Shown piece by piece: positions 1 to 64,000 of a stretch of DNA of 64,000 nt. The notes beneath the pieces were generated by a model. The model was not told the origin of the DNA, ran no database searches, and saw only the letters and a program-made list of their open reading frames with translations. Made by a program: the position numbers and the translations under genes. How positions within the stretch are numbered: the first letter of the stretch is position 1; every line of letters begins with the position of its first letter. The stretch comes from Bispira polyomma. Its lineage: Eukaryota. The DNA lies in the NCBI GenBank assembly GCA_965649765.1, contig OZ287749.1, forward strand, positions 1,178,001-1,242,000, written 5' to 3'.

Positions 1-445
1 ATTGACCACCCAAAGATTGACCTGTCAAATATGTACCATTGACCACACAAAGGTTGGCCTGTCAAACCTGTACTGCTGAACACCCAAAGGTTGACCTGTC
101 AAATCTGTACTAGTGACCACCCAAAGGTTGGCCTGTCAAATCTGAACTAGTGACCACCCAAAGGTTGGCCTGTCAAATCTGTACTAGTGACCACCCAAAG
201 GTTGGCCTGTCAACCCAGTACCATTGACCACCCAAAGGTTGGCCTGTCAAATCTGTACTAGTGACCACCCAAAGGTTGGCCTGTCAAACCTGTACTAGTG
301 ACCACCCAAAGGTTGGCCTGTCAAATCTGTACTAGTGACCACCCAAAGGTTGGCCTGTCAAACCTGTACTAGTGACCACCCAAAGGTTGACCTGTCAAAT
401 CTGTACCTGTGACCACCCAAAGGTTGGCCTGTCAAATCTGTACTA
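1..445. repeat. 37-bp minisatellite (about 12 copies), runs off the window start
   Basis: Unit tagtgaccacccaaaggttggcctgtcaaatctgtac repeated head to tail with few substitutions. Confidence 0.95.
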
Positions 446-1735
446 GTTAGTTTTAATGTGTTGAGGTAAACTATTCCATAGCATCATTTGCAAAACTTTT
501 ATCAAAGTGAACCATTGACCTGTGCACTTTGGACTTATATTTTGGAACAAGAAGGAATCTATTTTGGGGCAGCCTGGTATCAGCAATACACTTGTAGTAA
601 CACAAGTGTGGTTCAAAGTATTTAGGCAGACACTAATCCAGAAACTTATATACTTTTGTAGCAGTTTTAAAAACACACCGATACCTAACAGGGAGCCAGT
701 GGAGTGACTTTAGAATTGGTGAGGCATGTGAAAGCTGAGCAGAACAATTGACCAGACGTGCCAATGAATTCTGGATGCATTGCAATTTGGTTAGGTCCTT
801 TTTGGTCAAACTATGACACAGAGAATTGCAGTAGTCCAGTCTGCTGCCTTTGAGATAAAGCATAGTCCAGATACATAATTTTGTAAGTCATTTTTGGTAA
901 GGAAGCCTTCTTTTTGAGAGGAGTGACAACAGCCCTTTTGCACTTAGTGGGAAACACACCCTGAGATAAGAAATTGTAAACAAGTTTTGTTATTGATGGG
1001 AGAAGAATGTCCACACATTCCTTTACAAGGAAAGTGAGTAAGCATGACTTGGTGGGTGAACAGAGCATGACTTTCTTAACATTATCTTCAGTAACTGAAT
1101 CAAATTTACAAAAATCACTTGGAGCCACAGCAGCTGAGACAGCTGACGTTTTTGACTTTGGAAAACTTTCCCTGATCTTTTCAATTTTTTCTGAAAAACT
1201 GACAAAACTTATTCGCCAAAGTGATATCTTGCTGACCCTCAGGTAAAAGAGTATCTGATTTCCTGTACAAGACATTGTTTAGTTCACGCCATATGGCTTT
1301 TGAGTCCGTTGAGTTGGTGCAGATAATGTCTGCATAGGAGCACCTTTGGCCTTGTTTTTTTGGATGGTATTCATCAGTTACCTAGGATGGTAAGGCTTTC
1401 TCAATAATTTAGAATGTTTTGGCGCATGCTTATCGAGGAGGGTACTGAGAGAGTTAACATATTGAATTATACAGCTCTGAGACATCATCGGATGTAAAGA
1501 CAACAAAGCTGGTAGATTTTTGGTAATTTTTTTAGGTTAACCATGTCTATCTTGTGATATTGTCGCAAGCAGATTTTCTTGTTTTCATCAACTGTAGGTG
1601 GATAAAACCTAACATACAAGAGATAGCCAAATTATCACTTATGCAGCCAGAATTTACAATACTATTGATGCCATTAAAGTCTGAAGAGGTTATAAAAAAA
1701 TGTAGAAATTACCATGAATATGAGCTGGAAAGGAC
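446..1735 (-). mobile_element. L2/CR1-group LINE remnant, internally deleted
   Basis: ORF2 peptides SRLDYCNSL, LHWLPVRYR, KSCLL..FLVKECVDILLPSIT; closely similar DNA to the copies at 32121-36500 and 42385-43690; deletion junction near 850. Confidence 0.9.
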
Positions 1736-3524
1736 CCAAGCTGGGGCTGTAAATTGTAAAGTCGGAAGATACCTCAATGGAGGTAATATCAGACTATAAA
1801 CCTACACATATTTAATTACATTACGTTTTAAGTGCCATGATATTGTTTTTCGGATTCAGCCATTAATATTGGCACTTCTTACTCCAGATTGGGTTGAGGT
1901 TAAGATGTTTTGCAGTCGCAGGTGACTAGCATTCATTAAAAATATCAGAGCAGTTACATTGTGGAAAGCTCCACAAACCACAGAAACATGTTGGTTTGCA
2001 GTCGAAGATGCCTGTCATTCATCACATATCTGGCAGCCATGGCAGTTCTGCAGCTACTGCTTGGCCATTGTAAGTACCAGAGTCATGGAACTTGCAGGAG
2101 CGAGGGGAGTTTCATGGCTACTTTAGGAGGCCATGACAACTACACAATTCCCTGAGGAAAGCCATGGTGGCTCTACAGCCATTGATGGAAATCTCATTGC
2201 AGCTCTACAACTCCTTAGAAGTCTTGCCAGGTCCACAACTCTATGGGGTCCATGGCAGGTTCCACAACTCCATGGAGGCCAAGTCCACAACTACATGGAG
2301 TCCATGGAAGGTTTCACAACTCCAAGTCGTCAGTGTAATGTTGAATTTTTAGGCCATTGATATAGGTCCGGTATGGCCCTGCACACATCTCTCAAGCATT
2401 TTCTTTGCTACCAGGTGATTTTTGAAGATCTGATTGTTCTTTTCCTTCTAAAGTATTGTTCGGAGTGGATGATCAATATTTAGTAATATAAGTTTGATAG
2501 TACACCACAGACTTTCTACTTCAATTCTTACACTCAGCAGTTTCAGTAGACAGTTCACACAGTAAAATGTACCAATCAAATGCCGCTTCCTTTCATTTCG
2601 AGTTCTTCTTGCAGAAGATAACCAAGTTTTAGGTGCAGAGTTTCCACTTCATGCGGAAGTGGGTGAAAAGTGGACAAGCAAGTTTAAGGAACTGGAGTAG
2701 GATTCTGTCAGGTATAGGAAACATTTTATGTCCATCTCAGTGTAGTTTTCCTTCTTCAACACATCTATTGCCTAGATAATTGTGTTTATTCAAGGATTTC
2801 GAGTCTTCTGAGTAGGCCGTTTTGTAAATCCACATATCTTCAGATTCATCTGAATTCTGTATTAAATGTGCTAACAAAGGCAATAGTACTGTTTTTAGCT
2901 TGGGCTCACAATCTGTAACAATTTTTCTTCTGGAATGGTTGAGCAATTCCCAGTATGCTTGAAAGGTTCTCCACTGTACCAGGAAGAACACAATGTGCTT
3001 TTCACGGATTCCCTAGAGGGGGTGGGGGAAATCACAAGGACAGTCTCGGTATAAAGCTGCTGTCAAACTATCAAGACCTATCAGGAGGAGACCCCGATAA
3101 TACGGTCGGGAGCATTCGTTATTATTTGGCCCCGATTTAAAAAAGGCGGGAAATTTTACGTCCCATCACTATAATTGTAATGGTTCGCAATTGTAACGAT
3201 AGGTCGGGAGCAAGGCGGGGCAGATCTAGGATTTGACTCACAAAATCACAAATATCACAAAATCACAAATATCCCGATTGACCAAGATAGGTTGGTACAA
3301 CCAGTTACAATCAAAAGGATAGGTTGTTGTCATCCCTGATATGTCGGTACCTCTGTCCCGATAGGTCAGTGCCTCGATCCCGATTACTCGCCACCTCGAG
3401 AAGATAGATCTTTCAATTTTGCACTTGAGAGACGTACGGAACCTCGCAATTCGCCTCTAAAACCATATTTAAGGGCAGATCTCACAAATCCAGACAGTTT
3501 TTATTTAGAAGTCAACTGTGCAAC

Positions 3525-4820
3525 ATGATACCACAAAGGATAATAGTTATTGCCCAAATTCTAACCTTTATTAGCATTTATGCAGTTACAATAACTTGCA
3601 CTTAGAGATTTGCAAGGTCAAAGACGAAGAAGAAGACAAATCTCATACCGGCACAGAATCTGAATCAGGATAATAATGTCGAAATCAGGAGAACCATAGC
3701 ACAAAGGAGGTTCTGGGTAAAGCCATTGCTCAGGGATAGGGAGGAGCACGGTCACTATTCGGCACTCTTGCTACGGATGGAGGCACAAGATGCACAGTCG
3801 TATAGTAACTTTTTGAGGATGACCCCGGAATTTTTCCAAGAACTGAGGAGTGTGACCCACAGGATTCGAAAAAACACGACCTGGTACCACAAAGCTTTGT
3901 CACTTGGACTGAAGATAGCAATAACTTTAAGACATTTGCCGACTGGGGAGTCGTACACCTCACTTTAGTACACATTCTGGGTGGGGAGTTCAACCATCAC
4001 CACATTTGTTTCCAAGGTTTGCCAGGCTATCATCGGCGAATTCCAGGATGAATTTCTCTGCTGCACCACCGCCCCAGAGGATTGGAAGAAGGTCGCAGCT
4101 GTATACAGAGACACCTGGAATGTCCCCAATGCCCCAGGGGCCATAGATGGCAAACATATAGCAATGAGATGTCCAAGAAAGGAGGAGGGAGCAAGTACTT
4201 CAACTACAAGGGATTCCACTTCATCGTTATGCTGGCCCTATTGGATACTGAGTACCGCTTCATGTGGGTGGACCTGGGTTCCAGTGGCTTTTGGTCTGAT
4301 TCCCAGATTTTCAACCTATCTGATTTGAAGTAGTATAATTTGGGGGCCAGTCTATCAACTTTCCCCCTCTTGAACCCATAAGTCCTGGTAGGCCCCCCAC
4401 CGTCTACCTTATCCTGGGAGATGACGCATTTGCCTTAAAGACCTTGTTGATGAAACCCTTCTGCAGACGAGGCCTGGACCCCAGTCAACGGATGTTTAAC
4501 AGAATATCCTGGGGCAGAAGGGTGGTGAAGAATGCCTTTGGATTATTAGTGGCAAGGTTTAGACTTTTACTATCGATGATGCATCAGGAACCACCTAGCC
4601 TGTGTAGTCCTCCACAACATGCTCAGAAGTACAAATATCAACGAGGGAGGAGAGCACCCAAACCCAGCAGATGACCCTCCCACAGGTTGCACTGATTAGA
4701 AATCAACACAACCCTGCTTAAATCAAAAATCCTAGCCGAATAGCCAAGGAACAGAGAGACGCCCTGATGGACTACTTCATGAACGAAAGGGCAGTGCCAT
4801 GGCAGAAAGACTGTGTTTGA
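3525..4820 (+). pseudogene. Harbinger DDE transposase (HARBI1-like), frameshifted
   Basis: Motifs FLRMTPEFF, LAITLRHL-like, [30 protein letters not shown] spread over several frames with stops. Confidence 0.9.
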
Positions 4821-5245
4821 AGCCTCCACTGAGCTTAAGGCAGAAAAAAACAATCGGCCCTTTTTAGGGCCACCCAAAACATCCAAAAACATGTTCTGAG
4901 CTGCTGTTACAAAATAAAATCAAACCCAAACCCCCCATGACAAAAAACACATTGGCCCCACACAAAAAAATCCACCCACCATAGACAAAGAATAAAACAT
5001 TATCACCCCATTACATACTTAATGAAATTAAATTCATAACTGTCCAAACCCTTGTAAAAAACTCCAATCATAAACCCCTTTAAGTATAACTCTCCCATTT
5101 GAAATAAATAATGGTCGATCCCCCTTGTATAGAAGTCTAAATTATTTGCCCTTTTATCTGGACAGCATAACAATAAATTTCTCAGTTTTTTAACTTTGTA
5201 AACCGCTTCAAGTAGAACTCTTTTAATGGGACATTGTCTTATAGA

Positions 5246-6570
5246 TTATATTTGGAAGAGCTTCATATTATAAAGGGGATTGTATTTGGCAAATGAGGAA
5301 GCTGCCGAGGTATTCAGTATGTCACTGTTGTCCACTGACAGTGGACCTAATGACAGTGGACCTACTGATGGTGGGTTATAGTATGCTCCACTAGTCAAGC
5401 AGCCTCCGGATATCACTTGATGGCCCTGCTGAAGACCACTGGTGCTGGGCAACGATGGTAATGTTTGTGTTGTAATTACATGTGGGTCGGGCTGTTGCTG
5501 TTGCTGTGGAGGAGGCTGTGGTCTTCCTTGTTGCTGTTGTTGTTGATAGATGTAGTGTCCCTGCTGTGATGGTTGAGGAATATAAGCTGGAGGTGCCATC
5601 TGGTAGTGGGGAAGTGCCTGCTGCTGTGGCGTAAAAGCTGCTGTTGGAGCTGTTGAAGCTGCTGCCCTTTCCTGAAGTGTGGTAACTAGGTTGAAGGACT
5701 CCCTCTTGAACTGCAGGAAGGAACATTCTGACTTTTTCTCAGTTTTCTTGCTCAACCGGTTCATACAGGCTCCCTCATCTTTGGAATCTGCTAACTCAAT
5801 CCCGATCTGCCTCTCCTGTCCCTCCTGAATAGGGGTAGAGGATCCAAAGGCTGAAGACTTTGGTGAGGCCAAGTTTGATGACTCCATCTTGCCCTGGTCT
5901 TTATCTGAGTGGGACAACGCAGCAGGAGAATCACGAAGGGCAGCCCCCTATGAGGCTGACGTGATAGGCTTGAAGCAGGCAGACTTGTTAAGCTGACTTC
6001 TGATATGCAGCTTCATGAAGTCGAAGTTGTTCTTCACCCATTGCTGTCGCTCGGTCAACTCTGGGTCAGCTTACCCAGACTTGCCCACAATGAGCTTTTT
6101 AAAGATAGTCCTCTGGGATTGGAATCACTTCATCACTTCTGTGTAAGTAATCCCCTGGTTGAGCAGTACGACTCCCACAGCATGGTCTTCCTCTGAGTGT
6201 GTTTATACAGTGGATCACGCTTTTTGTAGAGCCACTCATGTTGCTTTAGGAGGTCCTCCACAACTTCCTCCTGCTCATCGGTTAACAACACAGTCCTCAT
6301 CTTCACCTTCTTCTGTTTCCGACTCAACGCTGCCACCTCACTGTCCGGGGTATCCTGCATATGCTGGGTATTCTGGTTGTCCTGCATTTCTGCTATTTTC
6401 AGAGTAGGCTGGTTCAACTGTTGAAAAAATTCTGGGGTCTCAACTGACTATTGTGCATCTGGAAGAATCTCCTCATCATCTGTATCCATCCCTCCAAATT
6501 CCCTCTGCTCCTCCTGTTTTGGCTGTATCCTCCTTTTCTTTGTAACTCTCCTTTTTCCTGGTATAATTGC
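5246..6570 (-). pseudogene. Harbinger accessory MADF/Myb-SANT DNA-binding protein with Q/P-rich tail, disrupted
   Basis: EEVVEDLLKQHEWLYKKRDPLYK..RKTMLW, then after a frameshift FQSQRTIFKKL..LTERQQWV; convergent to the transposase inside the TIRs; start approximate. Confidence 0.8.
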
Positions 6571-6991
6571 AATATTTGTTTAACTAGTCTCAATAATTCA
6601 ATAACAAGAAAAAATAAAAGCCTGTTATATTACTCTATATTAAAAATTGCAAGTAGATGTTGACTCTGAAAGCTGGGATGATTCTGATAAAAAACGAGTG
6701 TGCCGTCTTCCTTTTATACAGTCTGCTCTCGCCCCCATTTCCCTCCCGAGTGATCGCTTTCACTCCAGAGTTCTCTTTTGTTCCGCCCAACCTATTGTTA
6801 ATCTTTCCGAGTTATCTTTACAGTCGAGGCGTCTTTGCGATTTATCGGCCACTTCTCCCGAGTTATCCTTGTGATATTCCAGAGTTATCTTTACCATCGC
6901 GGCATTTCTAAAAACCTATCCTTAACATTTGACAGGATAACTCGAGAGAAGTAGACGATAACTTGTGATGCTCCCGACCAATCGGGACGTA

Positions 6992-8323
6992 TTTGACGAT
7001 TAATCCTTTTCAAAATGGGAAATTTTTCTCACGATTTAAATGCTGATTGGAAAAATAGGTTGTTATGAGGTAATGATAACTCATTAGCAGCTTACAATTG
7101 ACCCTGATTGACCCCGTCCTATCGGCCAAAGATCATCAAATCGCAGAGGTTTTCTATCATGTCAGTTAATTTGCACGAGTGACCTGAGTATCCTGATTGA
7201 CTGCTATAAGTCAGAACAACTCCCCGAGTGTACCGATTGTTGTCCCGCTTGGTTCCCGATTGTACAATTGGGATGGTCGGGAGCTAAGATCGTAATAGCT
7301 AGACAGCCGCTTAAGTGTTCTGTTCATTCCCTTATAAACACATTTTCATTTTATTGGAAATGAAGCTGTTTTACTGACTCTGAAATGCTTTTAAGAACAA
7401 GTTTTAAATAACCTAGTTCTTATTGCTACGGATAACACTACAGTGGTGTCATAGCTGATCAAGCTAGGAGCCACACATTTTCTAGGAATATGTATCCTTG
7501 GTGGGGGTTTATGGTATGGACAAATACCAAGGTTTGGGCCACATACAGCTAGACTCATTCTATGCTTACTGTGACCAAATTTTACATTCATTCTTCTCCC
7601 AGGTCTCCCCGAATTTTACACTCATTCTTCTCCCAGGTCTCCCCAGAATTCCTTACTTTTGACGATTAATCCTTTTCAAAATGGGAAATTTTTCTCACGA
7701 TTTAAATGCTGATTGGAAAAATAGGTTGTTATGAGGTAATGATAACTCATTAGCAGCTTACAATTGACCCTGATTGACCCCGTCCTATCGGCCAAAGATC
7801 ATCAAATCGCAGAGGTTTTCTATCATGTCAGTTAATTTGCACGAGTGACCTGAGTATCCTGATTGACTGCTATAAGTCAGAACAACTCCCCGAGTGTACC
7901 GATTGTTGTCCCGCTTGGCTCCCGATTGTACAATTGGGATGGTCGGGAGCTAAGATCGTAATAGCTAGACAGCCGCTTAAGTGTTCTGTTCATTCCCTTA
8001 TAAACACATTTTCATTTTATTGGAAATGAAGCTGTTTTACTGACTCTGAAATGCTTTTAAGAACAAGTTTTAAATAACCTAGTTCTTATTGCTACGGATA
8101 ACACTACAGTGGTGTCATAGCTGATCAAGCTAGGAGCCACACATTTTCTAGGAATATGTATCCTTGGTGGGGGTTTATGGTATGGACAAATACCAAGGTT
8201 TGGGCCACATACAGTTAGACTCATTCTATGCTTACTGTGACCAAATTTTACATTCATTCTTCTCCCAGGTCTCCCCGAATTTTACACTCATTCTTCTCCC
8301 AGGTCTCCCCAGAATTCCTTACT
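6992..8323. repeat. Near-perfect 666-bp tandem duplication (6992-7657 / 7658-8323)
   Basis: Near-identical ORFs at 7391 and 8057 offset by 666; direct comparison shows very few substitutions. Confidence 0.95.
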
Positions 8324-10321
8324 TGAGGTTTTTCTTTGACACTCCTAATGCTTTGCCTACGTAGAACAAAGGACTTGAGAACAGTTTCTTAAATCTTTTG
8401 CTTGCTTTTATGAAACAGGATTGTCCAAAAGATGTTTCTTAGGCTCTTAGATCAGTCTATTTTGTATTCTTATAGATTCTTTGATCAGGAGGTGCAACAA
8501 GGCTCTTAAAAGAAGGCCTATGATGTGAGGGCTATGGCCTCTTGTTTGGTCTTTGAAGGGTTTGTCTCCTCATCAAGTGTTGATAACTTGTTGCTGGAAA
8601 TCTCTTGACACTTTCTCCTATTCTGTTTTAATCTTGTTCCTCGGGAATAATAGGACATTTTCAAGTTGGGAACTATTGCATCTACTCAGTTTATTGTTAA
8701 CAACGAGTTATTGGGGTCTTAGTTATGTAGCTTTTTTTAAAGAGCTTGATTATCAATTTTCATGCTTTGTAAATAGAGGTGTAGATAGTTATTTGTATAT
8801 ACATCTGTTATTGGGGATATGCTATTGTACAGACGACGGGATCTTCATGTCCCCGAGAGAGAACACCAACACTTCCCTGACAATTTTGTTACTTGGTGAT
8901 AGGATTGTTTTGAAGTTTACCATATCTACCATCAAACATCTTTTTTTGTTTGTTGAGTACATATGTTGGCATTTCTCTTATTTACTCATGTCAGTAGTTT
9001 TGTGTTATGTCATGTTATTCGTCAGATATTCATATATATAGATTTCTCCGATGCCATTTGCAGTGTCGTGCAGTGTAGTGGCGTGTTGGGAGCAGTCTGA
9101 ATAACCTCTATATATTATCTTATGTTTATTTTATTGTAGTGTTGTGTCGTGTGGTCTGCGGTTTGCCCTTTAGGCCCTTTAGGCTGCTATGTATACCTAA
9201 TGGAAATTTCCACTAATACAGCATACTAAAAACGGTCAAGGGCACTGAGATATCTGCACAGGCGTCATACAATGGAAAAATGAGACAAATGTAATAAAAA
9301 TAAAAGAAAAAGTACTACAGTATTATCAGTTACATATTTGCATATATGAAAGCCTTCAGTAAGGCTATTAGACTATTACTGATTTAGAGAACAATTCCTT
9401 CAATTTGTTGTGTAGATCCGTCCAGGAGCCAAACACAGTTTAGAGATCTCACCTAATAAAAAAAAACTCCCTGGATACTTCACCATTGTCATTGCAATCA
9501 TCTCATTAACTTTTACTGAACAAACACTAACATTTTACAGTTCATATTTAAATGTTGTAAATGGATATTGAAAATTAAATAATTTTTGGAGTCTCAAGTT
9601 ATAAGTTTATACTGAGTTTAATTTAGGCAGTTCCTTTTTTACAGGTTTTACTCGGTCCTACTATGCTTTTTACAAGTGGTAATCCAAAAATAGGTCTATC
9701 TATATGCAAACTGCCTCCAAAACATATTATAACATTAAATAATATTGTTGACTTTCATTACAAACTCCATATAGAAAGGTTTACAAAAGGTTAATGATCA
9801 TTTATATGACTGTACTTGTGCTCTGTTTGTGTATTACCTACTCCAATATGGCTCTCTAAAATGGTACTTTACAGTTTTATTTCCCTAGCCCACTGATCCG
9901 GATGAATACCTCGGTGGCTCTAGACTGAACAAGGACTCAGTAGGACTTATCGAGTGCAACAAGACTAAGCAGTGTTAGAAATGTTATCATTTACCCTATA
10001 CAAGAAGAAATGTTGGTTTCAAGCCCAGGTTACCTAGCTTCATTTACTGTAAGACAGAATATGTGTATATGTGGCCTCTGTACCAATGTTGGTGGCATGT
10101 AAAGTTTTGTGTATTACTGTACAATGGTTCTGGCAATACATAGCAGACTTCTTCCTCTTATCACAGTGATCAAGATTAACCTGGATTCTAGATTCAATAT
10201 GGAACTGTATACTTTGAGTCTAACTAGGGCCTGAAATATAGTTATTTTCTCAAAAACAAGAAGGAGGATATTTTTTAATTTAAAACAATACGTTTTACAC
10301 AGTTTCGCAGTGCCATGTAAA

Positions 10322-10550
10322 GTACATGGTGACATGTAAACCACATGGTGTGAACTAAATGGTGTTAACTACATGGTGACATGTAAACTACATGGTGACA
10401 TGTAAACCACATGGTGACATGTAAACCACATGGTGACATGTAAACTACATGGTGTGAACTAAATGGTGTTAACTACATGGTGACATGTAAACTACATGGT
10501 GACATGTAAACCACATGGTTACATGTAAACTACATGGTGACATGAAAACC
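10322..10550. repeat. Minisatellite of about 19-20 bp (acatggtgacatgtaaac) with a higher-order variant
   Basis: Direct tandem repetition; variant ggtgtgaactaaatggtgttaact recurs about 104 bp apart. Confidence 0.9.
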
Positions 10551-11484
10551 TGAAACAAAACTCGATGAACAATAACAATATATTGATTAAAGCAAATAGG
10601 TTTACATATAAGGTAATGTGTGAATAATTTTCATCATTTTATCAAATGTTATTGACCTTTCGTTTATATGTATCAGAAGATCGTTGACAGTTCTTGCCGA
10701 GTTAGAGTTAATTATCCTCAAAAACCAAATAAAGCGTTGTATTAATATGATTGCACTGCATACCGTTAAATTGTAAAATATAGTATAGTTTTGAACATGT
10801 GAGAAAATAGAAGAAATGAAATGCAATAACCGTACTTCTCACATATCAATCAAACTGAATGCTACATTCAGCCATCTTAGCTGCCATGAAGTTTTATTTT
10901 CTGATATGTTTCGATGGACACAAGTTTCATTTGTCACCGTCTATTAGAGTTTAAGTTGGCCCACTGATGGGTTATATAGATAAACACCAAGTGACACTAC
11001 ATTATGTAAACTCAATGGTGTACAAGGGCTTATTAAAACCCAACCCACCTAAAACTATTTTTTTGAATGAAAATTGGAATTAAATTAAGAATGCTTCTTC
11101 AAATATTTACTTTCTTAAATGGAAGAAAAACGCTACCACTACATAAATTAAGAATGCTTCTTTTAATATTTACTTTATTAACAACAAATTTATGAAGCTG
11201 TTTTGTAGATGTCCTAATGATTATGCAAGATTTGTGTGCATGTGTTATATAAATATATAAAGATATCATTCTTTTAGTGAGTAAACTTTATTGTCAAATA
11301 TTAATCTATACTTTGCTGAAACACAAAAACAAATTGAAAGTCAATAATAAGTATATTCTAAAATTAAAAATCCATTGAATAGATGATTTCCCGATAGAGT
11401 TCCTGCATCATTCACCATTAATAGTTGCTTATTTATAAAGCACTTAGTCATCCAACTTGGCATCAGTTTAAGCTGTAAGCTTGA

Positions 11485-11495
11485 TCAGAATATTT
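11485..11495 (-). CDS. Host gene, predicted last coding exon (K-I-F-stop)
   Basis: Acceptor tttctatatttcag|aa ata ttc tga; phase 1 matches the upstream exon; AATAAA on the minus strand at 11287-11292. Confidence 0.6.
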
Positions 11496-11650
11496 CTGAA
11501 ATATAGAAACAAATATTTTAAAATGTTATTTACATAAATGTGTGAACATACATAACCTAAGTTCATACATTATTATACATAAGCTTTATCAGTAGCCAAA
11601 ATATATATTATGCTTTATTGTCATCGATTGTCCTTGCAGTCATTTTCTTC

Positions 11651-11820
11651 AGTGGTGTAGTGGTCACCGGTAAATATGTGGAAAGTTGGTAGTAAATTTG
11701 GTGGTTTGCTAAGCGGAAAACCTTGACCAACTACCCTGTTCTGGTTTCCTCCATCACTGAATATCATCATCCATCATGTTATCACAAAGGTGTGTTTAAA
11801 GCAACATTAAACTCAAAATG
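11651..11820 (+). mobile_element. Decayed tRNA-derived SINE, head partly deleted
   Basis: A-box-like tggtgtagtgg; body aaccttgaccaac..ggtttcctcca shared with the SINEs at 15832 and 61854. Confidence 0.55.
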
Positions 11821-12232
11821 AACACATCAACTATGATGTGATTATTAAGATTTTTGAACCTAAATGATATGTTAGTCACTATTGTTTATAGACTGTTAAT
11901 ACCATAACCACAAAATAAAATACAAATTAAAAATATCAAACATCAAAGAAGTGTGCAAGTGAATTCAATTTATCACATTTTAAAGCTAATGTTTACAGTC
12001 ACTACTGTTTACAGAGCTGTTACTACCATGATCACATAATACAATACAATTAAAACATCAAAGAATAGAATAGAAGTGTGCAAGTTAAACAAGAGTATAA
12101 TTCAAAGTTATCAGGTCCAATTACAGGCCCTTTGTCCCATATACATCATCTAATGGTGAGAACTGTTTGCTGAGTATCATCTCTAATAAACTATCATAAA
12201 ATACTAATTGGTGGAAAGTAAAATATACATAC

Positions 12233-12371
12233 TAGGACAACAGACAAACACTAGTAAGTCTTTTATGTCCATCCTTGGTTCTCCTGATACATCAATAATG
12301 ATCTTCGAAATATCACTCACTGAAGGACTGTCGCAAACTGCTGTAAATTTCCACGCATCTCCTATACGTAG
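12233..12371 (-). CDS. Host gene exon, repeat domain 4 second half (LRIGDAW..DIKDLLVFVCCP)
   Basis: ctttag acceptor, gtatgt donor, 139 nt, phase 0 to 1, open; paralogous and equal in length to exon 13968-14106. Confidence 0.85.
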
Positions 12372-13438
12372 CTAAAGAACAAGACATATAAAATATACTG
12401 CTGGGAAAGTTATAGAGCATATTTCCAGACATTCTACATTAACAAGGATAGTATTGTTATAACAAAGGGGAGTCATGAAGGGGAAGTGCTAAGTCTGTCA
12501 CAGAACCAACTGTTTAGTTTTTCTTGATATGAATCATAGCAGTAAGTAGCAGTAACAGATTGGCATATTAATTTACCCATCAGGGCTGAGAGCAGTTAAT
12601 GGTATTTGTTGACCTTGGCCCTGCGATCTAGTTATTCTTTTCTAAAAAAATGGATGTATATTTTTAAGTGTGTTTTAAGTGTGTTTATAGTTTAGAGTCA
12701 AGATAGGGTAATTTGGCATCTTTTTTGTAACTAAAATATGATATTTTCACATACTATTTGACCAGTTTCAAAAGTTTATAAGTGAGTTGAAATATGAATT
12801 TGAGCAAAATGAGCAAGCTGTACAAAGTTATAAGTTTTCAGTATTTGTGCTTGACACATCATCATTTCCTGGGCTGATACTGACTATGGTTACAACTGAA
12901 ATGGCCAAATAATTTGAACATATAAAATAAGTACCTCAGAATAATATATGCTACTGAATGGTAATTAGCACCACATTGCTTTATCTTGGAGATATTAGTT
13001 TCTATTTAAGGGCCTAAAATGCAAAGAATAAAACACATCAGTAATGTGTAACAATTGTACATTGTTTTTAAAATATATTTTATGTTATAAAAGTGAGAAA
13101 ATTGTTGCATTTTGTTTTTATAAAGAGAATGTGACAGTGATTTGTAGCACATGATGCCATTGCTATAAAAAAAAACAAATCATGAAAATGGTTTGGATTA
13201 ACTTACTTTTCAATATTACTATTATTTATAACTTTTTTAGATTACTATTATTACACAGGTATTCATGGTAACGGCCAGGTTATACTAATCTGTTTTGTTT
13301 TGAAGCACTAAGCTATGGAATTATACATGGATTTCACGAATATAATATTATTTTAACTATACAGAAATAGTTATCTATTTCAAATATATTTATATCTGGT
13401 GTCATTAATACTACACATTTTGTTCTGTCAGCACTGAC

Positions 13439-13743
13439 CTTGTTCGCTAATGCCAAGCTCCCATCGCTGTGTATATAAGATATTGTGACCATGTCGCTCC
13501 TTCGGACAACAAGCTTGACCTGCTGTATTATATTTATGGTGTATCCATCACTTAGGACCAACAAAAGCTTATCCTTTGGTGACATTATAAGAAAACTCTG
13601 TGATCCAAACAAGGCACTTGACAAGTCATACTTTGGAGGTCTAAAGGGGGAATCACTGGCAAATGATCCGAAAGCATGAAGGGTAAAGTATTTATCTTTA
13701 GTATTTGCATCCATGATGACCATGCCATAAGGGCTGGGACATT
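13439..13743 (-). CDS. Host gene exon, repeat domain 4 first half (CPSPYG..PPKYDLSSALFGS..LANK)
   Basis: catacag acceptor, gtcagt donor, 305 nt, phase 1 to 0; paralogous and equal in length to exon 14965-15269. Confidence 0.88.
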
Positions 13744-13967
13744 CTGTATGTATTAAAAAACAACAGGTAAGAATTATTGCAGAACATTTCAATTATATTC
13801 CAGGTTGATTTAAACCAATATTTTTATATCACTATAATCTATTCAACTCGGGTGATGGTAAAATTACTAATTATTTTGGTAAAGTGTTAACACATTTCTT
13901 AATATCTTTGTTGGAATCTTCTTTGTTGGAATCTTCTATTACAAAGCTACTGATGTTTGGTACTCAC

Positions 13968-14106
13968 GTTGACAGCACAAGAAGACCATGAGATTGTGTA
14001 TAAAGATCTTGCGAGGACCTGTGGCCTCTATGATAATCTTCTGAATATCTTCTAGGAGAGGTTCATCTACAATAGGTGTAACGGTGTCCTGGTCTTTTAT
14101 GAGCTT
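13968..14106 (-). CDS. Host gene exon, repeat domain 3 second half (KLIKDQD..FIHNLMVFLCCQ)
   Basis: atttag acceptor, gtgagt donor, 139 nt, phase 0 to 1, open. Confidence 0.88.
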
Positions 14107-14964
14107 CTAAATTAAACAGAACATTAACATAATCAGTTACTTCTGTAATTAGATCTGACAAATTTTAATTATGTTGTTATTTAACTTCCATTTTAAATAA
14201 ATCTACATTACTTTCGTTAAACATACTTTCACTCTCAAACGATGTAACAGAGGTATTCCAGTCTGTACAAGGATAATTGAAACTATTTTAAATTACACAA
14301 AATTATGCACGCATAGCAGGAGTAAGGATTTACGACAATTGGTGTCGTAAATTGTTCTCCTCCATAATAATACATAAGAACGAAACTACAATACTTCTTT
14401 GATGTTCGATATTTTAATTGATTATGGTATTTTTGTAAACAGTAGTGACTAAGATTTCATTTAGGTTCAAAAACCCTTTTCAACACACCTTTTGCCATAG
14501 CGTGATAGCATAGCATGCAAGTTAGTCAAGGAGGCAAACAGAATAGGGTAGTTAGTCAAGGTGTTCTATTCTGTAAACCACTATAAATAATGTAGTAAAA
14601 CTTTGAACATGTCAATTACTGCTGATTATTACTTTAAATAATGAATTAGCATTTGATGCATGTAGAGATAGTTTCACATGGTTATATGCAAATTACATGA
14701 CAAACATAATCAGAATTTATCAACCCCCAATTTTGGCGCCAAATGGGTCAACACAATGATCAGTAGAAACCTTGGTAAAATGAGGACGTAAATAATCAAA
14801 GTTTTCATTCAGTTTGATGTTTTTGTAACTGTGGATTTGTGAAAATTATGGGCTAGCCGGGGAATTACAATCGGTTAAAACATTTTTATGTTTACCAACA
14901 TATGGTAACTTATAGCTCATATTGTATATCACTTAGGGAAATTAATAATTCTTGAAGTACTTAC

Positions 14965-15269
14965 TGATGTCTTCAATGCTACTTCCCCATGTTTGTATAT
15001 ATAATACACATGGAGTTTTGGACTACCACAGATTGAAAATGTCAGTTTCCTCAGAACTGACTCTATACAGAACGCTTTTATTGATATGATCAATTTATCC
15101 TTGTATGATAACATCAGTGAACGTCCAGATCCATACAATGCATTAGACAAGTCATATTTTGGTGGATCAAATGGAGAACCACTTCCAAATGGACCCATTC
15201 CAGCCAAAGTGAAGTATTTATTTACAGTCTTGGCTTCTACTATAACTAATTCATTCTGGTTTAGGCACT
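14965..15269 (-). CDS. Host gene exon, repeat domain 3 first half (CLNQNE..PPKYDLSNALYGS..LKTS)
   Basis: gtacag acceptor, gtaagt donor, 305 nt, phase 1 to 0, open. Confidence 0.88.
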
Positions 15270-15831
15270 CTGTACAAATAGTGAGAAGACAAGCATCAAT
15301 TGACATTCATACAATACACGTCCAATGTTACCAGTTTTTGATAAACACCATTGTATTGTCCAAGGTATATATAGAATGTTTCCAATATTCATGTATTATG
15401 TCAACAGTTTTGGGAAATACACCATCACTCCTTGAGGGAGAAATCAGAAATGGGAAACATGAGGTTTAACATGCTTGGAATTTATTAAAAATTTTGTTAA
15501 AACACAAGTTACCTTGTTTTACATGCAGTACAGTTTGTCACACATCAATTGTTACAACTAACATCCATTGTTATCTGTTGTACATTTATTATAAGACTAT
15601 ACATCATGCTATTAGTTATTCCGTCTGTTAACATCGAGATTAATAATTACTAACCACTACATTATCATTACTAAATGACTAACCTTAAACCTATAGCTGT
15701 ATAAAGTGTCAACTTGTTTACAACTTAACTAAATGCGTTCGCCTGATGAAATGTATATGTATTCCTTGGCATAGCATGTATACAGTATACCAATATATTA
15801 TTACCCAATGGGTTTAATTCAAAGTATTTTT

Positions 15832-16088
15832 GGGGGGCAGCGGTGGCCTAGTGGTTAGCAAGCATTGCGCTTCACAATCACTGGTCTCTCACCTCTGGGC
15901 GGCTTGAGTTTGAATCCCGTCAATACCTATGTGGGAAAAGTGGTAGTTTCTTACTGTGGGCTGCTGGTTTCAGTGCAGAACCTTGATCAACTGTATGCAG
16001 TGTTTCCTCCAGCATTTCCAACTACCTGTCCCAATATAACCTAAACAGGTACTAGAGTGGACGTTAAATATCCCAATTAAAAAAAAAA
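15832..16088 (+). mobile_element. Full-length tRNA-derived SINE with A-tail and TSD
   Basis: A box tggcctagtgg, B-box-like gagtttgaatccc, gtttcctcc core, A-rich tail; aaagtattttt on both flanks. Confidence 0.85.
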
Positions 16089-16678
16089 GTATTTTTGAAT
16101 GTCGACAGATTCTTTGGGATGAAGGGTGGGGCAAAAAGGCCACCCATGTGTGTCCCCCAACTTCACAACTGAGTTGAAAACCTGCCTATACTGTATTTTT
16201 ACACCCAATTTTGGCGCCAAATGGGTCTATTCTATTGACCCCTCTCTGTGGTAATAACTTTCACTCACATTTTGTCATGTCCTGGTTGATGCAATAATTC
16301 ACCCATGACTTTACAAGGGCATGTCTTTACCTTCAGCCCACACAATATTAAACACCTTGGTTTGTTCTTTCTAAGGCCAAGCCGAATTATACACCATAAA
16401 AGGCTATACAAATGATTAGACTGTTTTACATAAACTCCCTATAGACTGAACCGGTGTGCTATTGTACATACACATCACCCAGCACAGTTGAAAACCTGAT
16501 TCTAGATATAGTCTCACATTCCCAAAATCCAAAAGAAAAGTGGCAAACTGCCACAGTGCCTGTCACAGCAGAGAAAAGCAACAAAGATTGGAGCACTACA
16601 AGTGTTTATTAAGATACTAAAATTTTGTTAGAATAGATACGTGACACAATTTTTGCCCTCAAAGCCAAAGAAGCAATA

Positions 16679-17652
16679 TTAGAAAGTAGAATTTATTAAC
16701 GTTTGGAAAGTGGAGGGGATAACGCAAGACTGTGCAGATTCTCGTTGAATGTTAGCCCACACAGCATTGCTTTTCCATACACCATGCAATTTTATATTTT
16801 CCAGTGGTACATTAGCATCGTATGCAATAGTGGCTGCTGACCTTCTGAAATTGTGAAATCCATGACCCTGTAAGGGTATGCCACAAATCCTAAGAACTGA
16901 GGCAAGCCTTTTTCTAACCATAGACTGTGTAACTAGATGGAACTGAGAGTCCACAAACAGTGGATCAGAAGATGGGAGTTTAATTGAACCCAATAAAGCC
17001 CCAATTGCCTAAACTGGACACATAAGGGGGTTATCAACCCTTGGAAGAATGATGACACAAGTCTGATCCACTGATTGCAGGTTCTTGGCCCATTTAATAC
17101 GTAAATGAATGCGAGGTGGTACCAATACCACATCACGCCTACATATCAGTCTAGAATAATCCAAGTTACTTTGTGAAGGAGGTTCCACATTTGAAATACG
17201 CAAAAATGCATAAAAAGCTGTCAGAAACAGAGCTCTGTATGTTAGTGTGCTTTCAAACACTGCACACGCTTGAGAGATTGATTTTATATCTTGTAATGAA
17301 AAGATGCCTTTCGGCCTAACCACTCGTGGGCCATTTATCATAATTGACCTGAGAAACTTCTTGACCATGTGATGGTCCCATGGTTGTACATTCAAATTAA
17401 ACTTTATACTATAATATTTGACTGCTGAAGCATAATTGTTTATAACCCTATAGGAGAGGCCCTGCGAAACCCAAAATTCTAAAAATAACAACACCACAGA
17501 CACATTAGTTTCTAATGGCAAAGTGTGTCTAACCAAAAACCCAATAAACAGTCTAAATTGTTTCAAATATATTCCACTAGTAGCTGGTCGCACTGCGTTG
17601 GCTGCCCTATCTAAAGCCACGTTCAACAGTGGAACACAGCCTGGAGGTACAC
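16679..17652 (-). pseudogene. Tyrosine recombinase of element 1 (no ATG; preceded by a splice acceptor)
   Basis: Catalytic R (FLRISN), H-x-x-R (HNFRR), HGxW; a stop near 17009 splits the ORF; acceptor gttctag at 17653-17654. Confidence 0.88.
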
Positions 17653-17718
17653 CTAGAACATATTATACAAACACATCATGTCATTCTCAATATGCTCATG
17701 TATTTTTTGGTTAAACAC

Positions 17719-19637
17719 TTAAAATAACTTATCTTTACCTAATCTGGACAAGGCATCTGCCTGATTATTAAGTTTTCCTGCTATATGTTTAACAGTAAGG
17801 TTTATGTTATGTCTAGTGACCTCGTGCCATATGTTCCTAATACACAGTTCCATAAACACGTCCCTAGTTGCCCCCCTGTTAACTACGTGGACCGCCGCCT
17901 CGTTGTCACATCTGACACACACGTCTCTATTCCTCAAGTAAGAGCCCCAAATTCTCAATGCCAACAGAATATTGTACAACTCGTACTGACTAATTGCTTG
18001 TGTATCTATGAGTTCTCGTGGGACAGGAACAGAATATACACATTTTCCCCAGATACCCCCCATCCTAACGAGAGTTGAATACACAAAAATTTGTTCCTGC
18101 TCCTGAGTCCTTCTAACATAGACTGAGCCATTAAATGTGGTTAGGAATTTGAACCATGCAATATCCAAGTAGTATCCCTGTTCTGGGGTAAACTTTTTGT
18201 CCATCCTATGTTCTCGAAGAGTGGAGAGCAACCTATTCATGAAAACTCATGATCCTGGAACACAGCGCGAGACATAAAGGAGTCCATGAGTATACTGGCA
18301 TGGCAAATGCTCATAATCTCACACAGCTTGTCCTTACAAATACTAAAGGTAAAATTATCAACGTTAACTGTAATACCTGATATAGTCAGTGATTTAGTGG
18401 GAGCTACTACTTTATTCGGGTTAAGTGGGAGACCCAAACCCTGAATTATTTTTAGTAACGCCTGAAAGGCCTCATTTGCTTCGTCCTTGTGTACACAAGC
18501 ATAAAAGTTGTCTATGTAGTTGTGGACAACAAAGCCACGCTTACTCATTAAGTATCTGACAAAATCCGTCAATCTCTAAAAAATGGCAGTGCCATTAACG
18601 GCCCCAAATGCCAAATTTTGATCAAGATAATAAAGCTCTCGCCACTTTATTCCTAGATGCACTGCCTCTCCGGGATAAATTTTTACATTTCTGAAAGCAC
18701 GCGAGATGTCAGCCTTGAACAATCTTGCATTTTTCCCATATTGCTTCAAAGCTGGTATTGGAGAATCCAAATTTGGCAAACGCAAACTAAAATGTTCTCC
18801 TAAATAGCTGTCTCTAATAGTGGCCTTGTAAACCGAATTTTCCCCATATGAGAGATCTAGAATGACTCTTCTAGAGCTACCCTCTTTTGGCCTTGTCATT
18901 AAAGGAGCCCAAGTGTAATTTTTATGTGGTATATCAGAAAAAGGACCCAATAATGCTTCATGCTTGAGTTCAGTTTCAATATACTTTTGGACATCATGAG
19001 GAAAAACATTTGCAGAAGAGTGGTTAGTGGTAGTGGCTGTGGTGACCTGTTTGTCCTTGTCTAGCCCTAAAGGAAAACCATATTGTAAGAGATCAAGAAT
19101 GGCCTTGTCATGATACCCCTCCATATGCCTTTCCCAATACTCTATATTTAATGTAGTATGCAAAGGAAGTCTAGCCTTCTGGAAGTTATACACTCCTGAC
19201 TTTATGACTCTGTCTACAATCTCACAATACTGCTTTGTGTCACGTGAGTCTAACAACACACCCTGAGGGCTAGAAATGACATCTGTACAACCAGAAATAA
19301 AACCAACTTTTCTATCAAACAAGTCTTGCTTTTTATGGAACACAACTGTGTTCAACTCAGGTTGCTTAATTAAATCAGCGTCTTTCTTAAAACTATTGTC
19401 TGTAGACTGTCTTTGTTGATTAATGTCCTGTGAGTTTTGTACTGAAACACTAAACTTAACTAAAGGTTGTCCTACAAAATCTAGTATGTTAATATCTTTT
19501 CTATTGCCATAAGGGCCACGTCTATGCATCTGTTGAACTGTAAGAAAACTGGCTCGCACACAGACTTGACACCAGCAATGCTTGTGTCCGACTCTCAGGC
19601 AGCCACACTCTGTGTGTGTCGCGAGACCCTGCTTCAC
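17719..19637 (-). pseudogene. Reverse transcriptase / RNase H of element 1
   Basis: ORFs 18576-19637, 18237-18572 and 17719-18240 with DIRS/Ngaro-type RT and RNase H motifs. Confidence 0.9.
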
Positions 19638-19919
19638 GTCGCCGAGAACAGTCCCCTGCTGCCAAGTCTGCTGATGATCATAGCCTGTGTCTCCAGGTTC
19701 CCGAGATGTCAGTCTATGAAGTCGTCCAGCCAGTGAACAGACCCCTTTACCCTATAGAGAGTAATTTTTAACCAAATTGTCTTCATAAGAGGAAGACGAT
19801 AACCCACCATCACTGTTTATAAAGTCACCCTTGTAAGTATCAGAGCTGTTCTTATCTATTAAAGTCATTGAGAAATGAGAACGTGTGCGCGAGTTCTCAT
19901 GGCAAGGGCCCCTTCAGGC

Positions 19920-21080
19920 CTATTCTGCTGACATACGCTTCTTGTTGTTGCACTGAGCCTCAGTATGTTGGTTATCCCTCTTCAGCGACTTAGCACAGTA
20001 GGGACAAACGTGTTTAAAATAGGTCACACCTGTGGAGTCATGATGGTCTTGGTTATGGATACAGCTACCCTCCTTGAAATATTTACACACTACTCGCTTT
20101 GCCTTCCCAGTTGTTGACGTGTTGTCTGCCTTGGCTTTCTGTCCCATGGTGACAGATCCACTGGGAATATGTGAGTCTGTTATCCACAAATGTTGCTGTT
20201 GCATCCCATTTTTCCGCCTCCTCTTCGATCATATGCATTGAGACGGCAAACGCCCCCCTTGCTATGGTCCAAGAAAGGTTTTCGGCTAATTGGACAGTTT
20301 CCATCAGTTCATTCAGCATTGCTCTAGTATCTGTGTTATCCTGCACCTCTTGTGTGTTTTTTAAAACACCTGTGACAAATTGTCCTAAAGATAGCTCATC
20401 AAAAGTCATTCTCTTCCTCGAGGGTCCCACCAGACACGCTTCGTTAGGCCACCTCAGAGCCGGATTAGCATTGGGTGTATCAGTCGTGTTGTACCTGCCA
20501 CTTTTCTTTCTACGGGAATTACCTTGTGCAAACTCCTGCCTGACTCTAGACTTCAGAACAGCTATTCTTTCGTCGACAAGACGTTGCACCATGGGGTTCT
20601 GCCTAAGTGCTTCCAAAGAATCCACTGCTGTAAATGCTAATCCTCCCTGGGCAGGCACCCCTTGGGCCTGGGTGGTAGCAGCCACTACCTCTTGTGCTTG
20701 TGGCAACATCCCTTGAGTGGTTGCCATTGCTGGTTGCATGATAGTCTGTGTCGTCACTGGTCCTACGCTTGGTACTATTTGCTGCATCATCAGATGTGGT
20801 GTAGCTGTAAGATGCGTATTAGCCACAGGTCCCGAGTCACACAGTTTAACTGGTCGACCTTGAGAGTGACAGTATAGCAAGATGGAATTCTGGTTGACAT
20901 CTGTAAATTGTTTGTTTTCTGAAGTTGATCCTGTAAATGGAATGGAGTGGCACAGGGCCCAAATGTTGGCTCCCACTCATGAGTTCCCATAGCAGTATCT
21001 CCCAGTGATCCCCCATCCATCAAAGGTGCTGCTACTAGCGAGGAAGTGTATGGTTTAATCCTCTTTATTTTTGGTAACAT
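19920..21080 (-). pseudogene. ORF1/gag of element 1
   Basis: KKSGR..WP..FDELSLGQFV.G segment and C-terminal CKYFKEGSC..H..HVCPYC..H..C cluster; frameshifted. Confidence 0.8.
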
Positions 21081-21119
21081 TTCAAAACTAATTATGATGC
21101 AGGTACTCTGATGCACTGC

Positions 21120-21166
21120 CTTATATACTAGGAGAACTCCTGTGATTGGCCTGGGCGGCCTATTGG
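21120..21166 (-). promoter_or_regulatory. Probable internal Pol II promoter of element 1 (two CCAAT boxes plus TATA)
   Basis: Minus strand ccaatag..ccaatca..agtatataagg just upstream of gag; the same agtatataagg occurs upstream of gag in element 2 (about 61587-61597). Confidence 0.5.
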
Positions 21167-21502
21167 AACAGTCCATCATGTGGATTAGTTCATTTTTGCT
21201 CACTGACCCATATATGGCCTGACCTAACCAGTCAAGCCTTACAATAGGGCAACAGTTCACCCTGTGGTATAATACATTTGTGACTGATACATAATTAAAC
21301 CGTTAACTCTTGTATAATTATCCCCATTGCCAGATATCTTCATTAACAAATTTCTTTTTCACAAAGGGTATATTATTTCAAAGTAGTTTCAATACCAGGG
21401 TGTTCACAATCAATTTACTTCAACCTAAACTTACCAGGATTTGCAAGATCTTTTAGAATTATAGTTAAATACAAATATCTGTTCATAAGACAAAGGTTTT
21501 AC

Positions 21503-21619
21503 CTGGTGTTGGGGTTGTCTTTGTAGCCTCTGTAGTTGTAAGGCTGACTGGGGATGGACTGGGTGATGGGGTGGGAGTTGGAGTTGGTGTCAGTGTTGGA
21601 GAAGGTGTTGGATATTCCG
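21503..21619 (-). CDS. Host gene exon, Pro/Thr/Ser-rich mucin-like linker (EYPTPSPTLTPTPTPTPSPSPSPVSLTTTEATKTTPTP)
   Basis: ttatag acceptor, gtaaaa donor, 117 nt, phase 1 to 1; final G plus AG of exon 15269 gives Glu before the domain Cys. Confidence 0.85.
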
Positions 21620-23399
21620 CTATAATATACATGCATATATTAAGAACTAAGTCATCCAAGATATTGTATCTTTTTCAAAACTTGAATGAGTATAATATAG
21701 TATGATTAAATTGCATGTACAATTGAAAAATTCAAATTAAACACACAGGCTCAATAAATATGTACAATGTTTGTCTTTTTTTGGCTGAAATGTCTGACTG
21801 ATTGAATGGAGTCAGCCACTTGATAGTATCTTTATATGCCAAAGTATACGATTTATTGTTAACACTAGATTTTAAAAAAGCAGACAAGAAAAATAGCTAT
21901 TCCAAGCAGTAAACTGGATTGAAACATTGACACAACAATCTTTTACTTCATGAACTTGATTTTATGTATTTGGTCCTTTGAAACCAGATAAAATTTTGCC
22001 AGCATTAGGTGGTATACTTTATGTTAGAAAAAACAGTTTACTGTTTGAAAATTTTTGCACATCCAAAAGGGGTTATGGGATATATATATATATATATATA
22101 AACACACATAATTTTGTACACACATATATATATATAGTCGTCATACTTACCCAAGCATGCTATAATATGATAGCTTTTGAGAACGACCTCAATTGTGCAA
22201 TTAGTTGTGGGCTCCCAAATTAACCTTAGGCTGCTTGTGGCTCGAGCTTTTGGGTAACGAAATGTAGTTCGGGTCAGCCTGTCTCTACATGGAAATGTTA
22301 CCTACAATGTAATAATAGGGATAAATTTAATTTGTAAGATATTATTATAAAATGACATGCCCACCTGATGAATAACAGCTATTGCACAAGCATCAACCTT
22401 TTGTCCGTGAACATTTTCTGGTGTTGCCCCAATTCTTGTAAACTCTGGAGACAGAGAGGTGGGCAAGAGTCTGTGGTTCATAGGCAGTTCTTAAATGGGG
22501 TTCAACTGAAATGTTTCCATTTTATTAAGGAAACATGCTCTCAACTGTTTAACAATGGCTAAAATTACTACTCAATAGAAGAAGGGTGATTTACATGGAG
22601 GGGGAAAGATATCTGTATTGCAGTATATCACAGATGACTCACTGCATATATATCTCTAACTAATAAAAGTGCCTGAAGCTCCCTAATGGCATCCTGAGTG
22701 ACTAGTCAAAAAGGTATGGGTATCCAGTTACCAGCTAAACTAGAATACTTCTGGTGGAGGGGACTTCCGAATCGGCACAACTACTATAGACAGATTTAAA
22801 TTGTTAACTTCACCACCAGCAGCATACCCAATCTGTCAAATTGAAAATTGAACAACAAAAGGAGACACTTTGGCATTATAGCTTTCATCTGTTCTATGGC
22901 GGCCAGTTAACATATTTATTTTATACATAATAATACCACTAACAAAGAATGCAATATATTTGTTGCAAAATAAATACTGACAGTCACCACGCATCATATG
23001 TTCAAATATGAAGCAATATTTGAGGCCTCTAAATAGGAATAGTATGTTTGCATACACAACTATAACATACATGTAATTAACAACAGATTAACACAATTTA
23101 AAATAATTTCTAGGAGAATCTGTTTGTCGTTGCAATGTAATCTTGTATATAAGTTATTGCAATCAAATTTGTCTCGTTGCTATATTAGCATTGGCCCCTC
23201 AATAGGCTTGACCATGTTACCTCAAACTTGTTACACAGTTCTATTCTGAGATCCTAATACAATGGGCAGTTTAAAAGTAATGATAAGCATTTTCTGTTAA
23301 AGCAGTGCAGCAGCCCTTGCTGTCAGGTATGATATTGAAATTAAACAGATCTGAATTTAACCAGCTACAATTCGATCGCAATTTTTATTGTATATTAGA

Positions 23400-25900
23400 C
23401 AGTTTCCTGTCGCCACTACTATACCATTATAGTATGTTATATTATATTCGCGAATTTTTGTTTTGGGAAAAAGGAATCTGCTAAACAAGCTTGTTTTTGT
23501 CCTGATATTCATAACTTTATTAGCTTTCATAAGCAGTAGTTGGATCTTTCTGTGTTTAGAATATCGGGCTTCATCTTGTATTATCTTGTGAAGTGTAACA
23601 TTACGCAATATTTGTCTGCGTTTTTTTAAAGAGTCCCAGCTCAGCTCATTATACACAATCTCTGTTGGTGTCCGGATAATGGCACCACTTACAATCCTAG
23701 CTGCCCTTTTTTGCACCTTTTTTGCAGTGTTAAACCTAAGTGTTTGTGATGGGACACATTTTCTTAAAATCTGATTATTGAACTGTATGTCAGGTAAAGC
23801 TTGTCGGTACTTTTTGAGAGTACAATACATTGACTTCGTTTTTTAGGACTAAATGTTACCAACCATTGCTTTGCCCACTGGTGTATACAGTCTAAATCGT
23901 TATTTAGAGAACTACTACTTCTGACAAGATCGTCATCAATTGTGATATAAAGCATAGTACTGTCAGCGAACAATCTAATTTCATTACTTATAGTATCAGT
24001 CAGATCATTTATATATACGAGAAATAGTAACGGACCAAACACTGATCCTTGTGGGACGCCAGCCTTTATATTCCCAAGTAACGAGGCCTCACCATTTATC
24101 ACTACCCGTTGTTTTCTATCAGACACATCATTTTCAAACCATGCTAACAGTGAATTTTTGATACCAATTTTTATTAACTTATATATTAGTCCTGCATCCC
24201 AGACTTTATCAAATGCTTTTGAGATGTGACATAATACTATTATTAAATCCTTATTCTTATCTAATGCTTCTGCAAAAAAATGATACAAATGGGTTAATTG
24301 ATATACGGTTGAATCACTGTGATACATGTATTTGAAAACAACCTGTTCAAACATTTTACCTACACAGCTTAGCAAAGAAATTGGTCTGTAATTCGTAACC
24401 AAATAAGGATCACCTTTTTTATATAAAGGAACAACATGTGCTTTCTTCCAACTTTAAGGAAACTACTTTAACTGTAGTGACATATTAAATAAGCGACAAA
24501 GTGAAGGTACTATAGAATCGTCCCCTCCTTTAGCATTAACGGGCTAATGATATCAGGGCCACTAGCCTTACCAATGTCAATCAATTTTATTAAATCTAGA
24601 ACATCAGTTTCACTGGCTGTTATGTTTGAAAGCGTTTAAGGTGTCCTTTGATGAGTTGCTATCCTCATTTCTTGATCATTCAACTTATGTGTGAAATAAA
24701 AAAAAATAACTGTTCAGCGTTGAACTTGTTGTGAGTGATAATGTTGTTGCCATAATTCATTGGATAGCTGGTTGCTTTATTTCTCCCTAAAAAGGAGTTG
24801 ACTATGTGCCACCAATTTTTAGATGACTGTGGCTTATCAGCTTGGTATTTAAGATTTTGTTTGTATGATTCGTTCCTATGATTCTTTTGCTTCTACAATT
24901 TCCCTGTTGTAATTGTTACGAATTTGCTTGTAATTTGACCAATAATAGTCATTATTATTCCTTTTGGCCAATCTAAAAGCATGATCTCTCTTCTATTTAA
25001 GTTTTCTCAAGAAGTTATTGAAAAAAGGTTTGGCACTAGGCCTTATTTCAGCCAATTTATTTGGTATGCAGCTTTGTGCAATATTTAAGTTTGAGCCCAT
25101 TTTGTTACTGTTGTATCAACATCACCATCAACAAAGCAAGCCTCCCAGTCTGGGTTCATAAAAGAGTTTCTAAAGTCATCAGAATTTGCCCTTTCATAAT
25201 CCCAAACTAGGCGTTTATACGTTTTCTGTTTCGTATATTTTAAGTTTACTTCTAGACTTATCAACATATGATCAGAATTTAGTACTGGTTCCTTTACAGA
25301 TGCGTTGATCACTTTTTCCTCAAAATTAGTGATGAACTGATCCAATACAGTTTGAGTGGTTGGCGTTATTCTAGTTGAAAAGTCCACTAGGATAGTAACA
25401 TTTTTTGTTTGTGCAAACATGCTTAAGTAATCACCATTTATGATATTCAGAGTTAAAGTCTCCTAGAGATTATGTCCAAGATGTCACCAGATTTTGTGTT
25501 GTCAACTGAATTCTGTAAAATCCCAGAAATTAATTTGAGAACTTGGTGGTCGATTACAAACTGCGGCCAAGAATTTTTTGTTAAACGTTTGCACTTCTAG
25601 CCACACCATTTCAAGATTGTCATCTTCTAGATCATCCCGATGAACATATGCAAGATCATCCGATATATATGCCACTACACCGCCCCATGCTCTATTAACT
25701 ATATCTCTCCTAACTATTTCTTGAAAGTTAAGCAGGCTCAAAGAGAAGTCAATATTTCGTTCATTACTTAAATTAGTTTCAGTAAGGCAAATAATCTCGT
25801 ACTTTGAAACTACATTATCTGATATATATTCTGATTTGTTTAAACTCTGTATGTTTGAATGAAAAATTTTAATGATGTTACAGACTGAGATTCAACATTG
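23400..25900 (-). mobile_element. CR1-group LINE ORF2 remnant (APE endonuclease plus RT)
   Basis: GGVVAYI, NRPPSS, SDH endonuclease motifs; NYRPISLL, ISKAFDKV, GVPQGSVFGPLLF, FADS RT motifs; many stops and frameshifts. Confidence 0.9.
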
Positions 25901-26269
25901 TCAGTAAGCTGATGTTTATATTAACCTTGTTACAAAACTCCTCATGTATATTTAACCTTTTATAATTCTCATGATAGACTGTCGGTACATAAATTGCATG
26001 ATAAATACTATAATCCCTATAAGTTACGTACATTAACATTGTCATGAATTTTTACAATTCTCAAAAACTGATACCCAAATTCTGCAGTTATTCTTGCCAG
26101 AGACAAAACAAAAAGATAAAAATAAAATAAACTTACCTAAAAATACAAACTGGAAAAATAAATATACTGCATGTCAGATATGAAACAAAATAATTATCAT
26201 CAAGTCTCTATGGCAAGTTATTCCAAAAAACAGAAAAAAAGTAAAAAAAATACACAGTAGTAAATATAT

Positions 26270-28200
26270 AGATCAATATAGCTCAGTCATGTAGTAGGAT
26301 CAGTAACATTTCTCAAATTACATATCGCACAATGGTACATGACTTATTGTCACATCACTAATACTAATTTGATTAATACACAGTAATGTAGGTCAATATA
26401 TCTGAGTAGTAACATTTCTCCAATATCATACAATGACGCATGACTTATTACTATACCTCGGTCATGTAGTAACATTTCTCAAATTACATATCTCACAATT
26501 GCACGTGGCTTGTTGTTATACCACTAATATTAATTCGATTAATACACAGTAATGACTATAGAGGTCAATATAGCTCAGTCATACAGTAACATTTCTCAAG
26601 TTACATATCTGACAGTTGCACACTAATATAAATTTGATACACAGTTTTACAATTAATACACAGTCACAGGAAACTGATCAGTCATTTAGTAAGATCAGTA
26701 ACATTTCTCAAATTACATATCTGATAATCGCACACTATTTTAATTCAATTAATACACAGTTTTAGCTATACATAGGTCGATAAAATACACAGTAATAACT
26801 ATATATAGGTCAATCTTGGTCAGTCATTTTGCAAGATTAGTAACATTTCTCAAGTTACATATCTGACAATCGCACACTAATTTTAATTTGATTAATATTT
26901 AATACACAGTAGTAGCAATATACAGGTCGTGACTTATTGTGTATCACTAATATGTTAATGTTTTAACTTCTATAGCGCCACAATCGATGACCAGGCATCC
27001 TATGTGGCGCATATCCAAGTAAGTATGCAAGAGCACAGTCCGGTAGACGGAAAAAGGTTCGTGATCAGAGAATCAGTCTTGACCATCGGACACAGGCTAG
27101 GGTGGAAAAGCATGCTGATACAGGTCTGTTTTGAGCCTTTTTCTGAAACCCATGATGCTCGTCTCAGTCCAAAGACTGGTAGGGAGGCTATTCCACTCAG
27201 CAGGTGTTGCAACTAAGAATGATTTTGAACCAGCTTGTTTTTTTGGTAGGAAACCAGAGGTGGAGAGAAGATTGTCTCTGGTGAGATTGATGAGAGACAG
27301 CATAGATGATAAGTAGGCAGGTTGATGTACATGGACTGTCTTAAAAATAAGAACAATTACCTTAAATTTAATACGAAACTCAATAGGGAACCAATGTAAT
27401 TGTTTCAGCAGGGGAGTAGTGTGAGTGCGAGGGCCAGCATAGTTTACTATTCTGCACAGGTTATTTTGTATTTTCTGTAGTTTGTTTATTTGGCCCTTTC
27501 CAATTCCATATAGTAGTGAGTTACAGCAATCTAGTCGACTTGATACCAGGGCATTTGCCACTGCAATGGCATTTTCTTGGGTTAAATGTCGTCGAATCCT
27601 GCGAAAGTCACGGATATTGCCGTAACAGGAACGACAGATATTCGAGACATGTTTTTTGAAGGAGAAGTCGGAGTCAAAAGTAACTCCTAGGTTCTTTGCA
27701 CTATCAGCAGGAACAGTGGTGTTACCAAGGAGAGTAGCAGGGAAGAAGTCAAGGACCTTTTCTCTCTGATGTTTGGAGCCAATAAGTAGGAATTCTGTTT
27801 TGTCAGGGTTGAGTTTCAGTTTTGAATTACTCATCCAAGATTCTATCGAAGACAGGCAACTAGAAAGCTGTTTAAGGATCTGTGAACAATTTTTGGAAGT
27901 GAGGGAGCAGTAGATCTGTGTGTCATCTGCATATAAGTGATAGCTAATATTGTGGTGTGAGGATATTATACTTGCGAGGGGAGTAGTGTACAGTGAAAAC
28001 CGAAGGGGCCCTAGGACAGAACCTTGAGAGACACCGAAATATGAAGTTAATTAATACACAGCAATAATTTATTAAATTACGTATCTCACATCATAGAAAC
28101 AATTTTTAGTAAACAACCTAATAAGTTAACCAAGAGTTTGGTACACCGTAATAATTATATATAGGTTGTTATAGCTCAGTGATATAGTAAACTTCCTCAA
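26270..28200. repeat. Degenerate satellite of about 110-150-bp units, split by an L2 insertion
   Basis: Recurring cagtaacatttctcaaattacatatc and ttaatacacagt blocks at 26270-26955 and again at 28045-28200. Confidence 0.75.
26960..28040 (-). mobile_element. 5'-truncated L2 LINE (second family)
   Basis: [52 protein letters not shown]; 3' UTR ending gcgctatagaag. Confidence 0.9.
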
Positions 28201-28242
28201 AATATGTAGAGAAAATAAAATAAAAATTATGGAAACAGTATA

Positions 28243-29520
28243 GAGTAAAACCTGTTTTATCCGACCTTGAAGGGAGAGTTACAGTATGGTCGGATAATAG
28301 AAGGATCGAATAACAGACGAGATGCAAGTGAAGTGCCAAATCATCAACAAAACTTATTGGGAGATGTATTTATTTACATTATCGCTCAGTTGTTAATATC
28401 TATACGTGAACATTAAACAATGTAGAGCCGAACTAAATGAAATACACAGAAAAAATTCCTTTTAAAAAGGATAAATTAAGATGAACAGAAACTCACATTA
28501 TAAACCCAAAAATAAACTAATATTATACACATGGATACATTTCGAGTGATTTTAGTATTTCCGGCTTCCTGGTTACAGAGTATTTAAGGTAGAAACATAA
28601 ATAATGAATAGCGTTGCAACTAAAATTCATAGAAGTAGTAAACAATTATAACTTTTTGAATATTCACAGATATTTAAAGGGAATGACCACTTAATAATTT
28701 CAAATGCATTCCGAAAGCTAATTCACCAGGATAAATCTTCAGAAGCTATTTCTTTTTAGGGTCTTTATGTAATGCCATCTTGGATTTAACAGGAAATCAC
28801 CTAGTTCTATAGTTTTCAAGATATCTCCAAAAAACAATAGTTCAGACCTGTTTTCATTCATACTGAAATATCAGGCTAAGATTGATGTTTAACTTGATAT
28901 ATGATTTGTAGGGCCAGCTCTTCACCGGACTTCAGTATGGCGCAAGAGGCTATAAGATAACATATAACAAAATTAATAGTGGTCTGACTCCATTTACGAG
29001 TGTTCCTAATTCTAACTGACATTTTATTTGTCGACAAAAAAAAATTCTTAAATTACTAAAAAAAAAGCCGTATTTCTTTTTAGATTTTACATGTGGCATT
29101 TTTGTTTAAAGTTTGTTGTCTTAACAATCTGAATACAGACATGTGCATTATCTTAATCTCTGGCTGAGCCTAATTTTTTTGCCAGGAAAGTCTCAGCAAC
29201 TCCTGTATTTACAAATTGTGTTAATTTATCCTGGGCTCTTTTCATATCACTGACAGTGGTCTTTCTTATACCGTACTCCTCAGCCAAACTCACATTTGTC
29301 CTTCCTAGTTTATTTTTTTCACTATTTCTAGCTTTGTCTCAAGACTTAGTGCAGTTCTCTTACGTTTTACAACTTTTTGAACAGACATGATGATTTTTAA
29401 ATACAAAATGTACACAGAGTAAAACTTAATCTTGTAATAATAACTGTTCATAATATGGCTGTATTTATACACAAATTCCATGGACAGGATTAACAATTAA
29501 ACAATTAATATGCAACTTTA
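28243..29520 (-). mobile_element. Tigger/pogo-like DNA transposon remnant
   Basis: Terminus ta|gagtaaaacctgttttatccgacc; N-terminal HTH KRKRTALSLETKLEIVKKI..LAEEYGIRKTTVSDMK at about 29230-29390; second TIR not located. Confidence 0.65.
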
Positions 29521-29559
29521 AAGGACTTTAAGTATAGTTACACCTCAAAGAAATCCTTT

Positions 29560-29900
29560 CCCAGCAGGCACGACAACGTTGAAACAACGTAATTTCTAGA
29601 CATCAGAACAACGTTGAAAAAAGGTTGTATTTGAAATTGGTTTCAACATCTGTTTTCAACATTGAAACAACGTTGCAACCTGACGTTGCAACAACGTTGA
29701 ATAAAAACTGTATTTGATATTGGTTTCAACATCCGTTTTCAACATTGAAACAACAGTGCAACCTGATGTTGAATAAAGATTGTATTTGATTTAGGTTTTA
29801 ACGTAGAAACAATATTACAACCTGACGTTGAAAAAAAATATTTTATATTGGCTTTAACATCACATTTCAAATTTGAAGCATTGGTAAAAGGTAGTTTATT
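29560..29900. mobile_element. Terminus of a CMC/EnSpm-like element with subterminal repeats
   Basis: Starts cccagcaggcac, followed by many caacgttg/aacaacgttg palindromic repeats; partner end not found. Confidence 0.55.
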
Positions 29901-30750
29901 TTACAGTGTTACAATCAGATGAACAATTTTATGTGTTAACAACTTACCAGTTCAAGCAATGAATATGTGAAACAGCTGGTTGTAAATATATCAAGTGGGC
30001 TTAATTTAAATAACCAAATATGCAATATAATATAATTGCAGGAAAATATGCCATAATGAAAGCTAAGGTTATATTTTATAGAAATAAAACATTTTTGGCG
30101 ATTTAAGAAGCTATAAAGCTTAATCATTTATACCACAATTATACAGATTTTAAACTTTAAAATTAACTATCTGAAATGCTGAGACCCAACAAACTGTCGC
30201 TTAAATATTCTTACCACATTCAGTTTGATCAGGTGCAACTGACAGCAAAGATACATCACACTTTCACCCTTTAATAAACACTTAGACTGAATACGACACT
30301 TGGACCATGAGGTGTAACCATGATGTTGCTTACCCTCCAATAAAATAAATTTTCTATCTGTACTATAAAAATTAAAAATCATATTTTACCCAAAAATATG
30401 TTGATTATTAGATGAGAGAATCGGATATTAAAGCAAATCAACATACAAATTTATTACAAAACAACTATGGATAATAACTATTAAAGATAAAACTTTCCTA
30501 AAAAAAACTACGTTAATCTGTTAGTGATGAATTGACAAGATTTGTACAAAGTACTATACATTTGAGCATATCACAATTGTAAAAGGAAAATATCTTTTGT
30601 CAAATCAACATAACAAAATAAATAAATATTAAATAAAGCAGAAACCCCATTATCTGAACATGTAGGAATAGCAACCTGTTATTTAGATTACCATTGGTAC
30701 AACCAGAATTGAGGTATATTTTTTATACAAAGGACACAGCACGATGGCTA

Positions 30751-30930
30751 CAGTAGAACCTATTATCTGAAATTCTATTATCCCAAGATTTAGTTTTATC
30801 AACTAATTTTCACTAATCCCAAATTTTTTCTTTCCTATTGTTTTATACTAACATCTTTCATTTACGAATCTTCTATTACCTGAACAAAATCTTGATATCA
30901 CAATGTGTTCAGATAATAGAGGATCTACTG
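30751..30930. mobile_element. Tc1/mariner-pogo type MITE
   Basis: TIRs cagtagaacctattatctgaa / cagtagatcctctattatctgaa; TA on both sides. Confidence 0.8.
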
Positions 30931-32120
30931 TATTTAATGAGCATTGCGTTACAAAAATTTAGAATTGAACTATTGTCTATAATTGTATAAACAGTTGATG
31001 ATTGAGAAATAGGATCCCTTTTACATATATTTGATGTCCTATTTCAAAACAATCATCTGGAATTCCTAAAACCCTACTATAGAATATCTTGATTAAGCGC
31101 CATAGATTTTGTACTTTGCAGATGTTTTGTAGGACCTTTGTTATTAACCCCAAAGTGGCAATTTATATTTTTTTTGCATCATATCTCTTTTACTAATACA
31201 TTTAGAGCTTTGGTTACTTATTGCCAATGAGGGTCAGGAAATCTAATGAAGTCGTAAGATTTGACCTAACCTTAATTTCAAGGTCAGACTGATGTCAAAC
31301 TGAATTTACACAATATCTTTTTTTGAAGAAGATTTTGACGAATATGCCGAATCGGACATTAACCCGTGGCATAATGTCACCAACTTTCACCTATACATCA
31401 CCAGTATTAAACCTGCACTATTACACATACTAAAAGTTAAAAAAAACTCCTTTTACTGGATCTATCAAATGAAGTGATACACAGAAGAGTCAGTAAGTAG
31501 CATTATTGTTTTATTTTTTAGCTTGAGCCTTAATACCAAAGTCTTATTTTCTGCCAGCTCCCCCTTTAAGGTCTGGGGCGTATTTCAGTAGGCTTGCAAT
31601 ATACATTGTCATCTCTTGTAGTGTTCCACTCTTTTTCTTAAAAATTGCTTCTAAAATATAATAACAAATAAGGTTATGGGAAAAGTCAAACAACTTAGAA
31701 ACTGTTTCTAAAATGTAATAACAAATAGGGTTATGGGAAAAAGTCAAACACCTCTTGGCAATATCTTAAAATTATGCCTAAAATCTGATAGATTATAAAT
31801 GATGAGGGTTTGTTTTTAAAAAGTTTTTTTTACAAAACGATTTTTGAGGGAGCTTATCCAACTGTAAAATTCTTTTAAAGACTTGAATTTCTACCAGGAC
31901 AGGTACATACCATACTTTTAAAAAATATGGCTTCGTCCTAGCTTGAGCTCCCACATAACTAGATAAAGTGGGCTAGGGTGGGGAGGCGTAGGTAAACAAA
32001 TACCTCAGTCATTATTTACATTTTAGAGATCAGACCTTTTACAGCAATGACTATAGTTGGCTGCTTGTTTTCACATCAGTGCATCCTCCTGTTATGTAGA
32101 TGACATATATTTTAGTTTAG

Positions 32121-33900
32121 TTAATAATAACATAATATATCAGACTTTTTTGGCGCTTATTTTCCTTGTAACAAATTTTAAGGCACAAAAAACCACAGCC
32201 AGAGCCAAAAATCATTGGTGATAGACAGAAGGAAGTCATCTTCAATGCGTACACCGAAAACAGGAAAGAGACTATAGAGGGAATGCATCATTGAACAGAT
32301 AGGTCTTTAAACTGTGCCGGAAGGAATACTGGGATGGAGCTGTCCTAATGTGTTGAGGCAAACTATTCCATAGGGTAGGGGCATCATTTGCAAAACTTTT
32401 ATCAAAGTGAACCTTTGACCTGTGTACTTTAGACTTATATTTTGGAATAAGAAGGAATCCATTTTTGGGAGCAGCTCTCCTAGTATTGACATTACACTTG
32501 TAGTAACTCAAGTTTGGTTTAAAGTATTTTGGCAAACCCGAGAAACTTATGTACTATTGTAGCAGTTTTAAAAACACACCGATACCTAACAGGGAGCCAG
32601 TAGAGTGACTTCACAATTGGTGAAGCATGTGAAAGCCGAGCAGAACAACTAACCAGACGTGCCAATGAATTCTGGATGCATTGCAATTTGTTTAGGTCCT
32701 TTTTGGTAAAGCTACTACACAGTGAATTGCAGTAGTCCAGTCTGCTACCAACCAGAGCATTTGCTGCAGTTATTGCAACCGATTTTTGAAGGTACCTCCT
32801 GATTCTCCTAAGGTCTTTAAGACCCATGAAGCATGACTTACACACTGATTGGATATGACTAAAAATGAAAAATCACTGTCAAACAAAACTCCCAGGTTCC
32901 TCACTTTAACAGTTGGAATAACAGTGTCCCAAGAATGTTTACTGGAAAAGAATTTGACAGTTCAGCACGATGAGTGTCCGACCCAAACAATATGAATTTG
33001 GTTTTAGCAGGATTCAGCTTAAGCTTATTTAGCGCCATCCAATTTTGAACATCTGATAAGCATTTCTGAATGACTTCCAGGGCGCCGATTGATGTATTTG
33101 GAGTAAGGTGCACATAGATCTGTGTATCATCTGCATAGAAGTGATACTTCAGAGAAGAATAGGAGGAAATAATTTTGCTAAGGGGTGTGTATAAAATGAA
33201 AATAGAATTGATCCAAGCACAGGCCCTTGTGGCAGACCGAAAATCGCAAATTTTAATAGACTGGTACCTGTCTGACAAGTAGGAAACAAACCATTGCAAG
33301 ACAGAGTCTTTCAGACCAAACCAGATTTTTAGTCTTTCAATGAGGACATTGTGATCAATAGTGTCAAAAGCAGCTGATAAGTCTAATAGTACTAATGCAG
33401 TGAAAACACCCTTTGATAAAGACATGAATACCGTTTTTAATATAAAGCAGAGCTATTGCAGTTGAATGGTATTTTTAAAATGCTGATTGGTAGGTGTTCT
33501 CTATGCTGAATTTTTCGAGATGACTGTTGACCTGTTGGGCTACAACCCGTTCTATCAATTTTGAGATATAGCATAGTCCAGATACAGGTCAATAATTTTG
33601 TATATCATTTTTTCGAGAGACAACAGCCCTTCGTAAATTTGTTGGAAAAACACCCTGAGCTAAGGAATTGTTAACCAGTTTGGTTATTGATGGGAGAAGA
33701 ATGTCCACACATTTCTTTACAAGGAAGGTGGGCCAGGGGTCGAGCATGCATGACTTCGTGGGGGAACCAAGCATGACTTTCTTAACATTCTCTTCAGTAA
33801 CTGAATCAAATTTACAGAAATCACTTGGAGCCACATGAGGTAAGACAACTGACATTTTTGTTTTTCGAAAACTTTCCCTGATCTTTTCAATTTTATTTTA
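32121..33900 (-). mobile_element. L2 LINE, 3' part (RT and 3' UTR)
   Basis: [36 protein letters not shown]; TAT-rich tail; same family as 446-1735 and 42385-43690. Confidence 0.92.
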
Positions 33901-33984
33901 AAACAAGCAATCAGTGTCCGATAAATTGGTCACGTATTCGTTTGCTAAGAGTGATTAACACGTAGACGTAGTCACAGACTTATT

Positions 33985-34330
33985 TTGTCAACCTGTCTAC
34001 CTATAACTTTAAAAAAATCATCCCTTGATCTATCAACCTAAAAGTAAAATAAAAATATATTATCTGTTGACCTGTCAACCTAATGAACCTATAGGCTACA
34101 AAAAAAATTATCCGTCTATCTCCCCACCTGTCTACTTAAAAGTAAAATAAACAAAATATTATCTGTCTATCTGTCAACCTAGAAGTTACAAAAATCATCT
34201 TTATATCTGTTGACCTGTCTACCTGTAACTTGCAAAAAAAATTATTCGTCAACCTGTCAACCTAAAAGTAAAAACTATTATTCATCGATCTGTCAACCAA
34301 TAAGTTACCCCCAAAATTTATCTGTTTTCT
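33985..34330. repeat. Degenerate short tandem repeats (ctgtcaacct/ctgtctacct) within an unclassified insertion that splits the L2
   Basis: Motif recurs every 40-60 bp; L2 homology stops at about 33900 and resumes at about 35465. Confidence 0.6.
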
Positions 34331-35464
34331 TTATAACTTAAAAACTTATTCTTGGTTTCTTCTTGGGAAAAATTTGTGATTTTAATTGTAATATTAAACA
34401 GAAACCACGGCTTTTAAATATGTGAGCAAATTTGGGTTCCCTTATTGTTGGCTATATGTAACCAATAATAATTTTGAACGATCTTGCCACAGGTAAGGGC
34501 TAGAATGTGGGGACACAGCAGACTTCCGGGAACATGCTGAGATTTCGATTTTCGGGTCGTTCCAAATTATTTTGTAAACGTGGTCTTTAGAACTTTATTG
34601 TTTCGTAAAACTCGCTAGGTGGGGCTTGGAGTGACTTTAAAAATGTCTGATGTAAACAATTCTCACGAAGATCGTTTGTAAGTCTATAATTTACTAAAAT
34701 TAAAATAATGGGTGATACATGTGGTATGCATAAAATATATGGCAATAGTTTTTTATTGATTTTGCGTTTTTATAAATACGGCCCATTTTTGCATGTCAGC
34801 AAGGCTAGAAAGTAAAACATGGGACTATATAGGTCAAACTGATGTCACAAAAAGGATATAGTTATAATTAAGGTATGTAGTAGTATGCAGAATTTTTAGT
34901 ATTTGTATAACCAAAAATGTTATTGAAAATATATATATGAATTTATCCCTTTTATTTTAGTATAAATTTTTCACTCAATCTGTTCTTAATAACTCCACTT
35001 ATATATCCCTTTATGGATAAAACATATTGTGTGAAATGTGATTTTTTTTGACAAGAAAAGAGTTAAATTTTATAGAAAAAAATACGTTGTTGAAAATTTT
35101 ATTCAAAATTGAAGAACACTATGGAAGTAACATGTGTACACATATTGTGATTACAAGTAAAATGCCTGTGTTCTCATCAATTTGGGCTACATAAATGTTT
35201 CAATTATTATTATTATAATTAAAAACACAGCCCTACAAAATCATTTTACAGAAATGCAGTAGAGCTGAAATACCATTTTATTCCTGAAAGTTTCACTGTA
35301 AATTAACTTTAAACACTGGTTCTAAATATTTCTAAGAGTGACGCCAACCTGATTTTTACATTGAAATTACACTTAATAATATTTAATAGTATAATAGTAG
35401 TAGACTTTATTAACATGCTTTAGAATAACATAAACGTAATTAGGATAATATTACTTCTCAACAC

Positions 35465-36500
35465 ACTACCCAAACATGACACCCCAGGATGGTAAGGCTT
35501 TCTCAATAATTTATAATTTTTTGCCGCATGCTTATCAAGGAGTGTACTTGGAGATTTAACATATTGATTATACAACTCTGAGACATCATCGGCTGGAGAA
35601 ACAACAAAACTGGTGGATTTTAGGTCATTTTTTAGTTGAACCATGTTTATCTTGTGATTTTGTCGAGAGCAGATTTTCTTGTTTTCATAAACTGTAGGTG
35701 GGTTAAAATCTAACATTCAAGAGATAGTAAAGTGATCACTTATGCAATCAGAAATTACAATACTATTGATGCCATTAAAGTCTAAAAGGTTATAAAAAAT
35801 CTAGAATATGACCATGAGTATGGGTTGGAAAGGAAACATGCTGTGACAGATTACATGATTCCAAAATGGATTTGAACTGAGAACTATAACCATCATGTGC
35901 GTCAAAATGGATGTTGAAATCGCCACATAGTATGTAGTTTGAAGGCAAGGTTGAAATAAAACCAACCAGGGACATAAACTCCACAAGGAAATCAGATGGA
36001 GAAGAACCTGGGGGCCTGTATATAACCACAATATTCACTTGGTGACTTAACCAACAAACGGAAGCAACAAAATGCTCAAATGATACAGCTTGTGGGGAGG
36101 TAATTTTTGAAACTTGAAAGGTGTTCTGGACATGCACCAGTTGAGACATGTCTGCTGTGTGGGGAAATCTAGGGAGAGATTTTGAGTTGGTGATTAAATT
36201 AGATCCATGAATATTCAGTGCTGAAATCAAGTTGTTCACTCAGGTGATAACTGAACTGTATTTTTGTTTCACACCTCTGTTTGAATTTAGCGGTGAGTGC
36301 TACACTTACACAAGCAAGGACTAGGAATTTGAACAAAAACTTTTTAAAACAAGTGACTACAGAACAATAAGAAAAAGTAAAGAAAGTGAGCAAATAGAAA
36401 GACACCACCCTTATGTAATAATGTACACAACAAAATTCACAATCCAGCCAAGTAGCATGCATGAGCTACTTGGACAAAAAAAAAACCCACAAAGAATGAA
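35465..36500 (-). mobile_element. L2 LINE, 5' part (APE endonuclease)
   Basis: IYRPPGS, CGDFNIH, PTHTHGHILD, SDH motifs; DNA similar to 1380-1735. Confidence 0.85.
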
Positions 36501-37675
36501 GGCAGAACAAACCAAGGTTAACTATTTATTGATGTAACACACTTGAGCTGCCTGTACAAAAAACCCTTATAGGGAAAACTTACAGAGACTGTCACTGCCG
36601 GTAATACCCGCAAAAGGACGATAATACCCGTGAGTACAATGTAAAATACAGTATTAAAACAACACACATGAAAAGTGTGGACCAGTAATTTACCACCTTA
36701 GTATGTTTTCAAATGTAAATTTAATGGCAAAACACCACAGAAACAAAGTAGAATTCATTAAAAAATGGATATCATTTTGAATATTTTTTCAAATACAGCC
36801 ATTCTTAGTTAATGATGGAAACAATTAAAAGAATTATGTGCCAGATGGGGATAGCTTTAATGTATTTTATAGCATTGGACAATCAATCACTCGTCAATCA
36901 GTCATTTATGGCCTGATTGATCGGACAATCAACTGGGATTTAGATAATAATACCTGACCAAAAAAATAATAAGTGTCCTTAACTAACACTAACAGTTGTA
37001 CTTTTATTACCTTAAATACGTTCAAAGAGGTAAGTTTTCTGAAAGCCTAACTTTGCCCGTCCATCTAAATTCTTTGACATAATTGCATTGGTGAATAGCC
37101 TGTCAAAATAATGTACAAACTATGCAGACATTAAAAGCCTTTCATAGAGAGGACAAGGTGGCTCAGCAGGCCCAGGTCACCTGGCCAGAATCAGCCATAA
37201 AAAACAATAAAATTAAACAGCTAAAAGGTCTGTAGTTCCCAATGGCAGGATTGGTTAACTGATTCTGTTGTTGCGCTTTAGAAAATGCCTCGTATCAATA
37301 AAGCTTGTTAAAAATACACAATAATAATTGGGGGTGGGGTGGGCCCAATTACTGCAGCCCGAGTAATCGCAAACAGCTAACTGTTTCGAATCTGGACACC
37401 CGTGCATTTAGTATGAACCAACCTCAAAAATCAGTCTAGCAATATGACGGCGGATGTAAACCAAATCTATTGAAAAAAAATAGCAAATATCTGGGGGAAT
37501 ATGAAAAATTATAAGGAAAACATATATTAGGTACAAAAAATAATAAGTAATTTATTATAACTCAGGTTTCAAGTACTCGAATATGAGCGATATAATCGGC
37601 ATTCACTGGATACCCGTTCACAGCCCTAAATTAATAATAAAGAAATTATTATGATAAAATTTAATTAGCCTCTAC

Positions 37676-37720
37676 CTTTAGTTTGGGGAGTGACATTAGT
37701 GGTGCTTGTTGGCTGTACTT
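37676..37720 (-). CDS. Candidate host exon, Thr/Pro-rich (VQPTSTTNVTPQTK)
   Basis: Strong acceptor tttttctcactgcag, donor g|gtagag, 45 nt, phase 1 to 1. Confidence 0.55.
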
Positions 37721-37817
37721 CTGCAGTGAGAAAAAGCTTATTTAGTGCTTTCAATCTTAGATGAAATAAAATGAATACCGTTGTTAAAACTCAAGACAAA
37801 ATAATTTCAAAACTGAC

Positions 37818-37920
37818 ATTTAAAACAACTACATACAAAATCTTCAATGGTATACCTGTTGATAATTCGTCCGGTATGGTCTTTCAAGTTAATACCACCA
37901 ACTCTTGACAACTGTGAGAC
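37818..37920 (-). CDS. Candidate host exon, repeat domain 2 second half (VSQLSRVGGINLK..YTIEDFVCSCFK)
   Basis: ctag acceptor, gtcagt donor, 103 nt, phase 0 to 1 as required; ends in a Cys motif like the domain 3/4 exons, but is shorter and weakly similar. Confidence 0.35.
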
Positions 37921-38349
37921 CTAGCTGATGTTAAAAAATACATAATTAAAAGCAATGCATTCAAAAAACGGCAAAATATCAAAACATATTTTGACAAATT
38001 ATAATTATAATTTTAAGTAAAACCAAAGCGCACAGTAAGTCAACATATGCACCTATTTAAGTTGTGACTTCTTCAAGTCAGAGAGTAATAAATAATATGC
38101 AAGTGGTATAATAGGTATCAATACAATACTAAATATATTACTCAGGATAATCCCCCCCCCAAAAAAAAAAAATAAATAAATAAATATATAAAAAAAAAAA
38201 AAAATAACTAAATAAATAAAAAAAAAATAATAATGAAATTAAATAACAGGTATGACAAAGCAAGATTCCAAAAGTCTTTATGGCTCTTATTTTGTGGAGA
38301 GTTCAGTGTATGATTGGTAACTGGGCGTCAACTGGTCTGCTACCACTGA

Positions 38350-39281
38350 AGGGGCGTTCACATTGTCCAAGTTCACGCCTCAACATTGCCCTTGCTAGCC
38401 ATTTACTCAAGATGCCCAGTTTTGGGCTTAGGGTTTAGTTTTTGTTTTCTCCAGTTCTCCCCAGTTTTGGCAAGATCACACAAGTTCTAATAGCCCAGTC
38501 ACACCTACATGTGTTGGAGCTACGTGTGTGAGACGTTTTGAAACGTAGTAGAAGGTAATGCCAAAGTGAGGATCCCTGTTGTGTTCAGTCCGTGACGTTG
38601 CTTAACGGATTATATCTATCTGAAAACGTCTCTGTTTGGTCGGCTGCAACGATTACTTCAAACTGTTTGAAATAATTGTGACAGAGCTCTCCATTTCTCG
38701 AGAACGTCTCCACTCGTCTGTACAAGTAGCATAACGTAGCAGTAAGTAGCGAGATTCTCTCCACTCGTCTATATTCGTTGTGAAACGTTTTACTAGGTAG
38801 CAAAGAGGAGTAGAACGCAGCCGTAAGTAGCATATAGTAAAACTACGTAGTAGTAGGTAGTGATATCCTACCAGTAAAGGGATCGATTTTTGCCCCCGCT
38901 TCATGTGTACAAGTGCCAACATCGTCACAAAAACATCACAAAACGTCACAATCGACTCCCCCTTCATGAAAATGACGTCACTGTGACACGTAACTCCCAC
39001 GTTTTCAGTTTATATTTCTGTTCTACGTTGTGGGACGCTAGCACATGTAGGTGTGACTGGGCTATAAGCAGTTTAAGCCCTGTTTATCCCATTTAAACCC
39101 TGTTGATGCCTTTTTCTCAAGTTCTCTTAAGATGTGCTTTCAGAGCCGTCCGCCCACGGAAGTTTTGAATATGTTTAAAATTTCCGGCTGTAACTCCCGT
39201 TCTTGCTGTTCACCTCAGCTCTACCTCCGTTTTAGCCCAGTTCTTAGACGTTTGTTTAAGTTCTCACACGTGAAAGCCACT
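38350..39281. mobile_element. Harbinger-type MITE (outer)
   Basis: Imperfect TIR aggggcgttcac / agtggctttcac; flanks TGA and TAA. Confidence 0.6.
38491..39064. mobile_element. Harbinger-type MITE nested in the outer MITE
   Basis: Perfect 23-bp TIR tagcccagtcacacctacatgtg; TAA on both sides. Confidence 0.9.
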
Positions 39282-39398
39282 TAAGATTAAAAAGACTGTT
39301 TGCCTGTAAATCGCCAGCAATAATATGTGTGTGTGATACTACACACAGGCAAATAATTCCCCCCCCCCCCAACTTGTCTGAGTAAACAGTGAATTGAG

Positions 39399-39429
<31 letters not shown>

Positions 39430-39675
39430 GGGGGGGGGGGCATTGCTGTATATTGACGTCTACCAGCTTTTTGTGTGATATAATATATGACTTTAGAAAC
39501 AAATTGAGGGACCGGCTGTCATATTTACACAAGGCTTCAAATCTCTTTAACCGTAAACGCTTACATACCAAATGTATACTCAAAATACTGTATAAACTGT
39601 AACATAAAATAATTACTTATAAAGGGTAAATGATTGTTTATGCTTACCATTATACTACACGATTCGGCTAAACTG

Positions 39676-40358
39676 TAGAATTCCCCTGGAGGGACGCCAT
39701 TTTGAATTATGGAAGTAGTTTCGCCATAAATGAAAAATAGGTTCCTCATCAATGTATATATAAATATTTTTATTATGTTATAGACACATCGACAGATAGA
39801 CAAAAACATATATATATATATATATTTTTAAAATATTTTTATATTTTATAGACACATCGACAGATAAAAAAAAATTCTGTCAATGTGTCTATAAAATAAT
39901 AAAGAAAAGAAAATTACTGCCTATCTCTCGATCTCTCAATGTATCTATAACATAATGAAAAAAAATTATACATATCTGTCGATGTGTCTGTGTGTCTATA
40001 AAATAGTAAAAATATTTTTTGTTGTCGATCTGTCGATGTGTATGAAATAATAATAATAAAAAACATACATTTTTTTCTGTCTATCTGTCGATGTGTTTAT
40101 AAAATAATAATAAAATTTTTTTTTTTTTTCTGTCTATCTGTCGATCTGTCCATGTGTCTGTGTCTGTGGGTCTATACAATAGTAAAAGTATTTATTTTTT
40201 CTGTATCTCTGTCAGGGTGTCTATGTGTCTATAAAATAATTTTACCATAACTATTACCTCATTGTAATATTTATTACCTAATTAGCATAAATTATACCAT
40301 TTTTTATTTACATCTAATATCACAACATTCAAAATGGCGTCCCTCCAGGGGAATTCTG
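39676..40358. mobile_element. Non-autonomous TIR element (possibly Academ-like) with internal tandem repeats
   Basis: 31-bp perfect TIR agaattcccctggagggacgccattttgaat; internal ctgtcgatgtgtctata repeats in both orientations; flanks CTG/CAG. Confidence 0.8.
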
Positions 40359-41323
40359 CAGCAGTTCCCAGGATTCTTTTCCAAATATACTCCTCGAATT
40401 TCTTTCCAATATGATTGCTGCTTGAAATTTCCACAATCACGCCTGTCATTATGTCATCAATAGTCTAGAGAGTAACCTAGTAGTCGTGTTTAAGTTGCAT
40501 TGTGGGATACAACTAAAATCAACATCATAAATTCATTGTGTGCCCGTTTGAAACTAAAGTTAATCTTACTTCATAAACCTGAGCATATTTAAAAGAGTTT
40601 CCACTTTATAGTCTTGCACAAAGCCGTTTTCAAGGCTAGATGTGTTGAGGTGGTTGCAATCCCAACTTGTGGGTCTTTTAATTGACCCTCCACGTATAAA
40701 GGGCACACACTGTGTTTGTTTAACTTTCACTGGCTGTCATTTTTGATCATAAACAGACCTGGCGGAGAGAGGATCACTTCAAAACAACTAGATAAGTACA
40801 ATTAAGCCCCAGTCACACAGCCCTCACGACCGGTTAAAGAGCTGCTGCGAGCTGGAAATTGAAGAAAAACGGCTGATCACTGGCGATTGCCAGGATCTCT
40901 TTAAGATTTTTTTGTAGCAGTCACACATAAATTCACCTTTTTGTGGTTGGCCACCAGTTGCCTACTACTCTGGCAATGACCAGCGATGAGCAGCATTCGA
41001 TCCACAGCAGCTCTGCAGAGCTGCTAGTGGTCGTCTGCAATCTGTAGAGATCGGTTGTGCGATGATCAGCCACTTTCTAATACCTCCGTGCGAGTGTCGG
41101 CGTCTAATCTGAGATCGTCGTGCGACTATCAAAGACTAGTCAACGTTTGTCGCACGGTTGTGGCAGGTCCGTCGCAGATCCCTCAGGGAGCATATTGGTA
41201 GGGGTATAAATACTGGTAGCCATGCTATAGCTGTCAATATGAAATCAGTTATTGATCAGTAAACATATTAGTTATAGATATTAGATAGATAGTAGTTAGA
41301 TAGTAGTTGCATAGAATGTAATA

Positions 41324-42384
41324 ATGGCATTTTTTGGTCCAGCAGCAGTAGGTCAAATCATGGCTGTGAGAAGGCATCGGCGGCAGGCAGCAGCTGTACT
41401 GTTGTTGGCATACCTCAGGAGGAGGAGGGGAAGGAGGGACAGGCCGTACTGGTCAAGCCCTGGATCAGCAGGCGCATGCAGTTTGTGGCTATGACAACCT
41501 TATGGTGGAGCTGGAGATAGAATCACATAGTGATTTTCTGAACTACCTGAGGATGGAACCAGCAATGTTTCGAGAGTTGCTAGACAGGATGACCCCCCGC
41601 CTGACCAAGAAGGACACCAACTGGAGGCCTGCCCTACAACCTAGTATGAAGTTGGCCATCACTTTGAGGTACCTAACATCGGGTAACAGCTACCACAGCC
41701 TGAGCTATGCCTTCGGAGTGCCCCACAACAGCATTTCTATGTTTGTGAGAGAGACGTGCGAGGCCATAGTGGAAGAATACGATGCCGAGTTGGTGACTCT
41801 GCCCACAACTCCAGAAGCCTGGCGTGCAGTGAGTGACAGATTTCCAAATAGAACTTTCCTTATGCTGTGGGTGCAATCGACGGGAAACACATTGCAATCA
41901 AGGCTCCTAAGAACTCTGGCTCGGTCTATTACAACTACAAGGGCTTCTTCTCCATCATCCTGCTTGGTGTGGTCGATGCAGATTACCAGTTCATCTTTGT
42001 AGACGTCGGTGGCATCGGTTCAACATCGGATTGTTCCATCTCCACAACTCGGACCTGAAAACATAACTGGACAATGACACACTGGGTCTATCACCAGCTG
42101 AGCCACTTCCACATGATGATCAGGACATCCCTTACTTCTTCATCGGTGACGATGCCTTTGGTTTGGTCCCCTACATGATGAAGCCATTTTCCCTATGCAA
42201 CATGACAGATGAAGAGAGAATATTTAACTACAGGTTATCTTGTGCTCGAAGGAGTGCTAAGAATGCCTTTGATATCCTTGCCAATAGGTGACTCTGATTG
42301 TGACTTTGTTATGTTATTGGGTTATTTATTTATTTATTTGATCAATCAATGAATCAATCATTCCAGGTGAATTGTTTATACAGT
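41324..42384 (+). pseudogene. Harbinger-2 DDE transposase, frameshifted and 3'-truncated
   Basis: [45 protein letters not shown]; probable intron 42289-42366. Confidence 0.9.
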
Positions 42385-43690
42385 ACTGCATTAGTACTGT
42401 TAGACTTATCAGCTGCTTTCGACACTATTGATCACAATGTCCTCATTGAAGGACTAAAAACCTGGTTTGGTCTGAAGGACTCTGTCTTGCAATGGTTTGT
42501 TTCCTACTTGTCAGACAGGTACCAGTCTATTAAAATTGGTGATATTCTGTCTGACTTACAAGTGCTGAAATTCAGTGTGCCGCAAGGGTCTGTGCTTGGA
42601 CCACTCCTATTTTCATTATATACTACACCCCTTAGCAAAATTATTTCCTCCTATTCTTCTCTGTAGTATCACTTCTATGCAGATGATACACAGATTTACG
42701 TGTACCTTACTCCTAACACATCAATCGGTGCCCTGGAAGTCCTTCAGAAATGCTTAGCAGATGTTCAAAATTGGACTGCGCTAAATAAGCTCAAGCTGAA
42801 TCCTGCTAAAACCGAATTCATATTGTTTGGGTCGGGCACTCAACGTGCTGAACTGTCAAATTCTTTTCCTGCAAACATTCTTGGGACACTGTTATACCCA
42901 ACTGATAAAGTGAGAAACCTGGGAGTTTTGTTTGACAGTGATTTTTCATTTTCCAGTCATATCCAATCAGTGTGTAAGTCATGCTTCATGGGTCGCAGAG
43001 ACCTTGGGAGAATCAGGAGGTACCTTCAAAAATGGGTTGCAATAACTGCAGCAAATGCTCTGGTTGGTAGCAGACTGGACTACTGCAATTCACTGTACCA
43101 AAAAGGACTTAAAGAAATTGCAATGCATCTAGAACTTATTGGCATGTCTGGTCAGTTGTTCTGCTCAGCTTTCAAATGCTTCACCAATTCTGAAGTCACA
43201 CCACTGGCTCCCTGTTAGGTATCGGTGTGTTTTTAAAGCTGCTACAATAGTATATAAGTTTCTTGATTCAGGTTTGCCTAAATACTTTGAACCACACTTG
43301 AGTTACTACAAGTGCAATGTCAATACCAGGAGAGCCGCTCCCAAAAATAGATTCCTTCTTGTTCCAAAATATAAGTCCAAAGTACACAGGTCAAAAGTTC
43401 ACTTTGATAAAAATTTTGCAAGTGATGCCCCTACCCTATGGAATAGTTTGCCTCAACACATTAGGACAGCTCCGTCCCTGTATTCCTTCCAGCGCAGTTT
43501 AAAGACCTATCTGTTCAATGATGCATTCCTTCCATAGTCTCTTTCCCATTCTCGGTGGACGCATTGATGACGACTTCCTTCTGTCTATCACCTATGTTTT
43601 TCGACTCTAGCTGTGGTTTTTTTGCGTCTTAGAATTCGTTACAACGAATATAAGCGCTAAAAAAGTCTGTTATATTATATTATTATTATT
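42385..43690 (+). mobile_element. 5'-truncated L2 LINE inserted in Harbinger-2
   Basis: [31 protein letters not shown]; 3' UTR and (TAT)n tail; inverted near-copy of 32121-33400. Confidence 0.93.
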
Positions 43691-43811
43691 AATAAAAGTG
43701 CCTCTGCACAGAACGTTATTTCAGTTCTCATTGAGTTTCTTAAAACTAGTAGAGAATAATCTTGAGCTAGCAAGTGAACCACAGGAAACCAGAGCAGACC
43801 ACAGGAGACTC

Positions 43812-44055
43812 TGAGCTTGATCTTGTCTGATTTCTAAATAATAAATGTTGTGGTAAACCTTAAGCATGATGCTTCACAACATTTATTATTTGAACTTGGG
43901 ATTTGTGATGACCTTAAGAGTATGAGCTTGACCTTGTCTGAGTTCTAAATAATAAATGTTGTGGTAAACGTTAAGCCTGGCTCTTCACAACATTTATTAT
44001 TTGAACTTGGGATTTGTGATGACCTTAAGAGTATGAGCTTCCCTTGTCTGAGTTG
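43812..44055. repeat. 111-bp tandem repeat (about 2.2 copies), each unit with a 17-bp perfect inverted repeat
   Basis: aaataataaatgttgtg..cacaacatttattattt starting at 43836 and 43947. Confidence 0.85.
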
Positions 44056-44499
44056 TAAACATTAAATTTAATGTGGACCCAGTCTATGAGACCAGGGCTA
44101 ACTATAACTTTGGCACAGCCACAACATCAATCTCCAAAAGGTCAAGATTTAATCCAAAAAGTTATACACCAAAGGTCAAGTTCAAAATTTTTAAGTTATA
44201 CACCACCAAAAGTCAAGTTCAGTTTTGAAATGTTAAACCCATTAATTTATTTCAAGTAAAAAAAGCCTGTAAATAACAATAACTAATTTATTTAACAAAA
44301 TAACATCCACTTAAATATAACATACATGCATAGGTCACAGTTAGAATTGTCACAAATTCCCAAAGAGCACAGTTCCAACTACCCTCCCAACCCCAACCCC
44401 ATAACAGTCACACTACCACCGATGTCCCCGCCTACTGCTGTCCCTCTCGCTAGCCACCACTACTCTGGTCACTCGCATACATGTACCTCACCACATCTA

Positions 44500-46240
44500 C
44501 AGTGCCAGCCTCAGTCGTTTGAGTGGGCTGAGTTTGAGGTGTCCTTTGGGGACCTGACCGTCTTCTGCCGCATCATGGCCTCGAAGGTCTCCTGCATAAA
44601 AGTATCTCACTGCTGGTCGATGAGACCATTCGACTTCGTCCCAACACAGTGGCAGAAGGACAGTCTGGGGTTGTTGGCCGCTGACACCTGCACCTGATCG
44701 TGCCGCTTAAAGGTGGCGATATGGTCTGCCAGCTGGATTATGGCATGGTCCGCCCTCCGGGCAGTAGTCTTTGTGGTCTCGGTCTTGAACCCTGGGCGCC
44801 GTTGCTGGGGCCAGCCTGATCAACACGGCTGGAATCTGAAAGGTTAGGGTGCGTGGGACTTGACTCCGCCCTGACATCAAAAGAAGGAGCTGTGGCCAGA
44901 TTGGAGATCTCATCATCGTCCTCCAAGTCATCTATGTTTGGCAAGGGAGGCGCAAGCCCCAACCTTCTACTCTTAGACCGGGCCACCAGATGCACCTCAA
45001 GGAATTGTAACAATGCTAGTGTCCATCTCTGGCGAGCAGTTGGAGCCTTGGTTGCCTGGCCGGACTTGGTTTTCTTTTTGAGTTTGCCATAAATGGTCCT
45101 CATCGACTTGAACCAGGTGTTAATGAAAAAGTACAAGTACAGCTGTTAAGTACAATGGTAAGTATTGAGTAAGTATTTGGGTGAGTACATAATAAACTCA
45201 GTCACAGCAATAGCTCTGGTCTGTAAATAATATGTTATAGTACACAATTACTGGTTACTGGTCAATCCAATAATACTATTAAGCTAAAACACATGCAGTT
45301 ACACTTGTAATTATGTATTAATTATACATTAATGCAAGTTATTATTAGCAATAACCCGGAGAATAACATTTGAAAACTTTCTTAAAATTAAATTAGGTAT
45401 TAATTATATATTAATGCAAGTTATTACTAGCAATACCCGGAGAATAACATTTGAAAACTTTTTTAAAATCAAATACAATCTTAACCAATGTAAAGCTGAA
45501 ATACATGCAGCCACAATTTGAATTATACATTAATGTAAGTTATTACTAGAAACAAGCCCGATAAGAAAATTATATGAAACAAATTTACTGACAGTAATTT
45601 GATATTTTAAAGCTAAAGTGAATTACATAATTACACATTTGACTTTTGATAAACTTTTTAAAACTACAAACATTATAATCTAAGCCCAATATAAACCTGA
45701 AATATATGCAGTCACAATTTTAATTAGATATAAATGCAACTTACCAGTGAGCCCCATAATTTCTCCTTGTTTGGCCGGAACACAGGACTTCTTGGCCCTG
45801 TTCTTGAAGTCCTGCAGCGACTGATCACAGAACAAAGGCTGTGCTGCAAAGAAGTCCACCAATTGCTGCTCTTGCTCTTCAGACATTTGGTCGGTGACCT
45901 TTAGCGTCTTGGTGACCCCCCATATTCATCCTCCTCCTCCTCCTCATCATCATCCCCTGGAGGGGACCGGGGAGGGTCCGGGTCCACACTCCCGGAGGCA
46001 GTCTCCTTCACCAGAGTGGCTTTAGTCTTTGTAGTGACAGTGGTGGGTCCATCCTCAGTTGGAGCTGTGTTTTGATTGAGCCTATGGTACAATGGTGCCA
46101 GTACCCTCAACCTCAGCTGTGATATTAGCTTCAAGGATCTTTAACACAACCCCAGCCAACTCAGTTTCTTCCTGAAACATGGGTTCCTGAGACAGAAGAA
46201 GCTCCTCAGAGTCTCCCTTCTTCTTCCCCTTCCCCTTATT
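44500..46240 (-). pseudogene. Harbinger-2 MADF/Myb-SANT accessory gene, intron-containing, disrupted
   Basis: EQEQQLVDFFAAQPLFCDQSLQDFKNRAKK, donor g|gtaagt near 45744, AT-rich repetitive intron, then WFKSMRTIYGKL..PTARQRW; limits approximate. Confidence 0.8.
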
Positions 46241-47289
46241 AGTGTAATCACTTTAGGAGGCAGTATTTTATATAACAGTTTTAAACAGAAAAAACAACTC
46301 AAAATCTATTATATCCAGTAGTAGAAAACGTCCGCGTACACCTAAAGACTTCATTAAATTGATCGCCAAATAGCAAAGACCCCCTATTTATACCCTTAGA
46401 GACCTATCGCCGACCAGTCTTTTTTGGCTCTTTAGTTGCTCTGCGAGAGGTTTCTGATTAGTTGCCGACCGGTGGGCGGGGTTTTTCAAATAATAGGGGA
46501 GCGTTCTTCGATAATTTGATTGGTCGGCGATATGAAGTGAGTGGTGGCAAGTCCACTCGGGGATTAGTTGTAGACTGGTTAGAGAATGAATGGAGATCAA
46601 TGAATACCCGTCGGGGATTTTCTTTTGATGATAGACATGTCGGCGACAGGTGGTGCATCTGCTCGGGATTTGGGATTAGTTGCCGTCTTGCTGAGATCAC
46701 CAAATATTGGCTTTTTGATCGGCGACTGATTTTTAGACTGGTCGGCGACATATTTTAGATGGGTTACCGATTAAAGATATGAAAGACCAGTTAAAAACAA
46801 ACAAAAACCTGTGAAGAGCTGTGGCATGGAGGTGGCACATTCTAAGAAACCTATCACAGATCAGTGGGAGATCAAACAAAGACCTCCAGCAATCATCTGG
46901 ATCGTAGAGAGGAATCACTTGTAAACAGACTAACCTCTCTCTGAGCAAAACCTCCAGCAACCTCTACCGATCGAACGCAAGAGAGTTTAAAGATAACAAA
47001 AGACCTCCAGCAACCTATGCCAGTTTCCAGGTCTCAGCAGCTCTTTAACTGTACGTGAGGACTGTATGACTGGCCCTTTAAAGGAACCTTTTTTCTTTTC
47101 AGTGGGTGATGGGTCATGTTTTAGTGGCTTTATTTAGTAGGCCTTTCATCGTAACTTACCTCATATGATCAGTTATTTGCCCTAAGTGTGTCTTGCTTTG
47201 TAGCATTCTTGCTATAAATATTTATACCATTTCCCAAAAAGGCGTCGTTGAATGAATCTTCTAAAATATTGTTGGTATCAAGTAAGTAA

Positions 47290-47770
47290 TGTTACAAACT
47301 TACGACTTGCAAACTGAATCAGCACTGGTCTTGGTTTGTGAAGATTTGGCTGTGCACCTAGTCTGTGACAGTTAACAACACGTACACAACCACCTTTAGT
47401 ACCTGGTCATTTTCCCACTAATAGAGCAGCAACAGTCCCGGTAAGACCACTTGAGGTTTCATTGCTATCCTCACTCAACCCATCCAAGATTAGATTTTCT
47501 CTTTAGGTAAATTTCTCAAAGGCTTCTTTTAATTTACTATTTTCAACTTTGAGTGCACTGAATTGCGTAGTTAATTTATCAATCTCCTTAGCATGGTTTT
47601 TTACAACTTTGACGGTTGTATGAAATTTACTGTAGTTCGATTTAAAACTTGGTATGACTAATTTAATTGCTTGCATCTCTTTGTCAAAATTGACATCAAA
47701 ATTTAGAAACCATGCAGGTGCATCATTGGGATCCGTAATTGTATAGATATACAACAGAACAAATACGAGT
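47290..47770 (-). mobile_element. LINE ORF1 remnant (coiled coil plus RRM-like)
   Basis: LKVENSKLKE coiled coil, NLILDGLSE, CHRLG, PRPVLIQF; putative 5' UTR with a ~185-bp duplication extends to about 48300. Confidence 0.65.
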
Positions 47771-48408
47771 ACTAGGTATAGAGTATAGACACTAAATGTT
47801 CTCCCACTAGGTCTGATTTGCCCTAGGTGTAGTTACTAAATAATTCCCCATACTTTATTCACTGCTTATGATCCGCAATTATCCCCCATTATCACTCACT
47901 TTAAATATTAACAGAGTTAATTCGAGAACTCCTTGCTTGGCATAGTATGTGCTATGTATTTGAGTGATCCATAATTTTACAGGAATACAACAAATAAGTA
48001 CCAATACTTGATATTGGTTACTAGATTGTTTCCCATACTTCACTGCTTATGATCTACAATTGACCCCCATAATCACTCGCTTTGAATATTAACAGTCAAT
48101 TCTAGAACACCTTGCATATGTGCTATATACTTGAGTGATCCATAATTTTATAGAAATACAAGAAAACAACTATTAATACTAAGTATAAGTCACTAAATTA
48201 GGCCATGAAGACCAAGATATTATTAAAAACACGCCGCAATGTGGTGCACGCTAAATCTATGCGTGTGATCTCTGTTGAACCCCACGCTTTTTAGAATTAA
48301 AAACAAGAAGTAAACATTTTATACATAAATGATTATAAGTCAGTAGTGCCAGGCAAAATCATTATGGTTATGTTAAAAATAATTGCATGGTACAGACATA
48401 CAACCTAC

Positions 48409-48671
48409 CTGTTTTGAGAATTTGCCAGAAGTTTGCAATGTAATGTTCATCACTCCTTTCGTCCGAATACGCACAAACAGCAATTCAAATTTTGTTGTGT
48501 GCTCGGTTGGCAGCAATCTGGCAAGTATTTTGTTTTCTCCTATTGGCTTATATGATTTACCAGATGATCTTAAGATAATTGGATCTTCAATTCTAGCGCC
48601 ATTATGGTCCAGCGAAAAGCTACCATTTCTATAAATGGCTTGTACAGTGTTCTCAGGTGGATAACAGGAAG
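48409..48671 (-). CDS. Host gene exon, repeat domain 2 first half (SCYPPEN..VRIRTKGVMNITLQTSGKFSKQ)
   Basis: atttttag acceptor, gtaggt donor, 263 nt, phase 1 to 0, open; same Cys-start and beta-strand pattern as the other first halves. Confidence 0.75.
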
Positions 48672-49431
48672 CTAAAAATGCACGCAATATACTTTAAAAA
48701 TACAAGTGCATGTGTAATACAATTTGATGTTCTTGGAGATAAAAATAACAATTCTTTAAAAGTTAAGATAATATTAAACAAAAAGTAAATTTAATTGTCT
48801 ACTACATAGGTCTACATTATCGGTAAACCCAACAGTGTTGACACATTTCAGGATTAGGAGGATTACAAATGATAATTTTACTACTGGTGAACAGCCAATT
48901 CTAAGAATTTATTGCCACAGCTGTTAACACAGGGAAAATACACTATATGATCCCATCATAAGAGTATTGTTCTTGTTTATGTGCAAATGACAAACAAATT
49001 CCAGTTTCAAACATTGATCACATATGTGTCTCTGTGGCTGATAATAGTCTATTTATTTATGTCAAATGTTATCAAAAACCAGCGAGAACTCACATTCAAA
49101 ATTATTTGTATATTTAGCTTACTTCCATTCGGGTGTTTTTTGATGGGCTAATGAATATTCATAAATGACATATAAAGATATATAAAGAAATGGTAACAGC
49201 ATTACTATGAACATGTATACTATTACCACAATAAACCTGAGACAGTAATCATTTTTATCTTTTTTTAAAATTTTGTTTTATTTCGACTGAAATATGCTTA
49301 TTGGACGGCTAAATGTTGTGTAGTTGAGATTATATTAACCTACCATCTTGGAAATGTAAATTTTGGCTTTCATTTATAGTTAAGAACAGTTCACATTTTA
49401 AACAGGTCATTCAATTCAGAAGCTTTAAATA

Positions 49432-49849
49432 TGAAGTGGTTACGCTAGTGAAGCGGTTACGCAATTACGTGACAGTTTCTATGTGGTGTCCATGCTTTGT
49501 GCAGCAGGAAGTAAAGGCCTGCACTTCTCAGCATTTTCACTGTTCTGGTTGAAGGAAAACAAGTAGTAGTCAACAACAGGAGGAATCATGAGGTGTTAGG
49601 ATGTTGGGGTGAAACCCACATATTTATTTTCTAGTGTTTTCTAGGTATTGATATTTAGCTTAGTAGATATGTTAGATGTAATTTCTTGATTCTCAGCTAG
49701 CTCCAGCATTGCTGGTAAAACAGCACATCAATGTAAATATGTTTGATCAATGTAAATATGTTTGACATCAAAATAAATATATATTTGGTTTACTTATTTT
49801 TCTTTTTCTAGAAATTGATAATATATATAATTTGGCTCGGAACATTACA
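49432..49849 (+). repeat. 5' LTR (418 bp, two internal deletions)
   Basis: TG..CA; colinear with the 3' LTR except for two missing blocks and a 19-bp duplication. Confidence 0.9.
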
Positions 49850-50099
49850 AATTTGCTGACAGTGGTGGGATTTGCCAAGGTAAAACTTGGTTCATCCTAG
49901 GGTAAAGTTCCGTGAAGGTAAAACTTTACCGAAATTTAGTTGATAAGAATAATATTTTAAAAACTTAAACTTTGACAGATTTGTTTTATTTTTAGATATG
50001 TTGTAATACTGTTGAGGTTAAACTTGACAGATATATATATATTTTTTGTTTTTGTTTTAATTTTAATGTCTGTTGAATTTAAACTTAATGTAAGTTTTA

Positions 50100-50380
50100 T
50101 TTCAGATATGTTACAGTTCTGTTAAGGTAAAACTTGACAGTAAGGTATCTGTTGAGGTAAAACTTAACAGTAAGTCTTTGTATTGAAGTAAAACTTCGTA
50201 GCAAGGTCTGTGTCGGGGTAAAACGTGACAGTAAGTTTTCTGTTGAGGTAAAACTTAACAGTTAGTCTTTTTGTTAAGGTAAAACTTGGCAGTAAGGTCT
50301 TTGTTGAGGTAAAACTTAACTGTAAGGTCTTTGTTAATGTGAAACTTGACAGTAAGGTTAGGATTAAGGTCATACTCGGT
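50100..50380. repeat. About 30-bp tandem repeats in the Gypsy 5' leader
   Basis: tgttgaggtaaaacttaacagtaaggtct-like unit, about 8 copies. Confidence 0.85.
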
Positions 50381-50499
50381 AGTAATTTTGAAGTTATAAG
50401 GTGATTTTAAGTTAGTTTTAGTACTGAACTATAGCTTAAGGTTACAGACAGGCAGTTAAGTTGATTAGTTAGTTGCAGTTTTATGTGGGACTTCAGAGA

Positions 50500-52090
50500 T
50501 GGCTGGGCAGCAGGGTAGAATCCCAGCGGCCATGAAGTGGGTAATGAAGTAGATGACCAAGGTACTAATAGTAAGATGTTACTGGAAAGGTTAGATCAGA
50601 CTGAAAGGGGCTCAGTAGGTTATGGTCAGGGCCATGGGATTCAGTATTCTCCCCAAAGGCAGGGTTACTATAGGGATACCCCTACTTGAGGTCATCACAA
50701 GGATTCTCCAGGTAGGGGTAATGGGTCCAGTTATTCTGCACAGTGCAGAAGCCTAAGGCATAATGCAGAAAGGAAGGGATAAACCCCATTTTCTGATTTT
50801 GACCATCAGAGGGGTTACCGAGAAGCTCCAGGAGGTAAAACTCCCAGAAGAATTGAGTTTGAAAATGATAAGGGTTATGCAGGGAACACCTCTAGACACG
50901 GAGCTCCATTAGATCCCATGGGGAAACAGTATTATGGCAGGGATGGTTATGGTTCATCAGTAGAGAGGGGACATACTTATCCTTTAGTGAGCTATAATTC
51001 CACACCAGGGTATCGACCAGTAGATGGCAGAGATAGGGCTAAAGGCACATATTCCATACATAGATCCATTATTGGCAGGGTATAGAGATATTGAGGCGCC
51101 AAGGTCTGACGGTAGGGCATTGCAGGCTCGTAAGAATCTAAAGGCTCCACTTTTCAACGGAGATGTAAGTTTTAAAAATTTTTTGGTGCAATTCAAACTG
51201 ATAGCTCAGTTGGCTGGGTGGGATTTGCAAACGATCGCTTTGGAGTTAGCAGCTTGTCTTAGGGAAACAGCTGTTGCTGTTTTAAGTGACCTCCAGAGTC
51301 ATGAGAGAGTACATTTTCCTTCTTTGGTAAAGGCTCTATGCAATAGGTTTGAACCAGAAAATCAGAAGCAATTACATAAGGCTCAATTGAAGGGTAGGCT
51401 AAGGAAAAGTGGTGAATCTATTCCAGAGTTGGCACAAGATGTAAGTCGCCTTGTCCGAAATGGCTTTGTCGAGTTGCCTAGTTCTTTAAGGGATGGGATG
51501 GCCAAAGATAATTTTATTGAGGCATTGAATAATAGAGACTTAGATATGGCAGTGTTCCAAAGTAAGCCCAAAACTCTTCAGGAAGCTGCAAATGTCGCTA
51601 TTGAATATGAAGCTTTCCAAGCTACCTGGCAAAGGAAACCACAAGCTGTTAGGGGTTGTTTGCAATCTAAGATATCTACACATGAAGGGCTTGATCAATG
51701 TAAAGTTTCTCAGATGGGAAGGGATTTGGAAGGTTTGAGGGTTTCTAAGGCTATCACAGTTGAGACTTAGGAGAAGGGCCACGGAAGTGGATTTGGTAAT
51801 AAGTCCAAGGGTTGTTTCCTCTGTGGTGAGAGAGGACATTTTAATGTCCATTGTCCATTAGTTGGGTCTGGTAAAACAGACACAGTGAAAAGGACGAAAT
51901 GTAACATTCGATTTTTGTGGGAAGAAGGGTCATACATTGTCAAATTGTTGGAGCTACAGGCTGGAAAGGAAGCCTTCTTCTTCAATATGTGTCTTTTGTG
52001 GAGTTAAGGGACATTTCATGATTGATTGTGGCAAATATAAGTCTTCACTTGGTGTTGGGACTCATTTAAACTATATCCAGCTGGATTAGA
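50500..52090 (+). pseudogene. Gypsy gag with up to three CCHC zinc knuckles
   Basis: FNGD..F..QF..IA..GW capsid-like region; knuckles CFLCGERGHFNVHC and CVFCGVKGHFMIDC plus a frameshifted one between them. Confidence 0.85.
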
Positions 52091-52139
52091 GGTCCGCACG
52101 TCAGCTGAAAGGGTGAAAAGGCCGCAAAGATCAGTGAGT

Positions 52140-55100
52140 GAACATGGTTTATATTTGAAGGCTAGGTTATTAGGAGCAAATATCTATACCTCATCCCAAG
52201 AAATACTATTGCATTCCGTTTGACCAGAGACCACTTTTAGTTGAGTTGGACAAAGCTATAGTGTTAGCTAATGGTGAAGCTTTAAGACCTCAGGGGCAGG
52301 TAAAACTGCCACTTAGGACTACCGCAGGTGTCTTCTATCAGAATGTTGTGGTTGTGGAAACCAATGAGCCAATGATTCTGGGTAATGTCTTCTTGTGTAG
52401 CAACCAATGTTTGATTGATGTAGCAAATCAGACCTTATTTGTAGGGGACAAGAGTGTTCATTGTACTCTGGAAAATAAGTTAGATTCACTGTTTAGACTT
52501 AGGCTAGCTGAGGACATAAGGGTTCCTGGGAATTCTGAGATGATTATCCCTGGCTATGTGCTGCAGGACGACGACATAACTTTACCCAAAGAGGCTATAA
52601 TCGAAACATCAAATTTGTGCTCAGAGAGGGGAATTGTAATGGCTAGGTCTTTAGTAGATCCTAGTCAAGGGTTAGTTCCGGTAAGAGTTACGAATCCATC
52701 AGCGTGGAATTCAGTTATACAAATATATTGTGTCTGGTAGACAGTGTATGTGATCCTTCTTGTGGGGAAAAGTTGAATGTAGTGAAGAAATCACAGGCAG
52801 GCTTGGAATTATCAGAACATTTGGAACCAGTTTTTAAAGAGAGTAAGGAAATATTAAACTCTACTCAACAGGAGTTAGTACAGTCACTTCTAGTTTCATA
52901 TTACAATCTGTTTGCCAAGTCAAAACTAGATAGGGGTAAAACCCATTTAGTTTACCATAAAGTAGATACAGGTAATGAGAAACCCATTAAACAAAGACCC
53001 CGCAGGTTACCCCTTGCTCAGCGTCAAGTAGAACGTGAGGAAGTAGGAAAAATGTTACAAACTGGGGTCATAGAACCATCTAGTAGTCCTTGGGCTTCAC
53101 CAGTGGTTTTGGTCAAAAAGAAAGATGGCTCTATTAGGTACTGCATTGATTATAGACAGTTGAACAATATTAATTTAAAAGATTCCTATCCATTACCTCA
53201 TCATTAGGATTGTTTGGAAGCTCTTAGGGAATCAAAATGGTTCTCCACTCTCTATTTACAGAGTGGATATTGGCAAATCGAGACGGACTCTAATGATAGG
53301 GAAAAGACAGCTTTTGCTAGCATGAGTGGGTTGTTCCAATTTCTTGTTATGCCTTTTGGTCTGACAAATGCCCCCCGGAACTTTTGAGAGATTGATGGAT
53401 AAGGTCTTTAAGGAATTAAATCCAGAAATATGTTTGATCTATCTTGATGACATTATTGTAAAGGGTGCAACTTTTGATGAACATGTTGAAAATCTTACAA
53501 AGGTAGGTTAATGGCTGCTGGATTGAAGTTATCCCCTAAAAAGTGTCACTTGTTTCAAGAAGAGGTTACATTTCTTGGACATATAGTATCAAAGGAGGGA
53601 ATCTCGACTGATCCTAAGAAGATTGAAGCAGTAGTTGGTTGGCCAGTTCCTAAGTCTCTCAAGGAATTAAAGAGTTTCCTAGGGCTTTGTTCCTACTATA
53701 GGAAATTCATTAAGGGGTTTTCTACTATGACTAAACCATTGCATAAACTTACAGAGAAGGATGTAAAGTTTGTATGGCACTATGACTGTCAAAATGCTTT
53801 TACTAGACTCAAGCAATTGCTTACAAGAGCCCCGATATTGACTTATCCGGACCCTGGGGATCTTTTATTCTTGACGCTGATGCCAGTGGTGTTGGGTTAG
53901 GTGCTGTCTTGTCTTAAACACAAGATGGGTCTGACAAGGTGATAGGGTATTACAGCAGAGCCTTGACCAAAAGTGAAAGATCTCATTGTATGACCCATAG
54001 GGAGTTACTGGCGTTCGTTGACTCCATTAAGTATTTCCATCCATATCTCTATGGGGTTCCCTTCCTGATTAGGAGTGACCATGGTTCATTAAAGCGGTTC
54101 TTTAATTTCAAGAATCTTGAGGGGCAATTGGGAAGGTGGAATGAATTGCTGGGTTGTTATAACTTTAAGTTGATACATAGACTGGGTAAATTGCATGGGA
54201 ATGGTGATGGTTTATCAAGCAGACCATGCAGTGATTGTAGTTATTGCGACAAGGTTGACAAAGGTACAAAGGGAGAGGAGTTTAGAAATGCTTGTTCCTG
54301 TAGGCAGATTAAGGCTGTGGAGGGAAGAAAAGCAGTGGTAAATTGGGTTGAGGCTAAAACCTCATCAGATATTCAGGAAGCCCAGCATCAAGACCCTCAT
54401 ATAGGTACAGTCAAAGGTTGGAAGGAGAGTGGTGAGGGTAGACCTGAGTGGCGAAGAGTAGTGTGGTCAAGACCTACTGGTCGAAATGGGATAGGCTGAT
54501 ATTGCAAGATGGGATACTGTACAGAAAATGGTGAGAAGTTGGGAGTAAAACTCCTACTTATCAGGGTCTCCTTTTAAAAGGATTGCTTTGGACATTACTG
54601 GTAGGCTTCCGGAAAATGACAGAGGTAACAGGTATATTCTTGTTATAAGCGATTATTTCACTAGGTGGGTGGAGGCTTTCGCTATTCCTGACATGGAAGC
54701 TAAAACTGTAGCTGAGGTTCTGTTGCATGGTTTTATTTCGAGGTATGGTGTACCTTCTCAGATACAAAGTGACCAGGGGTCCCAATTCGAGTCAAACTTG
54801 TTTCAGGAGTTACGCAAGGTATTAGATATTGAAAAAAAAACAAGGACAACTCCATATCACCCACAAAGTGATGGCTTGGTTGAAAGGTTTAATCGTACAT
54901 TGGAGGATATGTTAAGCAAACTTGTGGATGATAAACAGAGGAATTGGGATGAAGTATTGCCTCTTGCTATGTTGGCATATAGATCTTGTGTTCATGAAAG
55001 TACAGGCCAATCTCCGGTCAAGATGCTCTTTGGTAGGGAAGTACAACTTCCGTTTGATTTGGTTTTAGGTGCTCCCCGTGTGGAAGTTTCAGATCACCAG

Positions 55101-55724
55101 CTTTGTTCATCTTATGTGAATGACCTTAGGGATAGGGTGCATTATATTCATGATTTGGCCAGGGAAAAGATGTTATTTGCCAGTGGTCAGCAGAAAAAGG
55201 CTTATGATTTCAGGCAGAACTTCAAGAATTATCATGTAGGTGACAGTGTTTATTTGCATAATCTAGCTAGGAAAGTAGGAGCTAGTGGTAAACTGCATTG
55301 TCCTTGGACTGGTCCTCTTCTGGTGGTTGGCCAGATTTCAGACTTAATTTACACTATACAGAAGTCTCCTGGGGGTGTAAAGAAACATGTTCATCATGAT
55401 AGGTTGAAACTTTCATTTGCTAAGTTAGATAGCTGGTTAAGAGGTCATGGTTCAGGTGTTGATGATATTGTGTTTGGTGTGCTAATTGATATTGTATCAG
55501 ATGTTGGACTTCCAGGTGATGTGGTGCCGGAGGCTGAGCCCGTTGGTTCAGTGGATGAAGTGACTGATAGTGAGCCTGGTAAAACAGGATATACTACTAA
55601 TGACATTGGGCACTCTGGTAAAACGGAGCCTGCTGTAAATCCTGTGCTCCCTGGTAAAACAGAGGGCGATTCATTTTCAGGTGGTGCGAATGATGTCGTT
55701 GTGCAACGGACGATGTGTTATTAA
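52140..55724 (+). pseudogene. Gypsy pol (protease, RT, RNase H, integrase), with frameshifts and deletions
   Basis: ILG protease tail, [61 protein letters not shown]; integrase HHCC region appears deleted near 54560. Confidence 0.93.
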
Positions 55725-55874
55725 CGGCGCACTAGACTTCCTAGAAGACTTGAAGATTTTCAGCTAAAACGTTGTTTTACAGAGGATTTTTAGGTCAGCT
55801 AGTAAACAGAGGTATATGTTATTTAAGGGTAAAACCTGACATTAAAGATTACTTTATGGACGGTATATTTGCAG

Positions 55875-56340
55875 TGTTATCCAAAAGTGTATCAAGTGTG
55901 GCTTTGTCACTTACAACGTAAAAGATGGTGAGACACATCTTGAAGAGATCCATGGACCGAAATACCGCTGCTCTGCGGCAGACTGCGGCTTCATACTGCC
56001 TGCTTCTAGGATGGGATCTTTTCAGGAGCATTTTGAGGACAGACACCCTACGTTAAGTCTAGGGAATCCTATTCCACTTCAGAAGAGGAAGAGAGATGTG
56101 TATATACCTCTCAGTCCAGTAATGTTGCACTCTTGTGGATCAGGTAGATGGCTTCCGGCTGGTAGCATTAACCCTTTGGGATTAGAGGTCTCTGAAGCTC
56201 AGGATGATACGTTTTACATGCAGTGTCTGTCAGAGTGGAGAGATGAACAGGAGGATGGATTTCTCCAGTTGTTCGACGAGAAACCAGAGGCTGATGTTCC
56301 TGTAATCCACACCGGGTTGACCGTTATGCTTATGCCGTAG
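55875..56340 (+). CDS. Extra ORF3 of the Gypsy element with two C2H2-type zinc fingers
   Basis: Frame open 55846-56340: CIKC-x12-HLEEIH, then CSAADC-x14-HFEDRH; no ATG before the fingers; acceptor tatatttgcag ends at 55874. Confidence 0.65.
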
Positions 56341-56831
56341 AAGTTGACTGAGGTGGACGTACCCAGGACCACTCCATTGTTCCTTTCTGAACTGCCGGAC
56401 CTGCGGAGGTGGATGGATCCCAGACTTCAATGAACTTTCTCTTTAAATTTTAAAGGTTAAATTTAAGTGCATGATGGCACAAGAGTTAATGGACAGAGAC
56501 AATTGATTTAGTAATGTAGGATTGAGAGATTGTAAACATTTTTTTTGTGTGTTTTTCTTTATTAATGTATTGATCATATACAATTGATTTAATAATGTAA
56601 TTTGAGATTGTAATTTTTGTATTGATCAAATATTTTCAATGGAAATTGTATTATTACATTTTTGTTGATATTTTTCTTTCATGATTACTGTGTTTTACTT
56701 TAATGAATACTATGTATGTTTTTTTTTGATTGTTGATAGGATTCTGTATAAGAAATACTATGTGTTATAATGTACTTTATGTAATGAATTGTAGCTCGAG
56801 GACAAGCTTTTCTTTTGTCGATGGGGGGTAA

Positions 56832-57471
56832 TAAAGCGGTTACGTTAGTGAAGCGGTTACGCAATTACGAACCGATACGGTCTTGTTGTGTTAAATTATG
56901 TATTGGGGGATATTAAGATTATTTGATTAAATACTAACCTTTGTTCATTTTCTTATATGTAACATTACTTTCCCTTGCCACATTTGTGCAGTATGTTTGC
57001 ATACGTGACAGTTTCTAGGTGGTGTCCATGCTTTGTGCAGCAGGAAGTTGTTACTTCAAAATTGGGGCACATACTAAATCTCTAAACCAATAGGGGGGCT
57101 GGGAATGTGAGTTAATTTGAGTTGTTCTGTTCTGACTGGGGTTTTGGTATATAAAGGCCTGCACTCCTCAGCATATTCGCTGTTCTGGTTGAAGGAAAAC
57201 AAGTAGTAGTCAACAACAGGAGGAATCATGAGGTGTTAGGATGTTGGGGTGAAACCCACATATTTATTTTCTAGTGTTTTCTAGGTATTGATATTTAGCT
57301 TAGTAGATATGTTAGATGTAATTTCTTGATTCTCAGCCAGCCCCAGCATTGCTGGTTAAACAGCACATCAATGTAAATATGTTTGACATCAAAATATATA
57401 TATATTTGGTTTATTTTTTTTTTATTTTTCTAGAAATTGATAATATATATAATTTGACTCGGAACATTACA
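56832..57471 (+). repeat. 3' LTR (640 bp)
   Basis: Follows the G-rich PPT; contains CCAAT and TATATAAA; ends cattaca. Confidence 0.92.
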
Positions 57472-57639
57472 AATATAACATTTGAAAATACCAAGCTAGT
57501 ACTATTTATTTAAAAGGAAGCAATTGACCCAGACTTAAATCAATGACCGACTTATTTACTGAAAAAAGGTAAATGACAGTAATTCATAACAATAATATTG
57601 TGTACTAATGGAATGACTAATAGAGGTATTTAAACTTAC

Positions 57640-57790
57640 GTAGTGCTGTGGCGCCAATTACACAAAGCTCTCCTATTATAAGCTGGCCTTCACATGTAAA
57701 TGACAACAGGATTGTGGATACATTGGAAACACCACATCGTGGCAGAGATAGATTGACAGATTGAAAGATTGTAGTATCAGAAATCAACAC
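57640..57790 (-). CDS. Host gene exon, repeat domain 1 second half (VLISDTT..LIIGELCVIGATAL)
   Basis: ttccag acceptor, gtaagt donor, 151 nt, phase 0 to 1; joins exon 48671 in frame (C+CT = Pro). Confidence 0.8.
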
Positions 57791-57973
57791 CTGGAACAAT
57801 ACACTAAAAATTATGCTAATATCATGTTAATATCTCTAAAACATTTAAGACTTTCTTAGAAACACAATATAATATAGCACTGGTCATTTTTAGGCTCATT
57901 TTGAAGTTTGGTTGGCTTATTTGCTTTTGCTTTTAGGTTTAGAAACAAATAAAATTGTGGAATTTTAGAATTG

Positions 57974-60900
57974 CAGTAATGTTTGTACCAAAATGTGATA
58001 TTAGTGAGGAGAGTGATGAGGTCAGCGGTCCATTGAGAAGGATTTCGTTGGAGAGTGAAGACATATGAACAAGAATTCTACTTGTAATACAACTTTTATT
58101 AAAACCAATAACATGTTTGGGATGACACTACATTTGTTAAAACACTAAGGGTTAGAACTACCATGACAAGTTACTCGGACACTTATATAAACTTATTTAC
58201 ATAGCTAAGTTTGCTTAATTTTAACTTGTACAGCCATTTACTTTTTAAGTTGCCATGCTAACTTTAAGTTATTCATTTGTAAGTGAAATCAGCTTTTGGT
58301 TAAGGTTGCCTTAGATTAAGCCTCATGTTGAGGTGACCTTAATCCAAGTTTAAGCATACCAACTAATTGAGGTAGGTAAACCTGTGTTTAGGATGACTTA
58401 AAGTGCTTCCAGAGCTAGACCCAACCTTAATACTTTACATTACACTAGCTGCCTTTGGAGTGGAGTTTAGATATGCCCATATGGCATCACTACGCCAGTT
58501 GCCGTGTACTTTTTCTAAAGACAAGTTGTTGTTAAAAGCCAAGGCAGCAGGTTTCAAGCCCATGCTGATTATCAGTGTTTTGAATATGCTTCGAGCCTTT
58601 GAAGGACAATTTCTTATTGATATAAATTTGGAATAATGGCTGGTGAGCAGTCAATCTAAGATACTTTATCATAGCTTTCAATGCGGCAACTGTGCAGAGT
58701 ATTGAGCCTGTCAGTTCTGGCAACTGAACCACATAATACGCCCCAGACTTTTGCATGTTCTTAGCATGCTTTGATATAAAATGAGCACCTGGCTGACCAA
58801 ATACAATGACTCTCACCATTGGAAGTCTAGACTTATCATACATAGACACCACTGGAGATACCACTAAGGCCAATCTAAACAATCCAAAAAACGCTACCAA
58901 GAACAACGCTTGAAACACAGGAGCATTAGGAATCACTTTTGCTTTCTCCAATAAAGTTTTCAACATTTCTACAGACACAACACCCTTGATATTAATCAAC
59001 AGAGGGGCATTTACTTTTACAGATCTAATCAAAAGTTGTAATTTCTTGCTCTTGAGAGCAGCAATGAGCCATTTAAAAAGAGTAAAATAGTGACTAAGTA
59101 CAGCTACCACATTTTGTAATGAAAATGCTCTTAGTCCTTGTTGACACAGCAGTTCTATGTAAGCTAGCACTGCTAACTCTGTGTAAGGTTTATCGATGTC
59201 CAATGCTACTATCACTGCCAGGAATTGTCTAAAACGTGAAGCAAAAGCTGTGGAAGTCCTGGGTCGCAGGGCAGCAGGGATTCATCTATCTGCCTTGTCC
59301 ATCAAAGCTTGAAGACACTGGCTACCTACAAGTACAGCAGATGGAGAGCAGTATTTTGCTAACAACCGCCCAGGACAGGTAGCCCACACCAGGGGGTAGT
59401 TGCAAGCTGGGGACCAGCACCACACGGGCCCGGATTCGGACGTACATGGTGGCATGCAAGCTGTCTGGGTATAAGTTGCTTAACCTTTAGGTTGTGCACT
59501 TAGTTTTCTAGATGGACCAGTCGGGTTCTAATAGTTGTGGGTCGAACGACCACCAGTCACATCTGTATAAACTAAAGGGATTGTGAGTATTCATATTGTA
59601 ATTTAACCAACGCGAGAGTATATCTGCATAAACATTTGCTTCTACTTGTATGTGACAAAATGTAATGTCAATATTATATGTTAGCAGTATTGTACGAGTG
59701 CACGCTATTAAAAAAGAATCCCTAATTTTGTAAGAATTTAATGCGTTGATAACTGCAAGGTTATCACACCAAATTATAACACGCTTTTTGGCCAAAAAAG
59801 TTGCCCAACTTCGGACTGACAGCATTAAATTTGCCATTTTGAAGTGAACTATGGTAAACCATACACGCAAGTGTTCAGGTATAACCAGTCTATACGCTTT
59901 TTTTCCATACTTTGTCCCCACTGCAAACAAAGAGGCATCTACATAAATATGCTCAGCCATGGTAGCATCTTTACTATGAATTTCGACCGAACCATTAAAT
60001 TTTTGAAGAAAAACATTAAACCAATTTACATCACGATGAAATTCATCTGAAAGTTTTGTACTGCCAATTTTGTGGGTAGCCCTTAGGGCTTGCAAGATAC
60101 GATTACCAAAAAGCCTAGACGGCTTTATGCACCTGTGTATGTACAGCAATTTTCCTGTAAGTTTTTGTAATTGATTCTTTGTTGCAGTGGTCTTATAGTC
60201 CCATTTTTTGCACATCTCTTTCACCTGGTCTATTTTTCATCTGGTATTGTAAGCTTTCCCAATTTTTTACATGTACACATATGCCCATACAGATAACCTC
60301 ATTATTAGGGCTTTCCAATATGGACATACTTATGGGCAGACTCAATTTTTCAAGAAGGACCAACAGTTAATTATATGCACTTTGCGCATGGGCAGGCTCT
60401 TCTATGTCAATAAAATCCTTGATATAGTTTATAAGCCAGTGCTTCTGACTATTCATAAGATATCTCATACTATCCGTGACTACTTGGCATAATCCGGATC
60501 CCATCTTAAAACCAAAGGGAAGTGCAATATCATTAAAACGCTGATTTTTCCACTGCAGTCCCAAGACTGAGTAATCATATGGATCTATCCTCAAAAAGCT
60601 CTCTTTCTAAAAGCTCTCTGGAGATCAATTTTGTATTTGAGGGCCTTACTACCCAAGTCTCTAATTCTCTGGACAATGGCATCCACGGTGTGATATGATA
60701 GCTTATAGTTGAGGCCAAGGTTAATACTTACATTTATCAACTAAATCACTGTTATTCCAGTCTAATTTGCCTTTCTCTATTTCTGTAGGAATCAAAGCAT
60801 AGGCCTTTTTAGCCATACGCATAGACAGCTCGATTGCGTCTTGCATAAGATTAGTTAAGATTGGGTATCGTTTTCTTCCATTACACCAAATAACAGACCT

Positions 60901-61826
60901 CAAAACCATTGGGGGGGGGGGGGGGGGGGGGTTAACTCCGCAATAATCGTGGGGACAAGCTATGGTTTTTTGATTACATGGCTACCTGCCCAAAAACGTC
61001 CTGATTTAATTGATTTGTCTGAACTCTTACCATGAGTATCAGTCCTTGAAGTGTGCTGGTATGCTCTCAATCTTTTTTCCACTTCCGCTTGAATTCTCGA
61101 GTCTGTTTTCAGGATGTCCGTGGAGGTAAGTTTAGTTAGTCCCCTTCTGCTGGTCTCCGACTTCGGTGAACTGCTTGCAGACGGCTGAGTGTTTGATACT
61201 TCTTTCAATACTAATTTCTCTTCTTGTTCTTGAAGGCGCTTATCCTGTGCATCTAATCTTTTCCTCACTGATTTTAGACAATAATACCGCGTCCAACTGT
61301 ACACCAACACTCCCTGCACCGGCATTTTCTTCTGTATCTATTACCTCAGCAATTTTATAACAAGTTGTTTTACCACTATTGTCAGTATCTAGTGATTTAC
61401 TCTTGTTTCTCAGCATTTTTAACGGATGACAGAGAAGTACAAAGTCTAAGTCCCCCTTTTTCAGTCTTTGAACCCCACCACGATTTTAGAAAACTCTTTC
61501 TTTAGAAGACTTTTTCTTTCTCTATGACCCCAATGCAAATCACCACGTACACAGCTAGCAAACTCCTCGACTGCCTAGCTGCTAGACCTTATATACTGAA
61601 GAAAATTGCGGAAAAACGTCATAAAGTTCATGTACAGTTAGCTCAACAGGCCCAGACACCAGATGAGTTAATTACCAAAGAACAATATTGATGAATATTG
61701 GTTTATACTTAGTACGGGTAGATATGAAATAAATGTTTCCTCATGTACTGACTTTTAATGCTACTATGTACGCATATATGTTCACATCTATTACATTAGT
61801 CACCTGCTATGCTACAAACATTACTG
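57974..61826 (-). mobile_element. Ngaro-like tyrosine-recombinase retrotransposon 2, internally deleted; ends tentative
   Basis: gag KSGR (about 61000); RT IDLQRAF/ALPFG; RNase H YVDAS, WCDNLAV, ANVYADILSR; YR GLFRL, HGNWRSDA; late gag and the 5' half of RT are missing near 60740. Confidence 0.88.
58410..59325 (-). pseudogene. Tyrosine recombinase of element 2 (preceded by a splice acceptor)
   Basis: ORF 58532-59215 plus upstream LRPRT..F..RF, homologous to the element 1 YR; acceptor tacttgtag at 59326-59327. Confidence 0.85.
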
Positions 61827-61853
61827 AGATGATTAAAACCCCTTATTCATGGA

Positions 61854-62070
61854 GGGGCCACAAGGTTTAGTGGCAACACATTCGCCTCCCACCGAGGCTG
61901 TCATGGGTTCGAAAACTCGGCCCTGGTATGTATGGCAATAGATTGGCTGAAAGGTGGTACTTGGCAGAACAAAAAAACATGACCAGCTATTCTGTTCTGA
62001 TTTCCTCCACCAATAAGCTGTTTGTCGTGATATGCCACAAACGTGTTGAAAGCTACATTAAGCCCGAATT
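61854..62070 (+). mobile_element. tRNA-derived SINE
   Basis: ggtttagtgg A-box-like, gggttcgaa B box, tttcctccacc core and tail similar to the SINEs at 11651 and 15832. Confidence 0.7.
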
Positions 62071-62494
62071 TATCTCAATCCTAATACATTAGGACAGTTT
62101 AATCTCATATTATTGTAAATTCCCCTCAAATGTGTTCACAAGAAAATACAATATTTTTAACAGGAAAAGGACAAAATTTAGGCACTGATGCAGACTGATA
62201 ATGAACAAGATGGAGCAAATATCAAAATAACTTATCGCATTTAAAATCAAATCATTGTAAATTGATTTAATAATCCCCCTCATAATTAAATAGCACAAGT
62301 GCTTTTCACATTTGGTGTAAAAATCCATTGGGACAGGATTTAAACAAGGTTACAAATCAACAACTGAGCCAAGGTTTGATTTGGATGAATGAGTTATTAA
62401 ATAGTCCAACAACACTGCCTTGGTAGTAATCTGTAGCCAATGTCATGTTTATATTTGCCCAATAAAGTTATCCTTCAGAAACCATTATGATACC

Positions 62495-62553
62495 ACAGAG
62501 AGTTGAACCGGAGACCTTCTGATCACCAGTTCGACTCACTAACCACTTGGCCA
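62495..62553 (-). mobile_element. tRNA-like SINE head
   Basis: Minus strand tggccaagtggttag..ccggttcaactc (A and B boxes) without a full cloverleaf. Confidence 0.55.
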
Positions 62554-62889
62554 TGTGCTAATTCTTTAGTCAGTGACTTTGACCTTCAAATCTGTAGTTT
62601 CAAACACAGTATTTGCTAAAAATACAAGGTTGATGATTGGCATAAATGATGAGGTGAGCTTACCCATCCCTATTACGGAAAAATAATCTTAGTTTAAATT
62701 GTTTAACACACTATTAAAGTTACTTTCAACTCAAAGGATTGTAATATACATTATTGAATATACAGAACCAAAAATTTTTAATTTTAGTAAAGATTTAAAT
62801 ATTTTTGAGAATATAGGTCCACGGTGGACAGCAGCTATGTACATACCCAGGGGAAAAACTTGTGTACTTAATACTAATAATAGACATAC

Positions 62890-63143
62890 CTCTTTCTGAT
62901 AAATTGTAATTTCATCTGAGTTTACCAACATAACTGTAATATTGGCAGCTTTTTTTACTTCAAAGGACAATGTCAACAAATCAAATGGTATGAAACCATT
63001 GTGTATTTTTAGCAGAGTTTCACATTTTAGGCGTCTACCATCTGTGCTAACCAAGTCATACCATAAATCTTCATCCACTTCATCAGAGTCAATAGCCGTG
63101 TGAAAAGTTGACACAATAGCACTTTCATCATAGTCAGGACAAA
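62890..63143 (-). CDS. Host gene exon, repeat domain 1 first half (CPDYDESA..LSFEVKKAANITVMLVNSDEITIYQKE)
   Basis: ttgtag acceptor, gtatgt donor, 254 nt, phase 1 to 0, open; joins exon 57790. Confidence 0.75.
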
Positions 63144-63164
63144 CTACAACATTTTATGTATAGT

Positions 63165-63660
63165 TGCGTTAACAGGTTAGTGTCATAGGCCAACTGACAT
63201 ATTTTGTATTCGTAATGTTTTACCTTTATTCCAGAGATCAATTTATTTTTCCGTTTGTTAATTGCCAAAACTTCAGCCACCAATATAAAAAGCTGAGCGG
63301 ATATGGGGCAGCCCTGCCTTGTTCCTCGGCTTTGATTAAAATACTGAGAGAAGTTACCATTGTTACTGACACATGATTGATTATCCTTGAGCAAGATTTG
63401 AATCCATTTAAATTGAAATTCTCACAATAATTGTAATGTTGCAAACATTTTATCAAAAAAGGCCGTTCTAAACTGTCAAAGGCTTTTTTGAAGTCAACTA
63501 ACAGTAAATATCCGTTTAAGTTATTTAGTTCTGCATATGTGAGAATATCTTATATAATTCTTACATGTATCTACCCTTAATATATCCCACTTGATCATTA
63601 TTTATCAGTTTTGGTGTTACTTGTTGAAGCTTGTTTGCCAAAGCCTTGGTCAAAATTGAT
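63165..63660 (-). mobile_element. L1/Tx1-type LINE RT fragment
   Basis: KALANKL..DQVGYIKGR, DFKKAFDSL, RGTRQGCPIS..LF, QLAYDT. Confidence 0.85.
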
Positions 63661-63830
63661 CCTAGTTATACCATACTTATTTTTTTATGTGGACAGATAC
63701 TTTCTATACTTATACAGAATTCAAATGGTATTAAAGGTATAATAGTTGGAACTATAGAGTACAGACTTACGCAGTTTGCCGATGACACCACACTGTTTAT
63801 AAATGAAAAAAACAAAACTTATTGGTCAGA
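63661..63830 (+). mobile_element. Second L1/Tx1-type RT fragment, opposite strand
   Basis: LCGQILSILI..IKGI..EYRLTQFADDTTLF. Confidence 0.75.
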
Positions 63831-64000
63831 TATATTCATACTGCAGCAACCATAATCGTGCTACATACTGAACATATATTACCCCTGAACGCACTGATTC
63901 AGTGTTTAACTCTTTATTATAGACTAATAATAGAGATGAATATAGCAGTCCCTCAAAACTTAAAAATGGACTACTGTGACCTTTGTTTTGGCTCTCATAA

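Follow-up and report, generated by a model that had tools for sequence, protein, structure and literature searches.

Retrotransposons of the Ngaro superfamily are drawn, in the available parts of the cited literature, as three unspliced open reading frames encoding gag, RT/RNase H and a tyrosine recombinase (YR) (PMC9210276, PMC4157794, PMC3266345, PMC3783388, PMC8547959). As far as searched, those parts give no route of YR expression, no mention of splicing was found in four of the papers, and both the expression of a third frame lacking an ATG and the way in which a recombinase encoded outside Pol reaches the cDNA are left unanswered there. A related arrangement is described in the consulted sections of PMC10309623 for Cer1, a Gypsy element of C. 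elegans, in which splicing places the N-terminal helices of Gag in frame with a 3' ORF, yielding the mRNA for CERV, while the unspliced RNA serves as both genome and gag-pol mRNA. For the expression of pol itself, the part of PMC3542737 at hand describes type III readthrough at the gammaretroviral UAG-G and a +1 shift at the closterovirus site GUU_stop_C.

The window, that is, the whole 64,000-nt stretch of Bispira polyomma DNA analysed, carries on its minus strand a dead copy of an Ngaro-like tyrosine-recombinase retrotransposon (Table 1). In addition to frame changes in gag and pol, this copy has pol stops at 19916, 19754, 18578, 18249 and 17721 and a YR stop at 17011. The donor, the acceptor, their common phase 1 and the 2870-nt intron proposed in the preliminary description were all confirmed on the minus strand, and the G bases at the junction are first codon bases in both the gag and the YR frame, so that the join is in frame. 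The spliced Gag-N::YR fusion proposed there is supported for the family, whereas the window copy, having lost the gag start and the N-terminal coiled coil, is unable to make it; the splice claim therefore holds for the family and not for this copy. For the family we consider it probable, at roughly 85%, that the recombinase is made from a spliced Gag-N::YR mRNA, with Pol likely produced by recoding of the unspliced RNA, a reading drawn from sequence comparison. A SINE lies near 15830-16090 of the window.

Table 1. Features of the Ngaro-like copy and of a second, distantly related element in the window (a slash marks the predicted exon-intron border).
Feature	Positions	Strand	Remarks
A1 terminal repeat, about 250 nt	21080..21326	-	recurs behind B1 as A2 in full-length copies
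Deletion junction	21075..21080	-	relative to L037, about 0.6 kb missing: gag ATG, zinc knuckle, N-terminal coiled coil
Predicted exon 1 remnant (gag N-terminal half)	20523..21075	-	conserved helix at its end, next to the donor; frame changes near 20910
Predicted splice donor CAAG/GTAATT	20517..20526	-	phase 1; intron base 1 at 20522, exon end 20523
KKSGR motif	20494..20508	-	conserved C-terminal Gag domain begins here; Gly codon of the motif serves as internal control for the donor Gly
Predicted intron, 2870 nt	17653..20522	-	contains gag C-terminal half and entire pol
gag stop TAG, then G	19919..19922	-	pol follows in frame; readthrough predicted here
pol (RT, RNase H; no methyltransferase)	17653..19919	-	interrupted by five stops; frame also changes near 18282
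Predicted acceptor, T-rich tract and TAG	17653..17668	-	intron end TGTTCTAG, AG 17654-17653; phase 1; 21 codons upstream of the YR R-P-x-T landmark
Tyrosine recombinase exon, 324 codons	16679..17652	-	single internal stop 17011-17009
B repeat, about 150 nt	16510..16658	-	end of the window copy; A2 and B2 absent
Second-element donor CATG/GTAAGA	61024..61034	-	intron base 1 at 61030; KSGR 8 codons further on
Second-element acceptor, end TTGTAG at 59326	59326..59342	-	YR landmark 20 codons downstream; pol stop well upstream

By its repeats, domains and gene order, the family appears to belong to Ngaro (order DIRS). Self-comparison of 12 related loci revealed split direct repeats in the order A1...B1 A2 B2, with both pairs present in nine (in L037, A of 257 nt and B of 154 nt, each at 99%) and neither pair seen in three within 9.9 kb of sequence each; inverted terminal repeats were absent. 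The pol of L107 matches PF00078 (43.2 bits) and PF13456 (32.3 bits) above cut-off, the corresponding RT/RNase H matches being weak in the broken window pol, and its YR, downstream on the same strand, matches PF02899 above cut-off and PF00589 below it (17.4 vs 27.1 bits). The YR motifs R, K, HxxR, H and Y, which we take to be the catalytic residues of the tyrosine recombinase, are kept across 17 aligned copies. Unbroken pol frames stop 34-41 residues past the start of an ADxLS motif, and a domain search of the L107 pol gave no family match for a methyltransferase after RNase H. PAT-like and DIRS1-like assignments were rejected, since both would have a methyltransferase and the latter also inverted terminal repeats and an ICR. 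Alternatively, the elements may descend from a PAT element that lost its methyltransferase, a case of which appears in the accessible text of PMC4157794.

Conservation was assessed across 39 families of two lineages in the Bispira polyomma genome, with a recombinase identity of about 30% between lineages; the 81 lineage-1 loci were reduced to 72 by setting aside 4 without a match over the landmark and 5 with indels, insertions or the wrong element. Where the donor could be located (16 of 20 lineage-1 and 15 of 19 lineage-2 families), its glycine codon is GGT in 16/16 and 15/15 families, respectively (31/31), whereas the invariant glycine of the KSG motif uses GGT in only 5/16 and 3/15 (8/31; pooled Fisher p=3e-10, for families that are not fully independent) and other gag glycine codons do so at 25% or 39%. 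In lineage 2 seven different amino acids occur directly before this glycine, but 13/15 families have A at base -2. The donor falls at a domain border in Gag and is the best-ranked GT site of its gag frame in 9/16 families and among the top four in 15/16 under the weights applied; weak donors also occur, as in family 7, where it ranks 8 of 99 GT sites. Single copies have a damaged donor (L032, L061, L064) or acceptor (L043, L044, L045, L071, L135, L184, L210, L241).

On the acceptor side, a TnYAG motif lies exactly 63 nt upstream of the YR landmark in 19/20 lineage-1 representatives and 60 nt upstream in 19/19 of lineage 2, and thus at a fixed 20-21 codons in 38/39 overall, against a chance background of 1% per position. 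The preceding AG is a median of about 38 nt away, and a YTRAY match at -45 to -12 occurs in 12/20 and 8/19 representatives, compared with 4/20 and 2/19 in a coding control whose composition differs. In the less damaged copies of the window family the acceptor TAG doubles as the pol stop codon, which could by itself account for that AG; other families, however, separate the two. The pol stop is the acceptor AG itself in 5 lineage-1 families and lies 6 nt upstream in 14 (TAA in 11, TGA in 2, TAG in 1) and 25-26 nt upstream in 1, while in lineage 2 it lies up to 468 nt upstream; an AG retained merely as a stop codon was accordingly rejected. Furthermore, the residue pattern expected from such an acceptor was found in 30/49 related-protein clusters from other assemblies, against a background of 16%. 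The GT donor in consensus context, the YAG acceptor with its T-rich tract and the compatible phase are features of a U2-type intron, and, as judged from these alignments, donor, acceptor and phase are kept to a degree well in excess of what the protein requires, so that the site and phase conservation on which the preliminary description had staked its proposal was borne out.

The pairing of this donor with this acceptor is inferred from their shared phase and from the absence of another conserved partner, and it may be asked whether a real acceptor is instead served by another donor, in the 5' leader or in one leader shared by three acceptors, so that YR would carry little or no Gag. An AG immediately before the gag ATG of L037 fits such a scheme but is not kept in most other families; in the copies with least damage gag opens with its own ATG and reads unbroken as far as the donor, and a YR without ATG has to be joined to a coding exon ending in phase 1, of the kind that the mid-gag donor offers. 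The TAG-G at the gag end has no T tract (its T share is 0-0.38, that of the YR acceptor 0.44-0.69) and was rejected as an acceptor for pol, and a scan of 17 copies over the first 450 nt of pol gave no conserved acceptor. This explanation survives best among the alternatives, yet is very improbable.

Pol is instead likely made by recoding of the unspliced RNA, the predicted route being UAG-G readthrough in lineage 1 and a +1 shift at GUU-stop in lineage 2. All 19 lineage-1 families with a located gag end have TAG-G followed by pol in frame, the frame being open from the gag TAG to the RT YxDD motif in 10 copies, whereas gag ends in GTT-stop with pol in +1 in 12/13 lineage-2 families, the next base being T, C or A. 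A conserved hairpin after the gag stop, first suggested by family 1, was discarded, as the 80 nt downstream of the UAG gave no local hairpin signal over 19 copies (mean z +0.35). Lineage 1 resembles gammaretroviral type III readthrough in its UAG-G and in-frame pol, differing by the lack of a conserved local hairpin within those 80 nt, and lineage 2 shares the GTT-stop of the closterovirus shift site, but the following base is not always C (both as described in the consulted part of PMC3542737).

Equally important is whether YR could start on its own, through an internal promoter or entry site in 3' pol and an ATG or near-cognate codon at about codon 9, the splice-like sites being by-products of protein constraint. 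The absence of a 5' ATG noted in the preliminary description applies to the window copy, whose first in-frame ATG is codon 96 after the acceptor, but not to some sister families with an ATG at codon 6-10, and in family 10 an ATG precedes the acceptor by three codons. Within the first 20-21 YR codons an in-frame ATG is present in 7/20 lineage-1 and 10/19 lineage-2 families, the latter a point in favour of an own start; the total of 17/39 is nonetheless near the 38% expected by chance (p=0.29), so that an early in-frame ATG is, on this comparison, not conserved, and the proposal is not refuted from that side. Codon 9 is NTG in 14/20 representatives and ATG in 5/20 (7/11 Leu codons are NTG, p=0.07) but is not start-like in 6/20. 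Upstream of it, codons 2-8 vary mostly at third positions (change rates 0.51/0.34/0.73 by codon position), which argues that they are coding, upstream of any ATG; the 21 codons downstream of the AG are stop-free in 20/20 representatives, against 14/20 and 10/20 for the other two frames. In 13/20 lineage-1 representatives no Met occurs before codon 40, so that a start at the first Met would cut into the SAM-like domain (residues 20-78). The second element has an in-frame ATG 43 codons ahead of its acceptor, but a start there was rejected, as the interval crosses a deletion of about 250 nt that the sister copies do not share. An own start would also leave the donor GGT in 31/31 families and the TnYAG in non-coding spacers unexplained, and is rated a shade less probable than the use of another donor.

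Least probable is a Gag-Pol-YR polyprotein that would arise where pol ends, through stop-restart or a -1 frameshift, to which the -1 position of YR relative to pol with a short overlap in 19/20 lineage-1 families, the ATGA start-stop overlap of family 10 and one copy in which pol reads into YR (L075) lend some support, but against which stand the absence of a slippery heptamer from the overlap in 69/70 scored copies (the exception being L075, its pol stop lost), an overlap of often just 4-7 nt, the differing pol/YR frame relation among family 7 copies and the spacer between pol and YR, which in lineage 2 can reach 468 nt.

Under the spliced-fusion reading, a single transcript from the A1 repeat would have two fates. 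The unspliced RNA would be genome and Gag mRNA, with occasional UAG-G readthrough giving Gag-Pol, or, in the sister lineage, a +1 shift at GUU-stop doing so. Splicing would remove the Gag C-terminal domain, the zinc fingers, RT and RNase H to yield a Gag-N::YR protein of roughly 500-710 residues, whose shared N-terminal coiled coil could co-assemble with full-length Gag, so that the recombinase would travel with the particle and the cDNA in an amount set by splice efficiency. This co-assembly is the least certain step, and we hold it slightly below even odds. Modelled in three copies, the Gag N-terminal helix scored 0.47, against 0.02 for the best of 3 controls; at least 93% of contacts agreed between runs, and the pLDDT was at least 76. 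The score mark was reached by 21/30 solved pairs, 0/23 single chains and just 7/16 animal pairs; it was calibrated on two copies whereas the model has three, and a pass could reflect memory. Particle loading through the coiled coil, and with it the setting of stoichiometry, is predicted, with this one model in support.

Searches for products of the splice were negative within their scope. No spliced DNA copy was seen upstream of the YR start among the 78 loci listed, a set overlapping the earlier loci, and no Gag-YR fusion appeared among proteins of 568-2000 residues in a weak search, or among the best 150 representatives and the best 120 of 226 profile matches, all at most 420 residues long. 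Relatives were not found in metagenome contigs, a PDB sequence search gave no match, and an Atlas search with Gag returned unnamed clusters alone, with a low recognition value. The matches of the three protein searches, however, look like single-exon ORF calls.

If true, a conserved Gag-N::YR splice would answer both how YR is expressed and how the recombinase is delivered to the cDNA, and the real recombinase would be 170-385 residues longer than annotated, which is relevant to its study and modelling. A wider generalization can be offered only tentatively, namely that Ngaro-type elements broadly make a spliced Gag-N::recombinase, with an intron position held across lineages at 30% identity, a coiled coil by which the enzyme is packaged and perhaps directed to its targets, and Pol made by lineage-specific recoding. 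Such a three-product, retrovirus-like scheme would be one not described for the order DIRS in the literature searched. The available portion of PMC8547959 reports an influence of ORF1 on the targets chosen by Ngaro in Cafeteria, an effect to which Gag-N::YR may, by inference, be linked.

In comparison with known systems, the Bispira families share with Ngaro elements the one-strand gene order, the split direct repeats and the lack of a methyltransferase, and differ from Ngaro as published, in the consulted parts of these papers, by conserved splice sites, a YR lacking a conserved ATG and a conserved recoding-type context before pol (PMC9210276, PMC4157794, PMC3266345, PMC3783388, PMC8547959). 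No description of a spliced Gag-YR for DIRS/Ngaro was found in the literature searched, which excludes the founding Ngaro papers, Repbase reports and supplements. The preliminary description drew an analogy to retroviral env for the subgenomic mRNA; CERV, as a Gag-N fusion, is the closer analogue. As far as the consulted sections go, host splicing of a genomic transcript likewise sets the protein ratio for env (PMC10309623) and for the shGAG of Ty1/Copia (PMC5580714); Copia splicing, however, yields Gag alone, env is a separate product, and integrase remains in Pol in both. CERV resembles the predicted fusion more closely, with Gag-N helices spliced in frame onto a 3' ORF and an unspliced RNA that is genome and gag-pol mRNA. 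It is, however, an RNA-export factor put together from five exons, and its LTR element has an integrase of the DDE type, whereas in the Bispira families one predicted intron would place the integration enzyme itself on Gag-N (PMC10309623, in the sections available).

The family to which element 1, a minus-strand Ngaro-like copy, belongs very probably follows two RNA fates (roughly 0.85, judged from sequence): unspliced RNA would serve as genome and as template for Gag and a recoded Gag-Pol, and spliced RNA would yield Gag-N::YR, in which the N-terminal half of gag is joined to the tyrosine recombinase (YR). The preliminary description had proposed this fusion for the window copy itself; given the conserved sites and phase, it is likely as a family-wide trait, but not for that copy, which is dead.

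Re-reading the minus strand agreed with the described junction, in which the gag exon ends in CAAG at 20523, the intron starts with GTAATT at 20522 and closes with TGTTCTAG at 17653, both sites are in phase 1 and the predicted intron measures 2870 nt. The claimed absence of an ATG at the YR 5' end also held: a stop closes the frame 4 codons before the acceptor, and no ATG occurs in it until codon 96. About 0.6 kb of 5' gag is missing from this copy, and with it the start codon ATG, the zinc knuckle and the N-terminal coiled coil. The reading frame shifts in both gag and pol, pol is interrupted by five stops and YR by one, and the copy goes no further than the first B repeat. Three copies (the window copy, at 16510, L036 and L049) end there without A2-B2, the outcome expected from B1 x B2 recombination.

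Across the 1.04-Gb genome (75 contigs), related copies encode RT and RNase H that score above the Pfam cut-off, together with a recombinase whose N-terminal domain is SAM-like, and leave no space for a methyltransferase; 9 of the 12 loci examined show the A1...B1 A2 B2 arrangement of split direct repeats. Judged by the structural features described in PMC4157794, PMC9210276 and PMC3266345, the family is Ngaro-like.

Coordinates, strands and character of features in the window
Feature	Position	Strand	Remark
Element 1	21326-16510	minus	
Gag-stop TAG-G	19919-19922; also in copies L031-L110	minus (window)	predicted readthrough site
Second Ngaro-like element	~58400-61700	minus	heavily deleted; donor/acceptor layout like element 1
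Likely host-gene exons	21503-21620, 14929-15306, 13334-13792	minus	one Pro/Thr-rich, two similar coding stretches
LINE-type reverse transcriptase and endonuclease ORF fragments	23357-25891, 63134-63549		translations judged by eye
SINE-like repeat	15832-16088		very high-copy; summed depth >1 million in sequence runs compared

Among 20 close loci of lineage 1, the relatives of element 1, 13 of 14 mapped copies retain the donor GT and 16 of 19 the acceptor AG, conservation that is weak on its own because the acceptor TAG doubles as the pol stop in this family. Sampling was extended by protein search (128 matches, from which 60 further regions were taken), giving 81 loci, 72 of them usable, in 20 families at 80% DNA identity, whose representatives share as little as 41% YR identity. 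The acceptor position lies, gap-free, 63 nt upstream of the R-P-x-T landmark of YR; across the 20, T at -4, C/T at -2 and A are invariant and G occurs in 19. The AG itself forms the pol stop in 5 families; in 14 others the stop precedes it by 6 nt, and in 1 by 25-26 nt. Families 6 and 8-20 place any of the stop codons exactly 6 nt before the acceptor G, in a TRATTNYAG-like pattern. Past the AG, 21 codons are free of stops in 20/20 representatives, the other two frames being interrupted in 14/20 and 10/20, and third positions vary most, codons 2-8 included.

As for the donor, wherever it could be located (16 families) its Gly codon, 5-7 codons upstream of KSG, is GGT; the KSG Gly is encoded this way in 5/16 and other gag Gly codons in 93/366. 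The GGT is followed by A in 14 families and by G in 2, and in the more distant clade the site reads AAG/GTAAG or AGG/GTAAG, near consensus. It falls between a conserved Gag helix and the conserved C-terminal Gag domain. Within this lineage, family 18 (L111-L140) is young and recently mobile, since at least 40 matches are 98-100% identical over 250 nt; near-identical copies also occur in families 10 and 16.

Lineage 2, the relatives of the second window element (~28-34% YR identity to lineage 1), was sampled from 150 matches yielding 40 regions, or 41 copies in 19 families with the window element, whose sister copies have a pol-YR spacer ~250 nt longer. TnYAG stands 60 nt upstream of the landmark in 19/19 representatives (background 1% per position), and the pol stop mostly lies 8 to 468 nt upstream, which leaves the acceptor signal intact within non-coding spacer. 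GGT encodes the donor Gly in 15/15 families but the KSG Gly in 3/15; any of K, P, H, T, S, R and L may precede the donor Gly, and 13/15 families nonetheless have A at base -2, which is conservation at the nucleotide level where the protein is unconstrained. As families share ancestry, p-values overstate independence; a fairer comparison is with the neighbouring KSG Gly, which shares that ancestry. Donor and acceptor, which the preliminary description had proposed to follow across copies, are thus retained in both lineages.

A conserved in-frame ATG for YR, which the preliminary description had set against splicing, was not seen: an ATG occurs within the first 20-21 codons in 7/20 (lineage 1) and 10/19 (lineage 2) families, close to chance expectation, and the first Met lies at codon 40 or beyond, within or past the SAM-like domain, in 13/20 lineage 1 representatives. 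Counting against the spliced reading are an NTG at YR codon 9 in 14/20 lineage 1 representatives and a family 10 ATG that overlaps the pol stop. In L075, one of ten copies of family 7, pol runs in frame into YR after stop loss, probably a private mutation.

Pol itself appears to be recoded. In 19/19 lineage 1 families with a located gag end (the 20th being one damaged copy), gag closes with TAG then G, and pol continues in that frame. In 10 copies no stop intervenes between this TAG and the RT YxDD motif, and the first Met falls at codons 16 to 163 in the 8 copies read. UAG-G is the type III readthrough context (PMC3542737); no local RNA structure was found 3' of the lineage 1 UAG. The same TAG-G was rejected as a pol splice acceptor, its sequence not being acceptor-like. 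In 12/13 lineage 2 families (L209-L248; 11 judged by their first copy, and a further one in which that copy is frameshifted) gag terminates at GTT-stop and pol is read in the +1 frame, an arrangement resembling the closterovirus GUU_stop_C +1 frameshift site described in PMC3542737. Readthrough is accordingly predicted for lineage 1 Pol and a +1 shift for lineage 2 Pol.

As regards the surroundings, the two similar coding stretches had no Pfam match. If the flanking exons are real, element 1 would sit within an intron of the host gene and point the same way as it, which could let its acceptor intercept host splicing. The SINE-like repeat is also inserted in several element copies. In L037 (family 1, near 6910), a T-rich tract plus CAG immediately 5' of the gag ATG is a possible 5' UTR acceptor; it is absent from most other families.

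Gag-N::YR might co-assemble with Gag through the shared N-terminal coiled coil, a tentative prediction. The helix is hydrophobic at 9/12 a/d positions, and a three-copy model scored 0.47 against 0.02 for the best control (contact agreement at least 93%, pLDDT at least 76); the pass mark, met by 21/30 solved pairs, 0/23 single chains and 7/16 animal pairs, was calibrated on two copies only, and a pass may reflect memory. None of 78 loci checked was a spliced DNA copy, which is compatible with a packaging signal inside the intron and by itself lends no support.

Other assemblies bear on the acceptor indirectly. Their 269 related proteins, where scored, are no more than 59% identical to any family of this genome. 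Of the 269, 59 extend upstream of the acceptor position (49 clusters), and the two border residues fit NYA/G in 30/49 clusters versus 16% background, in a visible set biased by start calls. No Gag-YR fusion protein was present among the matches listed in protein searches. Nor was a spliced Gag-YR found in the main-text portions compared (PMC7192593, PMC6681497, PMC8547959, PMC9210276, PMC3783388, PMC9341512, PMC3266345, PMC4157794, PMC3542737, PMC10309623, PMC5633606, PMC5580714). Their closest parallel to the predicted fusion is CERV of Cer1, in which Gag-N is joined by splicing to a 3' ORF (PMC10309623).
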